Source: a virus. Taken from it: DNA of 64,000 nucleotides. Where the stretch lies: positions 1 through 64,000 of IMG/VR virus record IMGVR_UViG_3300042731_001312; one strand, given 5' to 3'. Positions 1 through 64,000 of this stretch are shown one piece after another. The translations under genes were made by a program, and so were the position numbers. The stretch's first letter is position 1; the number at the start of each line of letters is the position of its first letter. The notes below the pieces were generated by a model. That model did not search any database. It had not been told where the DNA came from and worked only from the letters and a program-made list of their open reading frames with translations.

Positions 1-68
1 CAGCTCCGACTACGGCAGCTCCGACTACGGCAGCTCCGACTACGGCAGCTCCGACTACGGCAGCTCCT
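1..68 (+). repeat. 15-bp tandem repeat (CAGCTCCGACTACGG, about 4.5 copies) encoding an AAPTT linker
   Basis: Exact repeats at the window start, in frame with ORF 249..611. Confidence 0.95.
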
Positions 69-611
69 TCTATTTACACACTGACTTATGATGGTAACCA
101 AGCAACTGGTGGTAGCACCTCGCCTACTTCAGGCCCAATACCTCTAACAATAGCTGCAAACGGATTTACTAGGACGGGTTATTCATTCGTTGAATGGAAT
201 ACGGACGGTTCTGGTACGGGATCAGGTTACGGTGAAGGTGCATCTTGGATGGGAGCTGATGCTACACTATATGCAATATGGCAACAGAATACTACAACTG
301 CAGCGCCAATTGCACAGGACGTTAACTTCCAAAGTACAACTAAAAATCTAGCAGGTGCAGCAGGTAGCTTCGTAGATGTTATCAGTAGAGATAGCGGTAC
401 GGGTTCAGGCGTACCTTTCACATATACTTATGAATCCGGTAGTTCTGGAGCTGGTGCGGGTAAAATCTATTGGGCGACTGACGAATTTGGAACAACTCAA
501 ACATCCGCACCTACTTGGATTACAGGAGTTAGCGGCGGATTCGGTACTAACTTCGGTGGAATAGATAATACTGAGGGAAGTGTAACAGTAACATATACAG
601 AAAATAGCTAA
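3..611 (+). CDS. C-terminal part of a 5'-truncated virion fibre/adhesin: AAPTT linker, InlB B-repeat (Listeria-Bacteroides repeat) and the N-terminal half of a BACON-like domain
   Basis: Frame is open from position 3. YTLTYDGN..GG..TIAANGFTRTGYSFVEWNT..GSG..Y..G....TLYAIW matches the InlB B-repeat pattern. Ends APTWIT...GSVTVTYTEN. Confidence 0.75.
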   Translation, partial: APTTAAPTTAAPTTAAPTTAAPSIYTLTYDGNQATGGSTSPTSGPIPLTIAANGFTRTGYSFVEWNTDGSGTGSGYGEGASWMGADATLYAIWQQNTTTAAPIAQDVNFQSTTKNLAGAAGSFVDVISRDSGTGSGVPFTYTYESGSSGAGAGKIYWATDEFGTTQTSAPTWITGVSGGFGTNFGGIDNTEGSVTVTYTENS

Positions 612-629
612 AAATTAATACAGAATAAA

Positions 630-1661
630 ATGGCAGGACCTTTACCAGGATTAAGCAGAACAGCATATTTAGTAATTACACACCCAGATAACGGTGATGT
701 TAAAGATGTGTTGACAATTACACAGGCGGCGATCGTAACAACTCAACCGCCACAACCTACTTTTACATGGGCATTAGGAGGCGGATTTAATGGTGACGGT
801 GTTAATCCTACCCCAGGGAATCCATCATCATACCAAGGATCTACTACTTCAGGAAATTTATCAAACACTGATCCTGATTCAGTTGCTGCTGGTACATTTA
901 GCTTATGGGCAGCACATCAGGATGCAAATGGCAATAACATTACATCGGCTCCCTCCGGTGGATGGTCTCAATATTTAACCACACCGACTTATATCTACTT
1001 TATCGCTGCTACTTGGGTTTCCTCTGCTAATAAATGGGAGTTTTCGTTTCAAGTTGATAGCGCTGATAGTGGATTCCCCAATGACGCAAATAATGACGTT
1101 ATAGGTAATATTTATTGTACAGTTACCGGTTCTAATATTGGCTATAGTGTAATTATTGATGCAGTCCAATCATGTCACGTCGCTGGGACTGTGATAAATC
1201 TGGCGGACGGTACGACTAAACTAGTAGAAAACCTACAAGTGGGTGATATATTAGCATCTTATGATATTTCTGGACTTGGACATGATGAAACAAGCTCAAC
1301 TTGGCAAGAATACTCAAGCCAACTTAATCAATTCTCTGCTTCATCACAATCTGCTGAAGTTGTGGCAATCCAAAGCTCTGAATTCGGTAAATACGTTAAC
1401 TTTAATAACGGTTTAACAAAGGTTACAGAAGAGCACCCTGTATTAATAAAAGACTCTGCTAATAATGTATCATTTAAACAAGTGGTTGATGTAGTTATTG
1501 GGGATTCATTCTATATTAATGACACATGGGTTGAGATTACATCTAAAGAAGTAGTTGAAGAAACAATTACAGCATATACAATAGATGTTGAGGAACGCGA
1601 TGTATATGTTGCAGATGGTATCTTATGGCATAATGCCGCTAACTTACAAAAAGTATTCTAA
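630..1661 (+). CDS. Putative virion protein with a C-terminal Hint (intein-like) autoprocessing domain
   Basis: CHVAGTVINLADGTTKLVENLQVGD (block A, Cys at 1173), TEEH (block B), YTIDVE..DVYVADGILWHN (blocks F/G). Confidence 0.85.
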   Translation: MAGPLPGLSRTAYLVITHPDNGDVKDVLTITQAAIVTTQPPQPTFTWALGGGFNGDGVNPTPGNPSSYQGSTTSGNLSNTDPDSVAAGTFSLWAAHQDANGNNITSAPSGGWSQYLTTPTYIYFIAATWVSSANKWEFSFQVDSADSGFPNDANNDVIGNIYCTVTGSNIGYSVIIDAVQSCHVAGTVINLADGTTKLVENLQVGDILASYDISGLGHDETSSTWQEYSSQLNQFSASSQSAEVVAIQSSEFGKYVNFNNGLTKVTEEHPVLIKDSANNVSFKQVVDVVIGDSFYINDTWVEITSKEVVEETITAYTIDVEERDVYVADGILWHNAANLQKVF

Positions 1662-1681
1662 TAAAAATTAAACATATAAAA

Positions 1682-2257
<576 letters not shown>

Positions 2258-2259
2258 TT

Positions 2260-2610
2260 ATGAAGCATATCAAACCGCTTAACGAATTTAAGGCTACAGA
2301 TATTAAAGCCGTGCATGAGTCTGATAAGACTCCTACTATGCTATTAGCAGATGAAATCGAAGGAGCTGAATACCACATGGCATTTAGTGACGGAGAAAGT
2401 GTTGAGGCTAGATCTACTAAGAAAACATGGGACGATGGTGTACCTGTACTTAAGTATATCGCCAGAGCTCCTAAGAAATACGTAGACTTGCCGAAAGGTA
2501 AATTTGAGGTGGTTATTGACGATAAATACGGATGGTATTACTGGCAACACAAAGGCGTCTGGTATGGTATGGAGACTGACGACGATACAGTACCTCCATT
2601 TGAATATTAA
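2260..2610 (+). CDS. Hypothetical protein, putative internal head protein
   Basis: Likely start ATG 2260 (MKHIKPLNEF), 2 nt after the upstream stop. Confidence 0.7.
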   Translation: MKHIKPLNEFKATDIKAVHESDKTPTMLLADEIEGAEYHMAFSDGESVEARSTKKTWDDGVPVLKYIARAPKKYVDLPKGKFEVVIDDKYGWYYWQHKGVWYGMETDDDTVPPFEY

Positions 2611-2612
2611 CT

Positions 2613-2675
2613 ATGAAAAAAGTAAAACAAATATTTTGGGAATACTGGATTCAACCCTGGAACCCGATACATTAA
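2613..2675 (+). CDS. 20-aa Trp-rich micropeptide MKKVKQIFWEYWIQPWNPIH
   Basis: ATG..TAA ORF that fills the gap between two genes; absent from the ORF track. Confidence 0.55.
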   Translation: MKKVKQIFWEYWIQPWNPIH

Positions 2676-2683
2676 TTAAGACT

Positions 2684-3109
2684 ATGAAACACATTAAACT
2701 ATTTGAACAATTTATTAATGAGGGCATGAAGCCAGGTAAAGATACTGAGCTTGCTAATGCTATCATTAAAGCACTCTATGCAGAAAGAGACACCGAAGAA
2801 GGTGCTGCAATTTCTAGACTTGGAGGTAGAGAATCATTACCCGGAGGTACTGCTGATGAAATGATGTATCTAAGTGGATTTGATAAGGACTCAGTTAAGG
2901 CTGTAGCAAAAGGCAGAGTAAGAGTGCCTTCTAAATTTATGATGGGTGAATTAATCGCAGCAGCTGCCGACAATGGTAATAGTTATTATTTTGACGGTGA
3001 GTTTGTTGAAAACTCTAAAAGCATTCCAGGTACTAAAAAAGGTATGCCATTTAGAGATTTTATCGACACTCTAGTTAAGGCTGGTATTATCGAAGCTCCT
3101 TCGTATTAA
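2684..3109 (+). CDS. Hypothetical protein, putative internal head protein
   Basis: Likely start ATG 2684, MKHIKLFEQFINE, a T4 capsid-targeting-like signal. Confidence 0.75.
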   Translation: MKHIKLFEQFINEGMKPGKDTELANAIIKALYAERDTEEGAAISRLGGRESLPGGTADEMMYLSGFDKDSVKAVAKGRVRVPSKFMMGELIAAAADNGNSYYFDGEFVENSKSIPGTKKGMPFRDFIDTLVKAGIIEAPSY

Positions 3110-3123
3110 GATCTAAGTAATTT

Positions 3124-3150
3124 TAAACTTTTTAAAGAGTCTATGTATAA
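3124..3150 (+). promoter_or_regulatory. Putative middle-class promoter variant (TAAAC-N17-TATAA)
   Basis: Same architecture as the GAAAC-N17/18-TATAA sites at 48235, 48484, 63107 and 47657(-). Confidence 0.45.
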
Positions 3151-3174
3151 CATTAGTAACATAGACTCTTTTTT
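3134..3174 (+). terminator. Intrinsic terminator overlapping a promoter
   Basis: AAAGAGTCTATGT (3134-3146) pairs with ACATAGACTCTTT (3159-3171), followed by Ts. Confidence 0.75.
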
Positions 3175-3176
3175 AT

Positions 3177-3683
3177 ATGCCTAGAATTCCGGTAGATTTA
3201 ATTTATATGCAGATGGCTTATCAGATAGCCAAGCTCTCGTATGCTAAACGCAGGCGCGTTGGCTGTATTATCGTTAAAGATAAGCAGATTATTTCAACAG
3301 GATATAACGGTACACCACATGGCTTTGATAATGGTTGTGAAGAGGAACAAGTGCGTTATTACGAAAATCCTGACCACGCTCTAACATTAGAAGAAAAAGG
3401 ATATACTTGTGATAATGGTTGCTGTTCAAAAGAGGTAACTAAAAGAGAAGTCTTACACGCAGAGTCTAATGCACTTGCTAAAATTAGTAAGTCCACGCTA
3501 AGCTCAGAGGGCGCAGATCTTTATACAACAACATGTCCATGTTTTGACTGCGCAAAATTAATTATTCAATCAGGTATCAAAAGAGTATTCTACTCAGAGG
3601 ACTATAGAGATATGTCAGGTGTAGATCTATTAAAACAAGCTGGTATCGAAGTAAATGAGGTAATATGCTGGAACGCGGAGTAA
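3177..3683 (+). CDS. cd: dCMP deaminase
   Basis: VGCIIVKD..IISTGYNG, HAESNA and PCFDC zinc-site motifs. Confidence 0.95.
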   Translation: MPRIPVDLIYMQMAYQIAKLSYAKRRRVGCIIVKDKQIISTGYNGTPHGFDNGCEEEQVRYYENPDHALTLEEKGYTCDNGCCSKEVTKREVLHAESNALAKISKSTLSSEGADLYTTTCPCFDCAKLIIQSGIKRVFYSEDYRDMSGVDLLKQAGIEVNEVICWNAE

Positions 3684-5398
3684 CCGAAATTATAGACCTA
3701 GCACTAGAGCAGAATATATTCGGTAAGGACTTCCAATTTAGAGAGGGCCAAAGAGAAGTTATTGAGGCTATCTGCAATCACTATCTACAGGATCCAGAAG
3801 GCACTATCATTTTAGATGCTCCAACTGGAAGCGGTAAATCACTAATTGCTATGTGGTCCGCACACATTCTTAAAGAATTAGGCAAACGCGGGTATTTGGT
3901 CACATCTGATCTGATGCTACAAGATCAGTATGAAGAAGACTTTAAACAATTCAAATTGGATTGGCCCAGTATTAGAGGTGTGGATAACTATGAATGTATT
4001 GTAAATGATCTGCCATTCTCACTAGGTGACTGTAAGATGAAAGGTATCGGGTATGAACAAGCCGAACAACTCTCTTGCTGGAATCAATGTGGGTATCTTC
4101 AGGCTAGGCGGCGCGCGAAGGAGCTACCTGTAGCTCTCTTCAACTATTCATATTATCTAATACAAAGGAATTATGTAGAGGATAAGATGGAAGAACAGGA
4201 CAGAGAAGTACCGTTTCCTATGAGAGACTTTGTATTCTTTGATGAAGCACATAAGGTAGACAGTATTGTACAATCACACTTTAGTCCTAGGATAGACACT
4301 AGTACACCTAAGTTATTTAGAGAAGTAAACAGGTTTATACAGAAACATGGATTGGAAGCTTCCTGGGTATCTGATAACAGAATAGAAGACATCGTTGACC
4401 GCTTAATGCGGGAAGACGATCACCAAGAGCTTATGAAGCACATCAGCGAGTTCAGAGGTATTGCCGTGGTATATCGCAAGGTCAGACAAGCGGCCCTGAA
4501 GCGTAGTAAACGCCAGTATCGGTCTGGTGATGTGCCCAAAGAATGGCAGCAATTTTTCGGACGAATGGACAGGCTTAAAGACATCTGGTGCAAGTTTGAT
4601 GACTATCATGACATAATTAAGGAGCTTGGCACGGATGCGATCGTTATTAAGAAGATGGAGAATGAGGTGCAGTTCTTATGTTTGGAAGAGGCAATGATGA
4701 TTGATAAATTCTTACAGAAGAAGAGTGGCTTTAAAGTCTTTATGTCAGCAACGTTGGGTGATATTAGAGCATTTGCAAAACATACTAAGATGGGTAATGC
4801 AAAGGTGATTAGAATGGACAACAAATTTTCCTACAAAAAATCCCCCATCGTTTTCGTCAATAGGCACAAACTGTCTTTTAGAGAACGCGAACAAAATCTC
4901 CCCAAAGTAGTAGAGACACTAGACAAGATCTTAGAGAAACATAAAGGACAAAGCGGCATCATTCATGCAGGGTCCTATGAGTTCATGGACTACATCAATG
5001 CTAAATCTAAACACAAGTTCAGTTTTATCACCTATGACTCTGCAAAAGAACGTAGTGGTGCGATCGAACTCTTCAATAAGATAGATGGTAAAATATTGGT
5101 GGGACCATCACTACTAGAAGGTCTGGATTTAAAGGACGAGAAGTCTAGATTCCAGATCTTTTTTAAAGTACCATATCCATCATTAGGCGACCCGCTAGTA
5201 AAGGCCAAGATGAGTTCATTCCCAGGCTGGTATGATTGGAAAACAGGTATTGCTATTCAGCAGGGTGCTGGTAGGAGCATTAGATCTAAAGATGATTGGG
5301 CAGTTACGTATATTCTGGACGCGTGTTTTAGAAGCTTGATAAATAAAGAGGGATTCTTTCCACCGTCATTTACTAATAGGATTAAAACAATTTATTAA
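3665..5398 (+). CDS. DinG/XPD-family ATP-dependent helicase
   Basis: FREGQ (Q motif), APTGSGKS, four Cys (Fe-S region), DEAH, MSAT, EGLD, KVPYP, QGAGRSIR. Confidence 0.9.
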   Translation: MLERGVTEIIDLALEQNIFGKDFQFREGQREVIEAICNHYLQDPEGTIILDAPTGSGKSLIAMWSAHILKELGKRGYLVTSDLMLQDQYEEDFKQFKLDWPSIRGVDNYECIVNDLPFSLGDCKMKGIGYEQAEQLSCWNQCGYLQARRRAKELPVALFNYSYYLIQRNYVEDKMEEQDREVPFPMRDFVFFDEAHKVDSIVQSHFSPRIDTSTPKLFREVNRFIQKHGLEASWVSDNRIEDIVDRLMREDDHQELMKHISEFRGIAVVYRKVRQAALKRSKRQYRSGDVPKEWQQFFGRMDRLKDIWCKFDDYHDIIKELGTDAIVIKKMENEVQFLCLEEAMMIDKFLQKKSGFKVFMSATLGDIRAFAKHTKMGNAKVIRMDNKFSYKKSPIVFVNRHKLSFREREQNLPKVVETLDKILEKHKGQSGIIHAGSYEFMDYINAKSKHKFSFITYDSAKERSGAIELFNKIDGKILVGPSLLEGLDLKDEKSRFQIFFKVPYPSLGDPLVKAKMSSFPGWYDWKTGIAIQQGAGRSIRSKDDWAVTYILDACFRSLINKEGFFPPSFTNRIKTIY

Positions 5399-5991
5399 TG
5401 GCATTTAGTTTAACAATTATAGATAATTTTTATAGTAACCCAGAGGAGGTTAGACAATTTGCACTAGAGCAAGACTTTGAAGTAGATGGTAATTATCCAG
5501 GCCACAGGACCGTACCACATCTATCAGAGTCGGTAAAAGATTATTTTGCTAAACATTTAAGCCCAGTACACGGCGAGATCTATTGGCCAGATCCAGAGCA
5601 CGTAGAAAGCTACTGCGGTTCATACCAATATACTACATCTAGGGATAGAACCTGGATTCATGCAGATGGTACAACCACTTGGGCTGGTATAATTTACTTG
5701 ACACCTGACGCACCACTCTCTGGTGGGACCGGATTATTTAGACACAAGAAGACTGGGTTATACGGCACGCCAAGATTAGAAGACGGTAGAGTTAATCAAC
5801 CCCTGTTAGATGTGGTATATGAAGATGCTCAAGACTATACCAAATGGGAGATGACTGATCGAGTGGCTAATGTGTTTAATAGACTAGTGGTTTATCGTGG
5901 TGATTACTTCCATGCTTCATTAGACTACTTTGGCACAAACAAAGAGAACGGCAGACTATTTCAAACATTTTTCTTTAATACTGAATTTTAA
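5398..5991 (+). CDS. 2OG-Fe(II) oxygenase (DUF6445-like)
   Basis: IIDNFY..P..VR, NYPG.R, WIHAD, IYLTPDAP..GT, FNRLV.Y....FHAS, R.FQTFF. Confidence 0.85.
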   Translation: MAFSLTIIDNFYSNPEEVRQFALEQDFEVDGNYPGHRTVPHLSESVKDYFAKHLSPVHGEIYWPDPEHVESYCGSYQYTTSRDRTWIHADGTTTWAGIIYLTPDAPLSGGTGLFRHKKTGLYGTPRLEDGRVNQPLLDVVYEDAQDYTKWEMTDRVANVFNRLVVYRGDYFHASLDYFGTNKENGRLFQTFFFNTEF

Positions 5992-5995
5992 AACT

Positions 5996-6214
5996 ATGGG
6001 ATTTAACAAGATGTTTCTACCAGAGGTAGAAGACCTAAAACAATTTTTAGCAGAACATGGCGAAGAACGTTTCTATGAGAGGTGGGTAGTCACCTTTATG
6101 AAACGAGATGCGATCATTGGGCCCGATGCCTCTTTCGAGTTTATTAAACAATTTCTAGATCGTGAGTATAACAATAATAAACCAAATAGTCAACTCAGCG
6201 TTGACCTTGGTTAG
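5996..6214 (+). CDS. Hypothetical protein
   Basis: Likely start ATG 5996 (MGFNK), 4 nt after the upstream stop. Confidence 0.7.
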   Translation: MGFNKMFLPEVEDLKQFLAEHGEERFYERWVVTFMKRDAIIGPDASFEFIKQFLDREYNNNKPNSQLSVDLG

Positions 6215-6233
6215 TAGATTAAATAAAAAAGAT

Positions 6234-6791
6234 ATGAGTACTACTGAGACTAAAGAAAAGATTCTAGTGTGGTCTAAGACCGAGAAGGCTGGCCAAATAG
6301 TAATTGTCGATCGTGTCGAGGGCGAGTTTACGTATTTTACAGATGGGTCACAGGTATTTACAAACGTAATACCTGAAGTATTAATAGAGGCTAAAGATAT
6401 GGCAGACGCGGAGAGACTTTCACAGCCATTTAATGCATCCGTTACTGATGAACCTCTAAATGTAGCCCCGGGACAGACACTTAAACAGACACAACCAGCA
6501 GGTGAAGTAAATGTGATGTTAGAGATGCTTAGAAAATTAAGCGCTAAAAATACTATTACAATGCCTCTAAATTTAAATATTCCATCTCAGGATGTTTATG
6601 AATTATTTAAAGATCAGATGGACATTACAAAGGCTGATTTAAATGAGCAAATTTTGCTATTAATTATGAGCCAGATAGATAACTTACAAGAACAATTAAA
6701 ACCACAAGCAGAAGAATTTATTAATAATTACTACAATGGCAGAAGAAACGCAAAACAACCAACAGGAGCAGCGCCCGATATTAACTTCTAG
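6234..6791 (+). CDS. Hypothetical protein
   Basis: Likely start ATG 6234 after an A-rich spacer. Confidence 0.75.
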   Translation: MSTTETKEKILVWSKTEKAGQIVIVDRVEGEFTYFTDGSQVFTNVIPEVLIEAKDMADAERLSQPFNASVTDEPLNVAPGQTLKQTQPAGEVNVMLEMLRKLSAKNTITMPLNLNIPSQDVYELFKDQMDITKADLNEQILLLIMSQIDNLQEQLKPQAEEFINNYYNGRRNAKQPTGAAPDINF

Positions 6792-7182
6792 AAAACAAAG
6801 AAGGTATATGATGAAGCAACAAGGTGTTCTTAGATACCTTAGTAAGCTTCCATATTTAGGTGAGGTGAGAACTAAACTCAGACAACAGAACATGGAGAAT
6901 GGTAGAAAGATCCACCAACAACATGTTGATGCTAGCGAAGCTCGCAATGCTGCTAGATTAGAGCAAATTTTAGAGGGTTACACTAATGCTGACGGTGAAA
7001 GAGTGCCTGGCTTAAAAGATCAATGGTCTGCTCAAGGCTATAATGATAAAGAAATTGCAATGCTAGAAGAAGCATGGGCTCTAAGTGTGATTAAGGACAA
7101 AGAAACTTATCAGTCTGATAAGAAAAAAAGAAGAGCGTTACAAAAAGAAGCAAAGGCTTCTAGAGACGCTAGACAAAAATAA
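6736..7182 (+). CDS. Hypothetical basic helical protein
   Basis: 148-aa ORF in operon context. Confidence 0.75.
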   Translation: MAEETQNNQQEQRPILTSRKQRRYMMKQQGVLRYLSKLPYLGEVRTKLRQQNMENGRKIHQQHVDASEARNAARLEQILEGYTNADGERVPGLKDQWSAQGYNDKEIAMLEEAWALSVIKDKETYQSDKKKRRALQKEAKASRDARQK

Positions 7183-7192
7183 TTTACAGTAG

Positions 7193-7516
7193 ATGATTAC
7201 TATTTCTATCGAGCCGGCTGACAACGGTGTGTTAAAATTTTTGATTGATGATAACGTCAATGGTGGCGGTGAAGAATTCACTTCAAGAACAGTATATGAT
7301 TTTGAAGGTCTTGCTGGTAGAGCAAATCAAGTTAAGTTCCTAAAAGACTTGATTCTGGATCTAGGTATGACCACCGGCAGTGAATTAGACCACGATAAAG
7401 TAGTAGTTAAAACTGAATGGGGTACTCAATATGTGCCCAGCGAAACAGAAATTAAATCAAGGATTGCAGCCTTGGAGAAGGAACTTAATAGGCTGCAGTC
7501 TTTAAGAAAGAAATGA
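7193..7516 (+). CDS. Hypothetical protein with a C-terminal coiled coil
   Basis: ORF in operon; ATGA overlap with the next gene. Confidence 0.75.
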   Translation: MITISIEPADNGVLKFLIDDNVNGGGEEFTSRTVYDFEGLAGRANQVKFLKDLILDLGMTTGSELDHDKVVVKTEWGTQYVPSETEIKSRIAALEKELNRLQSLRKK

Positions 7517-7920
7517 CACTAAAAATAGAAGGTGTTTGGTGTAAAACTAGGACTGAGTTTGAAAAACTAGCTAAGTCTGGTGATTATGATTTAACCATAT
7601 CTTACTTTGATATAGTAAATAGATTGGTTAAGAGCGACCCGTATAGCGAGGAGCCATCAGATATTATTGTCTCACTCTATATTAGAAGATTAATACAAAA
7701 ATTAATCGATGATACTATAGAATCGGAAAACGAAGAGGCAAAGTTGCTTTACATGTTTAAAAGCTTAGATGGCCCTGCCGTACTAAATTTTAAACAATTT
7801 ATAGCTGATCTAACGGCAGATCCCTATGATATGGATCTAATTATTATCAACAGATGTGACTATCCTAAAAGAGGTGTACTCAGTAAGTTTGATAATGTTA
7901 GATTTATAGACCATGATTAA
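7513..7920 (+). CDS. Hypothetical protein
   Basis: Overlapping start/stop coupling on both sides. Confidence 0.75.
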   Translation: MTLKIEGVWCKTRTEFEKLAKSGDYDLTISYFDIVNRLVKSDPYSEEPSDIIVSLYIRRLIQKLIDDTIESENEEAKLLYMFKSLDGPAVLNFKQFIADLTADPYDMDLIIINRCDYPKRGVLSKFDNVRFIDHD

Positions 7921-8509
7921 ACATAAGATATTTACTAAAGGTGAATATGTACAGGCTCTAATCTCAACTACACAAAACCCTAATGTACTTATTCCGGTCC
8001 GCGCTCTGATCTACGACGTTAAGTTCGATGATGTAAACCCAAAGTATCAATTACGTATTAAGAAATTCTACGACAACATTGTCTTCTTGAAAAGATACCT
8101 GTTTGGTGGTAGATTCATTAGAGACTTTGAGGGTAAAGAAACCCGCATCAATTTAAAAAGACAAGAATATAAAACTGTTAAAGAGCTAGAAGATCGAGTT
8201 TTTGATGGTGATAAATGGAAGCAATATCTTATCACTGTTGACTCAGTTTTTTGTGTGAAGACCAAGGGTGAACAACAAGAACTATTTAATAAGATACAAG
8301 ACTTCCAAACAGAAGTGGCCTTAAAAGAACTCTATGAGCTTACAAATAGGTCTACGTATACTGGTCAATATTACTTCCATAGTAAAGGCGAATACGTAAA
8401 AGCTCTAGAAAAGTTTTTAGGTGAGAGATACCCTAAAGATAAAGATTGGGCAGATACTATACTTTATAGACCCGATCATACAGAATTAGACCGCGGAGAG
8501 TGGGTCTAA
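7913..8509 (+). CDS. Hypothetical protein
   Basis: 198-aa coupled ORF. Confidence 0.75.
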   Translation: MIKHKIFTKGEYVQALISTTQNPNVLIPVRALIYDVKFDDVNPKYQLRIKKFYDNIVFLKRYLFGGRFIRDFEGKETRINLKRQEYKTVKELEDRVFDGDKWKQYLITVDSVFCVKTKGEQQELFNKIQDFQTEVALKELYELTNRSTYTGQYYFHSKGEYVKALEKFLGERYPKDKDWADTILYRPDHTELDRGEWV

Positions 8510-8532
8510 ACATAATATCCTGATATACGGCA

Positions 8533-8540
8533 GATATATA
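8533..8540 (+). promoter_or_regulatory. Putative late promoter GATATATA
   Basis: Same octamer at 18091, 19432, 26746, 33088, 41035, 46493, 48253 and 52689, each shortly upstream of a gene start. Confidence 0.65.
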
Positions 8541-8563
8541 TAAAAAACAAATAGGGACTTAAT

Positions 8564-10363
8564 ATGCCATTAGTTTTAGATAGTGTAACATCTACCACGC
8601 CACCTAAATATATTTACGAAGACGACGAAACTGGTAAAATGACAGTTAGTAATCGTAAATTAAATTCAGACGGCACGCCATACACACCTCCTAGTACAAA
8701 TCAAGAGGCTACTGCTAATACAGACATTGCTGCAGCTGGGGCTGAACCAGAAGAGCAACAAGAAGCTGTTGCTGCTGGTAATACTACTACGTCTCCAGCA
8801 CCTCCTATTAATCCTAAGTCTTTATATGGTGAAAACCCATTAGCTTCTAAAGCTTATGAGGTAAAAGATCCGGATAAAACTATTCCTGGCATAAATACTG
8901 TTAGATCTAAATCTAACGCATGGGCTCTGTTAAACTATAGAAACCATGCAAGTGGTGTAAGTAAGAATGACCCTAAATTTAAAGAGTGGAACGCAGCAAC
9001 AATTCACGGTGATGAGGATAATATCTTAAACCCTACTGCTAAGCGTATTGTTGAGTATTCTCAAAATAAAGGTGGTGTAGGATTCACATATTCATATAGA
9101 GACTTTATTCAGGCAGAACACTATGGCCAAATCTCTAATGACTTCTTAATTACTTTAAGAAGATTCTCATTTCCAGTAGGTGATGATATTGTTAATGCTA
9201 GAACTTACGATGATACCGGCCAAGAGTTAGACATTTCAGAACCTGATTTAGCTAGAGCAATCACTTGGCTCTCTCCTAAATTAGGAAATGATATGAAAGA
9301 AATACTTAAGTTTGGTACTGGATTTGGATGGCAAGATGTTGAATCTTCAGTACAAACAGTAACTGGTGCTAGCAATGATAAAAGAAGAGGTACTTTAGGT
9401 TCTCTTATCGATGGTAATCCTGTTTCAAAAGCCGTTGAGTCCGGAGCTAATGGATATACAGCTGCGCAGGCTGATGCAATTAGAGAGAAGGGTAATGGTT
9501 TTGATGGATTAAGTGCTACTTATCCAAACCATGTGTACGGGCCATATAATAAAATAGCATCGGTACGAGCAAGAGACGAAAAGGGACTTAAGTTTGAAAA
9601 TGACTTTACTCTTAATTTCTATTATGACTTAAGAGGATTTGATAATACATCTCCTAGAGTAGTATTCATGGATGTACTCTCTAATTTACTAGCTATGACA
9701 TATAACAATGCTCCTTTCTGGGGCGGTGCTGTTAGAGGAACAGGTTCTGGTTCTACTGGTAAACCATTTGGTGACTTTAGTAAATTAAAATCAGGTGATT
9801 ATAGTGGATATTTAAAATCACTAGGTAGTCAATTAAAGTCTATGGGTAGTAACATTATTGGCGATTTAGGTAATGCAGTTCAGGGCTTAAAGAACGGTAA
9901 AGGTATTAATGCACTTGGTGACTCTAAGATCTTAGACAACGTGATTGGAGGTAGTCTTATGAAAATGATGGGCTCGCCTTCTTCAGGAGATATTATTAAA
10001 GCGTTCTTAACAGGTGACCCTACTGGACAATGGCACTTAACAATTGGTAACCCAATGAACCCAATGTTAGTATGTGGTAACCTGTGTTTAGAAGATGCTA
10101 AATTTGAATTCGAGGGTCCAGTTGGATATGAAGGTTTCCCTTCTAAACTAAAGATGACAGTGACACTAAAACCAGGTAGACCTAGAGATAAATCAGAGAT
10201 TGAATCTATGTTTAATGCTGGTAGAGGTAGAATGTACTTACAACCAGAAGTAGACGGTAAGTCTCTAGATGATGTAGTAGATATGTCACAATATGGAAAT
10301 AAAGACAGAAGTAGAATGTCTGGTAACAGATACGTTACTAGGTCAAACATGTCAAACGGCTAA
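8564..10363 (+). CDS. Putative baseplate/tail-tube initiator protein (gp48/gp54-like)
   Basis: First gene of the baseplate module, upstream of the gp53-like gene; tube-like C-terminal strands (FTLNFYYDLR...LKMTVTLK). Confidence 0.45.
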   Translation: MPLVLDSVTSTTPPKYIYEDDETGKMTVSNRKLNSDGTPYTPPSTNQEATANTDIAAAGAEPEEQQEAVAAGNTTTSPAPPINPKSLYGENPLASKAYEVKDPDKTIPGINTVRSKSNAWALLNYRNHASGVSKNDPKFKEWNAATIHGDEDNILNPTAKRIVEYSQNKGGVGFTYSYRDFIQAEHYGQISNDFLITLRRFSFPVGDDIVNARTYDDTGQELDISEPDLARAITWLSPKLGNDMKEILKFGTGFGWQDVESSVQTVTGASNDKRRGTLGSLIDGNPVSKAVESGANGYTAAQADAIREKGNGFDGLSATYPNHVYGPYNKIASVRARDEKGLKFENDFTLNFYYDLRGFDNTSPRVVFMDVLSNLLAMTYNNAPFWGGAVRGTGSGSTGKPFGDFSKLKSGDYSGYLKSLGSQLKSMGSNIIGDLGNAVQGLKNGKGINALGDSKILDNVIGGSLMKMMGSPSSGDIIKAFLTGDPTGQWHLTIGNPMNPMLVCGNLCLEDAKFEFEGPVGYEGFPSKLKMTVTLKPGRPRDKSEIESMFNAGRGRMYLQPEVDGKSLDDVVDMSQYGNKDRSRMSGNRYVTRSNMSNG

Positions 10364-10368
10364 TTAAT

Positions 10369-11193
10369 ATGAAATTTAGAAGTTTATATAGAAAGTCGGC
10401 AGACGAGACTAAGTATATCTTAGCGCAACCTACTATGATATTCACACAGAATAAAGCAAATGTAGTGTATCGCGAGCATGTGGTTAGAGAAGACGAGGTA
10501 ACTAGACCTGATCTAATTGCACTAGAATACTATGGTGGAGAAGACCACGTTGATTACCTATTGAAATGGAATGGTATTTCTGATCCGTTTTCACTACAAC
10601 CCGGGGATGTGTTAGAAATTCCGCCAGCAGGATTACCGATCTCAACACTGGAGAGACCTGCAGCATTCGAAGACAACCCTATTAAGAATCAATTTATCCA
10701 GGGTAAAAGACTTCAGGAGAAAGATAAAAGAAGGCTGGATGCCCTAAAAAAGAAATATAATAAAGAGACTCTTCTACCGCCTAACGTAATTCCGGTTGGT
10801 AAGAAGAACTATAAGTTTGATAAAGAAGGCAACATTATTTTTGGTGCACAGGCTCAAAATGCTGATGTTAACCCTGCTAATTTAAGTCAGTCTACAGTTG
10901 ACCCAGTTGACCCAGTAGTTGATGAGGTATTAAATGATATTGCAGGGGGTGGTGTAGGTATTACATCAGGCTCTGGTTCCGGAAGTGGTTTCGGTGGCGG
11001 TGCGGGCTTAACTCAAACTCAGTTAGAAAAATTATTAAACGAGAACGTCGGTAAAGGTAAGACATCTTCTGGTTCAGGTGGTGGTAGAGGTAATTCTGCT
11101 ACTGAAAGTGCTACAAACGCTGGCTCTGGCGATGCACCAGAATCTACAAATAATGCAGATGGTGTATCTAACGACGGAGCTCCTTGTAACTAA
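10369..11193 (+). CDS. Baseplate wedge protein, gp53/LysM-like, with a Gly/Ser-rich tail
   Basis: RPDLIALEYYG....DYLLKWNGISDPFSLQPGDVLEIP. Confidence 0.75.
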   Translation: MKFRSLYRKSADETKYILAQPTMIFTQNKANVVYREHVVREDEVTRPDLIALEYYGGEDHVDYLLKWNGISDPFSLQPGDVLEIPPAGLPISTLERPAAFEDNPIKNQFIQGKRLQEKDKRRLDALKKKYNKETLLPPNVIPVGKKNYKFDKEGNIIFGAQAQNADVNPANLSQSTVDPVDPVVDEVLNDIAGGGVGITSGSGSGSGFGGGAGLTQTQLEKLLNENVGKGKTSSGSGGGRGNSATESATNAGSGDAPESTNNADGVSNDGAPCN

Positions 11194-11202
11194 TAAAAGA
11201 AG

Positions 11203-12729
11203 ATGGAGTTAGATAATCATATCTTAGCGGTAGTAGAACCAGCTATTCTACCTACTGAAATTAAATTCGATGCGCTGGCAGAAGAATCAGGCTCTGATAA
11301 CTTAGATAAGCAGTCTAAAGAGATGGGTGTGCTAGAACCCCTTATCGTTTGTAATGATATTCAGATTCCACCTAATGATATTCAGTCATTTGAGTTAAAG
11401 TTAAATGGATTAATACCTAGATGTGAGATTTCATTTGAAGATCGCGAAGGTAACTTTAGTGTGGACTCAATGCCAAGAGATGGCGACCACTTTACTCTTT
11501 TATTAAACTCAAAGCATCAAGAGACTTTTAAGTCAGTCCACATGGACTTTGATATTGTAGATGTAAAGCAACAGCCCATGCCAGCTGGTGTACAAGGAGG
11601 ATCTGTTATTGCATTACAGGGTATTACAAAAATACCTAAGCTATACGGCGAAGAATGTCAGGTATTAGATGCAGATACATCTTTAAGCCATTTAGAAACT
11701 TTAGTAAGAGATTTACAAATAGGTCTTGCTACTAACGTGGACGCTACTGATGATTCTCAGTCTAGAATCCAGGCGTATGAAACCTATATGGATTTTATTA
11801 AAAATATTATGGATAATGCTTATATCTCTGATGAGGCATTTGTTAAATGGTATATTGACCAATATTATTATTTAAACTTTGTAGATATTAATAAGATTTT
11901 TAATTCTAAAAATCCTAGCCTAGATGAGGTAACTAAATCTTTAACTTCATTCGCAGTATCTTTACAGGCTGAAGGTGGCTCTGATGAAACCACTGACGCT
12001 GACAATATTGAAGTACCTATGTTATTAACTAACCATAAGGATTTTAGTTCTTTAAGCTGTTATATTGAGGCACATGAATTGATTAATAACTCACAAAAAG
12101 TTAGTTTAACTGCAGGTAACGCTAGGAACATACAATTTTATGATAACAACTCTGATAAAGGTGAAAGATTCCAGGAGTTCAAGATTGAACCACTACAAAG
12201 CGAAAACTTATCTGAGTTAGACGAACCACTAAAAGGTAATAGAAAAGACGAAAGGTATAAAGACCAAGTCAAATACAAATATATGGGTAGACAAAACGCC
12301 GGTGATGATGGTCTAGGTAATACTCATAAGAACGCTATTTACACAAAATTACACAATAAGCAAAACCAAATGGAGATTGAGAAGATGAAGCTAAAGGTAT
12401 CAGTACCTGGCTTTAATCCATCAATCTATAAATTTTGTAAGATACCGGTCTTGATGTACCATTATGATTCTATTAAGATTGAGGCTGAAAAAACAGCGGA
12501 TAGATTTAGAGAGGAAGCAGGTTTAAAAGAACGCCCAATGGGTGCGACAAAACCGACTGATGTTGAGGATCAAGACTACGATCAAATGATGGATAAGTTT
12601 TTAACAGGTTTTTATATTGTTGAAACGATAGACTATGAGTTTGATCCAGAGGTTGGGATAACCACAAAGATGACTTTAATTAGAAGAGAATGGCCTACTA
12701 GATCTAGTAATCTAAGACCAGAAAATTAA
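11203..12729 (+). CDS. Putative baseplate hub protein (gp27/GpD-like)
   Basis: Lies between gp53-like and gp5-like genes; C-terminal LTGFYIVETIDY...TKMTLIRREW. Confidence 0.55.
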   Translation: MELDNHILAVVEPAILPTEIKFDALAEESGSDNLDKQSKEMGVLEPLIVCNDIQIPPNDIQSFELKLNGLIPRCEISFEDREGNFSVDSMPRDGDHFTLLLNSKHQETFKSVHMDFDIVDVKQQPMPAGVQGGSVIALQGITKIPKLYGEECQVLDADTSLSHLETLVRDLQIGLATNVDATDDSQSRIQAYETYMDFIKNIMDNAYISDEAFVKWYIDQYYYLNFVDINKIFNSKNPSLDEVTKSLTSFAVSLQAEGGSDETTDADNIEVPMLLTNHKDFSSLSCYIEAHELINNSQKVSLTAGNARNIQFYDNNSDKGERFQEFKIEPLQSENLSELDEPLKGNRKDERYKDQVKYKYMGRQNAGDDGLGNTHKNAIYTKLHNKQNQMEIEKMKLKVSVPGFNPSIYKFCKIPVLMYHYDSIKIEAEKTADRFREEAGLKERPMGATKPTDVEDQDYDQMMDKFLTGFYIVETIDYEFDPEVGITTKMTLIRREWPTRSSNLRPEN

Positions 12730-12741
12730 GATAGATAATCT

Positions 12742-14178
12742 ATGGCAGATTTAAGTAGAAATGCATTTAGAAAAGGAGCAAGGATTAGAACGATCCATGA
12801 GGATCCTACGTATCTGACCTTTATGTTTCTTTTCCACCAACACGACCATCCTGATGTTGGGCACTCGCCCCTACTTGATGGTTCAGCAGAACGTTATCTA
12901 ACTCAAGTAGTTAGAACCGATGTAGGTGAGAAGTATGCTGAAAACTTAAGGAATTTCAATAGGGTCTTGATGAAGGTTAATAGAGAAATGCCCTGGTTCT
13001 GGCAGAGTCTAAAGGGGCTTGAAGTCGCACTTAACTATGGTGATATGCTAGAGCCATGGAGAGGCGCTGAAAAACCAGCATTAGAGATCGAATGTCTAGA
13101 AGAGAATGTTGAACTTACAGCAATTGGTCTAATGGATCTATATAAGAGGGCATGTTTTGACTTTGAGAGATTCGTTGAAGTGGTACCTAGAAATTTAAGA
13201 GAATTTACAATGGATGTATACGTCTCTGAGATTAGAGTCTTCCAGAAAGATACAGACGCTAGAAACCTAGGTATTACTGATAATCCTGATTCTAGATTAA
13301 ACTCTGCTAATACAGGCGGTGGCACGATTACAGAATTACATAAAGGATTTAATACTGATACTGTAGGTGATAGTGCAGAGGCGAGACCATTCTTAGCATT
13401 GAGATTTACACATTGTGAATGGGATATTAACTCTATCGCGGACTACTTTGCGGATATGACTAGAAATCCAGAGGCGAAAAGACCTACCCTTAAAATTAAT
13501 TGGGGTACTTGTAGACAGATCAACCAGAAGTTAGGACCGAACTTATTTAACGAGAGTGTTGACGCACCTTCAGTACCTAGAACAGAAGATCTTGCAAATA
13601 CTGCAGTCGATCCAAAACAGACTCAGAGTACAGTTGCTGGTGATAGTAAAGACCCTAGCAATACTCAAAAATATGTGGATCTACTAAAGGATAGAACTTT
13701 GGGTAAAGTAGAATCTACATTGGCTGATGCTAGAGATTCAGCAACAGCTGCGTTTGGTAACTTAAAAGACTCGGTTGGCTTAGATGCTAATGGATTAGAT
13801 AATGTACATGGTAATCCTATTGGTGGCGCTGCTGCTAATCTATTAAACCAGGCTGAAGAGGCGGTTTTAGGTAGATTATTACTGGGTAATGTACATGGCC
13901 TTGGAAATAAGATTAATAATATAGCTGCTGCGATTCAAACCGGTAGCCTTAATTCTATAGCAAACGTAATTGGAGATCTAGTTGGTGCTAAAACTACAGC
14001 TGCAGGTGCCTTAGGCAATGCATTAGATGGTGTGATCGATAATGTCGTCGACTTTGTTGAAGACAATGTATACGACCCGACTCCGCCAGACACAGACGGT
14101 CCTATCTCTCCTAAGAGAGTTTATGACGATATACCACCAGACCAAGATGGTCCAATAAATGAGAATGTCCATGAATGA
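12742..14178 (+). CDS. Putative tail tube-like/baseplate structural protein
   Basis: Context within the baseplate module; tube-like N-terminal half. Confidence 0.45.
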   Translation: MADLSRNAFRKGARIRTIHEDPTYLTFMFLFHQHDHPDVGHSPLLDGSAERYLTQVVRTDVGEKYAENLRNFNRVLMKVNREMPWFWQSLKGLEVALNYGDMLEPWRGAEKPALEIECLEENVELTAIGLMDLYKRACFDFERFVEVVPRNLREFTMDVYVSEIRVFQKDTDARNLGITDNPDSRLNSANTGGGTITELHKGFNTDTVGDSAEARPFLALRFTHCEWDINSIADYFADMTRNPEAKRPTLKINWGTCRQINQKLGPNLFNESVDAPSVPRTEDLANTAVDPKQTQSTVAGDSKDPSNTQKYVDLLKDRTLGKVESTLADARDSATAAFGNLKDSVGLDANGLDNVHGNPIGGAAANLLNQAEEAVLGRLLLGNVHGLGNKINNIAAAIQTGSLNSIANVIGDLVGAKTTAAGALGNALDGVIDNVVDFVEDNVYDPTPPDTDGPISPKRVYDDIPPDQDGPINENVHE

Positions 14179-14887
14179 TAAAGAACTTTTTAGAGACAAT
14201 TTACGAGAGACACATTGGCTTGGAGAAGTGGTTATTAATGAGGACCCTCTACTTCAGGGCAGATGTCGTATAAAAGTATTTGGTAAATTTGATAAACTAC
14301 CAGACGATCAGATTCCATGGGCCACGCCTATGAATAGAGATCAGGTAGGCGCACACTCCGTACCTAGGGTTGGAGATATTGTTGCCGTTAGATTTGATAA
14401 TGGCAACATCTATCACCCAGAATACTGGTTCCAAGTAGATCAGAATGACGACTTAAAGGCAGATATTCTAGAAGCGTCTGACGCTCCGCACGATGTTATA
14501 TCTTTAGTCTACGATGCAGAACGTAATCTAAGAATTTACCATTCACCAGAGGATGGTCTTGTAATTACAAGAGGTTCTGGTGCAAAGGAGAGACCCATGC
14601 TTCAGATCGATGAAGATGGTTATATTAAAATCTCTACGGGTGAAAAGGTATTCTTAGACTGTGGTGATATTTTTGTGTCAAACACTGGCGAGGGCGGTGC
14701 TGATGAGACCGAGCCCGCAGTAAGAGGTCAATCTCTACAAGACTGGCTACAAGCTCTATTAGATGACTATAATGCTCACATTCACCCGACTGGTGTTGGA
14801 CCTTCTGGTCCTCCAATGCCGCCAACACCGGCAACAGTTGCAAAATTATCTAGTACTCATATTAACTATCAACAAAAGAACAAGTAA
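14171..14887 (+). CDS. Baseplate central spike, gp5/VgrG-type OB fold
   Basis: GEVVINEDPLLQGRCRIKVFG..D...IPWA....VP.VGDIV.V.F; C-terminal HIH metal-binding tip motif. Confidence 0.85.
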   Translation: MNDKELFRDNLRETHWLGEVVINEDPLLQGRCRIKVFGKFDKLPDDQIPWATPMNRDQVGAHSVPRVGDIVAVRFDNGNIYHPEYWFQVDQNDDLKADILEASDAPHDVISLVYDAERNLRIYHSPEDGLVITRGSGAKERPMLQIDEDGYIKISTGEKVFLDCGDIFVSNTGEGGADETEPAVRGQSLQDWLQALLDDYNAHIHPTGVGPSGPPMPPTPATVAKLSSTHINYQQKNK

Positions 14888-14889
14888 TC

Positions 14890-16722
14890 ATGCCTGCACT
14901 TTGGCCTAAATTCATTCCTGACTTGGCCAACACGATTTCAAGTCAGCAGTTTACGAAACCAGGTGGAGCGATTGTGTCTTACGACCTCCCTGAGTTTAAG
15001 TCCGAGATAGGTAATCCCCTTAATGCTAGTTTAAAATCTAATCCAGCAGAATATGTTAATGTAATTAATCCAAACCCTCTATCTGGTAGATATGATTTTG
15101 GTGTAAAGGTTGCTGAACACTATATCGAGGCTGTTAAGAATTATGCACAGACACATGTTGCTGAGTTCCATACTAATAATCCTGCAGCTGAGACGATCTT
15201 AAAGCAGGGGTATGGTATTGCATTCGAGAGGCTATTGAAAGAGGGTGACATACCTCTAATGGACCAGTACGATGAAGATGGTAATCTTATCGAAATGGGT
15301 AAAGAGTCACATCCAGCCTACGCAGATTTCTGCCCTGAAGTTGAACCACCAACTGAAGAAGAGTTGGCCGAGATGGAAAAAGATAATGATAAGGCATTTA
15401 ACCAGTTTGTAGCAGATGCTAAGGATGAGTACGATCTATATCGTTTTAATTTCTATCAGTTCCCATGTCTAAGTGGTAAAGAGACTCAAGAAGAGATTGA
15501 AAAGATTTTTGCTACTAGGATATTACAGGGTTACGAGTTAATGGGTTCTGCAAACAATCGATGGAAATATTTCGGATGGGTTTGTCATATAGGTAGTGCA
15601 AATTATTCTAACAATTCAAGTGGAATTACTGGATTTTCAGGCTTTCCTAATGGACCATATCGTAGTATTAATAATCAGGCTAGAGCTGATATTGAAGATG
15701 CTGGTTATGATTGGGAAAAGCTAGCCGATAATGTATCTGATATTGCCAAGGCTGCAATCTTAGACGCGCATGGCGAAGTAGATACTAGTAATATGAGCAA
15801 CTGGAATTCTAACCAGGCTAATAAGATAGAATCTAGAATTAAGAGAGCTGCTAGTAAAGCTATTGTATATCCGATCGAAGATGCATGTGAACTTAATCCA
15901 TATAAGATTCAAGTAGCTCATGATTTCGAGGGTAATGATGATTTCCCAAGTCAAAGACCTAAGATCTTAACATCAAATGTAGTCGCATGTTTTACCTACC
16001 ACCCAGATAGGCAGTCCGGTAGCTTAGAGATTTCTAATGAAACTAAAGCCCTATTTGTAAAGGATAAAAAGAAATACGATAAACGCAAGTCTTGGGTTAA
16101 GAATAAGTACGAGGATTTTGAGTGGAAAGAGAAGTGGAGAAAAGTACCTGAGAATAAATTGAGAGCAGCTGCACAAAAAGCAGACGCACAGAAAGCGTTC
16201 TTTGAGATTGACCCACTACCAGAAGGCACTCTATTTAAGTTTGAATATCATAGAGCTCTTTGTGCTAAAAAAGCAGCTGAAGCTTGTGAGGAACCAATGG
16301 CCGAGGTAGATTTTCCGTGGGAAGCAAGTGGCACCACGCCAGATGGTAAAGCCTATAGTGGAGATCCGTATATGATGATGGCTAGGGTGACAATCGCATA
16401 TTGGTATGCGTGTATTGTAAAACCATTTAAGAATATGCCGGCAGCGCCACCTGCCCTAATTGCACCGCCTCTTACAGGTATTTACATTCCAATCTATTAT
16501 GGCAGTGCAAACAGATTAGCAAATAATCTAAGAAGAGCCTGGAACACTGGCAAGTCTTTTAGCGTACTTCCTGCGCCTCAACCACCGGCATTGGCGGTAA
16601 GCACAGCAGTAGCAGGCGCGTATGCTCTACACCTGCTAGAATTTAAACTGCTTTATCTTGGAGGTATACCGACACCGGTTGGACCGGTACCGATGGTCGG
16701 CTTTGTGCCAATTGTATTTTAA
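14890..16722 (+). CDS. Hypothetical baseplate-associated protein
   Basis: 610 aa immediately after the spike gene; Pro-rich C-terminus. Confidence 0.6.
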   Translation: MPALWPKFIPDLANTISSQQFTKPGGAIVSYDLPEFKSEIGNPLNASLKSNPAEYVNVINPNPLSGRYDFGVKVAEHYIEAVKNYAQTHVAEFHTNNPAAETILKQGYGIAFERLLKEGDIPLMDQYDEDGNLIEMGKESHPAYADFCPEVEPPTEEELAEMEKDNDKAFNQFVADAKDEYDLYRFNFYQFPCLSGKETQEEIEKIFATRILQGYELMGSANNRWKYFGWVCHIGSANYSNNSSGITGFSGFPNGPYRSINNQARADIEDAGYDWEKLADNVSDIAKAAILDAHGEVDTSNMSNWNSNQANKIESRIKRAASKAIVYPIEDACELNPYKIQVAHDFEGNDDFPSQRPKILTSNVVACFTYHPDRQSGSLEISNETKALFVKDKKKYDKRKSWVKNKYEDFEWKEKWRKVPENKLRAAAQKADAQKAFFEIDPLPEGTLFKFEYHRALCAKKAAEACEEPMAEVDFPWEASGTTPDGKAYSGDPYMMMARVTIAYWYACIVKPFKNMPAAPPALIAPPLTGIYIPIYYGSANRLANNLRRAWNTGKSFSVLPAPQPPALAVSTAVAGAYALHLLEFKLLYLGGIPTPVGPVPMVGFVPIVF

Positions 16723-17129
16723 CCCCAATCTTTTTCAAAGGTATACCAATGGTCTGCAGACGCACAGTCGCGTAGTGCATCGAGAACCATATAAACCTTT
16801 TCGTCGATTGTTAGGTTGTTTAGAACGGCTCCTACGTGCATCTCGATTAACTCATCTGAGTTTAAGTAGGTAGACACGTGCTTTGCGATGCCAGTTACTA
16901 ATCGATAACTATTATCTTCAACGTTAGAGTATCTGGTGCCTGGGTGATAGTCTCCCCAGTTTTCAACTGAATTAGCATGTTCAATCATTTTATCCCAGAG
17001 TTTATCGCCGAGTAGATCTCGAACCTCTTGACAGATAGATTGAATTTGATCTCGGTGTTTAAGCACGGCGCCATAGCCTGAGCCACCGATACCATTACAT
17101 TTGATTTGTTTGTAGTTAAATTGTGCCAT
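16719..17129 (-). CDS. Hypothetical protein (reverse early island 1)
   Basis: 136-aa ORF whose stop overlaps the convergent stop (TTAA). Confidence 0.75.
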   Translation of the reverse strand: MAQFNYKQIKCNGIGGSGYGAVLKHRDQIQSICQEVRDLLGDKLWDKMIEHANSVENWGDYHPGTRYSNVEDNSYRLVTGIAKHVSTYLNSDELIEMHVGAVLNNLTIDEKVYMVLDALRDCASADHWYTFEKDWG

Positions 17130-17130
17130 A

Positions 17131-17607
17131 TTATTTAATTATTTCGATTGTCATGTTTTTAAAAGAGTCTTCCAGCTTGTAAGCGTTGTCGGCCCAAGTC
17201 TTAGATCCGATAGATCTCCAGTGGCCGTGGTCAGCCATCTTAGGGAATTGAGAGTGGATTGTTCCAATCTTGATGTTTTCCAAGATCGAGTTTTCAACGA
17301 TAACGAATTTGTTAGCTTTAATCGCCAAGGCGTTGACGTAAATATCTGTGTTAGGCAATTGAACTTGAAGAGTTTGAAGTGCATTCTTCTTCCACATACC
17401 AACTGCGTTGACTAGCTTGCTCTCTCCCTCAGAAATTACCATAAACCCAGCACGACATTTAGAGATTGCTCGGTATTTGTAAACAGTTTCATCCCAGTCC
17501 AGGTTGTAGTTTACAGTGTGGAATTTGTGATTCTTACCCCCGATGGTTTGATTGATCGAGAAGATGGTTTTTTTAGTGATTGGGCAGTTGTGTTCTTGAA
17601 TTGTCAT
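17131..17607 (-). CDS. Hypothetical protein (reverse early island 1)
   Basis: 158-aa ORF directly downstream of the conserved promoter cassette. Confidence 0.75.
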   Translation of the reverse strand: MTIQEHNCPITKKTIFSINQTIGGKNHKFHTVNYNLDWDETVYKYRAISKCRAGFMVISEGESKLVNAVGMWKKNALQTLQVQLPNTDIYVNALAIKANKFVIVENSILENIKIGTIHSQFPKMADHGHWRSIGSKTWADNAYKLEDSFKNMTIEIIK

Positions 17608-17618
17608 TTGTTTAACCG

Positions 17619-17642
17619 TTTAATTACAGTACTAATATAATA
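17619..17642 (-). promoter_or_regulatory. Putative early promoter core TATTATATTAGTACTGTAATTAAA (copy 1)
   Basis: 24-bp identity with 48146-48169(-) and 61898-61921(+). Confidence 0.85.
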
Positions 17643-17722
17643 CTTTTTTCTGACATAAAAAAATCTAGAGGCAATTATTTTGCCTAAAATGACAATTTTT
17701 TTGAGTATGATAAATAACTTAT

Positions 17723-18091
17723 ATGGAAACACCTATTGTAAAATACAGTGATAAGATACTGGATCGTCTAAGCATATTTATGCGTATTGGCGGTATAACA
17801 TTATGGCCCTATGTAATTCTAAGAGAGAAGTACAAAAAGCAGAGCTATTGGAAAAAGAGAGCTCCTAGAATTATTAACCATGAGTCCATTCATATTAAGC
17901 AACAAGAAGAGTTGCTGGTTATTCCGTTCTATCTGATCTATATGTTAGAGTGGTTTATTAAATTATTTGTATATGGCAAAGATGCCTACTATAATATCTC
18001 ATTTGAGAGAGAAGCTTATGATAACGACGATAACCTATCATACCTAAGTACTAGAAAACATTATGCTTGGATAAAAAGGATTATCAAGTAG
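17723..18091 (+). CDS. Small HExxH protein (putative metallopeptidase)
   Basis: GITLWPY, INHESIHIKQQ, AYYNISFEREAY. Confidence 0.65.
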   Translation: METPIVKYSDKILDRLSIFMRIGGITLWPYVILREKYKKQSYWKKRAPRIINHESIHIKQQEELLVIPFYLIYMLEWFIKLFVYGKDAYYNISFEREAYDNDDNLSYLSTRKHYAWIKRIIK

Positions 18092-18127
18092 ATATATAAT
18101 ATGTTATTACCTTTTAAATAAATTAAA

Positions 18128-19411
18128 ATGTCAGAGAAAAAAAGACGCAGAATTAACACTGCAGCCGAAGAGGCAACTACGATCGAACTGGTAGAAACTA
18201 TCCAGACCCCAGCACAAAATCTTACTGAAGAAAAAGTAGAGTATACAAACCCTGATGCTCAATTTTACAACGAGGACGGTGAATTCCTATGGGATGCATA
18301 CGAAGCCACATGTCCATCTCACACTAGAAACCCTAACCCACATATCAAAACACAAAACGGGGATAAGGTTTATTCTAGAGAAGCCTATGCTCAAGAATTT
18401 TACGATATTCTAACTGAATATAGCCCGGAGATTAAACCAGAATTATTTATTGGAGAAATTCATACAGGTTCAGTTTGGGCAGTTAACCAAGAATGGATTA
18501 CTGTAGATATTGGCTATAGAGAACTGGTTTACGTTAAGGCAAATAAAGAGCCTGAAGAAGTAAGGCAACTTTTACCAGGAGACGAAACCGCTGTTTTAAT
18601 CACAGAAACTAAAGGTACTTTAACAGGATCTATTTCCGGCGGCGTGAAACAGAAAACATTCATGGATCTACGTTCTGGTATAGAGGAAGGTAATACAGCA
18701 TGGATTGGTACTGTTAAAAGTATGATTGAGAACGGTGGGTATATTGTTAGAGTACAAGGTATCGATTGCTTTATGCCAGGTTCATTAGCGGGTATCAATA
18801 AGCTGGCTAATTTTGAATCTATTATTGGCGAAGAAATCTACGTGGTACCGGTAAGCTTCTCAGAAGATAGAGGTACGATCGTAGTATCACATAGAAAATA
18901 TTTACAAGCATTAATACCTAATGCAATTGAAGAACTAAAAGCTAATATTGGCACAGAGAAAACCGGTAAAGTAACTGGTAGTGCTAAATACGGAGTCTTT
19001 GTAGAATTTGATAGATGTCTAACTGGTATGATTCACTCTAATGAATTAAACGAAGAGACTATGGCTAGGTTTAAATCTAGAGATATTAAACCAGGCGAAG
19101 ATATTACATTCTTTGTAAAAGATATTATCAGTAATACTAAAATTACACTAACTCAAAAGGTTGGTACTACTGTTAATCCATGGCTTGATATTAGTTCAAG
19201 ATACCAAATACCATCTGTAGTACAGGCTAAAATTAAAACCAAAAAAGAGTATGGTGTTTTTGTAAACATCGAAGAAGGTGTAACTGGTTTATTACATATT
19301 AGCGAAGTACCTGATGAAATTATGGAGACTTATTCGACCGGTGACGATATTGATGTACAGATCACCAGAATCGATGAGTCTGCCATGAAGGTATTTCTTA
19401 AATTACCTTAA
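18128..19411 (+). CDS. rpsA: Phage-encoded ribosomal protein S1 homolog (about four S1/OB repeats)
   Basis: VDIGY, GGYIV.V.GI.CFMPGS, IVVSHR, GKV.....YGVFVE....GMIH..E, YGVFVNIEEGVTGLLHISE. Confidence 0.88.
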   Translation: MSEKKRRRINTAAEEATTIELVETIQTPAQNLTEEKVEYTNPDAQFYNEDGEFLWDAYEATCPSHTRNPNPHIKTQNGDKVYSREAYAQEFYDILTEYSPEIKPELFIGEIHTGSVWAVNQEWITVDIGYRELVYVKANKEPEEVRQLLPGDETAVLITETKGTLTGSISGGVKQKTFMDLRSGIEEGNTAWIGTVKSMIENGGYIVRVQGIDCFMPGSLAGINKLANFESIIGEEIYVVPVSFSEDRGTIVVSHRKYLQALIPNAIEELKANIGTEKTGKVTGSAKYGVFVEFDRCLTGMIHSNELNEETMARFKSRDIKPGEDITFFVKDIISNTKITLTQKVGTTVNPWLDISSRYQIPSVVQAKIKTKKEYGVFVNIEEGVTGLLHISEVPDEIMETYSTGDDIDVQITRIDESAMKVFLKLP

Positions 19412-19467
19412 TAACTATTGCCACAGAGTTTGATATATATTGAAAAGTAATATCATACTCTTAATTG

Positions 19468-20778
19468 ATGCAAAAGTTAAATAACAGCTCTGGTAGAGAT
19501 CAAGTTTTAAACGCGAGCCAAATCGGGGTCGAGTTTGAATTTTATTCTAATCTAAGTTTAGAGGAGACTCAAAAGTCTCTCTCTAAACTTTTAGATAGAA
19601 AGATTCAGCTAGAAGACAAAGCACATTCTGATTTTCAGCCTAGCGCAGAAGTTTTTAAAATGGAACCAGACATGTCTGGTGGTAAGGGGCTGATTGAATT
19701 AGTGACTGGGGCACTGCCTTATAGGAATGCCAGATTAATGATTATGAAAATGTTAGGGTGGATCCGTGAAAATGGTTACACTTCTGATAGAGCTTCTATC
19801 CACCTAAACATGTCTTTTAATCCTGATTACTTAGAGAATAAAGATATGATTCAGCACATGAATGTGTTGAAATTTATCCTAGAATTCGACGAGGCTAGAG
19901 TTTACAAATATTTTCCTAATAGAGAGAATTCAACTTATGCTAAATCTATTAAATGGATTATGCCTAAGCATGAAGCATTCTACTATAATGAGAATATGAT
20001 TAATAAAGATAATTTTACTTTTGCTAATACTAAATATTACGGTATTAATTTTGAAAAGGCGCAAAAGAATTATCTAGAGTTTAGATATTTAGGTGGTAAA
20101 GATTATGAAAAAAGACAAGATGATATTTTACATCTTGCAGATGGTTTCATCATGGCTATTTGGAGATCTTGCCACAATCCTAGATTTACTTCAGAAAATA
20201 AAATTGAACTACAGAGGATCTTAAGAAAAAATGAACCTCTATCTGAAATGCTAAAAGATTACAGGGCTGTAAATAAACACTGGCCTAAGATAAATATACT
20301 TGTAGATTTACAAGATAGTCCTACTGTAATTAATGTGCAATGGGATAGATTTAAACGCAAAGTCTTAGACTTATTATCTAACGGTTCGATGGAAGAGGGG
20401 ATTATTAATTATGATTCCGACTATTCCGTGGTACAGGTCAAGGATGGTAAATTTAAGACCGCGTATATTTTAGATGGCTTTGAATTTGTAGACTGTGAGT
20501 TATCAGGTAATATTGAAAACTCTGCAATCTATGGTGGTAAAGTTTCAGGGGCACAATTATTAAGATGTCAACTGTATAAAGGATGTGAGGTTATGGATTC
20601 AAAGGTAGAATCTTCTTTTATACACGGCAGCTGTGAACTAAAAAATTGTTATGTCTTTGGGAGAGATACTATTTTCAAGGGCAAAATGATAGGTGGTATT
20701 TTTAGAGAAGGTGGAGTTGGACCTCATGCTAGATTTGAAGATACTGAAGTGGTAGTAAGCACAAAAATAAAATCATAA
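19468..20778 (+). CDS. Putative amidoligase (COOH-NH2 ligase type 2) with a C-terminal beta-helix-like region
   Basis: IGVEFEF, MEPDMS, ELVTG, TSDRASIHLNMS, KYYGIN, YLEFRYLGG. Confidence 0.75.
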   Translation: MQKLNNSSGRDQVLNASQIGVEFEFYSNLSLEETQKSLSKLLDRKIQLEDKAHSDFQPSAEVFKMEPDMSGGKGLIELVTGALPYRNARLMIMKMLGWIRENGYTSDRASIHLNMSFNPDYLENKDMIQHMNVLKFILEFDEARVYKYFPNRENSTYAKSIKWIMPKHEAFYYNENMINKDNFTFANTKYYGINFEKAQKNYLEFRYLGGKDYEKRQDDILHLADGFIMAIWRSCHNPRFTSENKIELQRILRKNEPLSEMLKDYRAVNKHWPKINILVDLQDSPTVINVQWDRFKRKVLDLLSNGSMEEGIINYDSDYSVVQVKDGKFKTAYILDGFEFVDCELSGNIENSAIYGGKVSGAQLLRCQLYKGCEVMDSKVESSFIHGSCELKNCYVFGRDTIFKGKMIGGIFREGGVGPHARFEDTEVVVSTKIKS

Positions 20779-20779
20779 A

Positions 20780-21622
20780 ATGAGCGAAATTAGATCAGGT
20801 AACGAAGACCAATTAGGCACGGAAAGAAACTTTGGTGACAGTTGTTTTAACGCATTTTTACAGGAACTGGGAGATGACTTAACCGGCGCGTGTATGGTGC
20901 CAGTTAACCTACCTCAAAGAGAAATTATTAATATCGTAAAAAGAGCTAGAAAATGGTTCTATAAAAATTACGAAGACGCAGTAAGAGAAAACTACTATCA
21001 TGTGCCTGCTAGTGTTTTTTCTTCACAATACTTTAAACAACATAGATCTTTAAATCTTCCAGGCGCTAATAGTGACGGCTCTGGTTCAGTATTCTCTGTT
21101 TTTGGAGTGCATGATTTAGGTTCAGGTTGGAATAATGTCGGCGGAAGCTTTGATGTAAGATTTGAAAGTGGCGGTGACTTTGCTATTGAGAAGATGTTAT
21201 TTAGAGGTATGTACGAAGGATCTGGCGCTGCTGAGTCTGCGTCTGAATTAGAGTATTACGTACTTAATCAGTCTTTAGCTGATATGTCTAGAATGATTTT
21301 AGAAAATCCTATTTCATACCAATACTCTAGATTAACTGGAGAACTAAAGATTTTAGGAGATACTCCTAAACAAGATGTAATTCTACACGTTTACGAAACT
21401 CTACCTGACTGTGCATTATACGACGATGAGATTTTCTTTAGATATTGTTCTGCTAAGATTAAGCAGTCCCTAGGTGCTAAATTAGGCATCTTTAAATTTG
21501 CATTACCTGGTAATGTTGAATTTGACTACGACGCAATAAAAGACATGGGAGACACCGAGTTAGAGTCTATTATTGAGGAGATAAAAGGAGATGAGGGTGT
21601 GGACTGGATGTTCCACTCTTAA
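20780..21622 (+). CDS. Neck protein, gp13-like
   Basis: FFRYCSAKIKQSLG..LG.F.FALPGNVEFDY...KDMGD.ELE.I. Confidence 0.7.
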   Translation: MSEIRSGNEDQLGTERNFGDSCFNAFLQELGDDLTGACMVPVNLPQREIINIVKRARKWFYKNYEDAVRENYYHVPASVFSSQYFKQHRSLNLPGANSDGSGSVFSVFGVHDLGSGWNNVGGSFDVRFESGGDFAIEKMLFRGMYEGSGAAESASELEYYVLNQSLADMSRMILENPISYQYSRLTGELKILGDTPKQDVILHVYETLPDCALYDDEIFFRYCSAKIKQSLGAKLGIFKFALPGNVEFDYDAIKDMGDTELESIIEEIKGDEGVDWMFHS

Positions 21623-21641
21623 AAGGCGAATACATATATAG

Positions 21642-21998
21642 ATGGATTTTTACATTAAATATATTGGTGACCCTAACTACCAGGCTAATGTGATACAGAA
21701 TGTTGACGAAATTCAGCAGCTGTTAACACAGATCGAGACTGTGCTTTTCACTAGGAAAAGAGATGTTTTGGGTAATCCTGATTTTGGCTGTAATCTAGAG
21801 GATCTAGTCTATAGTTTAAACCAAAACGAGTGGCAGATTAGAAATGAGATTGAAAATCAATTATCTAATTATGTACCGCTAGCACAAAAATATAGCACTG
21901 ATGTGGATGTATCATTCTATAAAGGTGAAGTTAGAGATATTTGTTATGTTGATATTACGGTTAATAACGAGTATCAAATACAGGTAAATTTAAGATAA
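21642..21998 (+). CDS. Baseplate wedge subunit, gp25-like
   Basis: LFTRKRDVLGNPDFGCNLEDLVY...I..QL..YVP. Confidence 0.85.
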   Translation: MDFYIKYIGDPNYQANVIQNVDEIQQLLTQIETVLFTRKRDVLGNPDFGCNLEDLVYSLNQNEWQIRNEIENQLSNYVPLAQKYSTDVDVSFYKGEVRDICYVDITVNNEYQIQVNLR

Positions 21999-22005
21999 AT
22001 AACTA

Positions 22006-23835
22006 ATGGCGGAACTAAAATTTTTAAGTACACTAAGAACGCAATCCAACCAAATAAAGTCGGATGCGCGTACATATATCTCTAGAGTATACAAGAGAGC
22101 TAATACTCTGTTTACTGATGCGTCGCCTTTTGCTCAGATTGTTAATGTAATGGCAGAGCTGGGTGAATTAATTATGTTCTACATAGAGGATTCTTTAGTA
22201 GAGCAAAATATCTATACAGCACAACAACCAGAATCTATTTATGGTTTATCAAGACTAACTGGTCATGATGCAACTAGGGGTTTTGCAGCAACTGGTGAAA
22301 TTGAATTTAGATGGAAGGTTGGTGCTGATCTTGGTAAAATTGCAGGTACAGGTCTAAATATTGATTCTAGAGCAGAATTAGTGTGCATGTTAAACGGCCT
22401 ACCATATACTTTACTAACTTCGCAAGAGAAATTTAGATTAGAAAAGTCTAATAAGTTTAGAACTAAAGTGGCAATCGTACAGGGTAAATTTGAACAACAA
22501 GTCTTTACTGGTACTGGTGAGCCAATGCAGTCATATAACGTAAAAGTTAACTCTTTAACCGATCACTCTAAAGTTAATGTGTCGGTTAACGGTGAGAAGT
22601 GGACTAAGCATGAGTCTGTGTATGATATGTTAAGCGATGAAAAAGCATACATCTTAAAGACTGGTGTTGGAGGTGGATTAGATATTTATTTTGGAACAGG
22701 TAACTTTGGTGCAATACCGCCTTCTGGATCGGATATTCAAGTAGAATATATTAAACACAAAGGCTCTTTAGGTAATCTAGGAGACGCTCAAGATCTACAG
22801 TTTCAATGGGATGCAGAGGGTACCGACTCTAACGGAAACGGCTTTGATCTAAACGAATACTTAGAGCTTAATGTCACATCTGCTCCTAAAATGGGCGCTG
22901 ACGCAGAGTCTGTTGATTTTACTAAATTAATGGCTCCTCTCGCTTCCAAATCCTACGTCTTAGCAACTCCGGACAATTACGAGTATTTCTTATCAAGATA
23001 CGGAATGTTCTCGTATGTGGATGCTTACAATACAACGTCTGATGAATACTTAGATGATGACAATGTTATCTATATCTTTGCTATTCCAGATGTAAAAAGA
23101 AAATTAATAGCTGGGCAAGACTATTTCTCAATTCCAGAAAATGAGATGTTCTTTGACCAGAATGAATATGACAAAATGTCGCAAGTTATTCAGGATAGCG
23201 GCCAACAGATGGTAACTACTGAAGTGGTGTTTGTTAAACCTCAGATTAGAAAATACAGCATGGATATTAACATCAGATATTTTGAGGGTTATACAAAACA
23301 GGAGATCTTCAACGAGGTAAGAGCTAGAGTGAGTGACTACTTATTAAATATTACAAGAAGAGACAAATTGCCTAAGTCTGATATTGTATACATTTTAGAA
23401 GAGATTGACGGTATTGACGCAGTAAATGTGAGATTTATTTCAGAAACAGAGGAGACAGCTAGACGCTTGGGTTACTATGAGTCTAAGACTGTATCTGTAG
23501 TCCCACAAGAACCTGTAGTTCTAGAAGATATTGGTAACGGCAAACAAAAATATATTTTCTTTAAGCGCGTGGAAGAGGTTAAGACCGTACAAGTCGATGA
23601 GACTACTGCCATTCCACCAACAGTCGCAGGTTTAGATCAATGGGGTGACATTATCATGGAACACGAAGAGGTAGCAGTCTTTAGAGGCGGCTGGCAAGAT
23701 CGTGAAGGTGATGAAATTATTGATGACGCTCGTATCAATGCCGAGGCAGCGCTTAGTGTGAATTTTGATGAAACGCCTATACCTAGAACAATATACACTA
23801 GAGTACAGGCTGGAAATAGAAAAGCCTTGAAATAA
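22006..23835 (+). CDS. Baseplate wedge subunit, gp6-like (baseplate J family)
   Basis: EQNIYTAQQ..SIY.L..L.G, IYFG.GNFG.IP, GAD.ES...K..AP......LATPDNYE. Confidence 0.85.
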   Translation: MAELKFLSTLRTQSNQIKSDARTYISRVYKRANTLFTDASPFAQIVNVMAELGELIMFYIEDSLVEQNIYTAQQPESIYGLSRLTGHDATRGFAATGEIEFRWKVGADLGKIAGTGLNIDSRAELVCMLNGLPYTLLTSQEKFRLEKSNKFRTKVAIVQGKFEQQVFTGTGEPMQSYNVKVNSLTDHSKVNVSVNGEKWTKHESVYDMLSDEKAYILKTGVGGGLDIYFGTGNFGAIPPSGSDIQVEYIKHKGSLGNLGDAQDLQFQWDAEGTDSNGNGFDLNEYLELNVTSAPKMGADAESVDFTKLMAPLASKSYVLATPDNYEYFLSRYGMFSYVDAYNTTSDEYLDDDNVIYIFAIPDVKRKLIAGQDYFSIPENEMFFDQNEYDKMSQVIQDSGQQMVTTEVVFVKPQIRKYSMDINIRYFEGYTKQEIFNEVRARVSDYLLNITRRDKLPKSDIVYILEEIDGIDAVNVRFISETEETARRLGYYESKTVSVVPQEPVVLEDIGNGKQKYIFFKRVEEVKTVQVDETTAIPPTVAGLDQWGDIIMEHEEVAVFRGGWQDREGDEIIDDARINAEAALSVNFDETPIPRTIYTRVQAGNRKALK

Positions 23836-24104
23836 TGTTATTTAAAGATCTATTAGTATACAGAAGAAAGAGGCTATATAATGTAGCTAAACACAGAAAA
23901 GATCAGAACTTAAACGTCAAATATGACTATAAGAAGAATGGTCTTTTACAAAATCAGCTATCACAACACATTCAAAGAAATCAGACTATGAGAGAATTCC
24001 TCATGCTGGTAAACGATTATATTGTGTCTCTTTTAGATCAGGTCAGATATTTAAAGAACTACAAGAACTTTACGGTAGAAAAAGACGACGAGAGAACTAG
24101 GTAA
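23835..24104 (+). CDS. Hypothetical baseplate-associated protein
   Basis: TAATG coupling with the gp6-like gene. Confidence 0.7.
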   Translation: MLFKDLLVYRRKRLYNVAKHRKDQNLNVKYDYKKNGLLQNQLSQHIQRNQTMREFLMLVNDYIVSLLDQVRYLKNYKNFTVEKDDERTR

Positions 24105-24105
24105 T

Positions 24106-26877
24106 ATGTGGAATAATTTAAGATTCTTTAATGGTACAATTACTGAGCTTCAGTTAACTCAGGATGCCGATGGCGTCTGGGAGGGTACCGTTTATATGCC
24201 TGAAGTTTCTGTCGGTCTATATGAGACTGTCAACCTGTTCATCTTAGAGGAGTGTACGTTGGGAGGCGATCCGGTAATTAATAAACCGATCTCACCGGAC
24301 GGCAACATTACTAAGTTTAAGTTTGAATGGGAGCCGCTGCGCAGAGACCAGTCTGATAATGTAATTATGTATGGTATGCGCATGGACGGCGGCAAAGCAT
24401 ACGTACATGAGCTAAAGACACAGGAGTTAGACCTAGCTGCATTTACAACTATTGATACACAAGACTCTGAGTATTTTAAAGAAATTAATACTCATGAGAA
24501 CGTGGCATTGCAGGTCAATATTGCAATTGAATCTGAAGATGCTGGGATTCATAAAAGAGTCTTGAGAGTTTCTGCTGACGGACAAACTATAGCTAGAATA
24601 GAGTTCTACGGTGAAGTTGAAGCAGAAGACGAAAGATTAAGAGTCTTACTTGCAAACTTAGGTGCATCTTTAGAAGAAGCAGACTTTATGATATTTAAGG
24701 AGCATGATATTTCTGAAATGCATCCGGATTACCAGCTTCTAAATAGAAAGAGAAAGGAATTATTATTAGAATTAAATAATATCAAGCCATTCATCGGTAC
24801 ATATAAGGCGATCCTAAATGCTATCGATTTCTTTGGTTATGATAAGATTACACTAAAAGAATATTGGATTAATATAGATAAATCTTCCAAAACTTTTGGT
24901 AAATTACATGCTATTCCAGTACCTAATTCTTCAGTTAGGGGTGAGATGACTAGAAAGCGCCTGAAATTCAAGGTGCCTTCTGCAACACAAAAGAAGACTA
25001 GTAGATTTTCATTGGTCTATAGATTAAATGAACCAGATGGTACTTTTGACCAGTGGGATTTTGAGAATGTAGTAGAAACGTTTGATTATACTCCGGAAGA
25101 AGTTTTAATTAAATTGTATGGTTTAAAGAATAGACTACAAAGAGATTTCTTACCTCTCGAGGCTAAGATTGTAGATATTACAGGTGAGGGTGATTATTTC
25201 TCTCAAAAGAACTTAAATATCTGGAAGATTCAAAATCCAATTGGTTTCTTCTCTGAAGGACATAGAGTTAAATTTGATGTTTGGCCTAAAGATAGAGATC
25301 TGTTTATTGAAGATACTTCAATGGTATTAAAATCTGAATTAGACCAAGATGATTCTACTAATAATTATACAACATTTTTAAATCTGAATGTCGGGCACGA
25401 GGCTGATTTATCAGAGGCCCAAAGAACTGAATTAAAATCAATCTATGAAACTTTCTATGAAACTTATCATGATAGGGAGATGGATTCATGGAATGCTAAT
25501 TTTGACCAGACTAATGTTCCAATCGGATGTCCAGTTATTTTAGATTCAACAGAGTCTTGGGATGATATTTGGGACGAAGCGCAGTTTGTATGGGATGATG
25601 CTGTTGATGCGAACGCAAACTTAAAAGTAACTTGGGACAACTGGTGGAAACGCTGGGTCTATGAAATTGAATGGATTATTGATGGCCCAAGAGATTGGCA
25701 CCAAGAGTACAGAGGTCCTATCGACGATTACAAAAGATTGCCGCTTAACCTACCTTATGTTGGAGCATACACTATCGAGATGAGACTATACGACCTATTT
25801 GGCCACATGTCTTACTATAAGAAAAAAGATCTATTTGACGTTAAGTTAAAAGAGATTGAGCTGTATGGTGTTTACAAATGGTTAGAGGTAGATAAGAAGG
25901 CTAATATTGCAACTTGGGATTCTAAATTCTTAGACTGGGACATGTCTGGTGGTTACTGGGAGTTTCCACAAGATAATACACAGTCTGTAGAAGATAGCAT
26001 TGCAACATTTTACCAAACATTGGATAGAGCAAACTACCTACACGATGAAGACCAAGGCGTTAGATTCTCAATGGTACGTAGATTTGTAGATCCGTTCTCA
26101 GACACTGGTTACTCTGAGACCACTGGGCCATATCAATGGGACGAATGTTCTTTTGGTTGGAAAGACACTGTTCATAACTGGTGGGATAATATGAGGGTTG
26201 GTCCGGATTTAACGGCATCTTTTAAGATTAACTGGATTGAGCAGGGCGATGTACTTAAAATTACACATAGGAACCCATCGACAAATGAGTTAATCGTTGG
26301 TGAACATGAGATTCAGTCAGCAACTCCAAGCTCAGCATCAGATATTACTGGATGGGAAACCATTGTCGCAGAACTTGAGGCTTCAACAGATCCTATCATT
26401 GCTAAGTTTAACTATAATCCTATCTTTAAAGACCAGGACGCAGACGGTGATATTGATACATTTGATATATTGTACTTTATTCTATGTGTAGGACAAGAAT
26501 ATTCTAAGTCTTATGACTTTGAAACTGTAGAAATTATTAAGGCAAATCCTAACTCAGTTTCTGAAGTTGACGGCGAGGTGCATTCAGTTGCATATAACCC
26601 TAGTTGGGATAATTTAAAAGTATTTAAAAACTGGGCAGAAGTTGAAAGATCTACCCATGTTACTATATCTACCGACATTTCTAAATTTCCGGGTGCAAGA
26701 AACCCAAAATGGACGATTACTAATATAAGTAACCCAAATGTGAATGATATATACTATAATAATATGTGGCTTACGTACATTTTCCAAGAGCCGGGTAACT
26801 ACTCGATTGAATTGGAAGCGGAAGACACGTATGGAAATAAGAACGTTGTAAAACGCAACATGTTAAAAGTAAAATAA
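24106..26877 (+). CDS. Large baseplate protein (gp7-like position) with PKD-like segments
   Basis: IGTYKAILNAIDFFGY; LTYIFQEPGNYSIELEAED.YGN. Confidence 0.55.
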   Translation: MWNNLRFFNGTITELQLTQDADGVWEGTVYMPEVSVGLYETVNLFILEECTLGGDPVINKPISPDGNITKFKFEWEPLRRDQSDNVIMYGMRMDGGKAYVHELKTQELDLAAFTTIDTQDSEYFKEINTHENVALQVNIAIESEDAGIHKRVLRVSADGQTIARIEFYGEVEAEDERLRVLLANLGASLEEADFMIFKEHDISEMHPDYQLLNRKRKELLLELNNIKPFIGTYKAILNAIDFFGYDKITLKEYWINIDKSSKTFGKLHAIPVPNSSVRGEMTRKRLKFKVPSATQKKTSRFSLVYRLNEPDGTFDQWDFENVVETFDYTPEEVLIKLYGLKNRLQRDFLPLEAKIVDITGEGDYFSQKNLNIWKIQNPIGFFSEGHRVKFDVWPKDRDLFIEDTSMVLKSELDQDDSTNNYTTFLNLNVGHEADLSEAQRTELKSIYETFYETYHDREMDSWNANFDQTNVPIGCPVILDSTESWDDIWDEAQFVWDDAVDANANLKVTWDNWWKRWVYEIEWIIDGPRDWHQEYRGPIDDYKRLPLNLPYVGAYTIEMRLYDLFGHMSYYKKKDLFDVKLKEIELYGVYKWLEVDKKANIATWDSKFLDWDMSGGYWEFPQDNTQSVEDSIATFYQTLDRANYLHDEDQGVRFSMVRRFVDPFSDTGYSETTGPYQWDECSFGWKDTVHNWWDNMRVGPDLTASFKINWIEQGDVLKITHRNPSTNELIVGEHEIQSATPSSASDITGWETIVAELEASTDPIIAKFNYNPIFKDQDADGDIDTFDILYFILCVGQEYSKSYDFETVEIIKANPNSVSEVDGEVHSVAYNPSWDNLKVFKNWAEVERSTHVTISTDISKFPGARNPKWTITNISNPNVNDIYYNNMWLTYIFQEPGNYSIELEAEDTYGNKNVVKRNMLKVK

Positions 26878-26884
26878 ACGAAAA

Positions 26885-27457
26885 ATGGCAAACATTACTG
26901 AAATTTTAGGTACAGATTCGGTATCATCTTCTAGACCAGTTATTAACAGTAACTTTGAGTTATTAAACGACGAGCTTGCATCGGTAACTGCCTTATTAAA
27001 CCCAACTACTGCAGTTTTAAGTGGTTTAACAAGTGCAACAGCTGAGCAAATTCAAGTTGTAGACGGTACTACATTATTAGTTGTAAACACATCTGGTATG
27101 CAAGTAGGTACTGCAGCTAGCTTTACAGGCTCAGTCGCTTTAGGTGGCTCAATTGTAAAGTCTGGTGTAGCGGGTAGCCCTGCACAAGCGACTACTAATT
27201 TAGCTCCATCAACTTTAGATAAAGGTACTTACTTTATCGACGGCACTTTCTCAATTCCAGTTGGGGTTGACGGCCAAGAAGTTACTTTAATCAATATGTC
27301 TGTTAATGCCGCTGCAGTTAATTCTGGTGCTGGTGCTCCTAACTTAGGTTGGACATCATTAGAATTAAGTGGATTAAATTCAACAGTGACATTGAGATGT
27401 TTTGGATCTAAATGGTTTGTAATTAGCTCAGCTGGCGCTGCAATTACATTATCATAA
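26885..27457 (+). CDS. Short virion fibre/structural protein
   Basis: DSVSSSRPVINSNFELL N-terminus typical of phage fibre anchors. Confidence 0.55.
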   Translation: MANITEILGTDSVSSSRPVINSNFELLNDELASVTALLNPTTAVLSGLTSATAEQIQVVDGTTLLVVNTSGMQVGTAASFTGSVALGGSIVKSGVAGSPAQATTNLAPSTLDKGTYFIDGTFSIPVGVDGQEVTLINMSVNAAAVNSGAGAPNLGWTSLELSGLNSTVTLRCFGSKWFVISSAGAAITLS

Positions 27458-27479
27458 AAAATTAAACCAAACACTGTAG

Positions 27480-29420
27480 ATGGCAACTCCATTAGTTAGA
27501 ATACCACAGCCGCAAGGTGGCACAATGTACGCTTTCGCTTCAGCAGCGAGAGATATTACTAGAGCCTTCAATAGCGCTGACATCAATTTTGAGTTTAGTA
27601 AATTCGCTTTACTAGACCTACCTGATTTTACGCAATCTGTTGACGGTGCTAATGCGATTGACTTTGAGGTAAACTTAAAGCAAGCGTCTGGTCAACCGTA
27701 CGATGCTACGATGCCGAACGTGGATTTCGCACAAACATTCCAAAATTATGCACTGAATTTAGAAGAGATTCTTCTAAAAGATGATGACTACGATCCTATC
27801 TTACTGCAATCAGATGCTGAAAAGATTTTCTTTAAGTGGTTATCCGCACTTGGTGCAATTGATTTTAGACCAACAGATTCTAATGAGAGTTCAACAGGGG
27901 CTTACGCTGAGAATGATAACGCAATCTTAGGTGGCTCGAACTACGATAAGGTAGTAAAGTATTTAGGTAGCATTGACGCTGAGAATGACGTTGCATATCA
28001 AGGTAACACATACCACGAAGTTTATATTAATGTACCGACTTCGATTGGTTATACACCGTTAGTGTTATTTAAGCCAACAGACTATAATACATCTGCAACT
28101 AAACTTTACCCAACTGATGTTAACGCACAGAATATTGAGGGTAGAGAGGGGCAGACACACCCAGATCCTAATATCAATCTAGAACCAGTAGTAGATCAAT
28201 GGACCCTAAACTCAGGACCATACTATGATATTCAAACTAACGCTACTAACTCTGTTCAAATTGATTGGGACACGGCTTCTTATGAGCCAATTCAAAATAA
28301 TCCTGAAGTAAAATCACTTTTAGATTATGCTAAAACTGGACAACAGTTCAGATTTAACGCTGTTTTAGTTTATTACGATTTATATAGCTCTTCAATTCCT
28401 GCGAATAGAGCAACTAACCTATATGGTATCTTAATTCTAGATGATATTACTGATGCTTATGGGCCAGGATCTAAGATCCATGAACAAATTAAGTTTAAGC
28501 CAAATGAAGTAACTGGATTAAACGGTAACGCATATTCATTAAAATTAAATCTTAAATTTAATTCATCTTTAGATAATGTAGGTGTTGAGACTTCGGTAAA
28601 CGATTTTACCACATTCTCAATGGACCTATTTATGGACACTTCAACTGCATTAGAGAATGCAACAGATCTATTACTACAGGCAAATAATAGATATGCTAAA
28701 GTAAGTGAAAGGCTAGACTCTTTAGAGAATATTATTTTAGGTACAGCGAGAGCTGCCCAGTTAGAGTCTAGAATCCAAGAGTTAGAAGATGACTTTACTG
28801 CAGCTTCACTGCAGCTGCAAGATTCAAAAGCATTACTTAACTTGATTAATAATGCGCATGATAAAGTTAATCAATTAATTGATGGTACAATCCCGGTTGA
28901 GTTGCAATATAATACTGATGTGATTTTCGCTGGAAAGGGTACTACGGTTGACAAATCTGTTGCTGGTAAAATTAAGGTCAATAACTCTGTTGACGGTTAT
29001 GTAGTATCTGACATTTATAGATGGGATATTGCATCACAGATTACCACTGGCGCATTAACTAACACAAACCTATTTGATAACTCATTGGCAAACCAATATG
29101 GCGTTTGGGTTAAACTAAACCCATATACAAACAGAATGAGCTTAAAGAACTTATTAAACAACGAGGTGCTAAATAGTAACCTAAATATATACATTGATGA
29201 TGCTACTAACGGCTGGACGAAAGGTCAGGTTTTTAAAGTGGCGATCGATACAATTGATGTAGACGGAAATAATATTAATATCTGGACTAATAAGCCAGGT
29301 GGTTTTGCTACTAACATTGCAACGATCGACCCATCACAGTTGATTACAAATAAACCTTACTTTGAGATCGTTTGTGTAGATTCAGCGAACTATGTATTTG
29401 AAGTAGATATTTTAAGATAA
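27480..29420 (+). CDS. Putative virion structural protein
   Basis: 646 aa in the structural module; contains a coiled coil. Confidence 0.6.
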   Translation: MATPLVRIPQPQGGTMYAFASAARDITRAFNSADINFEFSKFALLDLPDFTQSVDGANAIDFEVNLKQASGQPYDATMPNVDFAQTFQNYALNLEEILLKDDDYDPILLQSDAEKIFFKWLSALGAIDFRPTDSNESSTGAYAENDNAILGGSNYDKVVKYLGSIDAENDVAYQGNTYHEVYINVPTSIGYTPLVLFKPTDYNTSATKLYPTDVNAQNIEGREGQTHPDPNINLEPVVDQWTLNSGPYYDIQTNATNSVQIDWDTASYEPIQNNPEVKSLLDYAKTGQQFRFNAVLVYYDLYSSSIPANRATNLYGILILDDITDAYGPGSKIHEQIKFKPNEVTGLNGNAYSLKLNLKFNSSLDNVGVETSVNDFTTFSMDLFMDTSTALENATDLLLQANNRYAKVSERLDSLENIILGTARAAQLESRIQELEDDFTAASLQLQDSKALLNLINNAHDKVNQLIDGTIPVELQYNTDVIFAGKGTTVDKSVAGKIKVNNSVDGYVVSDIYRWDIASQITTGALTNTNLFDNSLANQYGVWVKLNPYTNRMSLKNLLNNEVLNSNLNIYIDDATNGWTKGQVFKVAIDTIDVDGNNINIWTNKPGGFATNIATIDPSQLITNKPYFEIVCVDSANYVFEVDILR

Positions 29421-29421
29421 T

Positions 29422-32400
29422 ATGAACACGAACAACTCTATATCTAATTCCTTAAAGAAACTGCTAGAGATTAATACCAATTCTCTTAAGACGTTTGAGC
29501 GTATTAATGAAGCAGTAACCACTAATGCTAAAGATGTCCCGTTAGAGATTTTAACTGACGAGGGGACTAAAATAGTATCTGTACCTGGGTTCGGGTATAT
29601 GAAAAGAGAACTTGAAAGATTAGACAATAATCTTAAGGCACTAACTGGATTAGGTAAGGGTAGTACTAAAGTGAAATTACCAGACGGTACTTTTCAAAAT
29701 ATTATTACAACATCACTTAAGACTCCTGCAAATGATATTACGTCTTTGGCTAGGCCTACGGCTTTTGCATCTAAACCTAACTATTTTGCAGAGGATTTCT
29801 TAAACCCAATGTTAACTACGTCGATCGACGTAAGTGGTCAGATTCCAAATGACACTGAGAGAGTCCTAGTAAAAAGAATTCTATTTGATGGTACAAATCA
29901 AGTAGCAGTAGATTTCTTTAATGATAACTATAGAAACCAAGACAATATTGATTACCTAACGGCGATCAGAGATATTGTTAATAATAATATTGCATATACT
30001 CTTGATGAAGAATTAAGAGATATGCCTTATAGAACCACACAATACACCGGTTCATTCGATGTGCTTTCTATCTCAAACTCTAAGAGAGAGGTAGTAGAGG
30101 ACGGTGTAACTGTAAAACAAGCGATTAAACTTTATACATTAGATAAGTTAACCTACTCTGATAATAATAAGGATCTAGATCAGACTGAATTACTCCGCGT
30201 TGGAGACGAACTGATGGTCACAGGTGGTTCTAAAAACACAAGATATAAAATCACTAAGCTTGATGCTTCAACTCGCCAGGTTGAGCTCAGATTAATCGAG
30301 GGATATGAAGCAATTAAGATTGGTGCAGGCTCACTGGCTATTTACAAAGCTGAAGTTAATAACTTAAACATTGAGGTTCCAGTTGGATTTGATGAGAGGG
30401 TATTAATGTTTGTAAAGGCAGTTGACCCACAGTCTAAACTACTAGCAGAAAGATGGTCTCCTGGTGTAGGCTTCTATACAAATGATTTAGAAGTACTACA
30501 AGACGATGGTAGCATTATTCTATTAGCAGATTTCTATAAAGAGAATGTTGCTGATTTTGGTAAGTTTATCATGTCTATCAAACAGGATAATATTCCACCA
30601 GCAACTGTTGGTGTAACTCCTGATGCTCCTACATTAAATGGAGACAACTTTAAAGTTGTACAAATTAATAAGCACTTAACACAAAATGATGCTGCTGATA
30701 AAATTAAAAAATTATCAACAGATAAAGCTGCTGTAGAAGAGGCTATTAAAAAACTAGACAATACTATCTCTAAAAAGAGATCTGAAATCGCTAGTAAAAA
30801 ATACGAGTCTCAAGTACAGAAAGATAAAGATAAGAATGAGCTAAATGCTCTAATTGAAGAGAGGACATCTGAGTCTAAATTGTATAACTCAATTGTAACT
30901 CAGATTCAGGCTCTATCATCATCTTCTAATGCAGCGAAGATTACTCCTAAATACAGAATTAGAGGTTTCTGGTCTGTGCCAGCACCTAAACAGGTTGCAG
31001 ATACATTGGATCAAAATGTGGTACAGTTTATTGTACAATATAGATACTTATCTACTTCAGGTAAAGCTGCCGAAGCTGCTCAACTTAAGTTTACAGATTC
31101 TGGTAGAGAGAAGGCGGCGATCTTCTCTAATTGGAATGAGATGAAAACCAAAGTTAGAGAAAGAGCTAAATCTATCGATAATAACGGTAATATCTCTAAT
31201 AAATTTACATGGCAAGATACTAAAATTGAAGACGGCCAAGAGATTAACTTTAACCAGTTAGATATTCCTATTAATCAGGGTGAATTAGTTGAAATTAGAG
31301 TTAAATCAATTTCAGAAGCAGGTTTCCCTGCTAACCCAATCTTATCAGACTGGTCTGAGTCTATTACAGTAGCATTCCCAGAAGAAGAGATCGATACCAC
31401 TGATGTTGCAGCGGTAGTTGAGGTTAATACTGCTGAGCTAGCGAAAGTTCAGATCACTGAAGAGCTAACTGCACAAGGTGTATTTACACACGTTGGAGAC
31501 GCGTTTACCGCAAATGAAAATTACTATGCTCACGTAGCTACTAATATTGCATCTGGTTTCCTTTCTCCGGAACAAAAACCAATCTCAGTCTATGATAAAA
31601 TAGCTGAGCTAGAAGCACAGATTAATGCTCTTAAATCTAATGTTGAGGCAGAAGTTGGTGAATTGGTTGTTAAAATTGTTTCCGAAGATGGAACAGTTAC
31701 CAATATTGCTAAAGATACAACTACTCAATTATTTGCTGGTTATTACGTGGATGAAGTGGCAGACTTAACTGTAAGAAAAGGCCACATTGTTACTAAGACA
31801 TTTAAATTACAATTAGAAAATAGTAAAGCTACTAAATTAGAATTAGTTTCTAGACTAATTGGAGATAGAACTAAACCGGTATATAGATCGGTTAACCAGG
31901 ACGCAACTCCTAGCCAGTATGGTTTCGGTATTCCTACTAATGACCAAAACAACTCCGGTGTAGATGTAAAAGTAGAAAGAGATAATTATTACCAAGAAGA
32001 GGGTAACTATGATTTAGTACCTATTCAGTATCAGAACGTAGATACCACCGCGTTTGATAGGTCAGCTGATGCTCCGTATCAATCAATGCAAAGAAGAGGT
32101 CAATTTATTTATAGTAGATATATGGATGTGGCTAACCAAAACCCACACTATATGACTGCTCCTATTAATCCTGTAGCAGGCACGCCTGGAATTGAAGATT
32201 ACGAGTATGATCTTTCCACAAATGGTGATTCAGAATGGCCAAACGCAGTTACTAATACAGGTTCAACTACTAATTTTGTTTGGTCTGGTGCATTTACAGA
32301 TTTAGATAATACTACAGGATGGAGTCCTGAAAAGATTAGGGTTGCGCCTCTAGCCACTGGTAGCATCTCATTAACCGAATACAATAATGGTTTATTTGTA

Positions 32401-33066
32401 CATAAAGACCACCCTTTACTAGAAAATATTTGGGATGGTGCGGCAGAATCTAATAATATGAATCTAGGTGCTATTAGAAAAGAGATGATATTCTCTATGC
32501 CTAGAACTGCAACTCAAGCTACCGGCGGTACTCTATTTAGCGTATTTGGTTATGACTTAAATACTAACCAGATTACTGCTAAACAACAGATGGCATACCA
32601 TGATGGTACTGGCCTATGGGACTCTGGTGCAGGAGCTGGTGCTGAAAGACCTCTTAAAATGTCGTTTGACGCAACTGACCAATACTTATTAGGTGGTAGA
32701 TCTTGTGGTGCATTCTTATTTATGTCACCTGTAAACCCAGACTCACTAAAAGTAAGTGGTGAAACTAAGAGATCAGCTAAAGAAATTAAAGCTAAGAAAG
32801 ATAATGAGTCAAATGCAGTCTCAGTAGATATTGTGTTCCAATACAGAATGACTGATTACTTTGGTAACGACGAGACCACAGATACTGGTAGAATTGGTGG
32901 TTTTGCGAGACTTGCGTACAATAACTTAACTTATACTAAAAAGATTGGTTTAGATATTTTTGACAAGTACGGTGAGCAATTCTCATTCGATTTAGAAGTG
33001 TTTGCCAAGTACAGTCCTAAAGGTAAGAACTTGAATTCTATTAAGGCAGCACAGTTGCTTAGATAA
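29422..33066 (+). CDS. Large putative virion structural protein
   Basis: 1214 aa; coiled coil and an FN3-like segment (VEIRVKSISEAGFP.NP..SDWS). Confidence 0.6.
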   Translation: MNTNNSISNSLKKLLEINTNSLKTFERINEAVTTNAKDVPLEILTDEGTKIVSVPGFGYMKRELERLDNNLKALTGLGKGSTKVKLPDGTFQNIITTSLKTPANDITSLARPTAFASKPNYFAEDFLNPMLTTSIDVSGQIPNDTERVLVKRILFDGTNQVAVDFFNDNYRNQDNIDYLTAIRDIVNNNIAYTLDEELRDMPYRTTQYTGSFDVLSISNSKREVVEDGVTVKQAIKLYTLDKLTYSDNNKDLDQTELLRVGDELMVTGGSKNTRYKITKLDASTRQVELRLIEGYEAIKIGAGSLAIYKAEVNNLNIEVPVGFDERVLMFVKAVDPQSKLLAERWSPGVGFYTNDLEVLQDDGSIILLADFYKENVADFGKFIMSIKQDNIPPATVGVTPDAPTLNGDNFKVVQINKHLTQNDAADKIKKLSTDKAAVEEAIKKLDNTISKKRSEIASKKYESQVQKDKDKNELNALIEERTSESKLYNSIVTQIQALSSSSNAAKITPKYRIRGFWSVPAPKQVADTLDQNVVQFIVQYRYLSTSGKAAEAAQLKFTDSGREKAAIFSNWNEMKTKVRERAKSIDNNGNISNKFTWQDTKIEDGQEINFNQLDIPINQGELVEIRVKSISEAGFPANPILSDWSESITVAFPEEEIDTTDVAAVVEVNTAELAKVQITEELTAQGVFTHVGDAFTANENYYAHVATNIASGFLSPEQKPISVYDKIAELEAQINALKSNVEAEVGELVVKIVSEDGTVTNIAKDTTTQLFAGYYVDEVADLTVRKGHIVTKTFKLQLENSKATKLELVSRLIGDRTKPVYRSVNQDATPSQYGFGIPTNDQNNSGVDVKVERDNYYQEEGNYDLVPIQYQNVDTTAFDRSADAPYQSMQRRGQFIYSRYMDVANQNPHYMTAPINPVAGTPGIEDYEYDLSTNGDSEWPNAVTNTGSTTNFVWSGAFTDLDNTTGWSPEKIRVAPLATGSISLTEYNNGLFVHKDHPLLENIWDGAAESNNMNLGAIRKEMIFSMPRTATQATGGTLFSVFGYDLNTNQITAKQQMAYHDGTGLWDSGAGAGAERPLKMSFDATDQYLLGGRSCGAFLFMSPVNPDSLKVSGETKRSAKEIKAKKDNESNAVSVDIVFQYRMTDYFGNDETTDTGRIGGFARLAYNNLTYTKKIGLDIFDKYGEQFSFDLEVFAKYSPKGKNLNSIKAAQLLR

Positions 33067-33130
33067 TGTATACGCCCAGTTTGGACGGATATATAATAGA
33101 GAAGAAATTCTCGAAATAGAATTAAAGTAA

Positions 33131-36100
33131 ATGGCCATAGTAACTAAACAATTTTCAACCTCAGGATATTCAACTGCGTGGTTAGCAGCGAACGACGCTG
33201 GAAGCGTAGGAGCTACATCTGCGCTATTTTTTGATGACGCTGATACTACAAACGGACAGTCTAGTACAACCGCAAGTTTACTAGAGGTTGGTGATGTAAT
33301 CTATAATGATAATGGTGCTGGCGGTCTAGGTACAGCATTCGAAGGTTCCGGTTTATTTTACATTAATACTAGCGATACTACTATTGTAGAAATTAATGAC
33401 TCTGGTCAAGTTTTGTCAATACAGGATGTTACTTCTATAACCTCTACGACAACTACAACTATCGGCGAAGAGCCTACTACAACAAGTACAACCTCAACAA
33501 CAACTGAGACACCAACGACAACTACGACCAGTACAACTACAACAACTAGTACAACTACAACTACTACTGACGGACCTCCAATTGCTAGTAATTTTTCTAG
33601 ATCAATGGTTAATTCTGGAAATGGCGAATCAGTTGTATTAGACTTTTCAGATCCGGCGACGGGTGGTTGGAGTGGTAATGCTGTTACTGACAATGAAGAT
33701 AGCTTCGCTGCAGATACTTTAAATATCTATATAGTCTCTGTGCCAGGTAACGGTACGATTCTAGACGATAATGATAATAATAGCAATACTCCGCTTGTTG
33801 TCAATGATGTACTATTAAACACTAGTGGCCAACCCTCAATTGAATATATTCCTAATACTAACTATTCAATCGGAGGTACTGACACTTTCCAATATAAAGT
33901 AGTAGATAGCGCTGGTAATGAAACTACGGGAACTATTTCAATCACGGTAAACGGCCCCGCAAATACAGCTCCTACTACCAGTCCGATTACAGTGGCTATT
34001 AATTCCGCTGAGAACGGAGATAGTGTATTCTTTAATATTAGAGATTATGTGTCTGATGATTCAGATGCCGTGAGTACATTAATATACTATTGGTGTGATA
34101 GTAATGGTAATAATGCAAGTCTAATTACTTCTGCTGGCACATTGCCAACTGAACTTTATGGTAATTTAGCATTAGGGACTGGACCGAACCCACAATTAAT
34201 TACATATACTTATACTGGTAGTACTTTAACACCAAATGACTCTTCGTTAACAGAGACCTTTTATTACAAGGTAGAAGATACTGAAGGTGCTACTTCTGGG
34301 GTGCAGTCTATTACTATTAATATGACGCCACCGGGTAATGTAAACCCAGTATTTAATCCAATATCTGAAACTAGACAAGTGGTGCAATACAACTCTGTTT
34401 CAGGGAATGTTGCCCAATATGCTTCGGATGCAGATGGACATGCTTTAACATATACTTATACTCAAACCTCAGGGCAGGGTAATTTTACATTGGGACAGAG
34501 TACTGGTTCGTGGACTTATAGTTCAGGTAGCTGGTCAATTGCTCCTAATACTACAGTAAACGCTGTTTTTGAAATTACTGCTGCAGATGGATTTGGAGGC
34601 ACTGCAGTCTATACGTTAACCATTCAGGTAACTGGTGTATCTTATATTTCAGTACAAAGATCTAGCTTTACTAACACATCTGATAACGCTTGTAATCAAT
34701 CTAGATCTACTACTACTTATATTAATGTATCTGAAGCTACAAGTATTAATAACTTGGCAATAGGTGATAGTCTTTATAGTACTACCGCCCTTAATGATAA
34801 AGTTTCTGCTTCTACTTCTAGCCAAGGTTGGCTTTCTATCCAACAAGACTTAGGTGGTACTACAGGGGTAGTGGTTAAATCTGTTCAGATTGATACTGAT
34901 GGTGTAATTCAAAATGTAATTAATTGTGCAGTTTCTACAGGTAACGCATGGCAGATTAAAGTATTATACTCTACAGACGTTGTAGATTTATGTAACGGCC
35001 AATATGAGGCTACATTGGTTTGGCAAAACGTAATTGATACTGGTGACGGCCCGTATGCTAGCTTAGCAGATGTCGTGGCGCAAGGCGGTCAATTATTCTC
35101 TAATGAATATTATGCGAATCAGTATTCTGGAGCAATTGCACCAGATGAAGCATGTGTACCTCCTGGATTCTACATGGATGGCCCAGCTTTCGATGCCGAA
35201 CAATATTATGAGTTTACTGCTGGCGCCTGGGATGGAAGCGCACAAGCATGTCCTCAACAAATTATGTGGACTACTGAATCAGTTACAGTATTCTATAGTC
35301 CTAATAACGAGATGGAAATCTCTGCTGCATGTAGTAGCGGAGAAGATCTAATCCAAACTACATTATGGTTTAGAATTAATACAGAACATGTAATTGAGCT
35401 TACAGACGAAGAGGCTAGGCTTAATTATATTATGCAAAACCAGGTGGTAATTTTTGATTACCAGGGTGCTGCTAGTTCTCTAGATTACAGTAAGATGCCT
35501 AGTTCTAGAGTGTATATTGCTGCGTTAGCGGATAACAATTCAACTAGTGGTTACGTACCTACTGATAAATTTGCTATTTGGACTAACGATAATTCAAGTG
35601 GTTATACTGGTAACTATAATTGGCAAGGTGTTGATGCAAACGGGACTATTATAGACGGGACTGCTTCCACGTTGTTAGCTAGCTGTAGCACTCAGTTCAC
35701 ACAACCGGATGCAAATGGAGACTTCTGTTTAGGATTAGAGGGTAATACATGCGATCCTAGTTCAAGTAACAATTCTAGAGAGAATGTATTCTATGCGTTC
35801 TACTCTTGTATAGTTAAATTTGAGAACGGAGTGCCTTATTGGCCAATGTATGTGATCGATGGTATGCATACGATCGCTCCAACCTCAACTTCATATATTA
35901 AAGAGTTTGTAGATGTACATGGTAACACACCTGTTAAAATAGGTGGTGATACCATGCTGGAATGTATGACTTTACAACACAAAATTTTTGCTGTAAATGT
36001 TGACGACGCTATTTCAATATTAGATAGCATTCCGGAATATAACGGTGATGATATTAGACCAATGTCTATTAACCCAGTTGATTTAGGGTTTACTTCTGGT

Positions 36101-39100
36101 GCCACTATCAAATATGGTTATGCCGAGTGTAACGACTGTATTTTAGGAGACCTAGCACCTAATAGTTTTACTTTAGACCTAGTTGATGATGCTGAGATTA
36201 TCAATAGATCAATACCTAATTTTGATTTAGAGAAAAATTACGAATTGGATAATGTATCTAAGCCTCTATTAAGAACAAACCCTAAGTTGTCCACTAACGC
36301 CAAGTTGGTAGTTAACTCTAGTGGTAAAATGTTCTTGGAATCAATTAACGCGACAAAAGAATTATCTTCAGTAGAATATAAAAAATGGGCTTTACAAAAA
36401 GAGGGTAAATGGTCTTATGATTTATACAACTTCTTTAAGACTAATAAGACTCCATTAGATCAGGTTTATTTACCTAAAAAGAGCTTCTCTGATTTTACAG
36501 TACATGAGTCTTTTGCTAAACAAATTGAAGAGGATTATCATTACGGAACTACCTATAATTATTCTAAATTACATGATGAAGACTTTAGAATACTGGCTCC
36601 TATTTGGTTAGATAAGCATATCCCATCTAAGTTTGTAATCTTTAGAGTAAACGACCCTGCAGCTTTAGACTTTGATAGTGCATCTAATTTTAATAATATC
36701 ACAGAGATTCTAAAGAATAGTGAAATTATTAAATCTTTTGACTTAACTAGAAAAAGCGAATTAGGTACTTATATTAGAAACCACGTACAGTCTGAGTCTT
36801 TCCCTAGAACTCCAATTAATGTTAATTTCGATAAGAATGAAAGAACTGCATTTAACGGGATTGACATGAAAAAAGGTGGCTTTACTAGCAAGGGTGAGTA
36901 TTTATACGAAGACTTTGTTAAAAAAGATCAGACTATCATTGCTGAAAATAATTTAATCACCGGAGGTTTTGAAAGAAACGCGTTAGCATGTGCTAATCTG
37001 ATTAACATGGAATTCCTGTTTAACGATGACGCGGCTAGTGATTATGCAGTTAATAGATATTTTGGTCTATATGTAAATGATATTGATTCTGGCTACGGTA
37101 GTTTAGAATCTGCAAATAATGGTCAGCTTAAATTTAAGGTATTAAACTCTTATATTAATGATGATGCTAAGTCAGCAATACCACCCTTCAGCCTGATTGA
37201 TAACACTCCAACTTTAGGGTATGCTCATATTTCAGATAACTTCTATAAAATATCGCCTAGAGTTCTATATAAACCAGAAAATCTAGAGGTTATTGTAGAG
37301 GATAGTGCTAATAAAATACCAGCTGAGGTGAAATTAGCTCCTACTGGAAGATCAATAGAGATGAGTACTAGCTCAGCGGCTGGTAATGATTTCATTAAAC
37401 TAGATGTTGTCGATACTCCTGCTGTAAACGACAGGTTAGCTATATTCCCTTCAAAGGAACAGACATACAGGATTAAGTTTAGTAGATATACTCAAAACGA
37501 CTCGTTCACTTTAGGTTTAATTGTAGACCCTAATGGAGGTTATACTTCTATTAATTTCACTCTACAAGCAGATTTGGATGATTCAATTAATCTATTGAAT
37601 TTCATCTTCAACGCACCTAGTGGTGGTAATATTGTTTTTGAAAAAGAAACGGATTCTAGTATTATCTTTTACGAGAAGAAAGGTACACTTAGGCCAATGG
37701 AGCCTATGTTGACCCCAGATGTAAATAATACTACTCTGGCTAGAATTGAAGAATTACAAGTACCTTATGACCTAGCAAATAATATGTTCTTTGCTGTAGA
37801 CCATTTACCGGCGGGCCACTTTAATGGTACTAGCTTCTCAAGCCAGGGCACTAAGTCTGAAATAGCTTCTGCTCTTGCAAAGGCTATTAATTCTATTGAT
37901 AATGGATTTACTGCAATAACGTATGATAAGGCAGAACATCTTTATATTAAAACAAATGTAATTGGCTATAAACTTTTACAGGCTGGCGTTGCTATTCCAC
38001 ATGATAATTCCAGCGATTGGTTAACTATCGATGAGGCTAATAGAGATGATGGTAATTTACTAAGATTAAATATTATAGAGAACGCCACGGTAGATCTTTT
38101 ATCTAATAGTAGTATTTACTATTTTAGTGGCGGTAATGCTGCTGGTAAATCAGTACTGGTTACTGAGGATTCTGTTAGTAATATTAATGCCGGTGATTAT
38201 ATTGAAACTAGATCTAGTGGAGTATATAATAGGGTGGTGGATATTGTTGATGATATTGAAAGATTACCTATGCAATATAAAAAGGTAATTTTAGAGAGAA
38301 TTAATACTATTGACGCTGGTGAGATTAATGTATTTGCAGATAACCTAGTTAGATTAGGCTTATTTTCAGCGTTTGATATTCATGATATGAACTTTGATTT
38401 TTATGATACATCAAACTCTGATTTAAAAGAACTTCAATGGGAAACACATGGTGAAATAAATTATGAACCTGAGGTTAATAACCTAAACGATATTTACCCA
38501 TTTGGTGATAAAGATAACACTGATTATACATTAGACCCTATTAACTATTTCACCGGATTAAGCGATGTATTAGCAGAAGAAACCGCTGATGAGTTTGATG
38601 AAGTTATTATTCAAAGTGAATACGATAGGCTACAAGAGAATAACTTGAAAGAATATGCTGTAACTTCTAGAGTAGTTCCTACAATTAACAAGTGGGTTCT
38701 AAAAGATGTCACTACTGTTAGAGAGCAGCCTTATTATTTAAACGCTAATGAGGCGTTTGGTAGATCTAATTTTGCAGCAGACTTGTCTTTCCCTAATAGA
38801 GATAGACTGGGCATGACGCACGAGTGGTTCTATATTAATAATTTACCAACACATCTAATTAAAAACCAAGGTGATAATCAAAACCCAGCGTATAGGCTAA
38901 ACGAATCATTTAGTTATATTAACTTTATGGAAGGGTTTGAAATGACGCCAGCTCTATTCAAAGATGTTAATTACAATTACTTCGATAGATTCTTTGTAAC
39001 AGAAGGGTTTGAAACTATTGGTGATAATAACTACAAGACGTTTGTAAAAACCAACAGACAGAAGAAATATACTACCGTCAACGGCGGTAATGATATGGCT

Positions 39101-41098
39101 TTCGCTGATACAATATTTAAAGGTTTAAAAGTAATCTTTAAGAATAGAAAAGAGTTTGCTTCTAGTAGCCCTGTTGATTTTGTGAAATCACCTGAGTTCA
39201 ATGGATATAAGTTTAGTATCTTATTAAATGTAAAAACAGCACAAGAGTCTAATGGTATTGAGTACGAAGTTATTCAAAATAAGAAGTTTAAGTTTGTAGT
39301 ATTCTTTATTTCTCTAAGCATTGATGATCTTTGGGCAGATAAGACTCTGACTAGAAAATTATTATATGAGTTAAATCACTCTTTAGTTTGGAATAATGAG
39401 GAACAAACGTTTAAGTATTCTGATATTAAATTAGACGGCTCTTTAGATCTTAATTCTGCAAACCTAACTAATCCTGCAGCACCTGATTATTTAAAGATAC
39501 AGGGCCTGATGCACGCGGACGGTACAGAACCACAATATTTAGAACAGGTAAATAAAAACGTCGATGACGAGTTTGGTAATATATTAGTCGAGATAAACAC
39601 TGCATTTGGACCACAATACTTATTGTTAGAGATTGCTAAAATTGATGGACAAGATGGTATGACTCTAAAGTCACCGCCTAAAGATATTACAAACGGTGAT
39701 GTTAATCCACCAGACGCTGATATTGATAATCTGCCCCACTACTTACAATACAATGCTAAGTATACTTATATCCAAGGGGGTATCAATGCGTACAAAGCAA
39801 TCTTAGACGCATTAACTGCTAAAAACGTAGCAGATATGTTATTAAGAGACCCTGGTAATGTGGAATATACTACTGTGAATCTAGATGGCAGCATTTCTAA
39901 AAATAGATTTATTATTCTGTTCGAAGATGGTGTTGAGATAGTTAAAGAGTCTTATATTGTAACAGTTGAAGATGATGACAAACCTGAATCGTTTAAATTA
40001 TTCTCCGGTAATATAGGCTATAATCTAGATAGAGGCTTAACTTACTATCCGTTTTTAATTAGACATAATGGTGGTTATACAATTGATACTAGACCTGTAG
40101 TAACATTTACTGATGTTTACTCACACATGAAAACTAATACTCTACAGAATAGCGTTAATTCTACTGAGGTCTTGTTAGAAGAACAGATGTATAAGCATTC
40201 GCTTTCTAACGTTGCTGAAATTGAATTAGCGAAAGATTACTATAAGAAATATAATAGATGTGGAGTAGCGTTTAACTTAGGTTTTATTTATGATGGTGGA
40301 AATCATGATGCTAACTGGGGTTATATTAAAAACCACTTCTATAGAAAGGTAAATGAATTTAATACAAGTGGTGTAACTAAATTATCTACATCGACTGATA
40401 AACTACCACTCTACCCATTAATAGGTGAAGTGGCAATTGATAAAAAAGACGTACACGTCTTTAAATCTTCGTGGGATAAAAACTATTATACTAGATCTTT
40501 ATCAGGTGGAGTAAATGAACAAGTACCGGGAACATTTGAGACTAAGGAGGAGAGATCGTATTTAGCCTCTACAATTATGAAAGTAAAAGATAGTTATACT
40601 CTGTTAGATTTTGAAGTCCAGCAAGTGGAATCAGAAGCAGAACAAGACGATATTTTACAGAGCTCAACTAACACAACAGACGTTGTAATGTTTGAGGATG
40701 ATGAAAGAGTTGTATTTGATTTTTATATCGACTTTTCAGTTAATAAAAAATTAAGTACAGACGGCGTATTGTCGGGTATTACAAAATATGTAACTCCTGA
40801 AAATTCTGCTGAAGATAAGACTACTTTAGTAGATGATGCAGCGCTGTATATTGATAAAAATTTGGTTAATATATTTAATTTGAATCAAATTAAACTCTAT
40901 ACTAAGCGTATAAAAGGGGAACCATCTACACTTGAAAGCGTGTCAACGCTAGATGGACTAGATGACAACGGTTTTGTAGCGGATCAGAACTTCTCATTCA
41001 CTGCGCACGAGCAAAAGCCCCTTAATTTTAGATTGATATATAATAAAAGATTAGGTTACTCTTATAGAATTAGACCTATGGTAAAAATAACGTCATAA
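33131..41098 (+). CDS. Giant virion protein: N-terminal Thr-rich linker, Ig-like (Big/cadherin) and Cys-containing repeats fused to a long C-terminal body
   Basis: 2655 aa; DTFQYKVVD..G...T.TI.ITV, NTAP, DADGHALTY, FEITAADGFGG. Confidence 0.7.
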   Translation: MAIVTKQFSTSGYSTAWLAANDAGSVGATSALFFDDADTTNGQSSTTASLLEVGDVIYNDNGAGGLGTAFEGSGLFYINTSDTTIVEINDSGQVLSIQDVTSITSTTTTTIGEEPTTTSTTSTTTETPTTTTTSTTTTTSTTTTTTDGPPIASNFSRSMVNSGNGESVVLDFSDPATGGWSGNAVTDNEDSFAADTLNIYIVSVPGNGTILDDNDNNSNTPLVVNDVLLNTSGQPSIEYIPNTNYSIGGTDTFQYKVVDSAGNETTGTISITVNGPANTAPTTSPITVAINSAENGDSVFFNIRDYVSDDSDAVSTLIYYWCDSNGNNASLITSAGTLPTELYGNLALGTGPNPQLITYTYTGSTLTPNDSSLTETFYYKVEDTEGATSGVQSITINMTPPGNVNPVFNPISETRQVVQYNSVSGNVAQYASDADGHALTYTYTQTSGQGNFTLGQSTGSWTYSSGSWSIAPNTTVNAVFEITAADGFGGTAVYTLTIQVTGVSYISVQRSSFTNTSDNACNQSRSTTTYINVSEATSINNLAIGDSLYSTTALNDKVSASTSSQGWLSIQQDLGGTTGVVVKSVQIDTDGVIQNVINCAVSTGNAWQIKVLYSTDVVDLCNGQYEATLVWQNVIDTGDGPYASLADVVAQGGQLFSNEYYANQYSGAIAPDEACVPPGFYMDGPAFDAEQYYEFTAGAWDGSAQACPQQIMWTTESVTVFYSPNNEMEISAACSSGEDLIQTTLWFRINTEHVIELTDEEARLNYIMQNQVVIFDYQGAASSLDYSKMPSSRVYIAALADNNSTSGYVPTDKFAIWTNDNSSGYTGNYNWQGVDANGTIIDGTASTLLASCSTQFTQPDANGDFCLGLEGNTCDPSSSNNSRENVFYAFYSCIVKFENGVPYWPMYVIDGMHTIAPTSTSYIKEFVDVHGNTPVKIGGDTMLECMTLQHKIFAVNVDDAISILDSIPEYNGDDIRPMSINPVDLGFTSGATIKYGYAECNDCILGDLAPNSFTLDLVDDAEIINRSIPNFDLEKNYELDNVSKPLLRTNPKLSTNAKLVVNSSGKMFLESINATKELSSVEYKKWALQKEGKWSYDLYNFFKTNKTPLDQVYLPKKSFSDFTVHESFAKQIEEDYHYGTTYNYSKLHDEDFRILAPIWLDKHIPSKFVIFRVNDPAALDFDSASNFNNITEILKNSEIIKSFDLTRKSELGTYIRNHVQSESFPRTPINVNFDKNERTAFNGIDMKKGGFTSKGEYLYEDFVKKDQTIIAENNLITGGFERNALACANLINMEFLFNDDAASDYAVNRYFGLYVNDIDSGYGSLESANNGQLKFKVLNSYINDDAKSAIPPFSLIDNTPTLGYAHISDNFYKISPRVLYKPENLEVIVEDSANKIPAEVKLAPTGRSIEMSTSSAAGNDFIKLDVVDTPAVNDRLAIFPSKEQTYRIKFSRYTQNDSFTLGLIVDPNGGYTSINFTLQADLDDSINLLNFIFNAPSGGNIVFEKETDSSIIFYEKKGTLRPMEPMLTPDVNNTTLARIEELQVPYDLANNMFFAVDHLPAGHFNGTSFSSQGTKSEIASALAKAINSIDNGFTAITYDKAEHLYIKTNVIGYKLLQAGVAIPHDNSSDWLTIDEANRDDGNLLRLNIIENATVDLLSNSSIYYFSGGNAAGKSVLVTEDSVSNINAGDYIETRSSGVYNRVVDIVDDIERLPMQYKKVILERINTIDAGEINVFADNLVRLGLFSAFDIHDMNFDFYDTSNSDLKELQWETHGEINYEPEVNNLNDIYPFGDKDNTDYTLDPINYFTGLSDVLAEETADEFDEVIIQSEYDRLQENNLKEYAVTSRVVPTINKWVLKDVTTVREQPYYLNANEAFGRSNFAADLSFPNRDRLGMTHEWFYINNLPTHLIKNQGDNQNPAYRLNESFSYINFMEGFEMTPALFKDVNYNYFDRFFVTEGFETIGDNNYKTFVKTNRQKKYTTVNGGNDMAFADTIFKGLKVIFKNRKEFASSSPVDFVKSPEFNGYKFSILLNVKTAQESNGIEYEVIQNKKFKFVVFFISLSIDDLWADKTLTRKLLYELNHSLVWNNEEQTFKYSDIKLDGSLDLNSANLTNPAAPDYLKIQGLMHADGTEPQYLEQVNKNVDDEFGNILVEINTAFGPQYLLLEIAKIDGQDGMTLKSPPKDITNGDVNPPDADIDNLPHYLQYNAKYTYIQGGINAYKAILDALTAKNVADMLLRDPGNVEYTTVNLDGSISKNRFIILFEDGVEIVKESYIVTVEDDDKPESFKLFSGNIGYNLDRGLTYYPFLIRHNGGYTIDTRPVVTFTDVYSHMKTNTLQNSVNSTEVLLEEQMYKHSLSNVAEIELAKDYYKKYNRCGVAFNLGFIYDGGNHDANWGYIKNHFYRKVNEFNTSGVTKLSTSTDKLPLYPLIGEVAIDKKDVHVFKSSWDKNYYTRSLSGGVNEQVPGTFETKEERSYLASTIMKVKDSYTLLDFEVQQVESEAEQDDILQSSTNTTDVVMFEDDERVVFDFYIDFSVNKKLSTDGVLSGITKYVTPENSAEDKTTLVDDAALYIDKNLVNIFNLNQIKLYTKRIKGEPSTLESVSTLDGLDDNGFVADQNFSFTAHEQKPLNFRLIYNKRLGYSYRIRPMVKITS

Positions 41099-41102
41099 AG
41101 GC

Positions 41103-43049
41103 ATGGCCATTAATATTCAAGAAATACTACATCCTAGTGACTCTAACCAGATTAAGTGGGAAAAGGTTAACTATAACTTTGACCAAATCCTGGCTAATGG
41201 TGGCGGGCCGAAGGGACAAAAAGGCTCGAAAGGGATTCAAGGCGCGGTCGGTCAAACCGGTGCAAAAGGTGAACAAGGGTTTAAAGGTGAAAAGGGTGAA
41301 ACAGGTGCAACTACATCTAGATGGAAAACAATTACAGTTGATGAGAGTCCAGAAGATGGTATTGCAGAATACGTAATCTTAAAACCTAAAGTCTCTACGG
41401 ATAACTATCACCCTGTAATTTTCTTGGGTGACCAAACATTTGATGAACTAGCAGAGCAGGACGGTGAGATCAGATTAAGATCTACCCTGACTATTGGTAG
41501 ACATGCGGTGGAAGGTTTAAGCCCGTCTAATGAACTATTAACTTTATGGCACGGTGAAAGAACCGGCACAACTAATAATATAGCCATTACTTTTTCAACT
41601 TCTGAAGAGACTGATGGTACAACAGATTGGACTAGATTCACATTAGATGAAACATACGGTCTTAATCTAAATACTAATCCAGCTGAAGTTATTGAATTTT
41701 ACGCTGGCCTAGATAAATGGACATTTAACACTAATGTTTCTTTTGATGGTACAGATAGCACATTAAAATTACCTAATACATTTATTGCAGCTAATCTTTT
41801 AGAGGCAGGTATGATTAGGTTCTATGATAATTCTTTTTGGGGTGTAATTGACAACGCAGGTACTTTAGAGTGGAAGCAATTCTGTATGGCTCCATGTGGT
41901 GCTGGTATTGGTGGCTCTGTAAGTATTGTCGAAGAAGGTGATTTAGTTCTAAATCAATTCGGTAATCCATGGGGCAACTCAGTGAATATTGTTGAAGAGG
42001 GTAACTTAGAATTAAATAATACAGGCCAACCTTGGGGTGGTAACACTACTACGACCACGGCTAGCCCATCTCCAGCTCCATATACAATATCTTTTGATGA
42101 TGGTAATATTTTAGGACTTGGTTCTACGGGCGGATCTTTAGAGATTGCATATACAACAGGCCCAGTTGATGGTTTAATTTTATATGATAGTATTGTAACT
42201 ACTCCTAGTTGGGTAACAGTTGATTCATATTTAGAGGGCTCGTTAGATTGTAGCGTAAGTACTAATACGGGTGGTGCTAGATCTGGTGTAATTACAATTA
42301 AACACCCGAATAACATTGGTGTAACAGATACTATTACAATATCACAGAATGCTGCACCAGCGACGACACAGGCTCCTACGACACAGGCTCCTACGACGAC
42401 TGCGGCGCCGGTAACGCTAACCTTATATGATAACGGTTCCGCTACAGCACCTCTAACGTTCTCGTCAACGGTTTCTAGTAAATTAGCAAGCTGGTCAATA
42501 AGTCAATCTGGTTCAGTAACTGTTGGTAATGTTCCTAACTGGCTAACGGTCTCCGTGGCTAACCTGGCTTCAAATGGTGGAACTATAACAATGAATTTAG
42601 CGCAGTCGCCAGTAGATTCAATAGCCACAACACTTACCGTTGAAGATAATTACGGTAATACTGGTACTATTTGGGTACAATATGATGCGGGTGGTAGAGA
42701 AGTTATTACAACGACAACTGACTCTGGTGCAGGTGGAGGTACAGGTGAAACAACGACAACTGACTCCGGCGCAGGTGGAGGTACAGGTGAAACTACGACG
42801 ACTAGCGCACCTACCGGCTCCGGGGGTGGTTCTGGGGAAGGTAGCGGTACTTGTAGGAGTTACACATTAAATAATAATAGTTACAACGCCTCTATTTTAT
42901 ATTCATACTACCACTGTACTAATGGTTACACGACAGTAACCGTAGGACCGTACATGCCTATAACAGTTTGTTCTGAAGGGGCACCAACTTGTACGTCTAA
43001 CTGTAGTGGTGCATCTATTACAGGTGGAACTCAATCATGCATTGGTTAA
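41103..43049 (+). CDS. Collagen-like/BACON-domain fibre protein
   Basis: G-X-Y run (GPKGQKGSKGIQG...), BACON pattern (PSWVTV...NTGGARSGVITIKHP...TITISQ), Thr/Gly linkers, Cys-rich C-terminus. Confidence 0.8.
   Translation: MAINIQEILHPSDSNQIKWEKVNYNFDQILANGGGPKGQKGSKGIQGAVGQTGAKGEQGFKGEKGETGATTSRWKTITVDESPEDGIAEYVILKPKVSTDNYHPVIFLGDQTFDELAEQDGEIRLRSTLTIGRHAVEGLSPSNELLTLWHGERTGTTNNIAITFSTSEETDGTTDWTRFTLDETYGLNLNTNPAEVIEFYAGLDKWTFNTNVSFDGTDSTLKLPNTFIAANLLEAGMIRFYDNSFWGVIDNAGTLEWKQFCMAPCGAGIGGSVSIVEEGDLVLNQFGNPWGNSVNIVEEGNLELNNTGQPWGGNTTTTTASPSPAPYTISFDDGNILGLGSTGGSLEIAYTTGPVDGLILYDSIVTTPSWVTVDSYLEGSLDCSVSTNTGGARSGVITIKHPNNIGVTDTITISQNAAPATTQAPTTQAPTTTAAPVTLTLYDNGSATAPLTFSSTVSSKLASWSISQSGSVTVGNVPNWLTVSVANLASNGGTITMNLAQSPVDSIATTLTVEDNYGNTGTIWVQYDAGGREVITTTTDSGAGGGTGETTTTDSGAGGGTGETTTTSAPTGSGGGSGEGSGTCRSYTLNNNSYNASILYSYYHCTNGYTTVTVGPYMPITVCSEGAPTCTSNCSGASITGGTQSCIG
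42708..42791 (+). repeat. 42-bp tandem duplication (TTTTDSGAGGGTGE x2)
   Basis: Near-identical direct repeat. Confidence 0.9.
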
Positions 43050-43060
43050 TATTGTAAATT

Positions 43061-43867
43061 ATGAAAGATAAAATAAAAAATATACTCTCGAATAGGACTC
43101 TAGTAACATTTATCGCTGGAGCTCTTTTCGTATTGCTATTTCTTAAACAGTGTAATCAAATATCTGAATTAAAACAAGATGTAAAATACGCACAAGAAGA
43201 CGCTGGTATTGCACTAAGTAATTTTAGAGCAGCCCAAGATTCTATTAAGATATTAGTTGATAAGAACGGTAATCAATTGGCTCAAATTAGATCTTTTACT
43301 ATTGATTTAGATGATAAGAAGAATCAACTAATCAGCATGACTAATAAGTATAAGAAGGCTCTTAAATTAAACGATGAGCTTGAAGGAGTTAACGCTTTAA
43401 TCTCAGCTGAGCTTGCGTTAAAAGATAGCCTATTAGCAGAAGCAACTATAACTAGAATAGACTCTACTACAGCAAAAGTTAACTTTAGTTCATTTGATGA
43501 TTTCGGCAATGGTAATACTAGATCTTTAACAGGGTCAAGCTTGATTAAATATAATTACGGTAATTTTCAAGTTACTGACAGTAAGTTTGAAATTAGAAAT
43601 ACCCTAAGCCTATTAGCTGCTATTGAAAATGTAGATGGTAGTGATGTACTAAAATTATCAACATCATATCCTGGTTTAGAGATTAGAGATATTGAAAATT
43701 TAAATCTAATTAATACTAGATTAAATAGAAAAATAGAGAAAAAAGCAGGCTGGTCAATTGGTATTGGTGTGGGTTATGGTATTAACCTTAATAATAACCA
43801 AGTGATTAGCACCGGACCAAGTATTGGCTTAGGCTTATACTGGTCTCCAAAATTCTTAAGATTTTAA
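43061..43867 (+). CDS. Membrane-anchored coiled-coil protein with a C-terminal beta-hairpin (possibly lysis/spanin-like)
   Basis: N-terminal TM helix LVTFIAGALFVLLFL; coiled coil; GWSIGIGVGYG...GPSIGLGLYW...F. Confidence 0.55.
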   Translation: MKDKIKNILSNRTLVTFIAGALFVLLFLKQCNQISELKQDVKYAQEDAGIALSNFRAAQDSIKILVDKNGNQLAQIRSFTIDLDDKKNQLISMTNKYKKALKLNDELEGVNALISAELALKDSLLAEATITRIDSTTAKVNFSSFDDFGNGNTRSLTGSSLIKYNYGNFQVTDSKFEIRNTLSLLAAIENVDGSDVLKLSTSYPGLEIRDIENLNLINTRLNRKIEKKAGWSIGIGVGYGINLNNNQVISTGPSIGLGLYWSPKFLRF

Positions 43868-43870
43868 AAC

Positions 43871-45940
43871 ATGGCTGAATCATCAAGATATTTCAGAATA
43901 GACCAAGACATTCTACTTGAGTTTATCTACCACGATCAGGCAGATCCTGAAAAGTATCGTATTGAGGTAGATGATAATGGTAGTGAGGTAATGTTCTTAG
44001 ATGTGGAACAGGGTAATCCCTTTGGGACTAGACACCTGATTCATGAGCTAGGTAGTGCAGTTGTCAACTTTGATGTAACTGAAATTTCTGGTTATCTTGC
44101 GGTTGAAAACTTTGCTGCTAGAACTCTACTACTACAAAACGGTAAGACCTATAAATTTGATCTAAGTGCGCTGGCTAATCCGGCTGACTTTTCGATCAGC
44201 GGTAGTTTAGGTATATACTCGTACTCTGCTACAACTCAAATTGGAGAATTTACTCCTAACACAAACGGTACTGTAGATTATTCTTACCCTGGTTTAATAG
44301 GCGGTAAGATTACGGTTGATACTAGAGCTAACCCTCTATTTGCGTCACCTGACGAAGCAACAGGAAATGATATAAACCAGACTATTGGTAGATACCATGC
44401 TGTTAATGTTCCAGGTGGGGACAAGACTAAATATGCTCTATTAGGGTATGATTCTACCGGTAATTATGAAATGCATAATTTCATTAATAATTCGTTAGAG
44501 TGGACTGGATCTAGAGAAAACGATATGTTGAATTATCAGCAAGATGCTACTGATAATATTAATTTTATCTTATATGATACTGTAAGACTACACTTAAGAT
44601 CTGGATTTTCTTTTGCTGCTAGAGGTTATGAGGGTTTCTTATTCGAGGTTAGTACTGAGAGAAATAATGCTGTTAAAAACTTTTTAACTCAATTAGTTTA
44701 TCTAAATCAAAGTAACTATGAGTTCTCTAACCCAAGACCATTTATTTTAGGTGAGACTCTTTGGTCTAAATATATTAATATCAAAGTACCTTCAATTGTT
44801 GGTCAAAACCAAGAGTTCTTAGATAGATTCTATGGAGATGGTACATTAGGTGGTAGTGATCTTAATCCATATTCTAACTATAATATTTCTTTTAAACTAT
44901 TAGATCAGTTACAGACTATTAATGGTTATGATTTTGTATATACCGCAGAGGGTAATGATTTTACCGTTGCTAGAGAAGATGAATATGTTGATTTTACAGT
45001 TGTAGTGGAAGATGCTAATGACGGAGATTACTTTAAGATCTACGGAGAGAAGGATAACTCTTTAGCCGGCTTCGAGGGCCACATTCTAAATAGAATACAA
45101 ACTTCTTCAGATGATATTGTAGTTATTTTCGATGTAGATGTTTTTGAGCAAATAGGAACATCTTATGTGAAAACTTCTACTAATACGTTTACCCAATACG
45201 AAGATTTTAGTACTCCTATTACGTTTAGACCTGTGATTCAAAATGCTGGTACTGCTGTTAATTTCTCGATCGACGTAACGATGAGAATTTACAACCAGAC
45301 TGATAATACTCAAATCACTAAACGAGCGTCGCTAATAACACACCAAGCAAATAAGTATGGTAAAAGATTAGCTGCTCTAAAGATTGATAATCCAAATATT
45401 TTAACAGAAGTCTATAATGTTTTACCTAGTTTAACTTCTAATAAAACTATCTCAGGGTTTATCACTGATAATTTACCTAGATCTGTAAAATACGTACCCA
45501 CATTTATTGAGAGGTACAACGTAATTGCATCGGCATCTAAGGTAGAGTTATTAGGCGCAGGAACTAACGAGATGATTAAAGATGTGGAAGAGGTGGATTC
45601 TTCTGGCTTTGTAAATGAAGGAGACTTAAATATTAGTATTCCACCGTTTGCTACATATATTAAATTCGTAATAGGCAAGAAAAGAGGGGATGACTTTGAG
45701 TTAATTTCTTTTGAGAATGCCGAGCTGGTGATTTTAACCTTTAATGATGGTGCAACTAAATTGAAGTTCAACCACGTCTATAACAAAGATATTGATATGG
45801 GTAACGGTGAAGTCTTATTTAAGATTAACGAACAGAACGCTAATACAATTAGAGGCATGAAGTCTAATACATTCTATATCAGTATTGATAATGGTACAGA
45901 TGAGACTATGATTACTAAAGGAAAATTCACTAACGTATAA
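43871..45940 (+). CDS. Putative virion structural protein
   Basis: 689-aa beta-rich ORF in the structural module. Confidence 0.55.
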   Translation: MAESSRYFRIDQDILLEFIYHDQADPEKYRIEVDDNGSEVMFLDVEQGNPFGTRHLIHELGSAVVNFDVTEISGYLAVENFAARTLLLQNGKTYKFDLSALANPADFSISGSLGIYSYSATTQIGEFTPNTNGTVDYSYPGLIGGKITVDTRANPLFASPDEATGNDINQTIGRYHAVNVPGGDKTKYALLGYDSTGNYEMHNFINNSLEWTGSRENDMLNYQQDATDNINFILYDTVRLHLRSGFSFAARGYEGFLFEVSTERNNAVKNFLTQLVYLNQSNYEFSNPRPFILGETLWSKYINIKVPSIVGQNQEFLDRFYGDGTLGGSDLNPYSNYNISFKLLDQLQTINGYDFVYTAEGNDFTVAREDEYVDFTVVVEDANDGDYFKIYGEKDNSLAGFEGHILNRIQTSSDDIVVIFDVDVFEQIGTSYVKTSTNTFTQYEDFSTPITFRPVIQNAGTAVNFSIDVTMRIYNQTDNTQITKRASLITHQANKYGKRLAALKIDNPNILTEVYNVLPSLTSNKTISGFITDNLPRSVKYVPTFIERYNVIASASKVELLGAGTNEMIKDVEEVDSSGFVNEGDLNISIPPFATYIKFVIGKKRGDDFELISFENAELVILTFNDGATKLKFNHVYNKDIDMGNGEVLFKINEQNANTIRGMKSNTFYISIDNGTDETMITKGKFTNV

Positions 45941-46491
45941 TGATACTCAATAGTAGAAATAATTCATTTGATTTTAGATTTCCAAGAAACTTTATTCCTA
46001 AAGAAGTATCTGAGAAATACAAGAAGTACTTGAACAAAGTGCCTGGTGGACTTTTAGCCGAACCTGTTGATTTTGTCAATTACTCTATCCAGGGTATTAA
46101 CATCCCAGGTGTGGCGTTTGACCCAATTACTCAAGCAGATAATGATGGTACAACAAGATACCATAGAGGTGCAGTGCCAATTCAGAATACAATTACTAGA
46201 GAGTTCACAGTGACTATGCAACTCCTAGATGGTTTTATTAACTACTGGATTATGATGGACACTCTACTTTATTATTATGCAAGGTCTACTAAAGAGCCTT
46301 ACATTGACCCATTTACTCTAAGGATATTAGATGCTGAAGGTAGTTCGGTGGCATATATGGAGTTCAATAAAATTATTATGAATTCTATCAATGAGCTTAA
46401 TCTTAACATGGCAGAGAACGTCGCAGATTTTAGCACGTTTGAATGTACATTTGTATACAATAAGCTCGACCTGAAATTAGAAATAGAATAA
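45940..46491 (+). CDS. Tail completion/tube terminator, gp3-like
   Basis: FDFRFP, VNYSIQGINIPGV, FTVTMQL.D...NY, FSTFECTFVY (tube fold). Confidence 0.6.
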   Translation: MILNSRNNSFDFRFPRNFIPKEVSEKYKKYLNKVPGGLLAEPVDFVNYSIQGINIPGVAFDPITQADNDGTTRYHRGAVPIQNTITREFTVTMQLLDGFINYWIMMDTLLYYYARSTKEPYIDPFTLRILDAEGSSVAYMEFNKIIMNSINELNLNMAENVADFSTFECTFVYNKLDLKLEIE

Positions 46492-46504
46492 AGATATATA
46501 AATC

Positions 46505-46876
46505 ATGAGAACATTTAATGAATATTTAGTAGAGCAAAAGATTACTGAGACTGATATGCAACTCTTACAAGAGGGTTTACAGTCTGAGTGGACTCCTGAA
46601 CTAGAAGAAAAGGTAGATCTAGCTCTAGAACAATTTGTAACACAGTACCTAAACGAAGAGACTGGGCAATTTGATTTAGATAGATTAGAAGAAGATATAA
46701 TTGAAGAGGGTCTACTAGGTTCTATTATTGGTGGTCTAACTGGTTTTGCATTAGGCAAATCAATTGGTAAAATGATCGCTAAGGTTCTCGGTATTCAAAA
46801 AGGTATCTTCTACGATTTATTAACCTCCAGATTAGTCGGTGCTGCCCTAGGCGCTGCAATGGGAAAAAGAATCTAA
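46505..46876 (+). CDS. Putative internal head protein with an acidic pro-region and a glycine-zipper membrane segment
   Basis: MRTFNEYLVE; IIEE|GLLGSIIGGLTGFALG...LVGAALGAAMG. Confidence 0.65.
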   Translation: MRTFNEYLVEQKITETDMQLLQEGLQSEWTPELEEKVDLALEQFVTQYLNEETGQFDLDRLEEDIIEEGLLGSIIGGLTGFALGKSIGKMIAKVLGIQKGIFYDLLTSRLVGAALGAAMGKRI

Positions 46877-46877
46877 T

Positions 46878-47549
46878 TTGAATCTCGTCACAGTCGACTT
46901 CTCGCTTAATTCCCCTGGTATTTGTATCTGGCAGTCTGATACAGATGAATATCACTTTGTCTCCTATATTAAAGCAGGTCAAGGTACAAAAGCAGAACAA
47001 AAACACCAAGAAGAAATTTCTACGTTCTCAGACGTAACTCTAGTTCATCAACCCGACTGGAAAGCTAATTTAGGTGATTATGCTAAAAATGAATTGGCTA
47101 AAGTCAGAAGATATATGCAAATGGCAGATCAGATTATTAATCTAATTGTCAGCATTACACAAACTAAGCAAAATTACTATATTGCTTTCGAGGGCTCATC
47201 TTATGGTTCAAAGATGGGTACTAATAATATCATCGACATGGCGGCAGGTGCAGCCATTCTAAAAGAACAGATGATTTCTCAGCTTGACGTCAAAGATCTA
47301 TTGACAGTAGCTCCTACTACAATTAAGAAACATGCTGGAAAGGGTAATATGAATAAAGCTGCTCTATGGAAAGCTTTTATCGATAATGTTTTACAAGATG
47401 AACAACTTGCAAAGTCGTCCCTATTCACTTATTGTCAGAAAGAAATTGGAGAGGTTAAGAAAGTTCCAAAGCCATTTGACGATCTAGTTGATGCCTGGTT
47501 TCTTAATCATTATTTACTAACTCAACTCGAGGGAAATTTGCCAGACTAA
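46878..47549 (+). CDS. RuvC-like Holliday junction resolvase/nuclease
   Basis: VDFSLNSPGIC, IAFEG.SYGS, VAPTTIKK.AGKGN.NK, DDLVDA. Confidence 0.85.
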   Translation: MNLVTVDFSLNSPGICIWQSDTDEYHFVSYIKAGQGTKAEQKHQEEISTFSDVTLVHQPDWKANLGDYAKNELAKVRRYMQMADQIINLIVSITQTKQNYYIAFEGSSYGSKMGTNNIIDMAAGAAILKEQMISQLDVKDLLTVAPTTIKKHAGKGNMNKAALWKAFIDNVLQDEQLAKSSLFTYCQKEIGEVKKVPKPFDDLVDAWFLNHYLLTQLEGNLPD

Positions 47550-47626
47550 CCAAGTCTCTGCCTTCAGGCTAATCTCTGCCTACAGTTCCATCCGCTAACT
47601 AATCTTTCCCCTGGGGTTAAATACAT
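47521..47626 (-). ncRNA. Candidate ~100-nt structured small RNA
   Basis: Starts just after a GAAAC-N18-TATAA promoter; folds by eye into a long GU-rich stem closing two small hairpins, on the minus strand only. Confidence 0.45.
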
Positions 47627-47629
47627 AAC

Positions 47630-47657
47630 TTATATGCGACTTCCCAGAAAAGGTTTC
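47630..47657 (-). promoter_or_regulatory. Putative middle-class promoter GAAAC-N18-TATAA
   Basis: Same consensus and spacing as 48484 and 63107. Confidence 0.6.
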
Positions 47658-47685
47658 AAAGCTCTCAAACTTTTTTCAAAAAACT

Positions 47686-47844
47686 TTAGTGCGATGTATA
47701 GAGCTCTATTCTGGCAGGTATAACGACTGTCATATTACAGCCATCACAACATTTTCCAGAGTCTTTAACTGGCCACGGATTATTACCGTATTGCCCCTTG
47801 ATAAGCTCGTCGCAAATGCAACATTTAAAAGGTTCTTTTACCAT
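47686..47844 (-). CDS. 52-aa Cys-rich zinc-binding protein
   Basis: MVKEPFKCCICDELIKGQYGNNPWPVKDSGKCCDGCNMTVVIPARIELYTSH; start overlaps the upstream stop; absent from the ORF track. Confidence 0.85.
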   Translation of the reverse strand: MVKEPFKCCICDELIKGQYGNNPWPVKDSGKCCDGCNMTVVIPARIELYTSH

Positions 47845-48134
47845 ACTTGTGTCATTGATTCACCGTACTCGGCGATGTCGTCTTTAATAATATTGATAAT
47901 GTCTTCGATTCGCCTTACATCTTCCATCGGCAATCCAAGTGTTTTTGAGTCTTCAAGCAGAGTATCATATAGATAACCATCCCAGATACCGCTAAGAGCA
48001 TTTGTTACGTTGTTAAAGATACTTTCATCATTGTCAATACACCATGACTGGACTCGTCTAATGGTTTCTGCGTGGTAGCTCATAAGCTCCCCGTCAAATA
48101 ATTGGTGTCTGTTGAATCTTTGATAATTTGCCAT
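47838..48134 (-). CDS. Hypothetical protein (reverse early island 2)
   Basis: 98-aa ORF directly downstream of the promoter cassette. Confidence 0.75.
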   Translation of the reverse strand: MANYQRFNRHQLFDGELMSYHAETIRRVQSWCIDNDESIFNNVTNALSGIWDGYLYDTLLEDSKTLGLPMEDVRRIEDIINIIKDDIAEYGESMTQVW

Positions 48135-48145
48135 TTGTCTCCTTG

Positions 48146-48169
48146 TTTAATTACAGTACTAATATAATA
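48146..48169 (-). promoter_or_regulatory. Putative early promoter core (copy 2)
   Basis: 24-bp identity with the other two copies. Confidence 0.85.
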
Positions 48170-48234
48170 AAAAAATCTGATATATGAAACTTTTTTAGCA
48201 ACTATTTTGCAAAAAACTTATTAACATCACCGCA

Positions 48235-48261
48235 GAAACAAATCAGAATGTAGATATATAA
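48235..48261 (+). promoter_or_regulatory. Composite promoter: GAAAC-N17-TATAA overlapping GATATATA
   Basis: Both motifs superimposed upstream of 48291 and gp32. Confidence 0.55.
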
Positions 48262-48290
48262 TATGTATAACAAACAAAAGAATTGGTGAT

Positions 48291-48485
48291 ATGTTGATTA
48301 CAGCGGACTACTTCCGTCTCAATGAGATCCTTACACAAATGGTGGAAGCTAACCAGCTCACAGAAGGTGAGCGTGAAGAGTTACTACACAAATCAGGGCT
48401 GATTAAGCAAGAGGACGGGACATGGAAGGAAGTATCTACAGACTCTAGAACAGGGTATGCTGAAGCTTATTTGACATTGGACTGA
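48291..48485 (+). CDS. Hypothetical protein
   Basis: 64-aa ORF after the promoter. Confidence 0.65.
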   Translation: MLITADYFRLNEILTQMVEANQLTEGEREELLHKSGLIKQEDGTWKEVSTDSRTGYAEAYLTLD

Positions 48486-48511
48486 AACTATTGATTGTTG
48501 TGCAACTATAA
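48484..48511 (+). promoter_or_regulatory. Putative middle promoter GAAAC-N18-TATAA for gp32
   Basis: Consensus match 52 nt upstream of the gp32 start. Confidence 0.6.
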
Positions 48512-48562
48512 GGTATTGAAAGTAATTTTCAAGTTTTAAACATTTAAACAATTTTAAGTATC

Positions 48563-49492
48563 ATGAGTGAAAATTTTGACATTTTTAACTTGGGCGTAGA
48601 AGACGTTGAAACGCATCAGCCCCAACAAACAACGGTAAACGAAGTTTACAAACCAACTGCCGATGACGGCAAAGACGGAACTTACAAAGCACTAGTGCGT
48701 TTTGTTCCAAACCCAGAGAATCCAAGAAAATCTCTGATTCAAAAGTACGTACACTGGATGACTAACTCAAACGGTGACGGTAAATTAGTTGACTCTCCAG
48801 CTACTATCGGCGAGCACTGTCCAATTGCAGATGTATTCTGGAAATTGCGCAAGTCTGACTCAGCGGTAGATCGAAAATCTTCTGAGAAGCTAAAGAGACG
48901 TCAGCAGTACTATTCTCTTATTAAGATTATTAAAGATCCACAAAACCCAGAACTAGAGGGTACTTACAAAGTATTCAAATTCGGTTACAAGATCAAAGAA
49001 AAGATCGACTCTGAGTTGAAGCCTGATTTTGGTGAGCCAACACAAGTATACGATCTATTTGAAGGTAAGAACTTTGAATTAGTTATCACTCGCCAAGGTG
49101 AGTACAATAACTACGATAAGTCTAAGTTCTCTTCTAGTAAATCTGCAATCTTAATGGGTGATACTCCAGCAGAAAGAACTCAAGAGGCAATGAGTCAAAT
49201 TAAAGCTGAACTAGAGAATGCTCCTTCATTGGCACAATATGACTATAAGCCATGGGACGAAGACACTAGAGCATTCGTTAACAACGTTCTTAGAATGTAT
49301 CTAAATCCAGGTGACTCGATCGCCGCAGTAACTGCAACTCCAGCTTCAAAGCAAGCAACTGCTAAAGCAGAACCTGCTCCTGTGGCAGCACCAGCAGCAG
49401 TAGCCGCACCTGCAAAAGTAGACACTGAAACAGCTGCACCTGCAAATACGGATGATGATTTAGATTCCTTCTTAAATGACCTCAACCTCTAA
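48563..49492 (+). CDS. 32: Single-stranded DNA-binding protein, T4 gp32-like
   Basis: ALVRFVP, CPI, KRRQQYYS..KIIKDP.NPELEG..KVFKFG.KI, NYDKSKF, acidic tail DDDLDSFLNDL. Confidence 0.92.
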   Translation: MSENFDIFNLGVEDVETHQPQQTTVNEVYKPTADDGKDGTYKALVRFVPNPENPRKSLIQKYVHWMTNSNGDGKLVDSPATIGEHCPIADVFWKLRKSDSAVDRKSSEKLKRRQQYYSLIKIIKDPQNPELEGTYKVFKFGYKIKEKIDSELKPDFGEPTQVYDLFEGKNFELVITRQGEYNNYDKSKFSSSKSAILMGDTPAERTQEAMSQIKAELENAPSLAQYDYKPWDEDTRAFVNNVLRMYLNPGDSIAAVTATPASKQATAKAEPAPVAAPAAVAAPAKVDTETAAPANTDDDLDSFLNDLNL

Positions 49493-50555
49493 TCCTATAC
49501 AGTTAACAGAGGAGCTTAAGAGTAGAATAAAGAAAGCACTAAAACAAGTTTGTGTAGAACATCATTCTACTCCTAATAAGCAACTACTTAAAGACATGCC
49601 AGGGCGTATAACCCTGGCGTGTCCTTATTGTGGTGATTCTCATACTGATGATACCAAGAAACGTGGTAACATGTATTGGGACACTTTGCAGTATCATTGC
49701 TATAACTGCTCTCACCACACAAACCTGCATAGTTTCTTAAAGGACCATCAGGTTAAAATGCCCAACAATGGTGACTCATTTACTATTATCGACTATATTA
49801 AGGCTAATAAGACACAGGTTACTCAAGACGAAGTCTTACAGAATCAGTCATTAGCTAAAGTACAGGAATTAGGGTTAACAGTCGATGAGTTTAAACAAGT
49901 ATTTGGGGCTAAAGAGATTGAACCTGGGGACTGGATTTGGTTTCAGTTAAAAGACCGATTATTACATAATAAAGCAGATGAGTTTCTGTTTTCCCCCAAA
50001 GGCAATAGACTGTGGATTCTAAACCGTGGGCTTGAAGGTAAAATTATCGGTGCACAATCCAGAAGAATGAAGGGCTATGGGTCTAGATACCTGACCTATG
50101 ACCTACCAAAAATATATGAAGAGTGGAATAAACCGCTCGATCTATCACAAGAGGAATTAAACAAACTTGCAAAAGCCAGCACGCTATTTGGTATTATGCA
50201 AGTTAATTTCCAACAACCAGTAACTCTGTTCGAGGGGCCTATTGACGCTAAGTTTATGCACAACTCTTTAGCGTTAGCTACAGCGGGACGTTCCACAGAA
50301 GAGTTTGATGAAATGGCAACAGTACGTTATATGTTTGATAACGATACTACTGGTAAAAAGAAGATGATGGAAAAATTAAAGAAAGGTAGACCTGTTTTTA
50401 TGTGGTCTAAATTTCTAGAAGATTTTAAGCTAGATACATATAATATCAAGGATTTAAACGACTTGGTAAGAGTATGTTTTGAGCAGAAGTCTCCGGCATG
50501 GAAACAAATTGAAAACTACTTTACATCAAGCGAATTAGACCTATGGTATGTATAA
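49476..50555 (+). CDS. 61: DNA primase, T4 gp61-like
   Basis: CPYCGDS..KKRG...YHCYNC zinc finger; TOPRIM motifs FEGPIDA and FDND. Confidence 0.9.
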   Translation: MTSTSNPIQLTEELKSRIKKALKQVCVEHHSTPNKQLLKDMPGRITLACPYCGDSHTDDTKKRGNMYWDTLQYHCYNCSHHTNLHSFLKDHQVKMPNNGDSFTIIDYIKANKTQVTQDEVLQNQSLAKVQELGLTVDEFKQVFGAKEIEPGDWIWFQLKDRLLHNKADEFLFSPKGNRLWILNRGLEGKIIGAQSRRMKGYGSRYLTYDLPKIYEEWNKPLDLSQEELNKLAKASTLFGIMQVNFQQPVTLFEGPIDAKFMHNSLALATAGRSTEEFDEMATVRYMFDNDTTGKKKMMEKLKKGRPVFMWSKFLEDFKLDTYNIKDLNDLVRVCFEQKSPAWKQIENYFTSSELDLWYV

Positions 50556-50560
50556 AAGAA

Positions 50561-50752
50561 ATGGAAGATAAGTTAGAAGACTTTTTTAAAGACTCTGATA
50601 GATTTAAAGGCAACAAGCTTTTAGTCGGCTTTGATGTAGATGAGTTTAACGTACAGAGTAAAGATTTTGCTGTGGAAAAGCCTAAACTTAAGAAGGGCCA
50701 AAAGGCTGCTAAGTTTATTAAGTCTAATCCAAACAAAAAATCTCTGTTCTAA
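50561..50752 (+). CDS. Hypothetical protein
   Basis: Likely start ATG 50561. Confidence 0.6.
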   Translation: MEDKLEDFFKDSDRFKGNKLLVGFDVDEFNVQSKDFAVEKPKLKKGQKAAKFIKSNPNKKSLF

Positions 50753-50762
50753 TATAACTAAT

Positions 50763-51185
50763 ATGAGTAAAGAAAAGATTCAGGCCCTAGATCAAAAGTT
50801 ATCTGCCCAAAGACAACAGTGGTCAGATACTGTTAGGGGCCTAGCAAAGGGACTAAAGAAAGTCGACGGCATGGAAGATGTTATCGCTGAGGTGTTATCT
50901 TCAAGACAGACCATGGTCGACCAAATCGCGTACCTTAATGTAAAAATAAAAGAACAAAGAACGGCAATCTCAGTTAGATACCGCGAGGCATATATCAGAT
51001 ATTATGAGTATGACTACAAACTAGGTGAGAAGCAAAAGGAAAGGTTTATCGAAACCGATCTGGCAGATGAGAATATTATTCTATCTCATCTAGAAAATCA
51101 ACTAGACTTTTTTAATAGCTCAGTAAAAACCCTAGATAATATGGGCTTTGCTATTAGAAATAGGTTGTCGTTGAATGGACTATAA
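50763..51185 (+). CDS. uvsY: UvsY-like recombination mediator
   Basis: Helical, directly upstream of UvsW; C-terminal FFNSSVKTLDNMGFAIRN. Confidence 0.65.
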   Translation: MSKEKIQALDQKLSAQRQQWSDTVRGLAKGLKKVDGMEDVIAEVLSSRQTMVDQIAYLNVKIKEQRTAISVRYREAYIRYYEYDYKLGEKQKERFIETDLADENIILSHLENQLDFFNSSVKTLDNMGFAIRNRLSLNGL

Positions 51186-51188
51186 TAG

Positions 51189-52697
51189 ATGGAACTAAGT
51201 TTAACAGATAATAAGCAGTTTCTACGTGTTGATGAGGCGAGTGAGTTAGAGATAGAACAGCTTAACATCACTTTTAATCGTAGGATTGAGAACTGGCGAT
51301 TCCACCCTCTTGTGAAAAAGGGTTTATGGGATGGCTATATCTCATATATTAAGGATGATAAATGGATTCCTTCTGGCTTATGGAAAGAGATAATGGACCT
51401 GTGTAAGCAGTATAAGTTTGAGCTTAAGATGAATGGCGTTACCTCGTTGTTCGATCCTAGTGTAAAGCAAGAAGAGTTCACAGAGTGGGCAGAACAGTAT
51501 TTCGACGGCCATGAAATTACACCTAGAGACTATCAGATTGAGGCCGCATATAATATCTTAAGGTTTAGAAGATGTCTAAGTGAATTAGCAACATCAGCAG
51601 GTAAAACCCTGATAACGTATATGGCTCTTGCGTATATGTTAGAGAAGGGTAAAGCAGGCAGAGTATTACTTATTGTCCCAAACGTTTCGCTAGTCGTACA
51701 GGCCTCTGAGGACTTCATGGACTATAACTGGCGTGCAGCTACTAATATTAAAATACAACAGATCTACTCTGGTCAGAAAGTAAGACCCGGTAGAAACGTG
51801 GTAATCGGTACATATCAATCCCTAGTTAAAAAGGATAAAGAATACTTTGAGCAGTTTGACGCTGTAATTATTGATGAGACTCATAAAGCCAAATCCACAT
51901 CAATTAAAACTATTCTACAAAAGTGTACTGCTGCAAACTATCGTTTTGGTTTATCGGGTACAATTCCAAAACCAAAAACATTAGATAGATTAACCTTAAT
52001 GTCTCACACCGGACCTGTGATTACAGAGGTTAATGCAAACTTCTTACAACAAGAAGGCCACATTGCAGGTTGTAATGTGAAAGTAATTAAAATGGATTAT
52101 GCTCCACAAAGTACAAAGAATGCTTTTAGAGAGATGTCCCAAAACAGATATGAAAGTAAAGACGTTTTCAAATTCGAAAGCAATTATGTCATCAATTCAA
52201 CAGGCCGCCTTAGTTTCATTTGCAACATTATTTCCAGAGTACGCGGCAATAGCCTTGTACTTTTCCACAGGATTGAACATGGTAAGAGAATCTATGAGAA
52301 ACTTCGCCAAGATAGCGATAAGCCAATTTACTATGTTGATGGCAACACCGATAAAGACATCCGTGAAGAATATAAGAAGAAAATGGAAGCTGGCGCCCAG
52401 GTTGTTATTGTGGCTTCTTACGGTACATTTTCTACTGGTATTTCTATTAAAAAAATACACAATATCTTCTTTACAGAATCGTTTAAGTCGGAAGTCATAA
52501 TTAGACAATCGATCGGTCGAGGTCTAAGAAAACACCACACCAAATCAGAGGTTAATATTATTGATTTTGTAGATGATTTAAGCTCACCGGACTGGGATAA
52601 TTACCTTATCAGACACGCGAAGGCTAGGCAGAAGATCTACAAGGAGCAGAAGTTCCCTTTTGAGATAAAAAATGTAACTTTTGACGGTGATATATAA
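51189..52697 (+). CDS. uvsW: UvsW-like DNA helicase (SF2)
   Basis: WDGYI, PRDYQ, ATSAGKT, DETH, GLSGT, FSTGISIK.IHN, QSIGRGLR, NYL..H...R..IY..QKF. Confidence 0.93.
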   Translation: MELSLTDNKQFLRVDEASELEIEQLNITFNRRIENWRFHPLVKKGLWDGYISYIKDDKWIPSGLWKEIMDLCKQYKFELKMNGVTSLFDPSVKQEEFTEWAEQYFDGHEITPRDYQIEAAYNILRFRRCLSELATSAGKTLITYMALAYMLEKGKAGRVLLIVPNVSLVVQASEDFMDYNWRAATNIKIQQIYSGQKVRPGRNVVIGTYQSLVKKDKEYFEQFDAVIIDETHKAKSTSIKTILQKCTAANYRFGLSGTIPKPKTLDRLTLMSHTGPVITEVNANFLQQEGHIAGCNVKVIKMDYAPQSTKNAFREMSQNRYESKDVFKFESNYVINSTGRLSFICNIISRVRGNSLVLFHRIEHGKRIYEKLRQDSDKPIYYVDGNTDKDIREEYKKKMEAGAQVVIVASYGTFSTGISIKKIHNIFFTESFKSEVIIRQSIGRGLRKHHTKSEVNIIDFVDDLSSPDWDNYLIRHAKARQKIYKEQKFPFEIKNVTFDGDI

Positions 52698-52733
52698 TAC
52701 TATAGTAAAGTATTAAAAATAAATTCAATAAAA

Positions 52734-54584
52734 ATGGGTTCATTAAAACTACAATCTTTTGAAGAGTTTGCAAACGCTTCTGCAAAGGCAGCTGCTGTAA
52801 AACTTGAAGAGGAACAAAGCGCTGCAAGAAACGCTGCAGCAGATCAATTTAAATCTCTATTAGCCGAGTTCGGCGCTACATCATTAAAAGATCTTAACGA
52901 AGAGGAAAGAGGCAAGTTTTACGCTAAACTTGGTGCTTCTGAAATCTCTGAGTCTGTAGCAATCATCGAAGAAGGCACGAGATCTCAAGTAGGTAGAATT
53001 ACTAAAAGAGGTAAAATCGAATCAGTGTATATGCACTATGATGGTTATCCAGACCACATGCTACCTACAATTAAAAAAGGATATAAGGACGGAGCTAACG
53101 TTCAACTACTGTTGAAGAAAGGAGGTGGCTCAGGCCTGGAAGCAGATCCAGCAAAGATTAATTTCTATGGAGATAAGCATGTATTGAAAGGTGACGCTAA
53201 AAATATTGATAAGTATCTAAAGGATGCTGACTATGATGGTGGTGCAGAATTCGTTTACCTATATGATGAAAGAGATGGTAAATGGTATATGGCTGACATC
53301 TATGGCGGCGGTGGTTTAACACCAGCATTTGAGTCATTTATTATTAACGAAGCGTTTGTACCTTCTAAGGGTAATTTAAGAGACGCTAAGAAAGTGTCTA
53401 AGTCGTTAGAGCAAATTATGATGGAAGCGGTTGCTTTAACTAGAGATAAAGAGACTCACCTAGGCGCAGTAAAATACTTATTAATGTATGCACTAGAAGA
53501 TGCTAACTTCCACAGCTATATGGAACCCGTAGCTAAGAAGATTGGCGGAAAGATCAGAACTATTATGGTATCGATCGATGAACTAGGTGGTATTGAACTT
53601 CCTATCGGTGCAAAAACAATCCAAAAATTCCTAGACCAAAGATACTCTAATTTATCTAGCGCAGCTGGATGGTCAGGTATCGGTCTTGTTGAGGGTGTTG
53701 CAATGTATCTAGATGGATGGGGCTTCTCAAAAGAGGCTCAAGCAATCGTAGATCAATTTAATCTAATCTGGCAAAATGAGTCAGTAATGAATGAGGGTAA
53801 TGCATTCCTAGCAGCAAGAGCAAAAGCAATCGAGGAAGATGCTGAAGAGTTCGAGTTTAACGGTAAGACTTACCCGGTTATTAAAGAATCTGATGAGGCT
53901 ATCTGTGAAGCAACTGTTGAGATGGATGCATTAGATCCAGATAATAAAGACTTCTTAAAGTTCTTAAAGAAGAACAGGGTTAAAATCATTAATAAAGTTA
54001 TGGACGGTCCAGGCGGAGGTACACCAGTTATTACAATGCAGGGTAAAAGAAAAGACCTTGAAAAAGTATTAGCAGATCCAGAACTTGGTTGGGACGATCC
54101 AGATTTAGCAGAATATATTGAAGAAGGTAACGCTTTCGGTGCTGCAAGAGCTGAGGCTATTGCTAAAGGTGATGACAAATTCAAAGTAGGAGACGAAGAA
54201 TATCCAGTTGAAGACGTTGACGCTGAAGATAAAGAGAACGCTGAAGAGTTTGCAGCAGAAGGTAATGCTTTCGGTGCTGCAAGAGCAGAGGCTATCGCTA
54301 AAGGCGAAAAAGAATTTACAGTAGACGGAGAAACTTACCCGGTTGAAGACGTTGACGCTGAAGATAAAGAGAACGCTGAAGAGTTTGCTAACGAAGAAGC
54401 AGTTACAGAGGCTGAAGTAAAATCAGACGAAGATTTTAAAGAGTATGCATTCTCTGTTTTACAAAAAGCATTCGGTGATAAATTTGATGAAGAAAAAGCA
54501 CAAGAAGTTGTAGACGGTTTATTGTCTAAGCACGGTGAAGATTATGGTGCAGCAGTAGGTGCATTACAATCGTCATTAGGATAA
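52734..54584 (+). CDS. Modular putative internal-head polyprotein
   Basis: LQSFEEF N-terminus; modules separated by IIEE, FIINE, ESVMNE and AVTE; includes a GTRS..YMHYDGYP module and EGNAF repeats. Confidence 0.7.
   Translation: MGSLKLQSFEEFANASAKAAAVKLEEEQSAARNAAADQFKSLLAEFGATSLKDLNEEERGKFYAKLGASEISESVAIIEEGTRSQVGRITKRGKIESVYMHYDGYPDHMLPTIKKGYKDGANVQLLLKKGGGSGLEADPAKINFYGDKHVLKGDAKNIDKYLKDADYDGGAEFVYLYDERDGKWYMADIYGGGGLTPAFESFIINEAFVPSKGNLRDAKKVSKSLEQIMMEAVALTRDKETHLGAVKYLLMYALEDANFHSYMEPVAKKIGGKIRTIMVSIDELGGIELPIGAKTIQKFLDQRYSNLSSAAGWSGIGLVEGVAMYLDGWGFSKEAQAIVDQFNLIWQNESVMNEGNAFLAARAKAIEEDAEEFEFNGKTYPVIKESDEAICEATVEMDALDPDNKDFLKFLKKNRVKIINKVMDGPGGGTPVITMQGKRKDLEKVLADPELGWDDPDLAEYIEEGNAFGAARAEAIAKGDDKFKVGDEEYPVEDVDAEDKENAEEFAAEGNAFGAARAEAIAKGEKEFTVDGETYPVEDVDAEDKENAEEFANEEAVTEAEVKSDEDFKEYAFSVLQKAFGDKFDEEKAQEVVDGLLSKHGEDYGAAVGALQSSLG
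54123..54392 (+). repeat. 135-bp (45-aa) tandem duplication EGNAFGAARAEAIAKG...EEFA, with a degenerate third copy at about 53793
   Basis: Direct repeat visible in DNA and protein. Confidence 0.9.
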
Positions 54585-54602
54585 ACAAAAACCAAACTTC
54601 TT

Positions 54603-55874
54603 ATGAAGATTTATACAAACTTTCAAGAATTCTTAAACGAAAAAGTCCAGGTTAATAACTTGGACAATTTCGTATTTGAAGGTGGCGCCGCGGGCCACAT
54701 GATGCACCCGTTTGATGACCATTCATTAACATTTGGTGATTTTAAAACTATCGTAAGATCTGCTTTACAAGGAGGTCTAGATTTTGAAGAGGCACCAACT
54801 GAAAAGACAGATGGCCAGAATGTATTCGCAACAGTAAAGGACGGTAAGGCTATGTTTGCCAGAAACAAGGGGCAATTAGCTAATCCACTTGACCTAAACG
54901 GTATTATTGAGATGTTTACTGGCCACGCTTCAAAGCTAGTTGAAGAAACATTCATCTTCGCCGCTAAAGATTTAGCAGAAGCACTGCCAAAGATCAAGGA
55001 CCAATCGGTATTCATGGACGGTAGGGCTTTTATCAACATGGAGCTTATTTACTCTAAGAACCCTAATGTAATCTATTACGACAGAGATGTTATTCAATTC
55101 CACGGTATGAAAGTTACCGATGGTAATGGTAATATCATTAGTGAAGAGAATATCGCAGCAGATATTGTAAAAGCACTACAAGACTTAAAGGCCGATGTGC
55201 AAAAGACCTTTACTATAATTCCCCCTCAAATTTTAAAGATAGGAAAAGACATTAACTTTGACGAGAGAGTCGGCTATTACGAAAAGGCGATAAATAAACT
55301 AAGAGATACTTATAGTCTATCGGATCAAGATGAGGTTAAAATGTATCACGAGGCTTGGTGGAGAAACCAAATCGAAGAGAATTTTGCAGATTTAGACCCG
55401 GCATTAAAAGAGGGACTCTTATTAAGATGGGCGTACCTAGACAAGAAGACTCTAAATATGAGAGAGTTAAAGAAGGCAGTTACTCCAGAACAAGCAAAGG
55501 CCGTTAAAGATTTTGATGGTCAAAGAAACAAGAAGTATAAAGAAAACATTCTACCTTTTGAGAACTTATTTTTAGAATTAGGCGCAGATGTTTTAAAGAA
55601 TGTTTCTAATTTTGTTGCTGCTAATCCAGAAGCTGAGAAAGCAAGATTACACAAGCAGATCAGAACTGAAGCTGACAAGGTTAAAAAGAACGGCGATCTA
55701 AAACAGATTGAGAAGGTAGAAAAAGAATTAAAAAGACTAGAAGGTATCGGCGGTATTGAGTCAATCATTCCAACCGAGGGCCTAGTCTTTAAATACAATG
55801 GTAAAACATTCAAGTTAACTGGGACTTTTGCCGCTATTAACCAGTTAATGGGTATTATTAAATACGGTAGATAA
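54603..55874 (+). CDS. RNA ligase-like ATP-dependent nucleotidyltransferase with a capsid-targeting-like N-terminus
   Basis: TEKTDG (motif I), NMELIY (III), QFHG (IIIa), EGLVF (IV), FKL (V); MKIYTNFQEFLNE. Confidence 0.7.
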   Translation: MKIYTNFQEFLNEKVQVNNLDNFVFEGGAAGHMMHPFDDHSLTFGDFKTIVRSALQGGLDFEEAPTEKTDGQNVFATVKDGKAMFARNKGQLANPLDLNGIIEMFTGHASKLVEETFIFAAKDLAEALPKIKDQSVFMDGRAFINMELIYSKNPNVIYYDRDVIQFHGMKVTDGNGNIISEENIAADIVKALQDLKADVQKTFTIIPPQILKIGKDINFDERVGYYEKAINKLRDTYSLSDQDEVKMYHEAWWRNQIEENFADLDPALKEGLLLRWAYLDKKTLNMRELKKAVTPEQAKAVKDFDGQRNKKYKENILPFENLFLELGADVLKNVSNFVAANPEAEKARLHKQIRTEADKVKKNGDLKQIEKVEKELKRLEGIGGIESIIPTEGLVFKYNGKTFKLTGTFAAINQLMGIIKYGR

Positions 55875-55883
55875 TAAACTATT

Positions 55884-57746
55884 ATGGCATTACAGAATTT
55901 AAAAACATATTTCGAAGGCGCTAACATATCAGACGTCGATAATCTTCTTAGCAACAAGTGTATTGTAACCGAGAAGATTGATGCATCTTCTTTTCACGTC
56001 AAAAGAGACGGATCTGATTTTTTATTCTATAAGTCTGGCTCTAAACAAGAAATGGATCTAGTAGATCGCACGATTGTTAGATACTACGAGAATGCTATTA
56101 GATACTTTAGATCTGTATCTGAAGGCGCTGTAAAAGACATGCCATTCGACTGGAAATTTGGTTTTGATTATTTAGTAGATAATAAGACTGTTGATATTGA
56201 GTATGACATACTTCCAAAGTCTAATCTTATTCTAACGCATATCCAAGTTTTGCAACCATCTAATCCTACTAAGATTAGAAAGGTAATTAGAGACACTAAG
56301 GTCCTAAATAAATGGGCAGATAAGTTAGGTGTCGCTGGACCTCCAGTTTTATTTGAGGGTCTATTAGACTCGGGCCAGAAAGATGCAATTAAAGCTCTAT
56401 TGGCGATGTCAGTTAATGAGTTTGAGCAGAAATTTGAAGATAAAGATAAGCCTACATTTACTAGAAACGTCTTTGGTATTTTTAACCAGAACATGAAGCA
56501 ATCAGCTTTAATGAATGACCTGTCTAAGGATGTTGCTGGCTTTATTGTTAACTTCCATGATGGAAAAGAGTTGAAGTCTTTTAAACTAGAGAAGTTTAAT
56601 AAAAAACCGGCTGAAGAGAGAAAACCTTCAGACATGTATCAAATCACAATCTTAGATATTGTAGAGCACTTAACTCAATTTGACTTTGAATCAATACAAC
56701 TAAAAGAAGAGCAATCAGATTTAAGATATTTAGAACTAATGTCAGGTGTTTTTAATGACTATGTCGAAAAGAATGCTACTAAATATATTGGCGCTAAATT
56801 TGATTCTGCTGACTTTTCAGAATCTCCTCTATTTGAATTAAACCACAAGTTTATTCAAAATGAAAAGACCTTAACATTAGTACAAGATAGAATCTTATCA
56901 GAGCTATTTAAAATTACATTAGGTTCTTTTAGAAAGAAGAGAAATAAAGAAACAGATATTATCAATGCCGATCTAATGAATACTATCAACGATATTGTAG
57001 AAAAGATTGAGGGTACGGTGATGGCAAAAACAAACGAAGGCGACGTTATGAATTTCAATCAATATTTATTAAACCAAAAGATTTCGGCACAAGTTAGTCC
57101 AATCACAGAGGGTTTAACTGTTAATTATCCAGAACAGGGTAGTAAGCCAGTTAACATGTTTGTTGGTAGATTCCAACCATTCACGTTAGGTCATGCTAAG
57201 GTGGTTGAAACTATCTACAAGCAAAACGGACATCCAGTAGTTATCTTCTTAATTAAGTCTAAAACTAGAAAGGCAGAAGATGCATTTAAGAGACCTTATG
57301 ATGAAGAAACTCAAATGTCAATGTTAGACAAATTAAAGTCTAAATATCCTATTGAGAAAGTTTATATCTTAGATAGAGCAGCAATTGATCTAATGTTTAA
57401 TACAATGAGAGCTGATGGCTACGAGCCAGTACTTTGGGGAACAGGAACTGATAGACTTAAGACCTATTCATACCAAGTCGATAAGCCAGAATATAGAGAA
57501 GATCTTGGAGTGAGAGATGATTTCGGTTTATTTGAAATACCAAGGACAGGTAAGAATATCTCAGCTACTCAGGTTAGAAACGCAATGTTAGATAACGACG
57601 AGAAGATGTTTAAAAAATTAACACCCAAAGGCATCCATAGTATGTATGGAGAATTAAAAACTAAATTAGAGGATTCAATGGGAGTAGTTGCGGAGTCATC
57701 GCAACCAGAGTTCTTAACCTTCGAAGCCTTTTTGAAGAATATATAA
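55884..57746 (+). CDS. Fusion of a degenerate RNA ligase-like domain and an HxGH-type nucleotidyltransferase (cytidyltransferase/NMNAT-like)
   Basis: TEKIDASSF, PVLFEG, SFKL; GRFQPFTLGH, GTDR, ISATQVR. Confidence 0.8.
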   Translation: MALQNLKTYFEGANISDVDNLLSNKCIVTEKIDASSFHVKRDGSDFLFYKSGSKQEMDLVDRTIVRYYENAIRYFRSVSEGAVKDMPFDWKFGFDYLVDNKTVDIEYDILPKSNLILTHIQVLQPSNPTKIRKVIRDTKVLNKWADKLGVAGPPVLFEGLLDSGQKDAIKALLAMSVNEFEQKFEDKDKPTFTRNVFGIFNQNMKQSALMNDLSKDVAGFIVNFHDGKELKSFKLEKFNKKPAEERKPSDMYQITILDIVEHLTQFDFESIQLKEEQSDLRYLELMSGVFNDYVEKNATKYIGAKFDSADFSESPLFELNHKFIQNEKTLTLVQDRILSELFKITLGSFRKKRNKETDIINADLMNTINDIVEKIEGTVMAKTNEGDVMNFNQYLLNQKISAQVSPITEGLTVNYPEQGSKPVNMFVGRFQPFTLGHAKVVETIYKQNGHPVVIFLIKSKTRKAEDAFKRPYDEETQMSMLDKLKSKYPIEKVYILDRAAIDLMFNTMRADGYEPVLWGTGTDRLKTYSYQVDKPEYREDLGVRDDFGLFEIPRTGKNISATQVRNAMLDNDEKMFKKLTPKGIHSMYGELKTKLEDSMGVVAESSQPEFLTFEAFLKNI

Positions 57747-57765
57747 ACAAACAGATTATATTAAT

Positions 57766-58149
57766 ATGAGAAATATAAAAACATTCGAAGCGTTTAAAAA
57801 CTCAGTAAATGAGTCAATTCAATTCGGTTCTTATTATTATAGTACTAGAACAGCATTCGGTGAGCATAGTGACAACCTACCAGAAAAAGGCAATACAAAG
57901 TATTTAGTATTTGCACATAATGAAGTAGATTTCTATGGCCAAAGAATTAGATTAGAAAACGGCGGTAGCAATAAACAACATATCGGCATTTTTGACGATG
58001 AGGCTAGTGCGGCAGACGCGTACAATACTGCTATGAAAAAACCAGATGGTGTTTATATTTCATTCTCAATGGGAACACTTTACGCAAAGTCTAAGTTCTC
58101 ATTCCAATATGAAGAAACACAGGGTAAACTAGCAAAAATTAAAGCATAA
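57766..58149 (+). CDS. Putative internal head protein
   Basis: MRNIKTFEAFKNSVNE N-terminus. Confidence 0.7.
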   Translation: MRNIKTFEAFKNSVNESIQFGSYYYSTRTAFGEHSDNLPEKGNTKYLVFAHNEVDFYGQRIRLENGGSNKQHIGIFDDEASAADAYNTAMKKPDGVYISFSMGTLYAKSKFSFQYEETQGKLAKIKA

Positions 58150-58151
58150 TC

Positions 58152-60644
58152 ATGGCAACATTTGAAGACTTTTTATCAGAAGGTAAAAAAATACAAATCA
58201 AAAGAAAGTATACAGAGAATCACCCTGCACAAACAGTGGGCAAGACTGCTAATGTAAGAAATGCAGTACTTAAAGCAATTGCTGATGGTATGGTAACAAG
58301 AGAAGAGTTTAACTCTATTATTGCTGAACTTTCTGCTAATTCTAGCCAATGGGCTTCTAGAAATAGAAAATACTTTAATGTTTCTGAAGAGGGCATTAAG
58401 CTTTCAAGATGGGGTCGTAGAATTCTAGCTGAACTAGATGAAACTCCTAAAGCTGCTGAACTTAACGAGAAAGTTAAAGTTACAAAAGATAAATTCCCAT
58501 ACATTGAGTTTAAAGATGGTGGTAAGAAGTATGAAGTAGAATTTGACCAAGGTGATATTATTGACGACCACGGTAACGAGGGTAAAGACTGGTATTATGT
58601 CGGCGTTGACCAATTTGGCGATGAGTGGGAAATTGATGTTTACACTGATTTCAGAGATGAGCCAGAAGATTGGTTTCATGATACTATTAAGAGAGTTGAT
58701 GAGTCAAAAGTTAATGAAGCTAAATTTGTAAAAGAATTTGATAAAGCAGTTCTAGATGCTGAAACAGAACAAGATGTTTTAAAAGTATATCCTACAGCTG
58801 AATTTTATGTAGGTAAAATGTCACACTTCTTTGGAGAACTAGAACCAAACTTATTCTTTAAAGCTTATTATGCAGATTGGTATAAGAAAGATACTGGTAA
58901 ATCAATTAAAGGTGACTTTAAAATTACTACAATCTACTCAGAGAAGGGTAGTAGATACGTAAACTTATATGTAGAAGAATCTGCAGTTACTGAAAACTAT
59001 GAAGTAATCTGGTCTGACGGAATGAGAGGCCTGAAGAAATTCAGAAATGAAAGACAGGCTAGACAATATTTCGACGATAAGATCAAACAAAAGGGTATGA
59101 GAGATGTTGCTTTATATAGAGCAGGCTCTGGTTTTCACTCAACAACACAAACAGAATATGTAATTGCATTTTGGGGTGATGGCACTTACCTGGATAACGT
59201 ATCTAAGAGAGATGCAGATCTAGCAGCTAAAAAAGTAGAAGAATCAGTAGTTAACGAGGCATTCAAATTCGGTACTAAAAATCAGTACTCAATGGATGAT
59301 GTTAATGATGGCTATGGTTTTTGGGGTACTTTAGAAATGCACTACGATGAAAAAGAGGTACAAGACCACTGGTTAGTCGCGTTTATTCACCTAACAGGTA
59401 ACTTAGGCTTCTCTGATGCAGGTGCATTATATTTCCTAAACGCGAAATCAGGTAGATGGTTAGCAGATCAAGTTAACGATAAAGAGGGTATGAACTTTGA
59501 TCTAATAGATGTAATGGATGCATACGCAAAATCATCTCAATGGAAAAAATGGGCAAAAGAATATAACGACTATGCCCAAGAAGAATTAGCAGAAAATAAT
59601 AATACAAATATGAAAACAGAATTCCTATTCGAGTCATTTAGTGATTTCGTTGGCGCTAATTTTCTCAACGAGAAATTAGGTAGCCAGATTATGGCTGATA
59701 TTTTTATGTCTAATAAGCAAGGCAAAGCTGCTGCGCAAAACATTAAAACCTTAGCAAGGGGTTTTTATGGTATGGCTAAAGTAGCCCTAGATAAAATCCA
59801 GGATGAAGATTTTATTGTGAGTAACGATCCAGGTAAAGTATTTAAAAATTACGGCGGACCTAACCACATTTTATTCTTTATTTCAGATAACGAGAAAGAG
59901 AACCCATACTTCCCAGTAGATTCTTATGGTTCATTAAGAACAATCCCGGGCGGTGGTATTCTACTAGCAGCAATGTCTGGTGATAGAATGTTCTTCGCTA
60001 ACGAGTGGTCTAGATGGTCAGGTGGCGGAACTTGGACTAAGCAAAAGAAGGGTGATGAAAGCCAAATTGGTGTTTCTCATAGATATAGAGGCTGGGATGC
60101 AACCGGACTTAACAACGGTAAGAGAATCTCAGAAGTTTCTGATAGAGTAATTGTACTTAACCTAGATTTAGTAAGACAAAAGTATTCTACTGCTCAATTA
60201 AGAGATGCTAGAGCTGCTGCTAAAGCAGGAGCTACCGCGTTCCAATCTGATAAAGACTTCAAGAAGGCTAATATGGCTAGATACCAACAGATTTTAGCCA
60301 ATAAAGCAGCAAGCCTACCTTTAGACAGTATGGTTGAAGGTGCGATCGATATGTTGACTAAGCAGATCCAAGACGGTTTAAAGAAAGGTGAGAAGACTCA
60401 GTATAATGAAATTAAAATTGGAGAATCTCCTAAAGGTAGAGAAGTAAAAGCTAGAGATGCTTCTAGCCACATGTCTTCTATTCTTGATGACTACCAAAGA
60501 TATTGTGACTATGTTAAACAGGCTGAAGAGTCAGAGGCTAGATATGGAGAAAGAGAGTCTTACTATGAAAGAGAGTCTAAAGATTACGCGAAAAGAATTA
60601 AAGATAAGATTAACAAAATAGAAACATTCGATTACGCTTGGTAA
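58152..60644 (+). CDS. Modular putative internal-head polyprotein (about 6 modules)
   Basis: MATFEDFLSE; linkers ELNE, ESKVNE, ESAVTE, ESVVNE and FESF..F....FLNE. Confidence 0.7.
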   Translation: MATFEDFLSEGKKIQIKRKYTENHPAQTVGKTANVRNAVLKAIADGMVTREEFNSIIAELSANSSQWASRNRKYFNVSEEGIKLSRWGRRILAELDETPKAAELNEKVKVTKDKFPYIEFKDGGKKYEVEFDQGDIIDDHGNEGKDWYYVGVDQFGDEWEIDVYTDFRDEPEDWFHDTIKRVDESKVNEAKFVKEFDKAVLDAETEQDVLKVYPTAEFYVGKMSHFFGELEPNLFFKAYYADWYKKDTGKSIKGDFKITTIYSEKGSRYVNLYVEESAVTENYEVIWSDGMRGLKKFRNERQARQYFDDKIKQKGMRDVALYRAGSGFHSTTQTEYVIAFWGDGTYLDNVSKRDADLAAKKVEESVVNEAFKFGTKNQYSMDDVNDGYGFWGTLEMHYDEKEVQDHWLVAFIHLTGNLGFSDAGALYFLNAKSGRWLADQVNDKEGMNFDLIDVMDAYAKSSQWKKWAKEYNDYAQEELAENNNTNMKTEFLFESFSDFVGANFLNEKLGSQIMADIFMSNKQGKAAAQNIKTLARGFYGMAKVALDKIQDEDFIVSNDPGKVFKNYGGPNHILFFISDNEKENPYFPVDSYGSLRTIPGGGILLAAMSGDRMFFANEWSRWSGGGTWTKQKKGDESQIGVSHRYRGWDATGLNNGKRISEVSDRVIVLNLDLVRQKYSTAQLRDARAAAKAGATAFQSDKDFKKANMARYQQILANKAASLPLDSMVEGAIDMLTKQIQDGLKKGEKTQYNEIKIGESPKGREVKARDASSHMSSILDDYQRYCDYVKQAEESEARYGERESYYERESKDYAKRIKDKINKIETFDYAW

Positions 60645-60645
60645 T

Positions 60646-61842
60646 ATGCCTTCTGTAAGTAAGTCACAACAAAGATTAATGGGAATGGCCTATGCTGTTA
60701 AATCCGGCGATATGGAACTCTCAGACATTGACCCAGCTTACAGAGATAAAGTAAAATCATTATCTGACGGAATGACAAAGAAAGACTTAAAGAAATACGC
60801 TGCAACAAAGCATGATGGTCTACCAGAGACGGTGGATGAGGCATTTATTGGACCTTTTGTATTTAATGACAGTATGTCTGATGAAGAATTACTAGGAATG
60901 TACAATGGAGCATTAGATGGCTATGCTAACTATGCTAAAGGAATGTATTACCCTAAATCGGATTACAAGAAAGCTTATCAAGAAATTGAAAAGATTTTAA
61001 AGAAGAGAGGAGTTTCAGTAGACGAAAGTGCACAAGGGGCTGTATCTTTAAATCCAGGCATGACTATCGGTGGTATTGGTGACCCGATGCTTCCAACAGC
61101 AACTGAATTTGGATCGGGCGACGTACCTGCAGTAGCAGATATTGACGACGACGAAGAAGAGGCTAAAAAAGATAATACAAAAACAAAGTTAGAGATGGAA
61201 AATTTACATTTAACTTTCGATAGTTTCTTAAATGAAGCTTCTAATTTTAACGATCCAGTTTTAGTAGCTTTTAGAGCTGCTAGAATGAAGAGGGAAGAAG
61301 AGCTTGCAAAACCAAAGCGCAAGCCCCTTTATGGTAAACAAAGACAAAAAGCTGAAGATGATCTGTGGAATATTAGCCAAGACTTAAAAGATCTATATGC
61401 AGATAGAGGTCAAATGTTAATTGACATGGAACAAGAAGCAGAGGCTGAAGGTGGTCCAATTGCAGACGAATACGGAGGCAAATTAAATGATATTGAAGAT
61501 CAAATTCAAGCGCTAATTGTTAAGAGAAATAAACTTGAAATGAAATTAGCAGAATCAGTAGTTAATGAAAAGAAGCTAGATAGAGAAGACATGATGGCTT
61601 GGATCGAACAACACATGGATTTTGTAAGAACTACTGAAGAATTCAACGGTTCTCCAGGTGGCATCTGGGTTTCAGGTGAGAATGGCGACGAGTATAAAGG
61701 TAGAGTAATCTATGCATACTACTCTGAAGACTACAAGAACAGAACATTTGGTGTAGATAACAGATGGGAAAAGGAACTTAATAAAAGAGGGTGGTATAGT
61801 GAATGGCATGATGCAGGCACATCCATGATTTGGCCACTATAA
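60646..61842 (+). CDS. Modular protein with an N-terminal DUF3008-like domain; putative internal-head polyprotein
   Basis: MPSVSKSQQRLMGMAYAVK.G...M.KKDLKKYAATKH.GLPE; linkers TVDE, SVDE, FDSFLNE and ESVVNE. Confidence 0.7.
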   Translation: MPSVSKSQQRLMGMAYAVKSGDMELSDIDPAYRDKVKSLSDGMTKKDLKKYAATKHDGLPETVDEAFIGPFVFNDSMSDEELLGMYNGALDGYANYAKGMYYPKSDYKKAYQEIEKILKKRGVSVDESAQGAVSLNPGMTIGGIGDPMLPTATEFGSGDVPAVADIDDDEEEAKKDNTKTKLEMENLHLTFDSFLNEASNFNDPVLVAFRAARMKREEELAKPKRKPLYGKQRQKAEDDLWNISQDLKDLYADRGQMLIDMEQEAEAEGGPIADEYGGKLNDIEDQIQALIVKRNKLEMKLAESVVNEKKLDREDMMAWIEQHMDFVRTTEEFNGSPGGIWVSGENGDEYKGRVIYAYYSEDYKNRTFGVDNRWEKELNKRGWYSEWHDAGTSMIWPL

Positions 61843-61867
61843 AGGACAAACTTTTAACAAAATAATT

Positions 61868-61898
61868 AGCCTGATATTTTTTTATGTCAGGCTTTTTT
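61868..61898 (+). terminator. Intrinsic terminator embedded in the early promoter cassette
   Basis: AGCCTGA...TCAGGCT followed by TTTTT. Confidence 0.75.
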
Positions 61899-61921
61899 AT
61901 TATATTAGTACTGTAATTAAA
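61898..61921 (+). promoter_or_regulatory. Putative early promoter core (copy 3)
   Basis: 24-bp identity with the other two copies. Confidence 0.85.
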
Positions 61922-61931
61922 GATAAAGTAT

Positions 61932-62231
61932 ATGAAAACATTTAAAGATTTAGTATTTCATCCGAACCGCCGCGGCGGCGTTAACAGTCGAACTGATTTC
62001 GACAATGGATTTTCACTTAGTGTGGTTGCAGGTGGTGTGGCTTACAGTACGCCTCGTGATGACAGTCAAGACCCAGAACATTTCAGTGCGTTTGAGATAG
62101 CGGTGTTTGCTCCTGATGGTGAATTCACACGTGAGTTCTTCCCTGAAGACCATTCGGATGATGTAATGGGTTGGCAATCGCGTGCCGACATCAATACTAT
62201 TTTGTTACAAATTCAAAATCACAATGAGTAA
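61932..62231 (+). CDS. Hypothetical early protein
   Basis: FDNGFSLSVV...YS.P...FEIAV...DDVMGW, a pattern common in small phage proteins. Confidence 0.75.
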   Translation: MKTFKDLVFHPNRRGGVNSRTDFDNGFSLSVVAGGVAYSTPRDDSQDPEHFSAFEIAVFAPDGEFTREFFPEDHSDDVMGWQSRADINTILLQIQNHNE

Positions 62232-62385
62232 GAAAAAGAAACATGATGACAAATTAGACTTCAACGGAGGATGGACCTCTGGTGAGGCTGCTCATCATAT
62301 TTCTAAGAAAATGACTCAACAAACAGTGCCTGATAAAACCAAGTATTCAAGAAAGAAGAAACATAAAAATAAAGACGATGAGTAA
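62224..62385 (+). CDS. Small basic hypothetical protein
   Basis: Likely start ATG 62224; KTKYSRKKKHK. Confidence 0.65.
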   Translation: MSKKKKHDDKLDFNGGWTSGEAAHHISKKMTQQTVPDKTKYSRKKKHKNKDDE

Positions 62386-63055
62386 GATTGTAGTTATCGG
62401 AGATATTCATGGACATACTTCATGGAAGGACGTTATGCGTGCACATGGTGATGCCACCGAATATGTATTTGTCGGAGACTACTTTGACTCTTTTTCTGTT
62501 TCACACGCCGAACAAATCTTTAATTTTAAAGAGATTATTAAGTGGAAAGAGGGGTCAAAGATTAAAATGACTCTACTTATTGGCAACCATGATTTCCACT
62601 ATATGTCAGATTGTGGAGGTAGATACGGCGGCTACAACTATATGTTTGCACCTGAGATTAATCAATTGCTCAGGGAGAACAAACACCATCTACAAGTGGC
62701 GTATCAATCTGGTAAGTATCTCTTTACTCACGCTGGAGTCTCAAGAAAATGGTATGAGTCCAATTTTTCAGAAGATGGAAATATTGCAGACCAAATTAAC
62801 GAATTATGGAGATATGATAAAAGGTCTTTTAATCATACCGGTATGGAGGCGTATGGGAATGTCCCGGAAGAAGGCCCGATGTGGATTCGTCCTAGGGCTT
62901 TAAGGAGTTCACTACTCGATAAGAATATCGTACAGGTGGTTGGACATACTCACATGCGAGCAATTGATTATGATGATAACCACTATTTTGTTGATACACT
63001 TCCGTATGAGTATTTGACTATAGAAAACGGAGTTCCGATCATCAACAAGTTCTAA
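62378..63055 (+). CDS. Calcineurin-like metallophosphoesterase
   Basis: GDIHG, GDYFD, GNHD, THAG, GHT. Confidence 0.92.
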   Translation: MSKIVVIGDIHGHTSWKDVMRAHGDATEYVFVGDYFDSFSVSHAEQIFNFKEIIKWKEGSKIKMTLLIGNHDFHYMSDCGGRYGGYNYMFAPEINQLLRENKHHLQVAYQSGKYLFTHAGVSRKWYESNFSEDGNIADQINELWRYDKRSFNHTGMEAYGNVPEEGPMWIRPRALRSSLLDKNIVQVVGHTHMRAIDYDDNHYFVDTLPYEYLTIENGVPIINKF

Positions 63056-63070
63056 AACTGTTCAATATTT

Positions 63071-63103
63071 AGGGCCGTTCACTCACAATGAACGGCCTTT
63101 TTT
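63071..63103 (+). terminator. Intrinsic terminator
   Basis: GGCCGTTCA-loop-TGAACGGCC followed by a T run. Confidence 0.88.
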
Positions 63104-63106
63104 ATT

Positions 63107-63134
63107 GAAACAAACTAGCACTTTCGTACTATAA
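63107..63134 (+). promoter_or_regulatory. Putative middle promoter GAAAC-N18-TATAA
   Basis: Consensus match 19 nt upstream of the 63153 start. Confidence 0.6.
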
Positions 63135-63152
63135 TTAATAAATCTATTTTAT

Positions 63153-63485
63153 ATGAGCAATATTCTAGAACAAGCAGACAAAATTATTAACCACAGATCA
63201 GAAGAGAAAGAACGTATGTATGGTCCTTTTGAAGAGGGCATGCGTCGTGCAGCAATGATCTGTTCTGGCATGACAGGCAAAGAGTGGACCGGATCCGATA
63301 TGTATGCAGCACTCGTCGCACTTAAATTAAGCAGACATTCTTACAACTATAAAGAAGATAATCTTCTAGATGCGGTCGCATATATTGGCGGCCTAGATAA
63401 TTACATTAAGAAGTATGGCTACGGTGAAACCGAAAAGCCAATTAATTTAACTGATGCCGACGCTGGATATGGAGACAAACAATAA
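63153..63485 (+). CDS. DUF6378-like protein
   Basis: ILEQA..II..R...YG.F......A...S...G........ALKLSR....YKEDN..D..AY. Confidence 0.7.
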   Translation: MSNILEQADKIINHRSEEKERMYGPFEEGMRRAAMICSGMTGKEWTGSDMYAALVALKLSRHSYNYKEDNLLDAVAYIGGLDNYIKKYGYGETEKPINLTDADAGYGDKQ

Positions 63486-64000
63486 CCTGGTCTATTTTAC
63501 GGACTTAGAGAAGGATAATAATATTCGAATAGGTATTTCTGCGTTAGTTGGAAAACTAAGCAGTAAATTAACTTCACATAAATCAGGTTGGGCATTCCAT
63601 TTAGCAAATCAGCTAAAGCATGCCGGCTATCAAAATGTTCAAGTACTTACAGATAACACACCATGGGACGTAACAAGATTCGATGTAATCTTAATCGAGC
63701 ACGGTATGGAATTCAAAGGCAATTTTAATATCTTCGGTGGGGCGAACGATGACTTGTACCATCAAATCACTAGAATGTTCGCTCCCGGTATACGCATGTA
63801 TTCGCTCCACCACGATATGCCTTGTGTAGGTACTCTAATTGAAAAGCGCCTAAAGACAGGTTCAGATCTTTTTAAAACACTTGAAGTACAAATAAAAGAC
63901 GCTAAATCAATTTGTGCTAGAATTCCTAGAGTAGATAGAATCCAAAAGACAGATAAACTTTGCTTTGGAGATTCACATTCATTTAGCCAGTATACTCCGG
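63469..64000 (+). CDS. 3'-truncated hypothetical protein with a GDSH motif
   Basis: Open frame METNNNL...SHKSGWA...EHGMEFKGNFNIFGG...CFGDSHS runs to the window end; absent from the ORF track. Confidence 0.7.
   Translation, partial: METNNNLVYFTDLEKDNNIRIGISALVGKLSSKLTSHKSGWAFHLANQLKHAGYQNVQVLTDNTPWDVTRFDVILIEHGMEFKGNFNIFGGANDDLYHQITRMFAPGIRMYSLHHDMPCVGTLIEKRLKTGSDLFKTLEVQIKDAKSICARIPRVDRIQKTDKLCFGDSHSFSQYTP

Follow-up and report, generated by a model that had tools for sequence, protein, structure and literature searches.

The internal proteins of phage T4 are highly basic, and its core proteins gp22, gp67, and gp68, which are assembly parts, harbor multiple L/I-X-E sites, are cut by gp21 and are degraded to peptides. 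To our knowledge, capsid-targeting tags placed internally or at the C-terminus have no precedent in T4. The T4 tag is MKTYQEFIAE (PMC8442874); its residues 4 and 7 are responsible for targeting and residues 8 and 10 for processing, and gp21 cleaves after L/I-X-E (PMC9026906). In the giant phages phiKZ, 201phi2-1, and SPN3US, numerous head proteins, including inner-body and ejection proteins, are cleaved after Glu by a T4-related prohead protease, frequently at more than one site, and the cargo is ejected into the host (PMC5694885, PMC10052503, PMC9026906). Lastly, the polyvalent proteins of phages and conjugative elements embed many unrelated domains in one polypeptide, have architectures that vary strongly among orthologues, and are predicted to enter together with the DNA and to act early in the conflict with the host (Iyer et al. 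2017, PMC5512222).

The window analyzed here, i.e., the whole stretch of 64,000 nucleotides, harbors at positions 52734-61842 a block of six co-directional ORFs (ORF1 to ORF6, of 616, 423, 620, 127, 830, and 398 aa; here and below, coordinates refer to the + strand). In our judgment, it is likely to serve a huge phage of the T4 superfamily as a locus for capsid cargo that is expressed late, with polyproteins that would be targeted, cut, and delivered. As in T4 IPI, IPII, IPIII, and Alt, the N-terminus bears a short tag in which aromatic residues three positions apart precede (L/I)-x-E; an S77 prohead protease, a gp20 portal, and a gp23 capsid protein are encoded in the same genome; unrelated bodies stand behind a common tag; the loci are variable among close relatives; and the genes sit away from the head module. 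In contrast to the T4 internal proteins, with which the block proteins share no sequence similarity, the bodies are concatenated into chains of 400-830 aa (elsewhere up to about 1100 aa) with a dedicated ES-x-V-(N/T)-E junction; moreover, tags also occur internally and C-terminally, the predicted products are mostly acidic rather than basic, and Asn/Thr is strongly preferred at P2. The T4 core finds its likeness in a tagged 112-aa gene between portal and protease, placed as T4 genes 67 and 68, and in one ORF1 module present in the scaffold of relatives, whereas the modules here are mostly folded and globular, with cassette turnover.

The motif cleaved in phiKZ, 201phi2-1, and SPN3US (S/A-X-E or A-X-E) differs from the one found here, and cleavage there mainly trims long N-terminal propeptides, whereas here it would separate independent domains; interchangeable cassettes, stereotyped linkers, and a T4-type 10-residue tag are not described in the cited literature on these phages, and the protease of our contig fits S77 better than S80. 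With polyvalent proteins the locus shares the multi-domain composition, the highly variable architectures, and the predicted delivery with the DNA. Polyvalent proteins, however, are anchored through a MuF, portal, or relaxase context, and they have conflict domains that can be recognized and, in the processed ones, built-in metallopeptidases; here a T4-type tag would do the targeting, the prohead protease is predicted to cut at inter-domain linkers, and a domain search of the block proteins retrieved no conflict domains of that kind.

Genomic setting and expression signals

On sequence grounds, the contig carrying the block is a piece of a huge T4-superfamily phage (uncultured, marine). Its head genes include those for a gp20 portal (PF07230, E 1e-72), for a gp23 capsid protein (E 1e-46), and for an S77 gp21-type prohead protease (E 1.7e-12) fused to an acidic scaffold; the T4-like protease that the cargo model of the first-pass annotation presupposed is thus present. 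The linker-type tripeptide recurs in two presumed substrates: R-V-N-E is found at the protease-domain end, and the propeptide of the capsid protein has a conserved I-N-E. Two head-module proteins have the tag at their start: the product of the 112-aa gene begins with MKIIKTFEEFIQE, a tag-type N-terminus, and the gene following the capsid gene encodes an F-x-x-F-(L/I)-x-E tag at the N-terminus.

The block is surrounded by replication genes, with primase- and helicase-like genes just before it. A late-type promoter motif, GATATATAA (52689..52697), lies 44 nt 5' of ORF1, overlapping the helicase stop codon, and is kept before 13 out of 14 ORF1-like genes of relatives; a second one, GAATATATAA (57737..57746), lies 27 nt 5' of ORF4, overlaps the last codons and the stop codon of ORF3, and is kept in nine out of ten relatives. 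Of 19 occurrences of the motif on the + strand, 17 lie just 5' of genes, including those for portal, protease, capsid, and tail proteins, ORF1, and ORF4; judged by this distribution, the motif of ORF1 and ORF4 would belong to the structural-gene (late) class. A hairpin followed by a T-run and resembling an intrinsic terminator (61868..61903; 10-bp stem, 4 GC pairs) closes the block.

Organization of the block proteins

The F-x-x-F-(L/I)-x-E tag is spaced exactly as the experimentally mapped capsid-targeting sequence of T4. It stands at the N-terminus in ORF1, ORF2, ORF4, and ORF5, internal in ORF1, ORF5, and ORF6 (the latter having no N-terminal tag), and only C-terminal, without the Glu, in ORF3; every string of this type quoted in the first-pass annotation was found at the place claimed.

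In ORF1 (616 aa; 52734..54584), sequence, cassette comparison, and AlphaFold2 (AF2) delimit a tagged helical N-module (residues 1-80) and a constant C-module (560-616), between which lie two domains (81-206 and 207-354) and an array (355-559). The N-terminal targeting-like motif LQSFEEF (residues 6-12; 52749..52769) is kept in homologues, and the junction ESVAIIEE (73-80; 52950..52973), with a predicted cut after E80, precedes the 81-206 module in relatives, too. These are followed by an internal targeting-like motif, FESFIINE (199-206; 53328..53351), with a predicted cut after E206, and by the linker ESVMNE (349-354; 53778..53795). The variable array (53796..54410) comprises three GNAF mini-modules (355-392, 465-509, and 510-559) and an alpha/beta, ferredoxin/KH-like cassette (393-464; VIA Z 6-7 for residues 384-465), the latter being found also in ORF5-like proteins of three related loci (L014, L027, and L040).

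ORF5 (830 aa; 58152..60644), resolved from the same three sources, starts with the leader MATFEDFLSE (residues 1-10), followed by a winged helix (11-106; Z about 7.7), a beta module (107-189), three cassettes (190-281, 282-369, and 370-485), an internal leader (487-507), and a C-terminal domain (508-830). Its linkers are ESKVNE (184-189; 58701..58718), ESAVTE (276-281; 58977..58994), and ESVVNE (364-369; 59241..59258). The internal leader (59610..59672), of the form M-K-T...FESF...FLNE (FESF...FLNE at 493-507), lines up with the leader at the N-terminus of P0250 and other stand-alone homologues; this collinearity identifies it as the fossil N-terminus of a formerly separate tagged gene. The constant C-terminal domain (59673..60641; 323 aa, ~36 kDa, pI 9.1, pLDDT 75-93) is C-terminal without exception, in proteins of 302-1104 aa (185 representatives), and proteins consisting of this domain alone carry the tag at the N-terminus.

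In ORF6 (398 aa; 60646..61842), a DUF3008 module (5-62) is followed by a capsid-like segment (133-159), by TFDSFLNE as internal leader (190-197), and by the linker ESVVNE (303-308); the protein has two additional modules. Residues 133-159 share 67% identity over 27 aa with residues 49-75 of the capsid protein and are a copy of this segment of its N-terminal region.

ORF2 (423 aa; 54603..55874) is enzyme-like and DUF6267-related, with a K-x-D-G-like motif at residues 67-73; its tag leader, MKIYTNFQEFLNE (residues 1-13; 54603-54641), is kept in relatives, also in a Y-x-E-F-I-x-E form. The C-terminal half of ORF3 (620 aa; 55884..57746) is an NMNAT-like HIGH nucleotidyltransferase, and its extreme C-terminus bears the tag-like motif TFEAFLKNI (57717-57743), which lacks a cut site and is kept in relatives, among them one that lacks the promoter overlapping it here. 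ORF4 (127 aa; 57766..58149) is a tagged single module with a leader (residues 1-16) ending in SVNE; it stands alone here, and in locus L040 an ORF4-type module is fused behind a DUF3008 module.

Linkers, cassette exchange, and predicted folds

The pattern ES.[VIML][NT]E has five matches in the contig proteome (32,438 aa), all of them in ORF1, ORF5, and ORF6, which represent 5.7% of it; the mean in shuffled sequences was 0.29, and at least five matches were obtained in none of 2000 shuffles. Within this proteome, the linkers that the first-pass annotation had placed in the 616-, 830-, and 398-aa ORFs are thus confined to them. For [LIVM]NE, the rate per 100 aa is 0.49 in the polyproteins, 0.42 in head proteins, and 0.12 elsewhere, an enrichment in line with the cargo model. 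F..[FY] was found in the first 14 residues of 12 out of 97 contig proteins (about 4.6 expected), and [FY]xx[FY][LIVM]xE in the first 13 residues of 83 out of 742 ORFs of related loci (13.6 expected). Since (L/I/V)-x-E is short and common by chance (background rate ~2.3 per 100 aa), the case for cut sites is built on where the motif stands and how it is conserved instead of on how often it occurs.

Across hundreds of metagenomic homologues, modules are gained and lost exactly at linkers, and they move among proteins of the ORF1, ORF5, and ORF6 types and shift between being fused and standing alone. Each module start is directly preceded by a Glu-ending site obeying the (L/I/V)-x-E rule, the set seen extending to (V/I/L/F/T)-(N/T/S)-E. 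The 120 closest ORF5 homologues display ~30 architectures built from ~20 cassette families, with borders at linkers, and cassette content varies among phages with 70-98% identical constant domains. In distant homologues clustered at 50% identity, (L/I/V)-x-E stands directly before the ORF5 C-terminal domain in all 53 representatives (LNE in 26, INE in 10, VNE in 8). Moreover, the linkers are encoded by differing synonymous codons, which implies that what is conserved is the peptide.

In the AF2 models, pLDDT troughs match all the predicted junctions of ORF1 (74-80, 201-208, 351-356, 385-388, 505-510, and 539-555) and of ORF5 (97-106, 183-196, 275-283, 323-384, and 472-507), with pTM values of 0.31 and 0.37 for the two models. 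No continuous fold spans a linker, and the ORF1 modules are mostly compact (pLDDT 80-97). Both proteins are thus predicted to be beads on a string, with the linkers in predicted disorder. Cassette comparison and models together bear out the earlier description of the long ORFs as strings of unrelated modules, and the comparison of module order in related loci, suggested at that stage, revealed swaps at linkers with borders after (L/I/V)-x-E. Probing 50,697 phage records with ORF1 and ORF5 by tblastn did not retrieve any match.

Proposed working of the locus and alternative readings

The presence of a T4-type tag, together with modules joined by a peptide obeying the protease rule, suggests that the block proteins are probably packaged and, inside the capsid, cleaved into their parts. 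In the scenario we depict, ORF1-ORF3 would be transcribed from GATATATAA (52689) and ORF4-ORF6 from GAATATATAA (57737), with a stop at the hairpin at 61868. The short amphipathic tag, as the counterpart of the T4 one, would dock the proteins onto the assembling scaffold core; after shell closure, the S77 gp21-type protease would cleave after Glu at (L/I/V/M)-(N/T/x)-E, which would strip off the tags and, at each ES-x-V-(N/T)-E linker, split ORF1, ORF5, and ORF6. This would yield the enzymes of ORF2 and ORF3 together with some 20 separate folded domains (about 4-37 kDa), all of which would remain in the head with the DNA and reach the host at infection. The polyproteins most likely go back to individually tagged genes of the internal-protein type that became fused in frame, and they now evolve as cassettes are gained, lost, and exchanged at linkers. 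The first-pass annotation had read the block as capsid-loaded, protease-diced cargo; all the computational tests run came out as this reading predicts, and from them we infer docking, packaging, cleavage, head retention, and ejection. Searches with the modules, by sequence and by structure, yielded no functional assignment for any of them, so the reading of that annotation as anti-defence or host-takeover effectors is a conjecture.

Since the predicted products are mostly acidic (pI >8 in three out of 24 segments) and one module is common to the scaffold of relatives, some of the cargo could serve as assembly material instead of acting as effectors. An unlikely extension of this is that all of it, packaged and cut, adds to the scaffold or core mass of a very large prohead, the fragments exiting like those of T4 gp22, gp67, and gp68. 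The GNAF mini-module, present three times in ORF1, does lie inside protease-scaffold and post-capsid head proteins of relatives, many segments are acidic as scaffold regions are, and ORF6 carries the copied capsid segment; however, most modules are compact folds and not coiled-coil scaffold, ORF2 and ORF3 are enzyme-like, and where homologues stand alone, they are small accessory proteins from T4-like phages. Cassette turnover next to constant domains, in turn, fits arms-race cargo rather than an assembly part.

It is also rather improbable that these are uncut multidomain late proteins, in which ES-x-V-N-E would be a flexible connector and recombination joint and F-x-x-F-L a docking helix for another late partner. 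The linkers are short and alike at the DNA level and could promote cassette exchange, and phage polyvalent proteins can be delivered uncut (PMC5512222); nevertheless, the last Glu of the linker is invariant before all the unrelated modules, which a mere spacer would not need, and it is kept before one and the same domain whether this is N-terminal or 800 residues into the protein. The variation of synonymous codons, the tag spacing shared with T4, where positions 8 and 10 determine processing, and the recurrence of the linker-type tripeptide at the protease-domain end and in the capsid propeptide also argue for cleavage. Finally, a sliding-clamp or replisome docking role of F-x-x-F-L, with the block encoding replication/repair accessory proteins, is highly improbable: the adjoining primase- and helicase-like genes, the ligase-like K-x-D-G-type motifs in ORF2 and ORF3, and a neighboring protein ending in LDSFLNDLNL would fit it, but clamp clients in this genome carry another tail (C-terminal x-x-L-F), the tag starts two head-module proteins beside the protease, the Glu three residues past the second Phe is conserved although a clamp motif does not need it, and the promoter motif is of the structural-gene type.

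Tagged genes also occur outside the block. A separate small gene (46505..46876; 123 aa, MRTFNEYLVE...), with a late-type motif 11 nt 5' of it, represents a family conserved among relatives and, judging from its N-terminus, belongs to the targeting system of the block. Three more small genes with tag-like N-termini lie at 1682..3109, starting at 1682, 2260, and probably 2684 (MKHIKLFEQFINE).

Phage of origin and its head genes

The six co-directional ORFs at 52734-61842 (+ strand), referred to as ORF1 to ORF6 (616, 423, 620, 127, 830, and 398 aa, respectively), probably represent a late-expressed capsid-cargo locus, whose products would be addressed to the capsid by a short tag and diced by a protease; the late timing is read only from the set of genes sharing a promoter motif. 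The contig, of which the window covers the first 64 kb, is 101,109 bp long, with a CheckV completeness of about 33%, and carries nearly all its genes on the + strand.

A T4-type head module occupies contig 85.6-93.6 kb, outside the window and 25 kb from the block. It includes the genes for a head-completion protein resembling gp4, a protein resembling gp2, the gp20 portal (PF07230, E 1e-72), a 112-aa protein with a tag-like N-terminus (starting MKIIKTFEEFIQE; its gene separates those of portal and protease), a 728-aa protein (contig 88742-90928), the gp23 capsid protein (PF07068, E 1e-46) and, encoded after the capsid gene, a lysine- and glutamate-rich 356-aa protein, also with a tag-like N-terminus. 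The 728-aa protein consists of an N-terminal S77 gp21-type prohead protease (residues ~1-168; PF03420 Peptidase_S77, E 1.7e-12, versus a weaker S80 match, 9.3e-6) and, behind it, an extended acidic region of scaffold-like character. Thus, as in the T4 internal-protein system, a gp21-family prohead protease is found alongside gp20- and gp23-type head genes; the PHROG matches of these genes were phrog_207, phrog_213, and phrog_138. The capsid protein is nearest to that of an uncultured 462-kb phage (49% identity), followed by those of Lak megaphages (~35%). Judging by these matches and the head module, the source is a huge T4-superfamily phage without a cultured close relative. None of 50,697 phage records was matched when the block, ORF1, or ORF5 was used as the query of megablast or tblastn, so that no cultured relative carrying the block proteins was found.

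Some segments of the block have counterparts in head proteins. In many related contigs, the GNAF mini-module, a short repeat unit present in three copies in ORF1, lies within the protease-scaffold protein and within homologues of the 356-aa head protein; it may be a core-binding unit. Moreover, residues 133-159 of ORF6 (window 61042-61122) are 67% identical over 27 residues to residues 49-75 of the capsid protein (contig 91185-91265), a match adjoining the downstream side of the presumed propeptide. Such resemblances would also be compatible with the packaged material being scaffold-like assembly material, an explanation that we consider improbable; the mini-module is absent from this phage's own scaffold.

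In many 130-180-kb relatives (loci L041-L088, e.g., L054:8705-10765), the protease-scaffold fusion has this mini-module (~45 aa, GNAF...EDKENAEEF) as an insertion within its acidic scaffold portion; the same module is found C-terminally in the protein encoded after the capsid gene. Homologues of the ORF6 133-159 segment start separate small ORFs in relatives.

Cassettes and junctions of the long ORFs

The first-pass annotation had described the 616-, 830-, and 398-aa ORFs as strings of unrelated modules, and both the comparison of cassettes (exchangeable modules) in relatives and the separate domains of the AF2 models agree with this description. The related IMG/VR contigs share the same gene order, that is, primase and helicase followed by ORF1 to ORF6. 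When module order was compared in related genomes, as the annotation had suggested, the alignment of the ORF5 homologues revealed whole modules gained, lost, or swapped, with borders at the linkers, which read ES-x-(V/I/M/L)-(N/T)-E. Each putative module was then probed by BLAST against all the ORFs of 86 related loci. Residues 393-464 of ORF1 were found in ORF5-type proteins of relatives, ORF5 190-281 and 282-369 in ORF1-type proteins, and ORF5 370-485 in an ORF6-type protein of a relative, while ORF4, which stands alone here, follows a DUF3008 module within one protein of another phage. Throughout this set of contexts, (V/I/L/F/T)-(N/T/S)-E directly precedes the module.

The 120 closest ORF5 homologues were cut at the linker pattern and the pieces were clustered by reciprocal coverage, since an earlier single-linkage clustering had merged all the segments together. 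This yielded ~25 piece families in ~30-32 architectures, each framed by the constant N-module and C-domain; 33 architectures were counted among 120 ORF1 homologues. The 77 distinct junction contexts read x-E-S-x-V-(N/T)-E, a logo that results in part from the pattern searched for, unlike the coincidence of junctions with cassette borders. Conservation of the linkers purely as DNA is ruled out, as synonymous codons differ. At 90% identity, the family of the ORF5 C-domain comprises 438 clusters and that of the ORF1 N-part 537; most of these come from marine assemblies of ENA, Tara, and JGI.

Five copies of the pattern ES-x-[VIML]-[NT]-E are present in the 32,438-aa proteome, always in ORF1, ORF5, or ORF6 (shuffled expectation 0.29; 0 of 2000 shuffles reach five). 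The density of [LIVM]-N-E per 100 aa is 0.49 in the three long ORFs and 0.42 in four head proteins, against 0.12 elsewhere (~4x denser).

The annotation had also regarded a fold running across a linker as contrary to its proposal, and none was predicted in the AF2 models of ORF1 and ORF5. In that of ORF5 (MSA of 70 sequences, mean pLDDT 62, pTM 0.31), pLDDT drops below 50 at residues 11-29, 97-106, 183-196, 275-283, 323-384, and 472-507, the predicted sites being 10, 106, 189, 281, 369, and 507, respectively; in that of ORF1 (64 sequences, mean pLDDT 75, pTM 0.37), it does so at 74-80, 201-208, 351-356, 385-388, 505-510, and 539-555, with predicted sites at 80, 206, 354, 392, 509, and 559. Only the troughs matching predicted sites are given, each model having a few others. 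The ORF1 domains between troughs reach a pLDDT of 80-97.

When 1.84 billion representatives were searched in full by HMMER, 185 proteins of 302-1104 aa were retrieved with ORF5 508-830, all with the domain at the C-terminus. In 53 of 53 representatives (≤50% mutual identity, only those where the region could be located), the start of the domain is preceded by (L/I/V)-x-E (LNE in 26, INE in 10, VNE in 8). This predicted junction follows the T4 rule, with a strong preference for Asn at P2; P3 is V/L/I in 77 of 77 junction contexts, where the regular expression required a hydrophobic P3, and in 53 of 53 in the independent set. R-V-N-E also occurs at the end of the protease domain (residues 165-168), the same tripeptide is present near the scaffold C-terminus, and G-I-N-E in the N-terminal region of the capsid protein is kept in all the relatives examined. 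Uncut multidomain proteins with conserved connectors would likewise display separate domains and stereotyped linkers; set beside the invariable (L/I/V)-x-E and its recurrence in head proteins, this explanation appears quite improbable.

The stand-alone forms of the ORF5 C-domain start with the tag (e.g., MKHIKLFEQFINE) and bear a second ...LNE just before the domain. The leader of one of them is collinear with the internal segment ORF5 487-507, which indicates that the internal tags are fossil N-termini and that the polyproteins arose by in-frame gene fusion.

The putative capsid tag and the comparison with T4

The tag strings quoted in the first-pass annotation were all located at their places within 52734-61842. 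The T4 capsid-targeting sequence is MKTYQEFIAE (PMC8442874), in which residues 4 and 7 set targeting and residues 8 and 10 processing, gp21 cutting after L/I-X-E (PMC9026906); its spacing is identical to that of the F-x-x-F-(L/I)-x-E of this phage. F/Y-x-x-F/Y is found at the start of ORF1, ORF2, ORF4, and ORF5 and of the genes at 46505, 2684, 88340, and 92542, within N-terminal leaders of ~10-20 residues having hydrophobic or aromatic residues at T4 positions 4 and 7, and a predicted protease site (FLNE, FLSE, FIQE, FINE, YLVE) comes directly after the second aromatic residue. ORF1 has no N-terminal L/I-x-E, its first site being residue 80. Further tag-like N-termini belong to the genes at 1682, 2260, ~2684, and 46505 and to the 112-aa and 356-aa head-module genes; the forms in relatives include ...SYKEFIVE and MKYVKLYEDFIAE. 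Among the 742 ORFs of the related loci, 83 harbor the full motif within the first 13 residues, versus 13.6 expected.

Replisome docking has hardly any probability, and a clamp-binding reading of the tag is unlikely because the replisome proteins of this genome, as clamp clients, end in a different C-terminal tail, x-x-L-F, and proteins of the head module share the tag. This x-x-L-F ending, likely a clamp-binding tail separate from the capsid tag, is shared by five proteins (window 50543-50752 and 63454-64000, the latter extending to contig 64545; contig 73383-74591, 78728-79162, and 95876-97147).

Other tagged genes were observed outside the block. A late-type motif lies 11 nt before the 123-aa gene at 46494-46876, whose product is acidic in its middle part and has a hydrophobic C-terminus rich in Gly/Ala; the family is kept in many relatives (MKTFNEYLVE-type starts). 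The 191-aa tag-bearing protein at 1682-2257 contains an extreme acidic tract, including ~45 consecutive Asp. One related locus (L072:7757-10862) harbors at least six tandem small genes, all starting MKHIKLFE(Q/D/K)F(I/L/V)NE and with unrelated bodies, resembling T-even internal-protein loci.

The classic example of proteins that enter the host along with phage DNA is provided by the T4 internal proteins, each of the three having recently been found to block type IV restriction (PMC12373910). In their mature form they are small and highly basic, whereas the products predicted here are mostly acidic, only 3 of 24 segments having a pI >8 and most a pI of 4-6; basic charge belongs to the T4 proteins and not to the targeting mechanism. 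The inner-body proteins of the phiKZ type are cut at S/A-X-E by an S80 gp175-type protease, unlike the predicted sites of this phage, where P3 is V/L/I and the protease is best assigned to S77. As in polyvalent proteins (Iyer et al. 2017), ORF1 and ORF5 carry several unrelated domains per polypeptide, with architectures varying among orthologues; no polyvalent signature domain (MuF, ART, metallopeptidase, ParB-like, PBECR, and others) was found in the six proteins with Pfam, PHROGs, and NCBIfam. The locus differs from all three systems in that tagged cassettes are concatenated and joined by a dedicated linker with a predicted protease site, an arrangement of which no description was found in the literature searched.

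It is possible, although we advance it tentatively, that this marine T4-superfamily lineage uses a true polyprotein strategy for injected cargo, with tag loading, in-capsid release, and a re-assortable payload. With a single tag, an entire chain of anti-defence or takeover domains, each evolving on its own, would be loaded and then freed within the capsid by the prohead protease; the stereotyped linker would also serve as a cassette-exchange joint, making the payload combinatorial and rapidly re-assortable, and ready-made enzymes (ORF2 and ORF3) would be delivered before any phage gene is expressed. If true, this would extend the T4 internal-protein mechanism beyond T-even coliphages, scale it up to protease-diced polyproteins, and make it widespread in abundant uncultured marine giant phages, given the cluster numbers of the two families. 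The tag and the Phi-N/T-E junction rule could then serve to predict the injected proteome of uncultured phages and to compile an extensive set of small domains as effector candidates, and the natural linkers and tags could load foreign proteins into capsids.

Module content and expression

The six proteins matched nothing in Pfam, PHROGs, and NCBIfam beyond DUF3008, unnamed PHROGs, and a domain resembling cytidylyltransferases or NMNAT. ORF2 groups with DUF6267 in the ESM Atlas and has no phmmer match among PDB sequences; ORF3 is an NMNAT-like nucleotidyltransferase in its C-terminal half, and its only phmmer matches among PDB sequences were weak ones to NMNAT. Both proteins appear to be addressed to the capsid. 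The VIA wide search returned only generic folds, including a helical bundle, a MarR-like winged helix at ORF5 22-105 (Z ~7.7), and a small ferredoxin/KH-like alpha/beta fold at ORF1 384-465 (Z 6-7). Foldseek of the ORF1 and ORF5 models found no PDB match at E <= 0.001, the ORF5 C-domain retrieved nothing from the ESM Atlas, and BFVD returned nothing beyond small, uncharacterised proteins from T4-like and jumbo myophages. The strings E-K-T-D-G-Q-N of ORF2 (54801-54821) and E-K-I-D-A-S-S of ORF3 (55971-55991) resemble motif I of ligases and nucleotidyltransferases.

As for expression, no site of the T4 late promoter TATAAATA was found, and the motif GATATATA(A/T) occurs at 19 sites on the + strand versus 4 on the - strand, 17 of the 19 lying 11-110 nt before gene starts. 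The genes behind it include those for the portal, the 112-aa protein, the protease, the capsid protein, the 356-aa protein, tail and fibre proteins, and the tagged protein at 46505; it also precedes ORF1 (52689) and ORF4 (57737), and is kept in relatives before ORF1 (13 of 14) and ORF4 (9 of 10). From this gene distribution alone we infer a late timing of the block, which ends with a hairpin and a T-run at 61868.

At 52689-52697 and 57737-57746, the motif overlaps the final codons and stop of the gene before it (helicase ...G-D-I-stop and ORF3 ...K-N-I-stop, respectively); part of the C-terminal residues of the helicase and of ORF3 is therefore constrained by the promoter. The conservation of ...KNI in ORF3 is partly due to this overlap, and the T-F-x-x-F upstream of it is kept even in a relative without the promoter.
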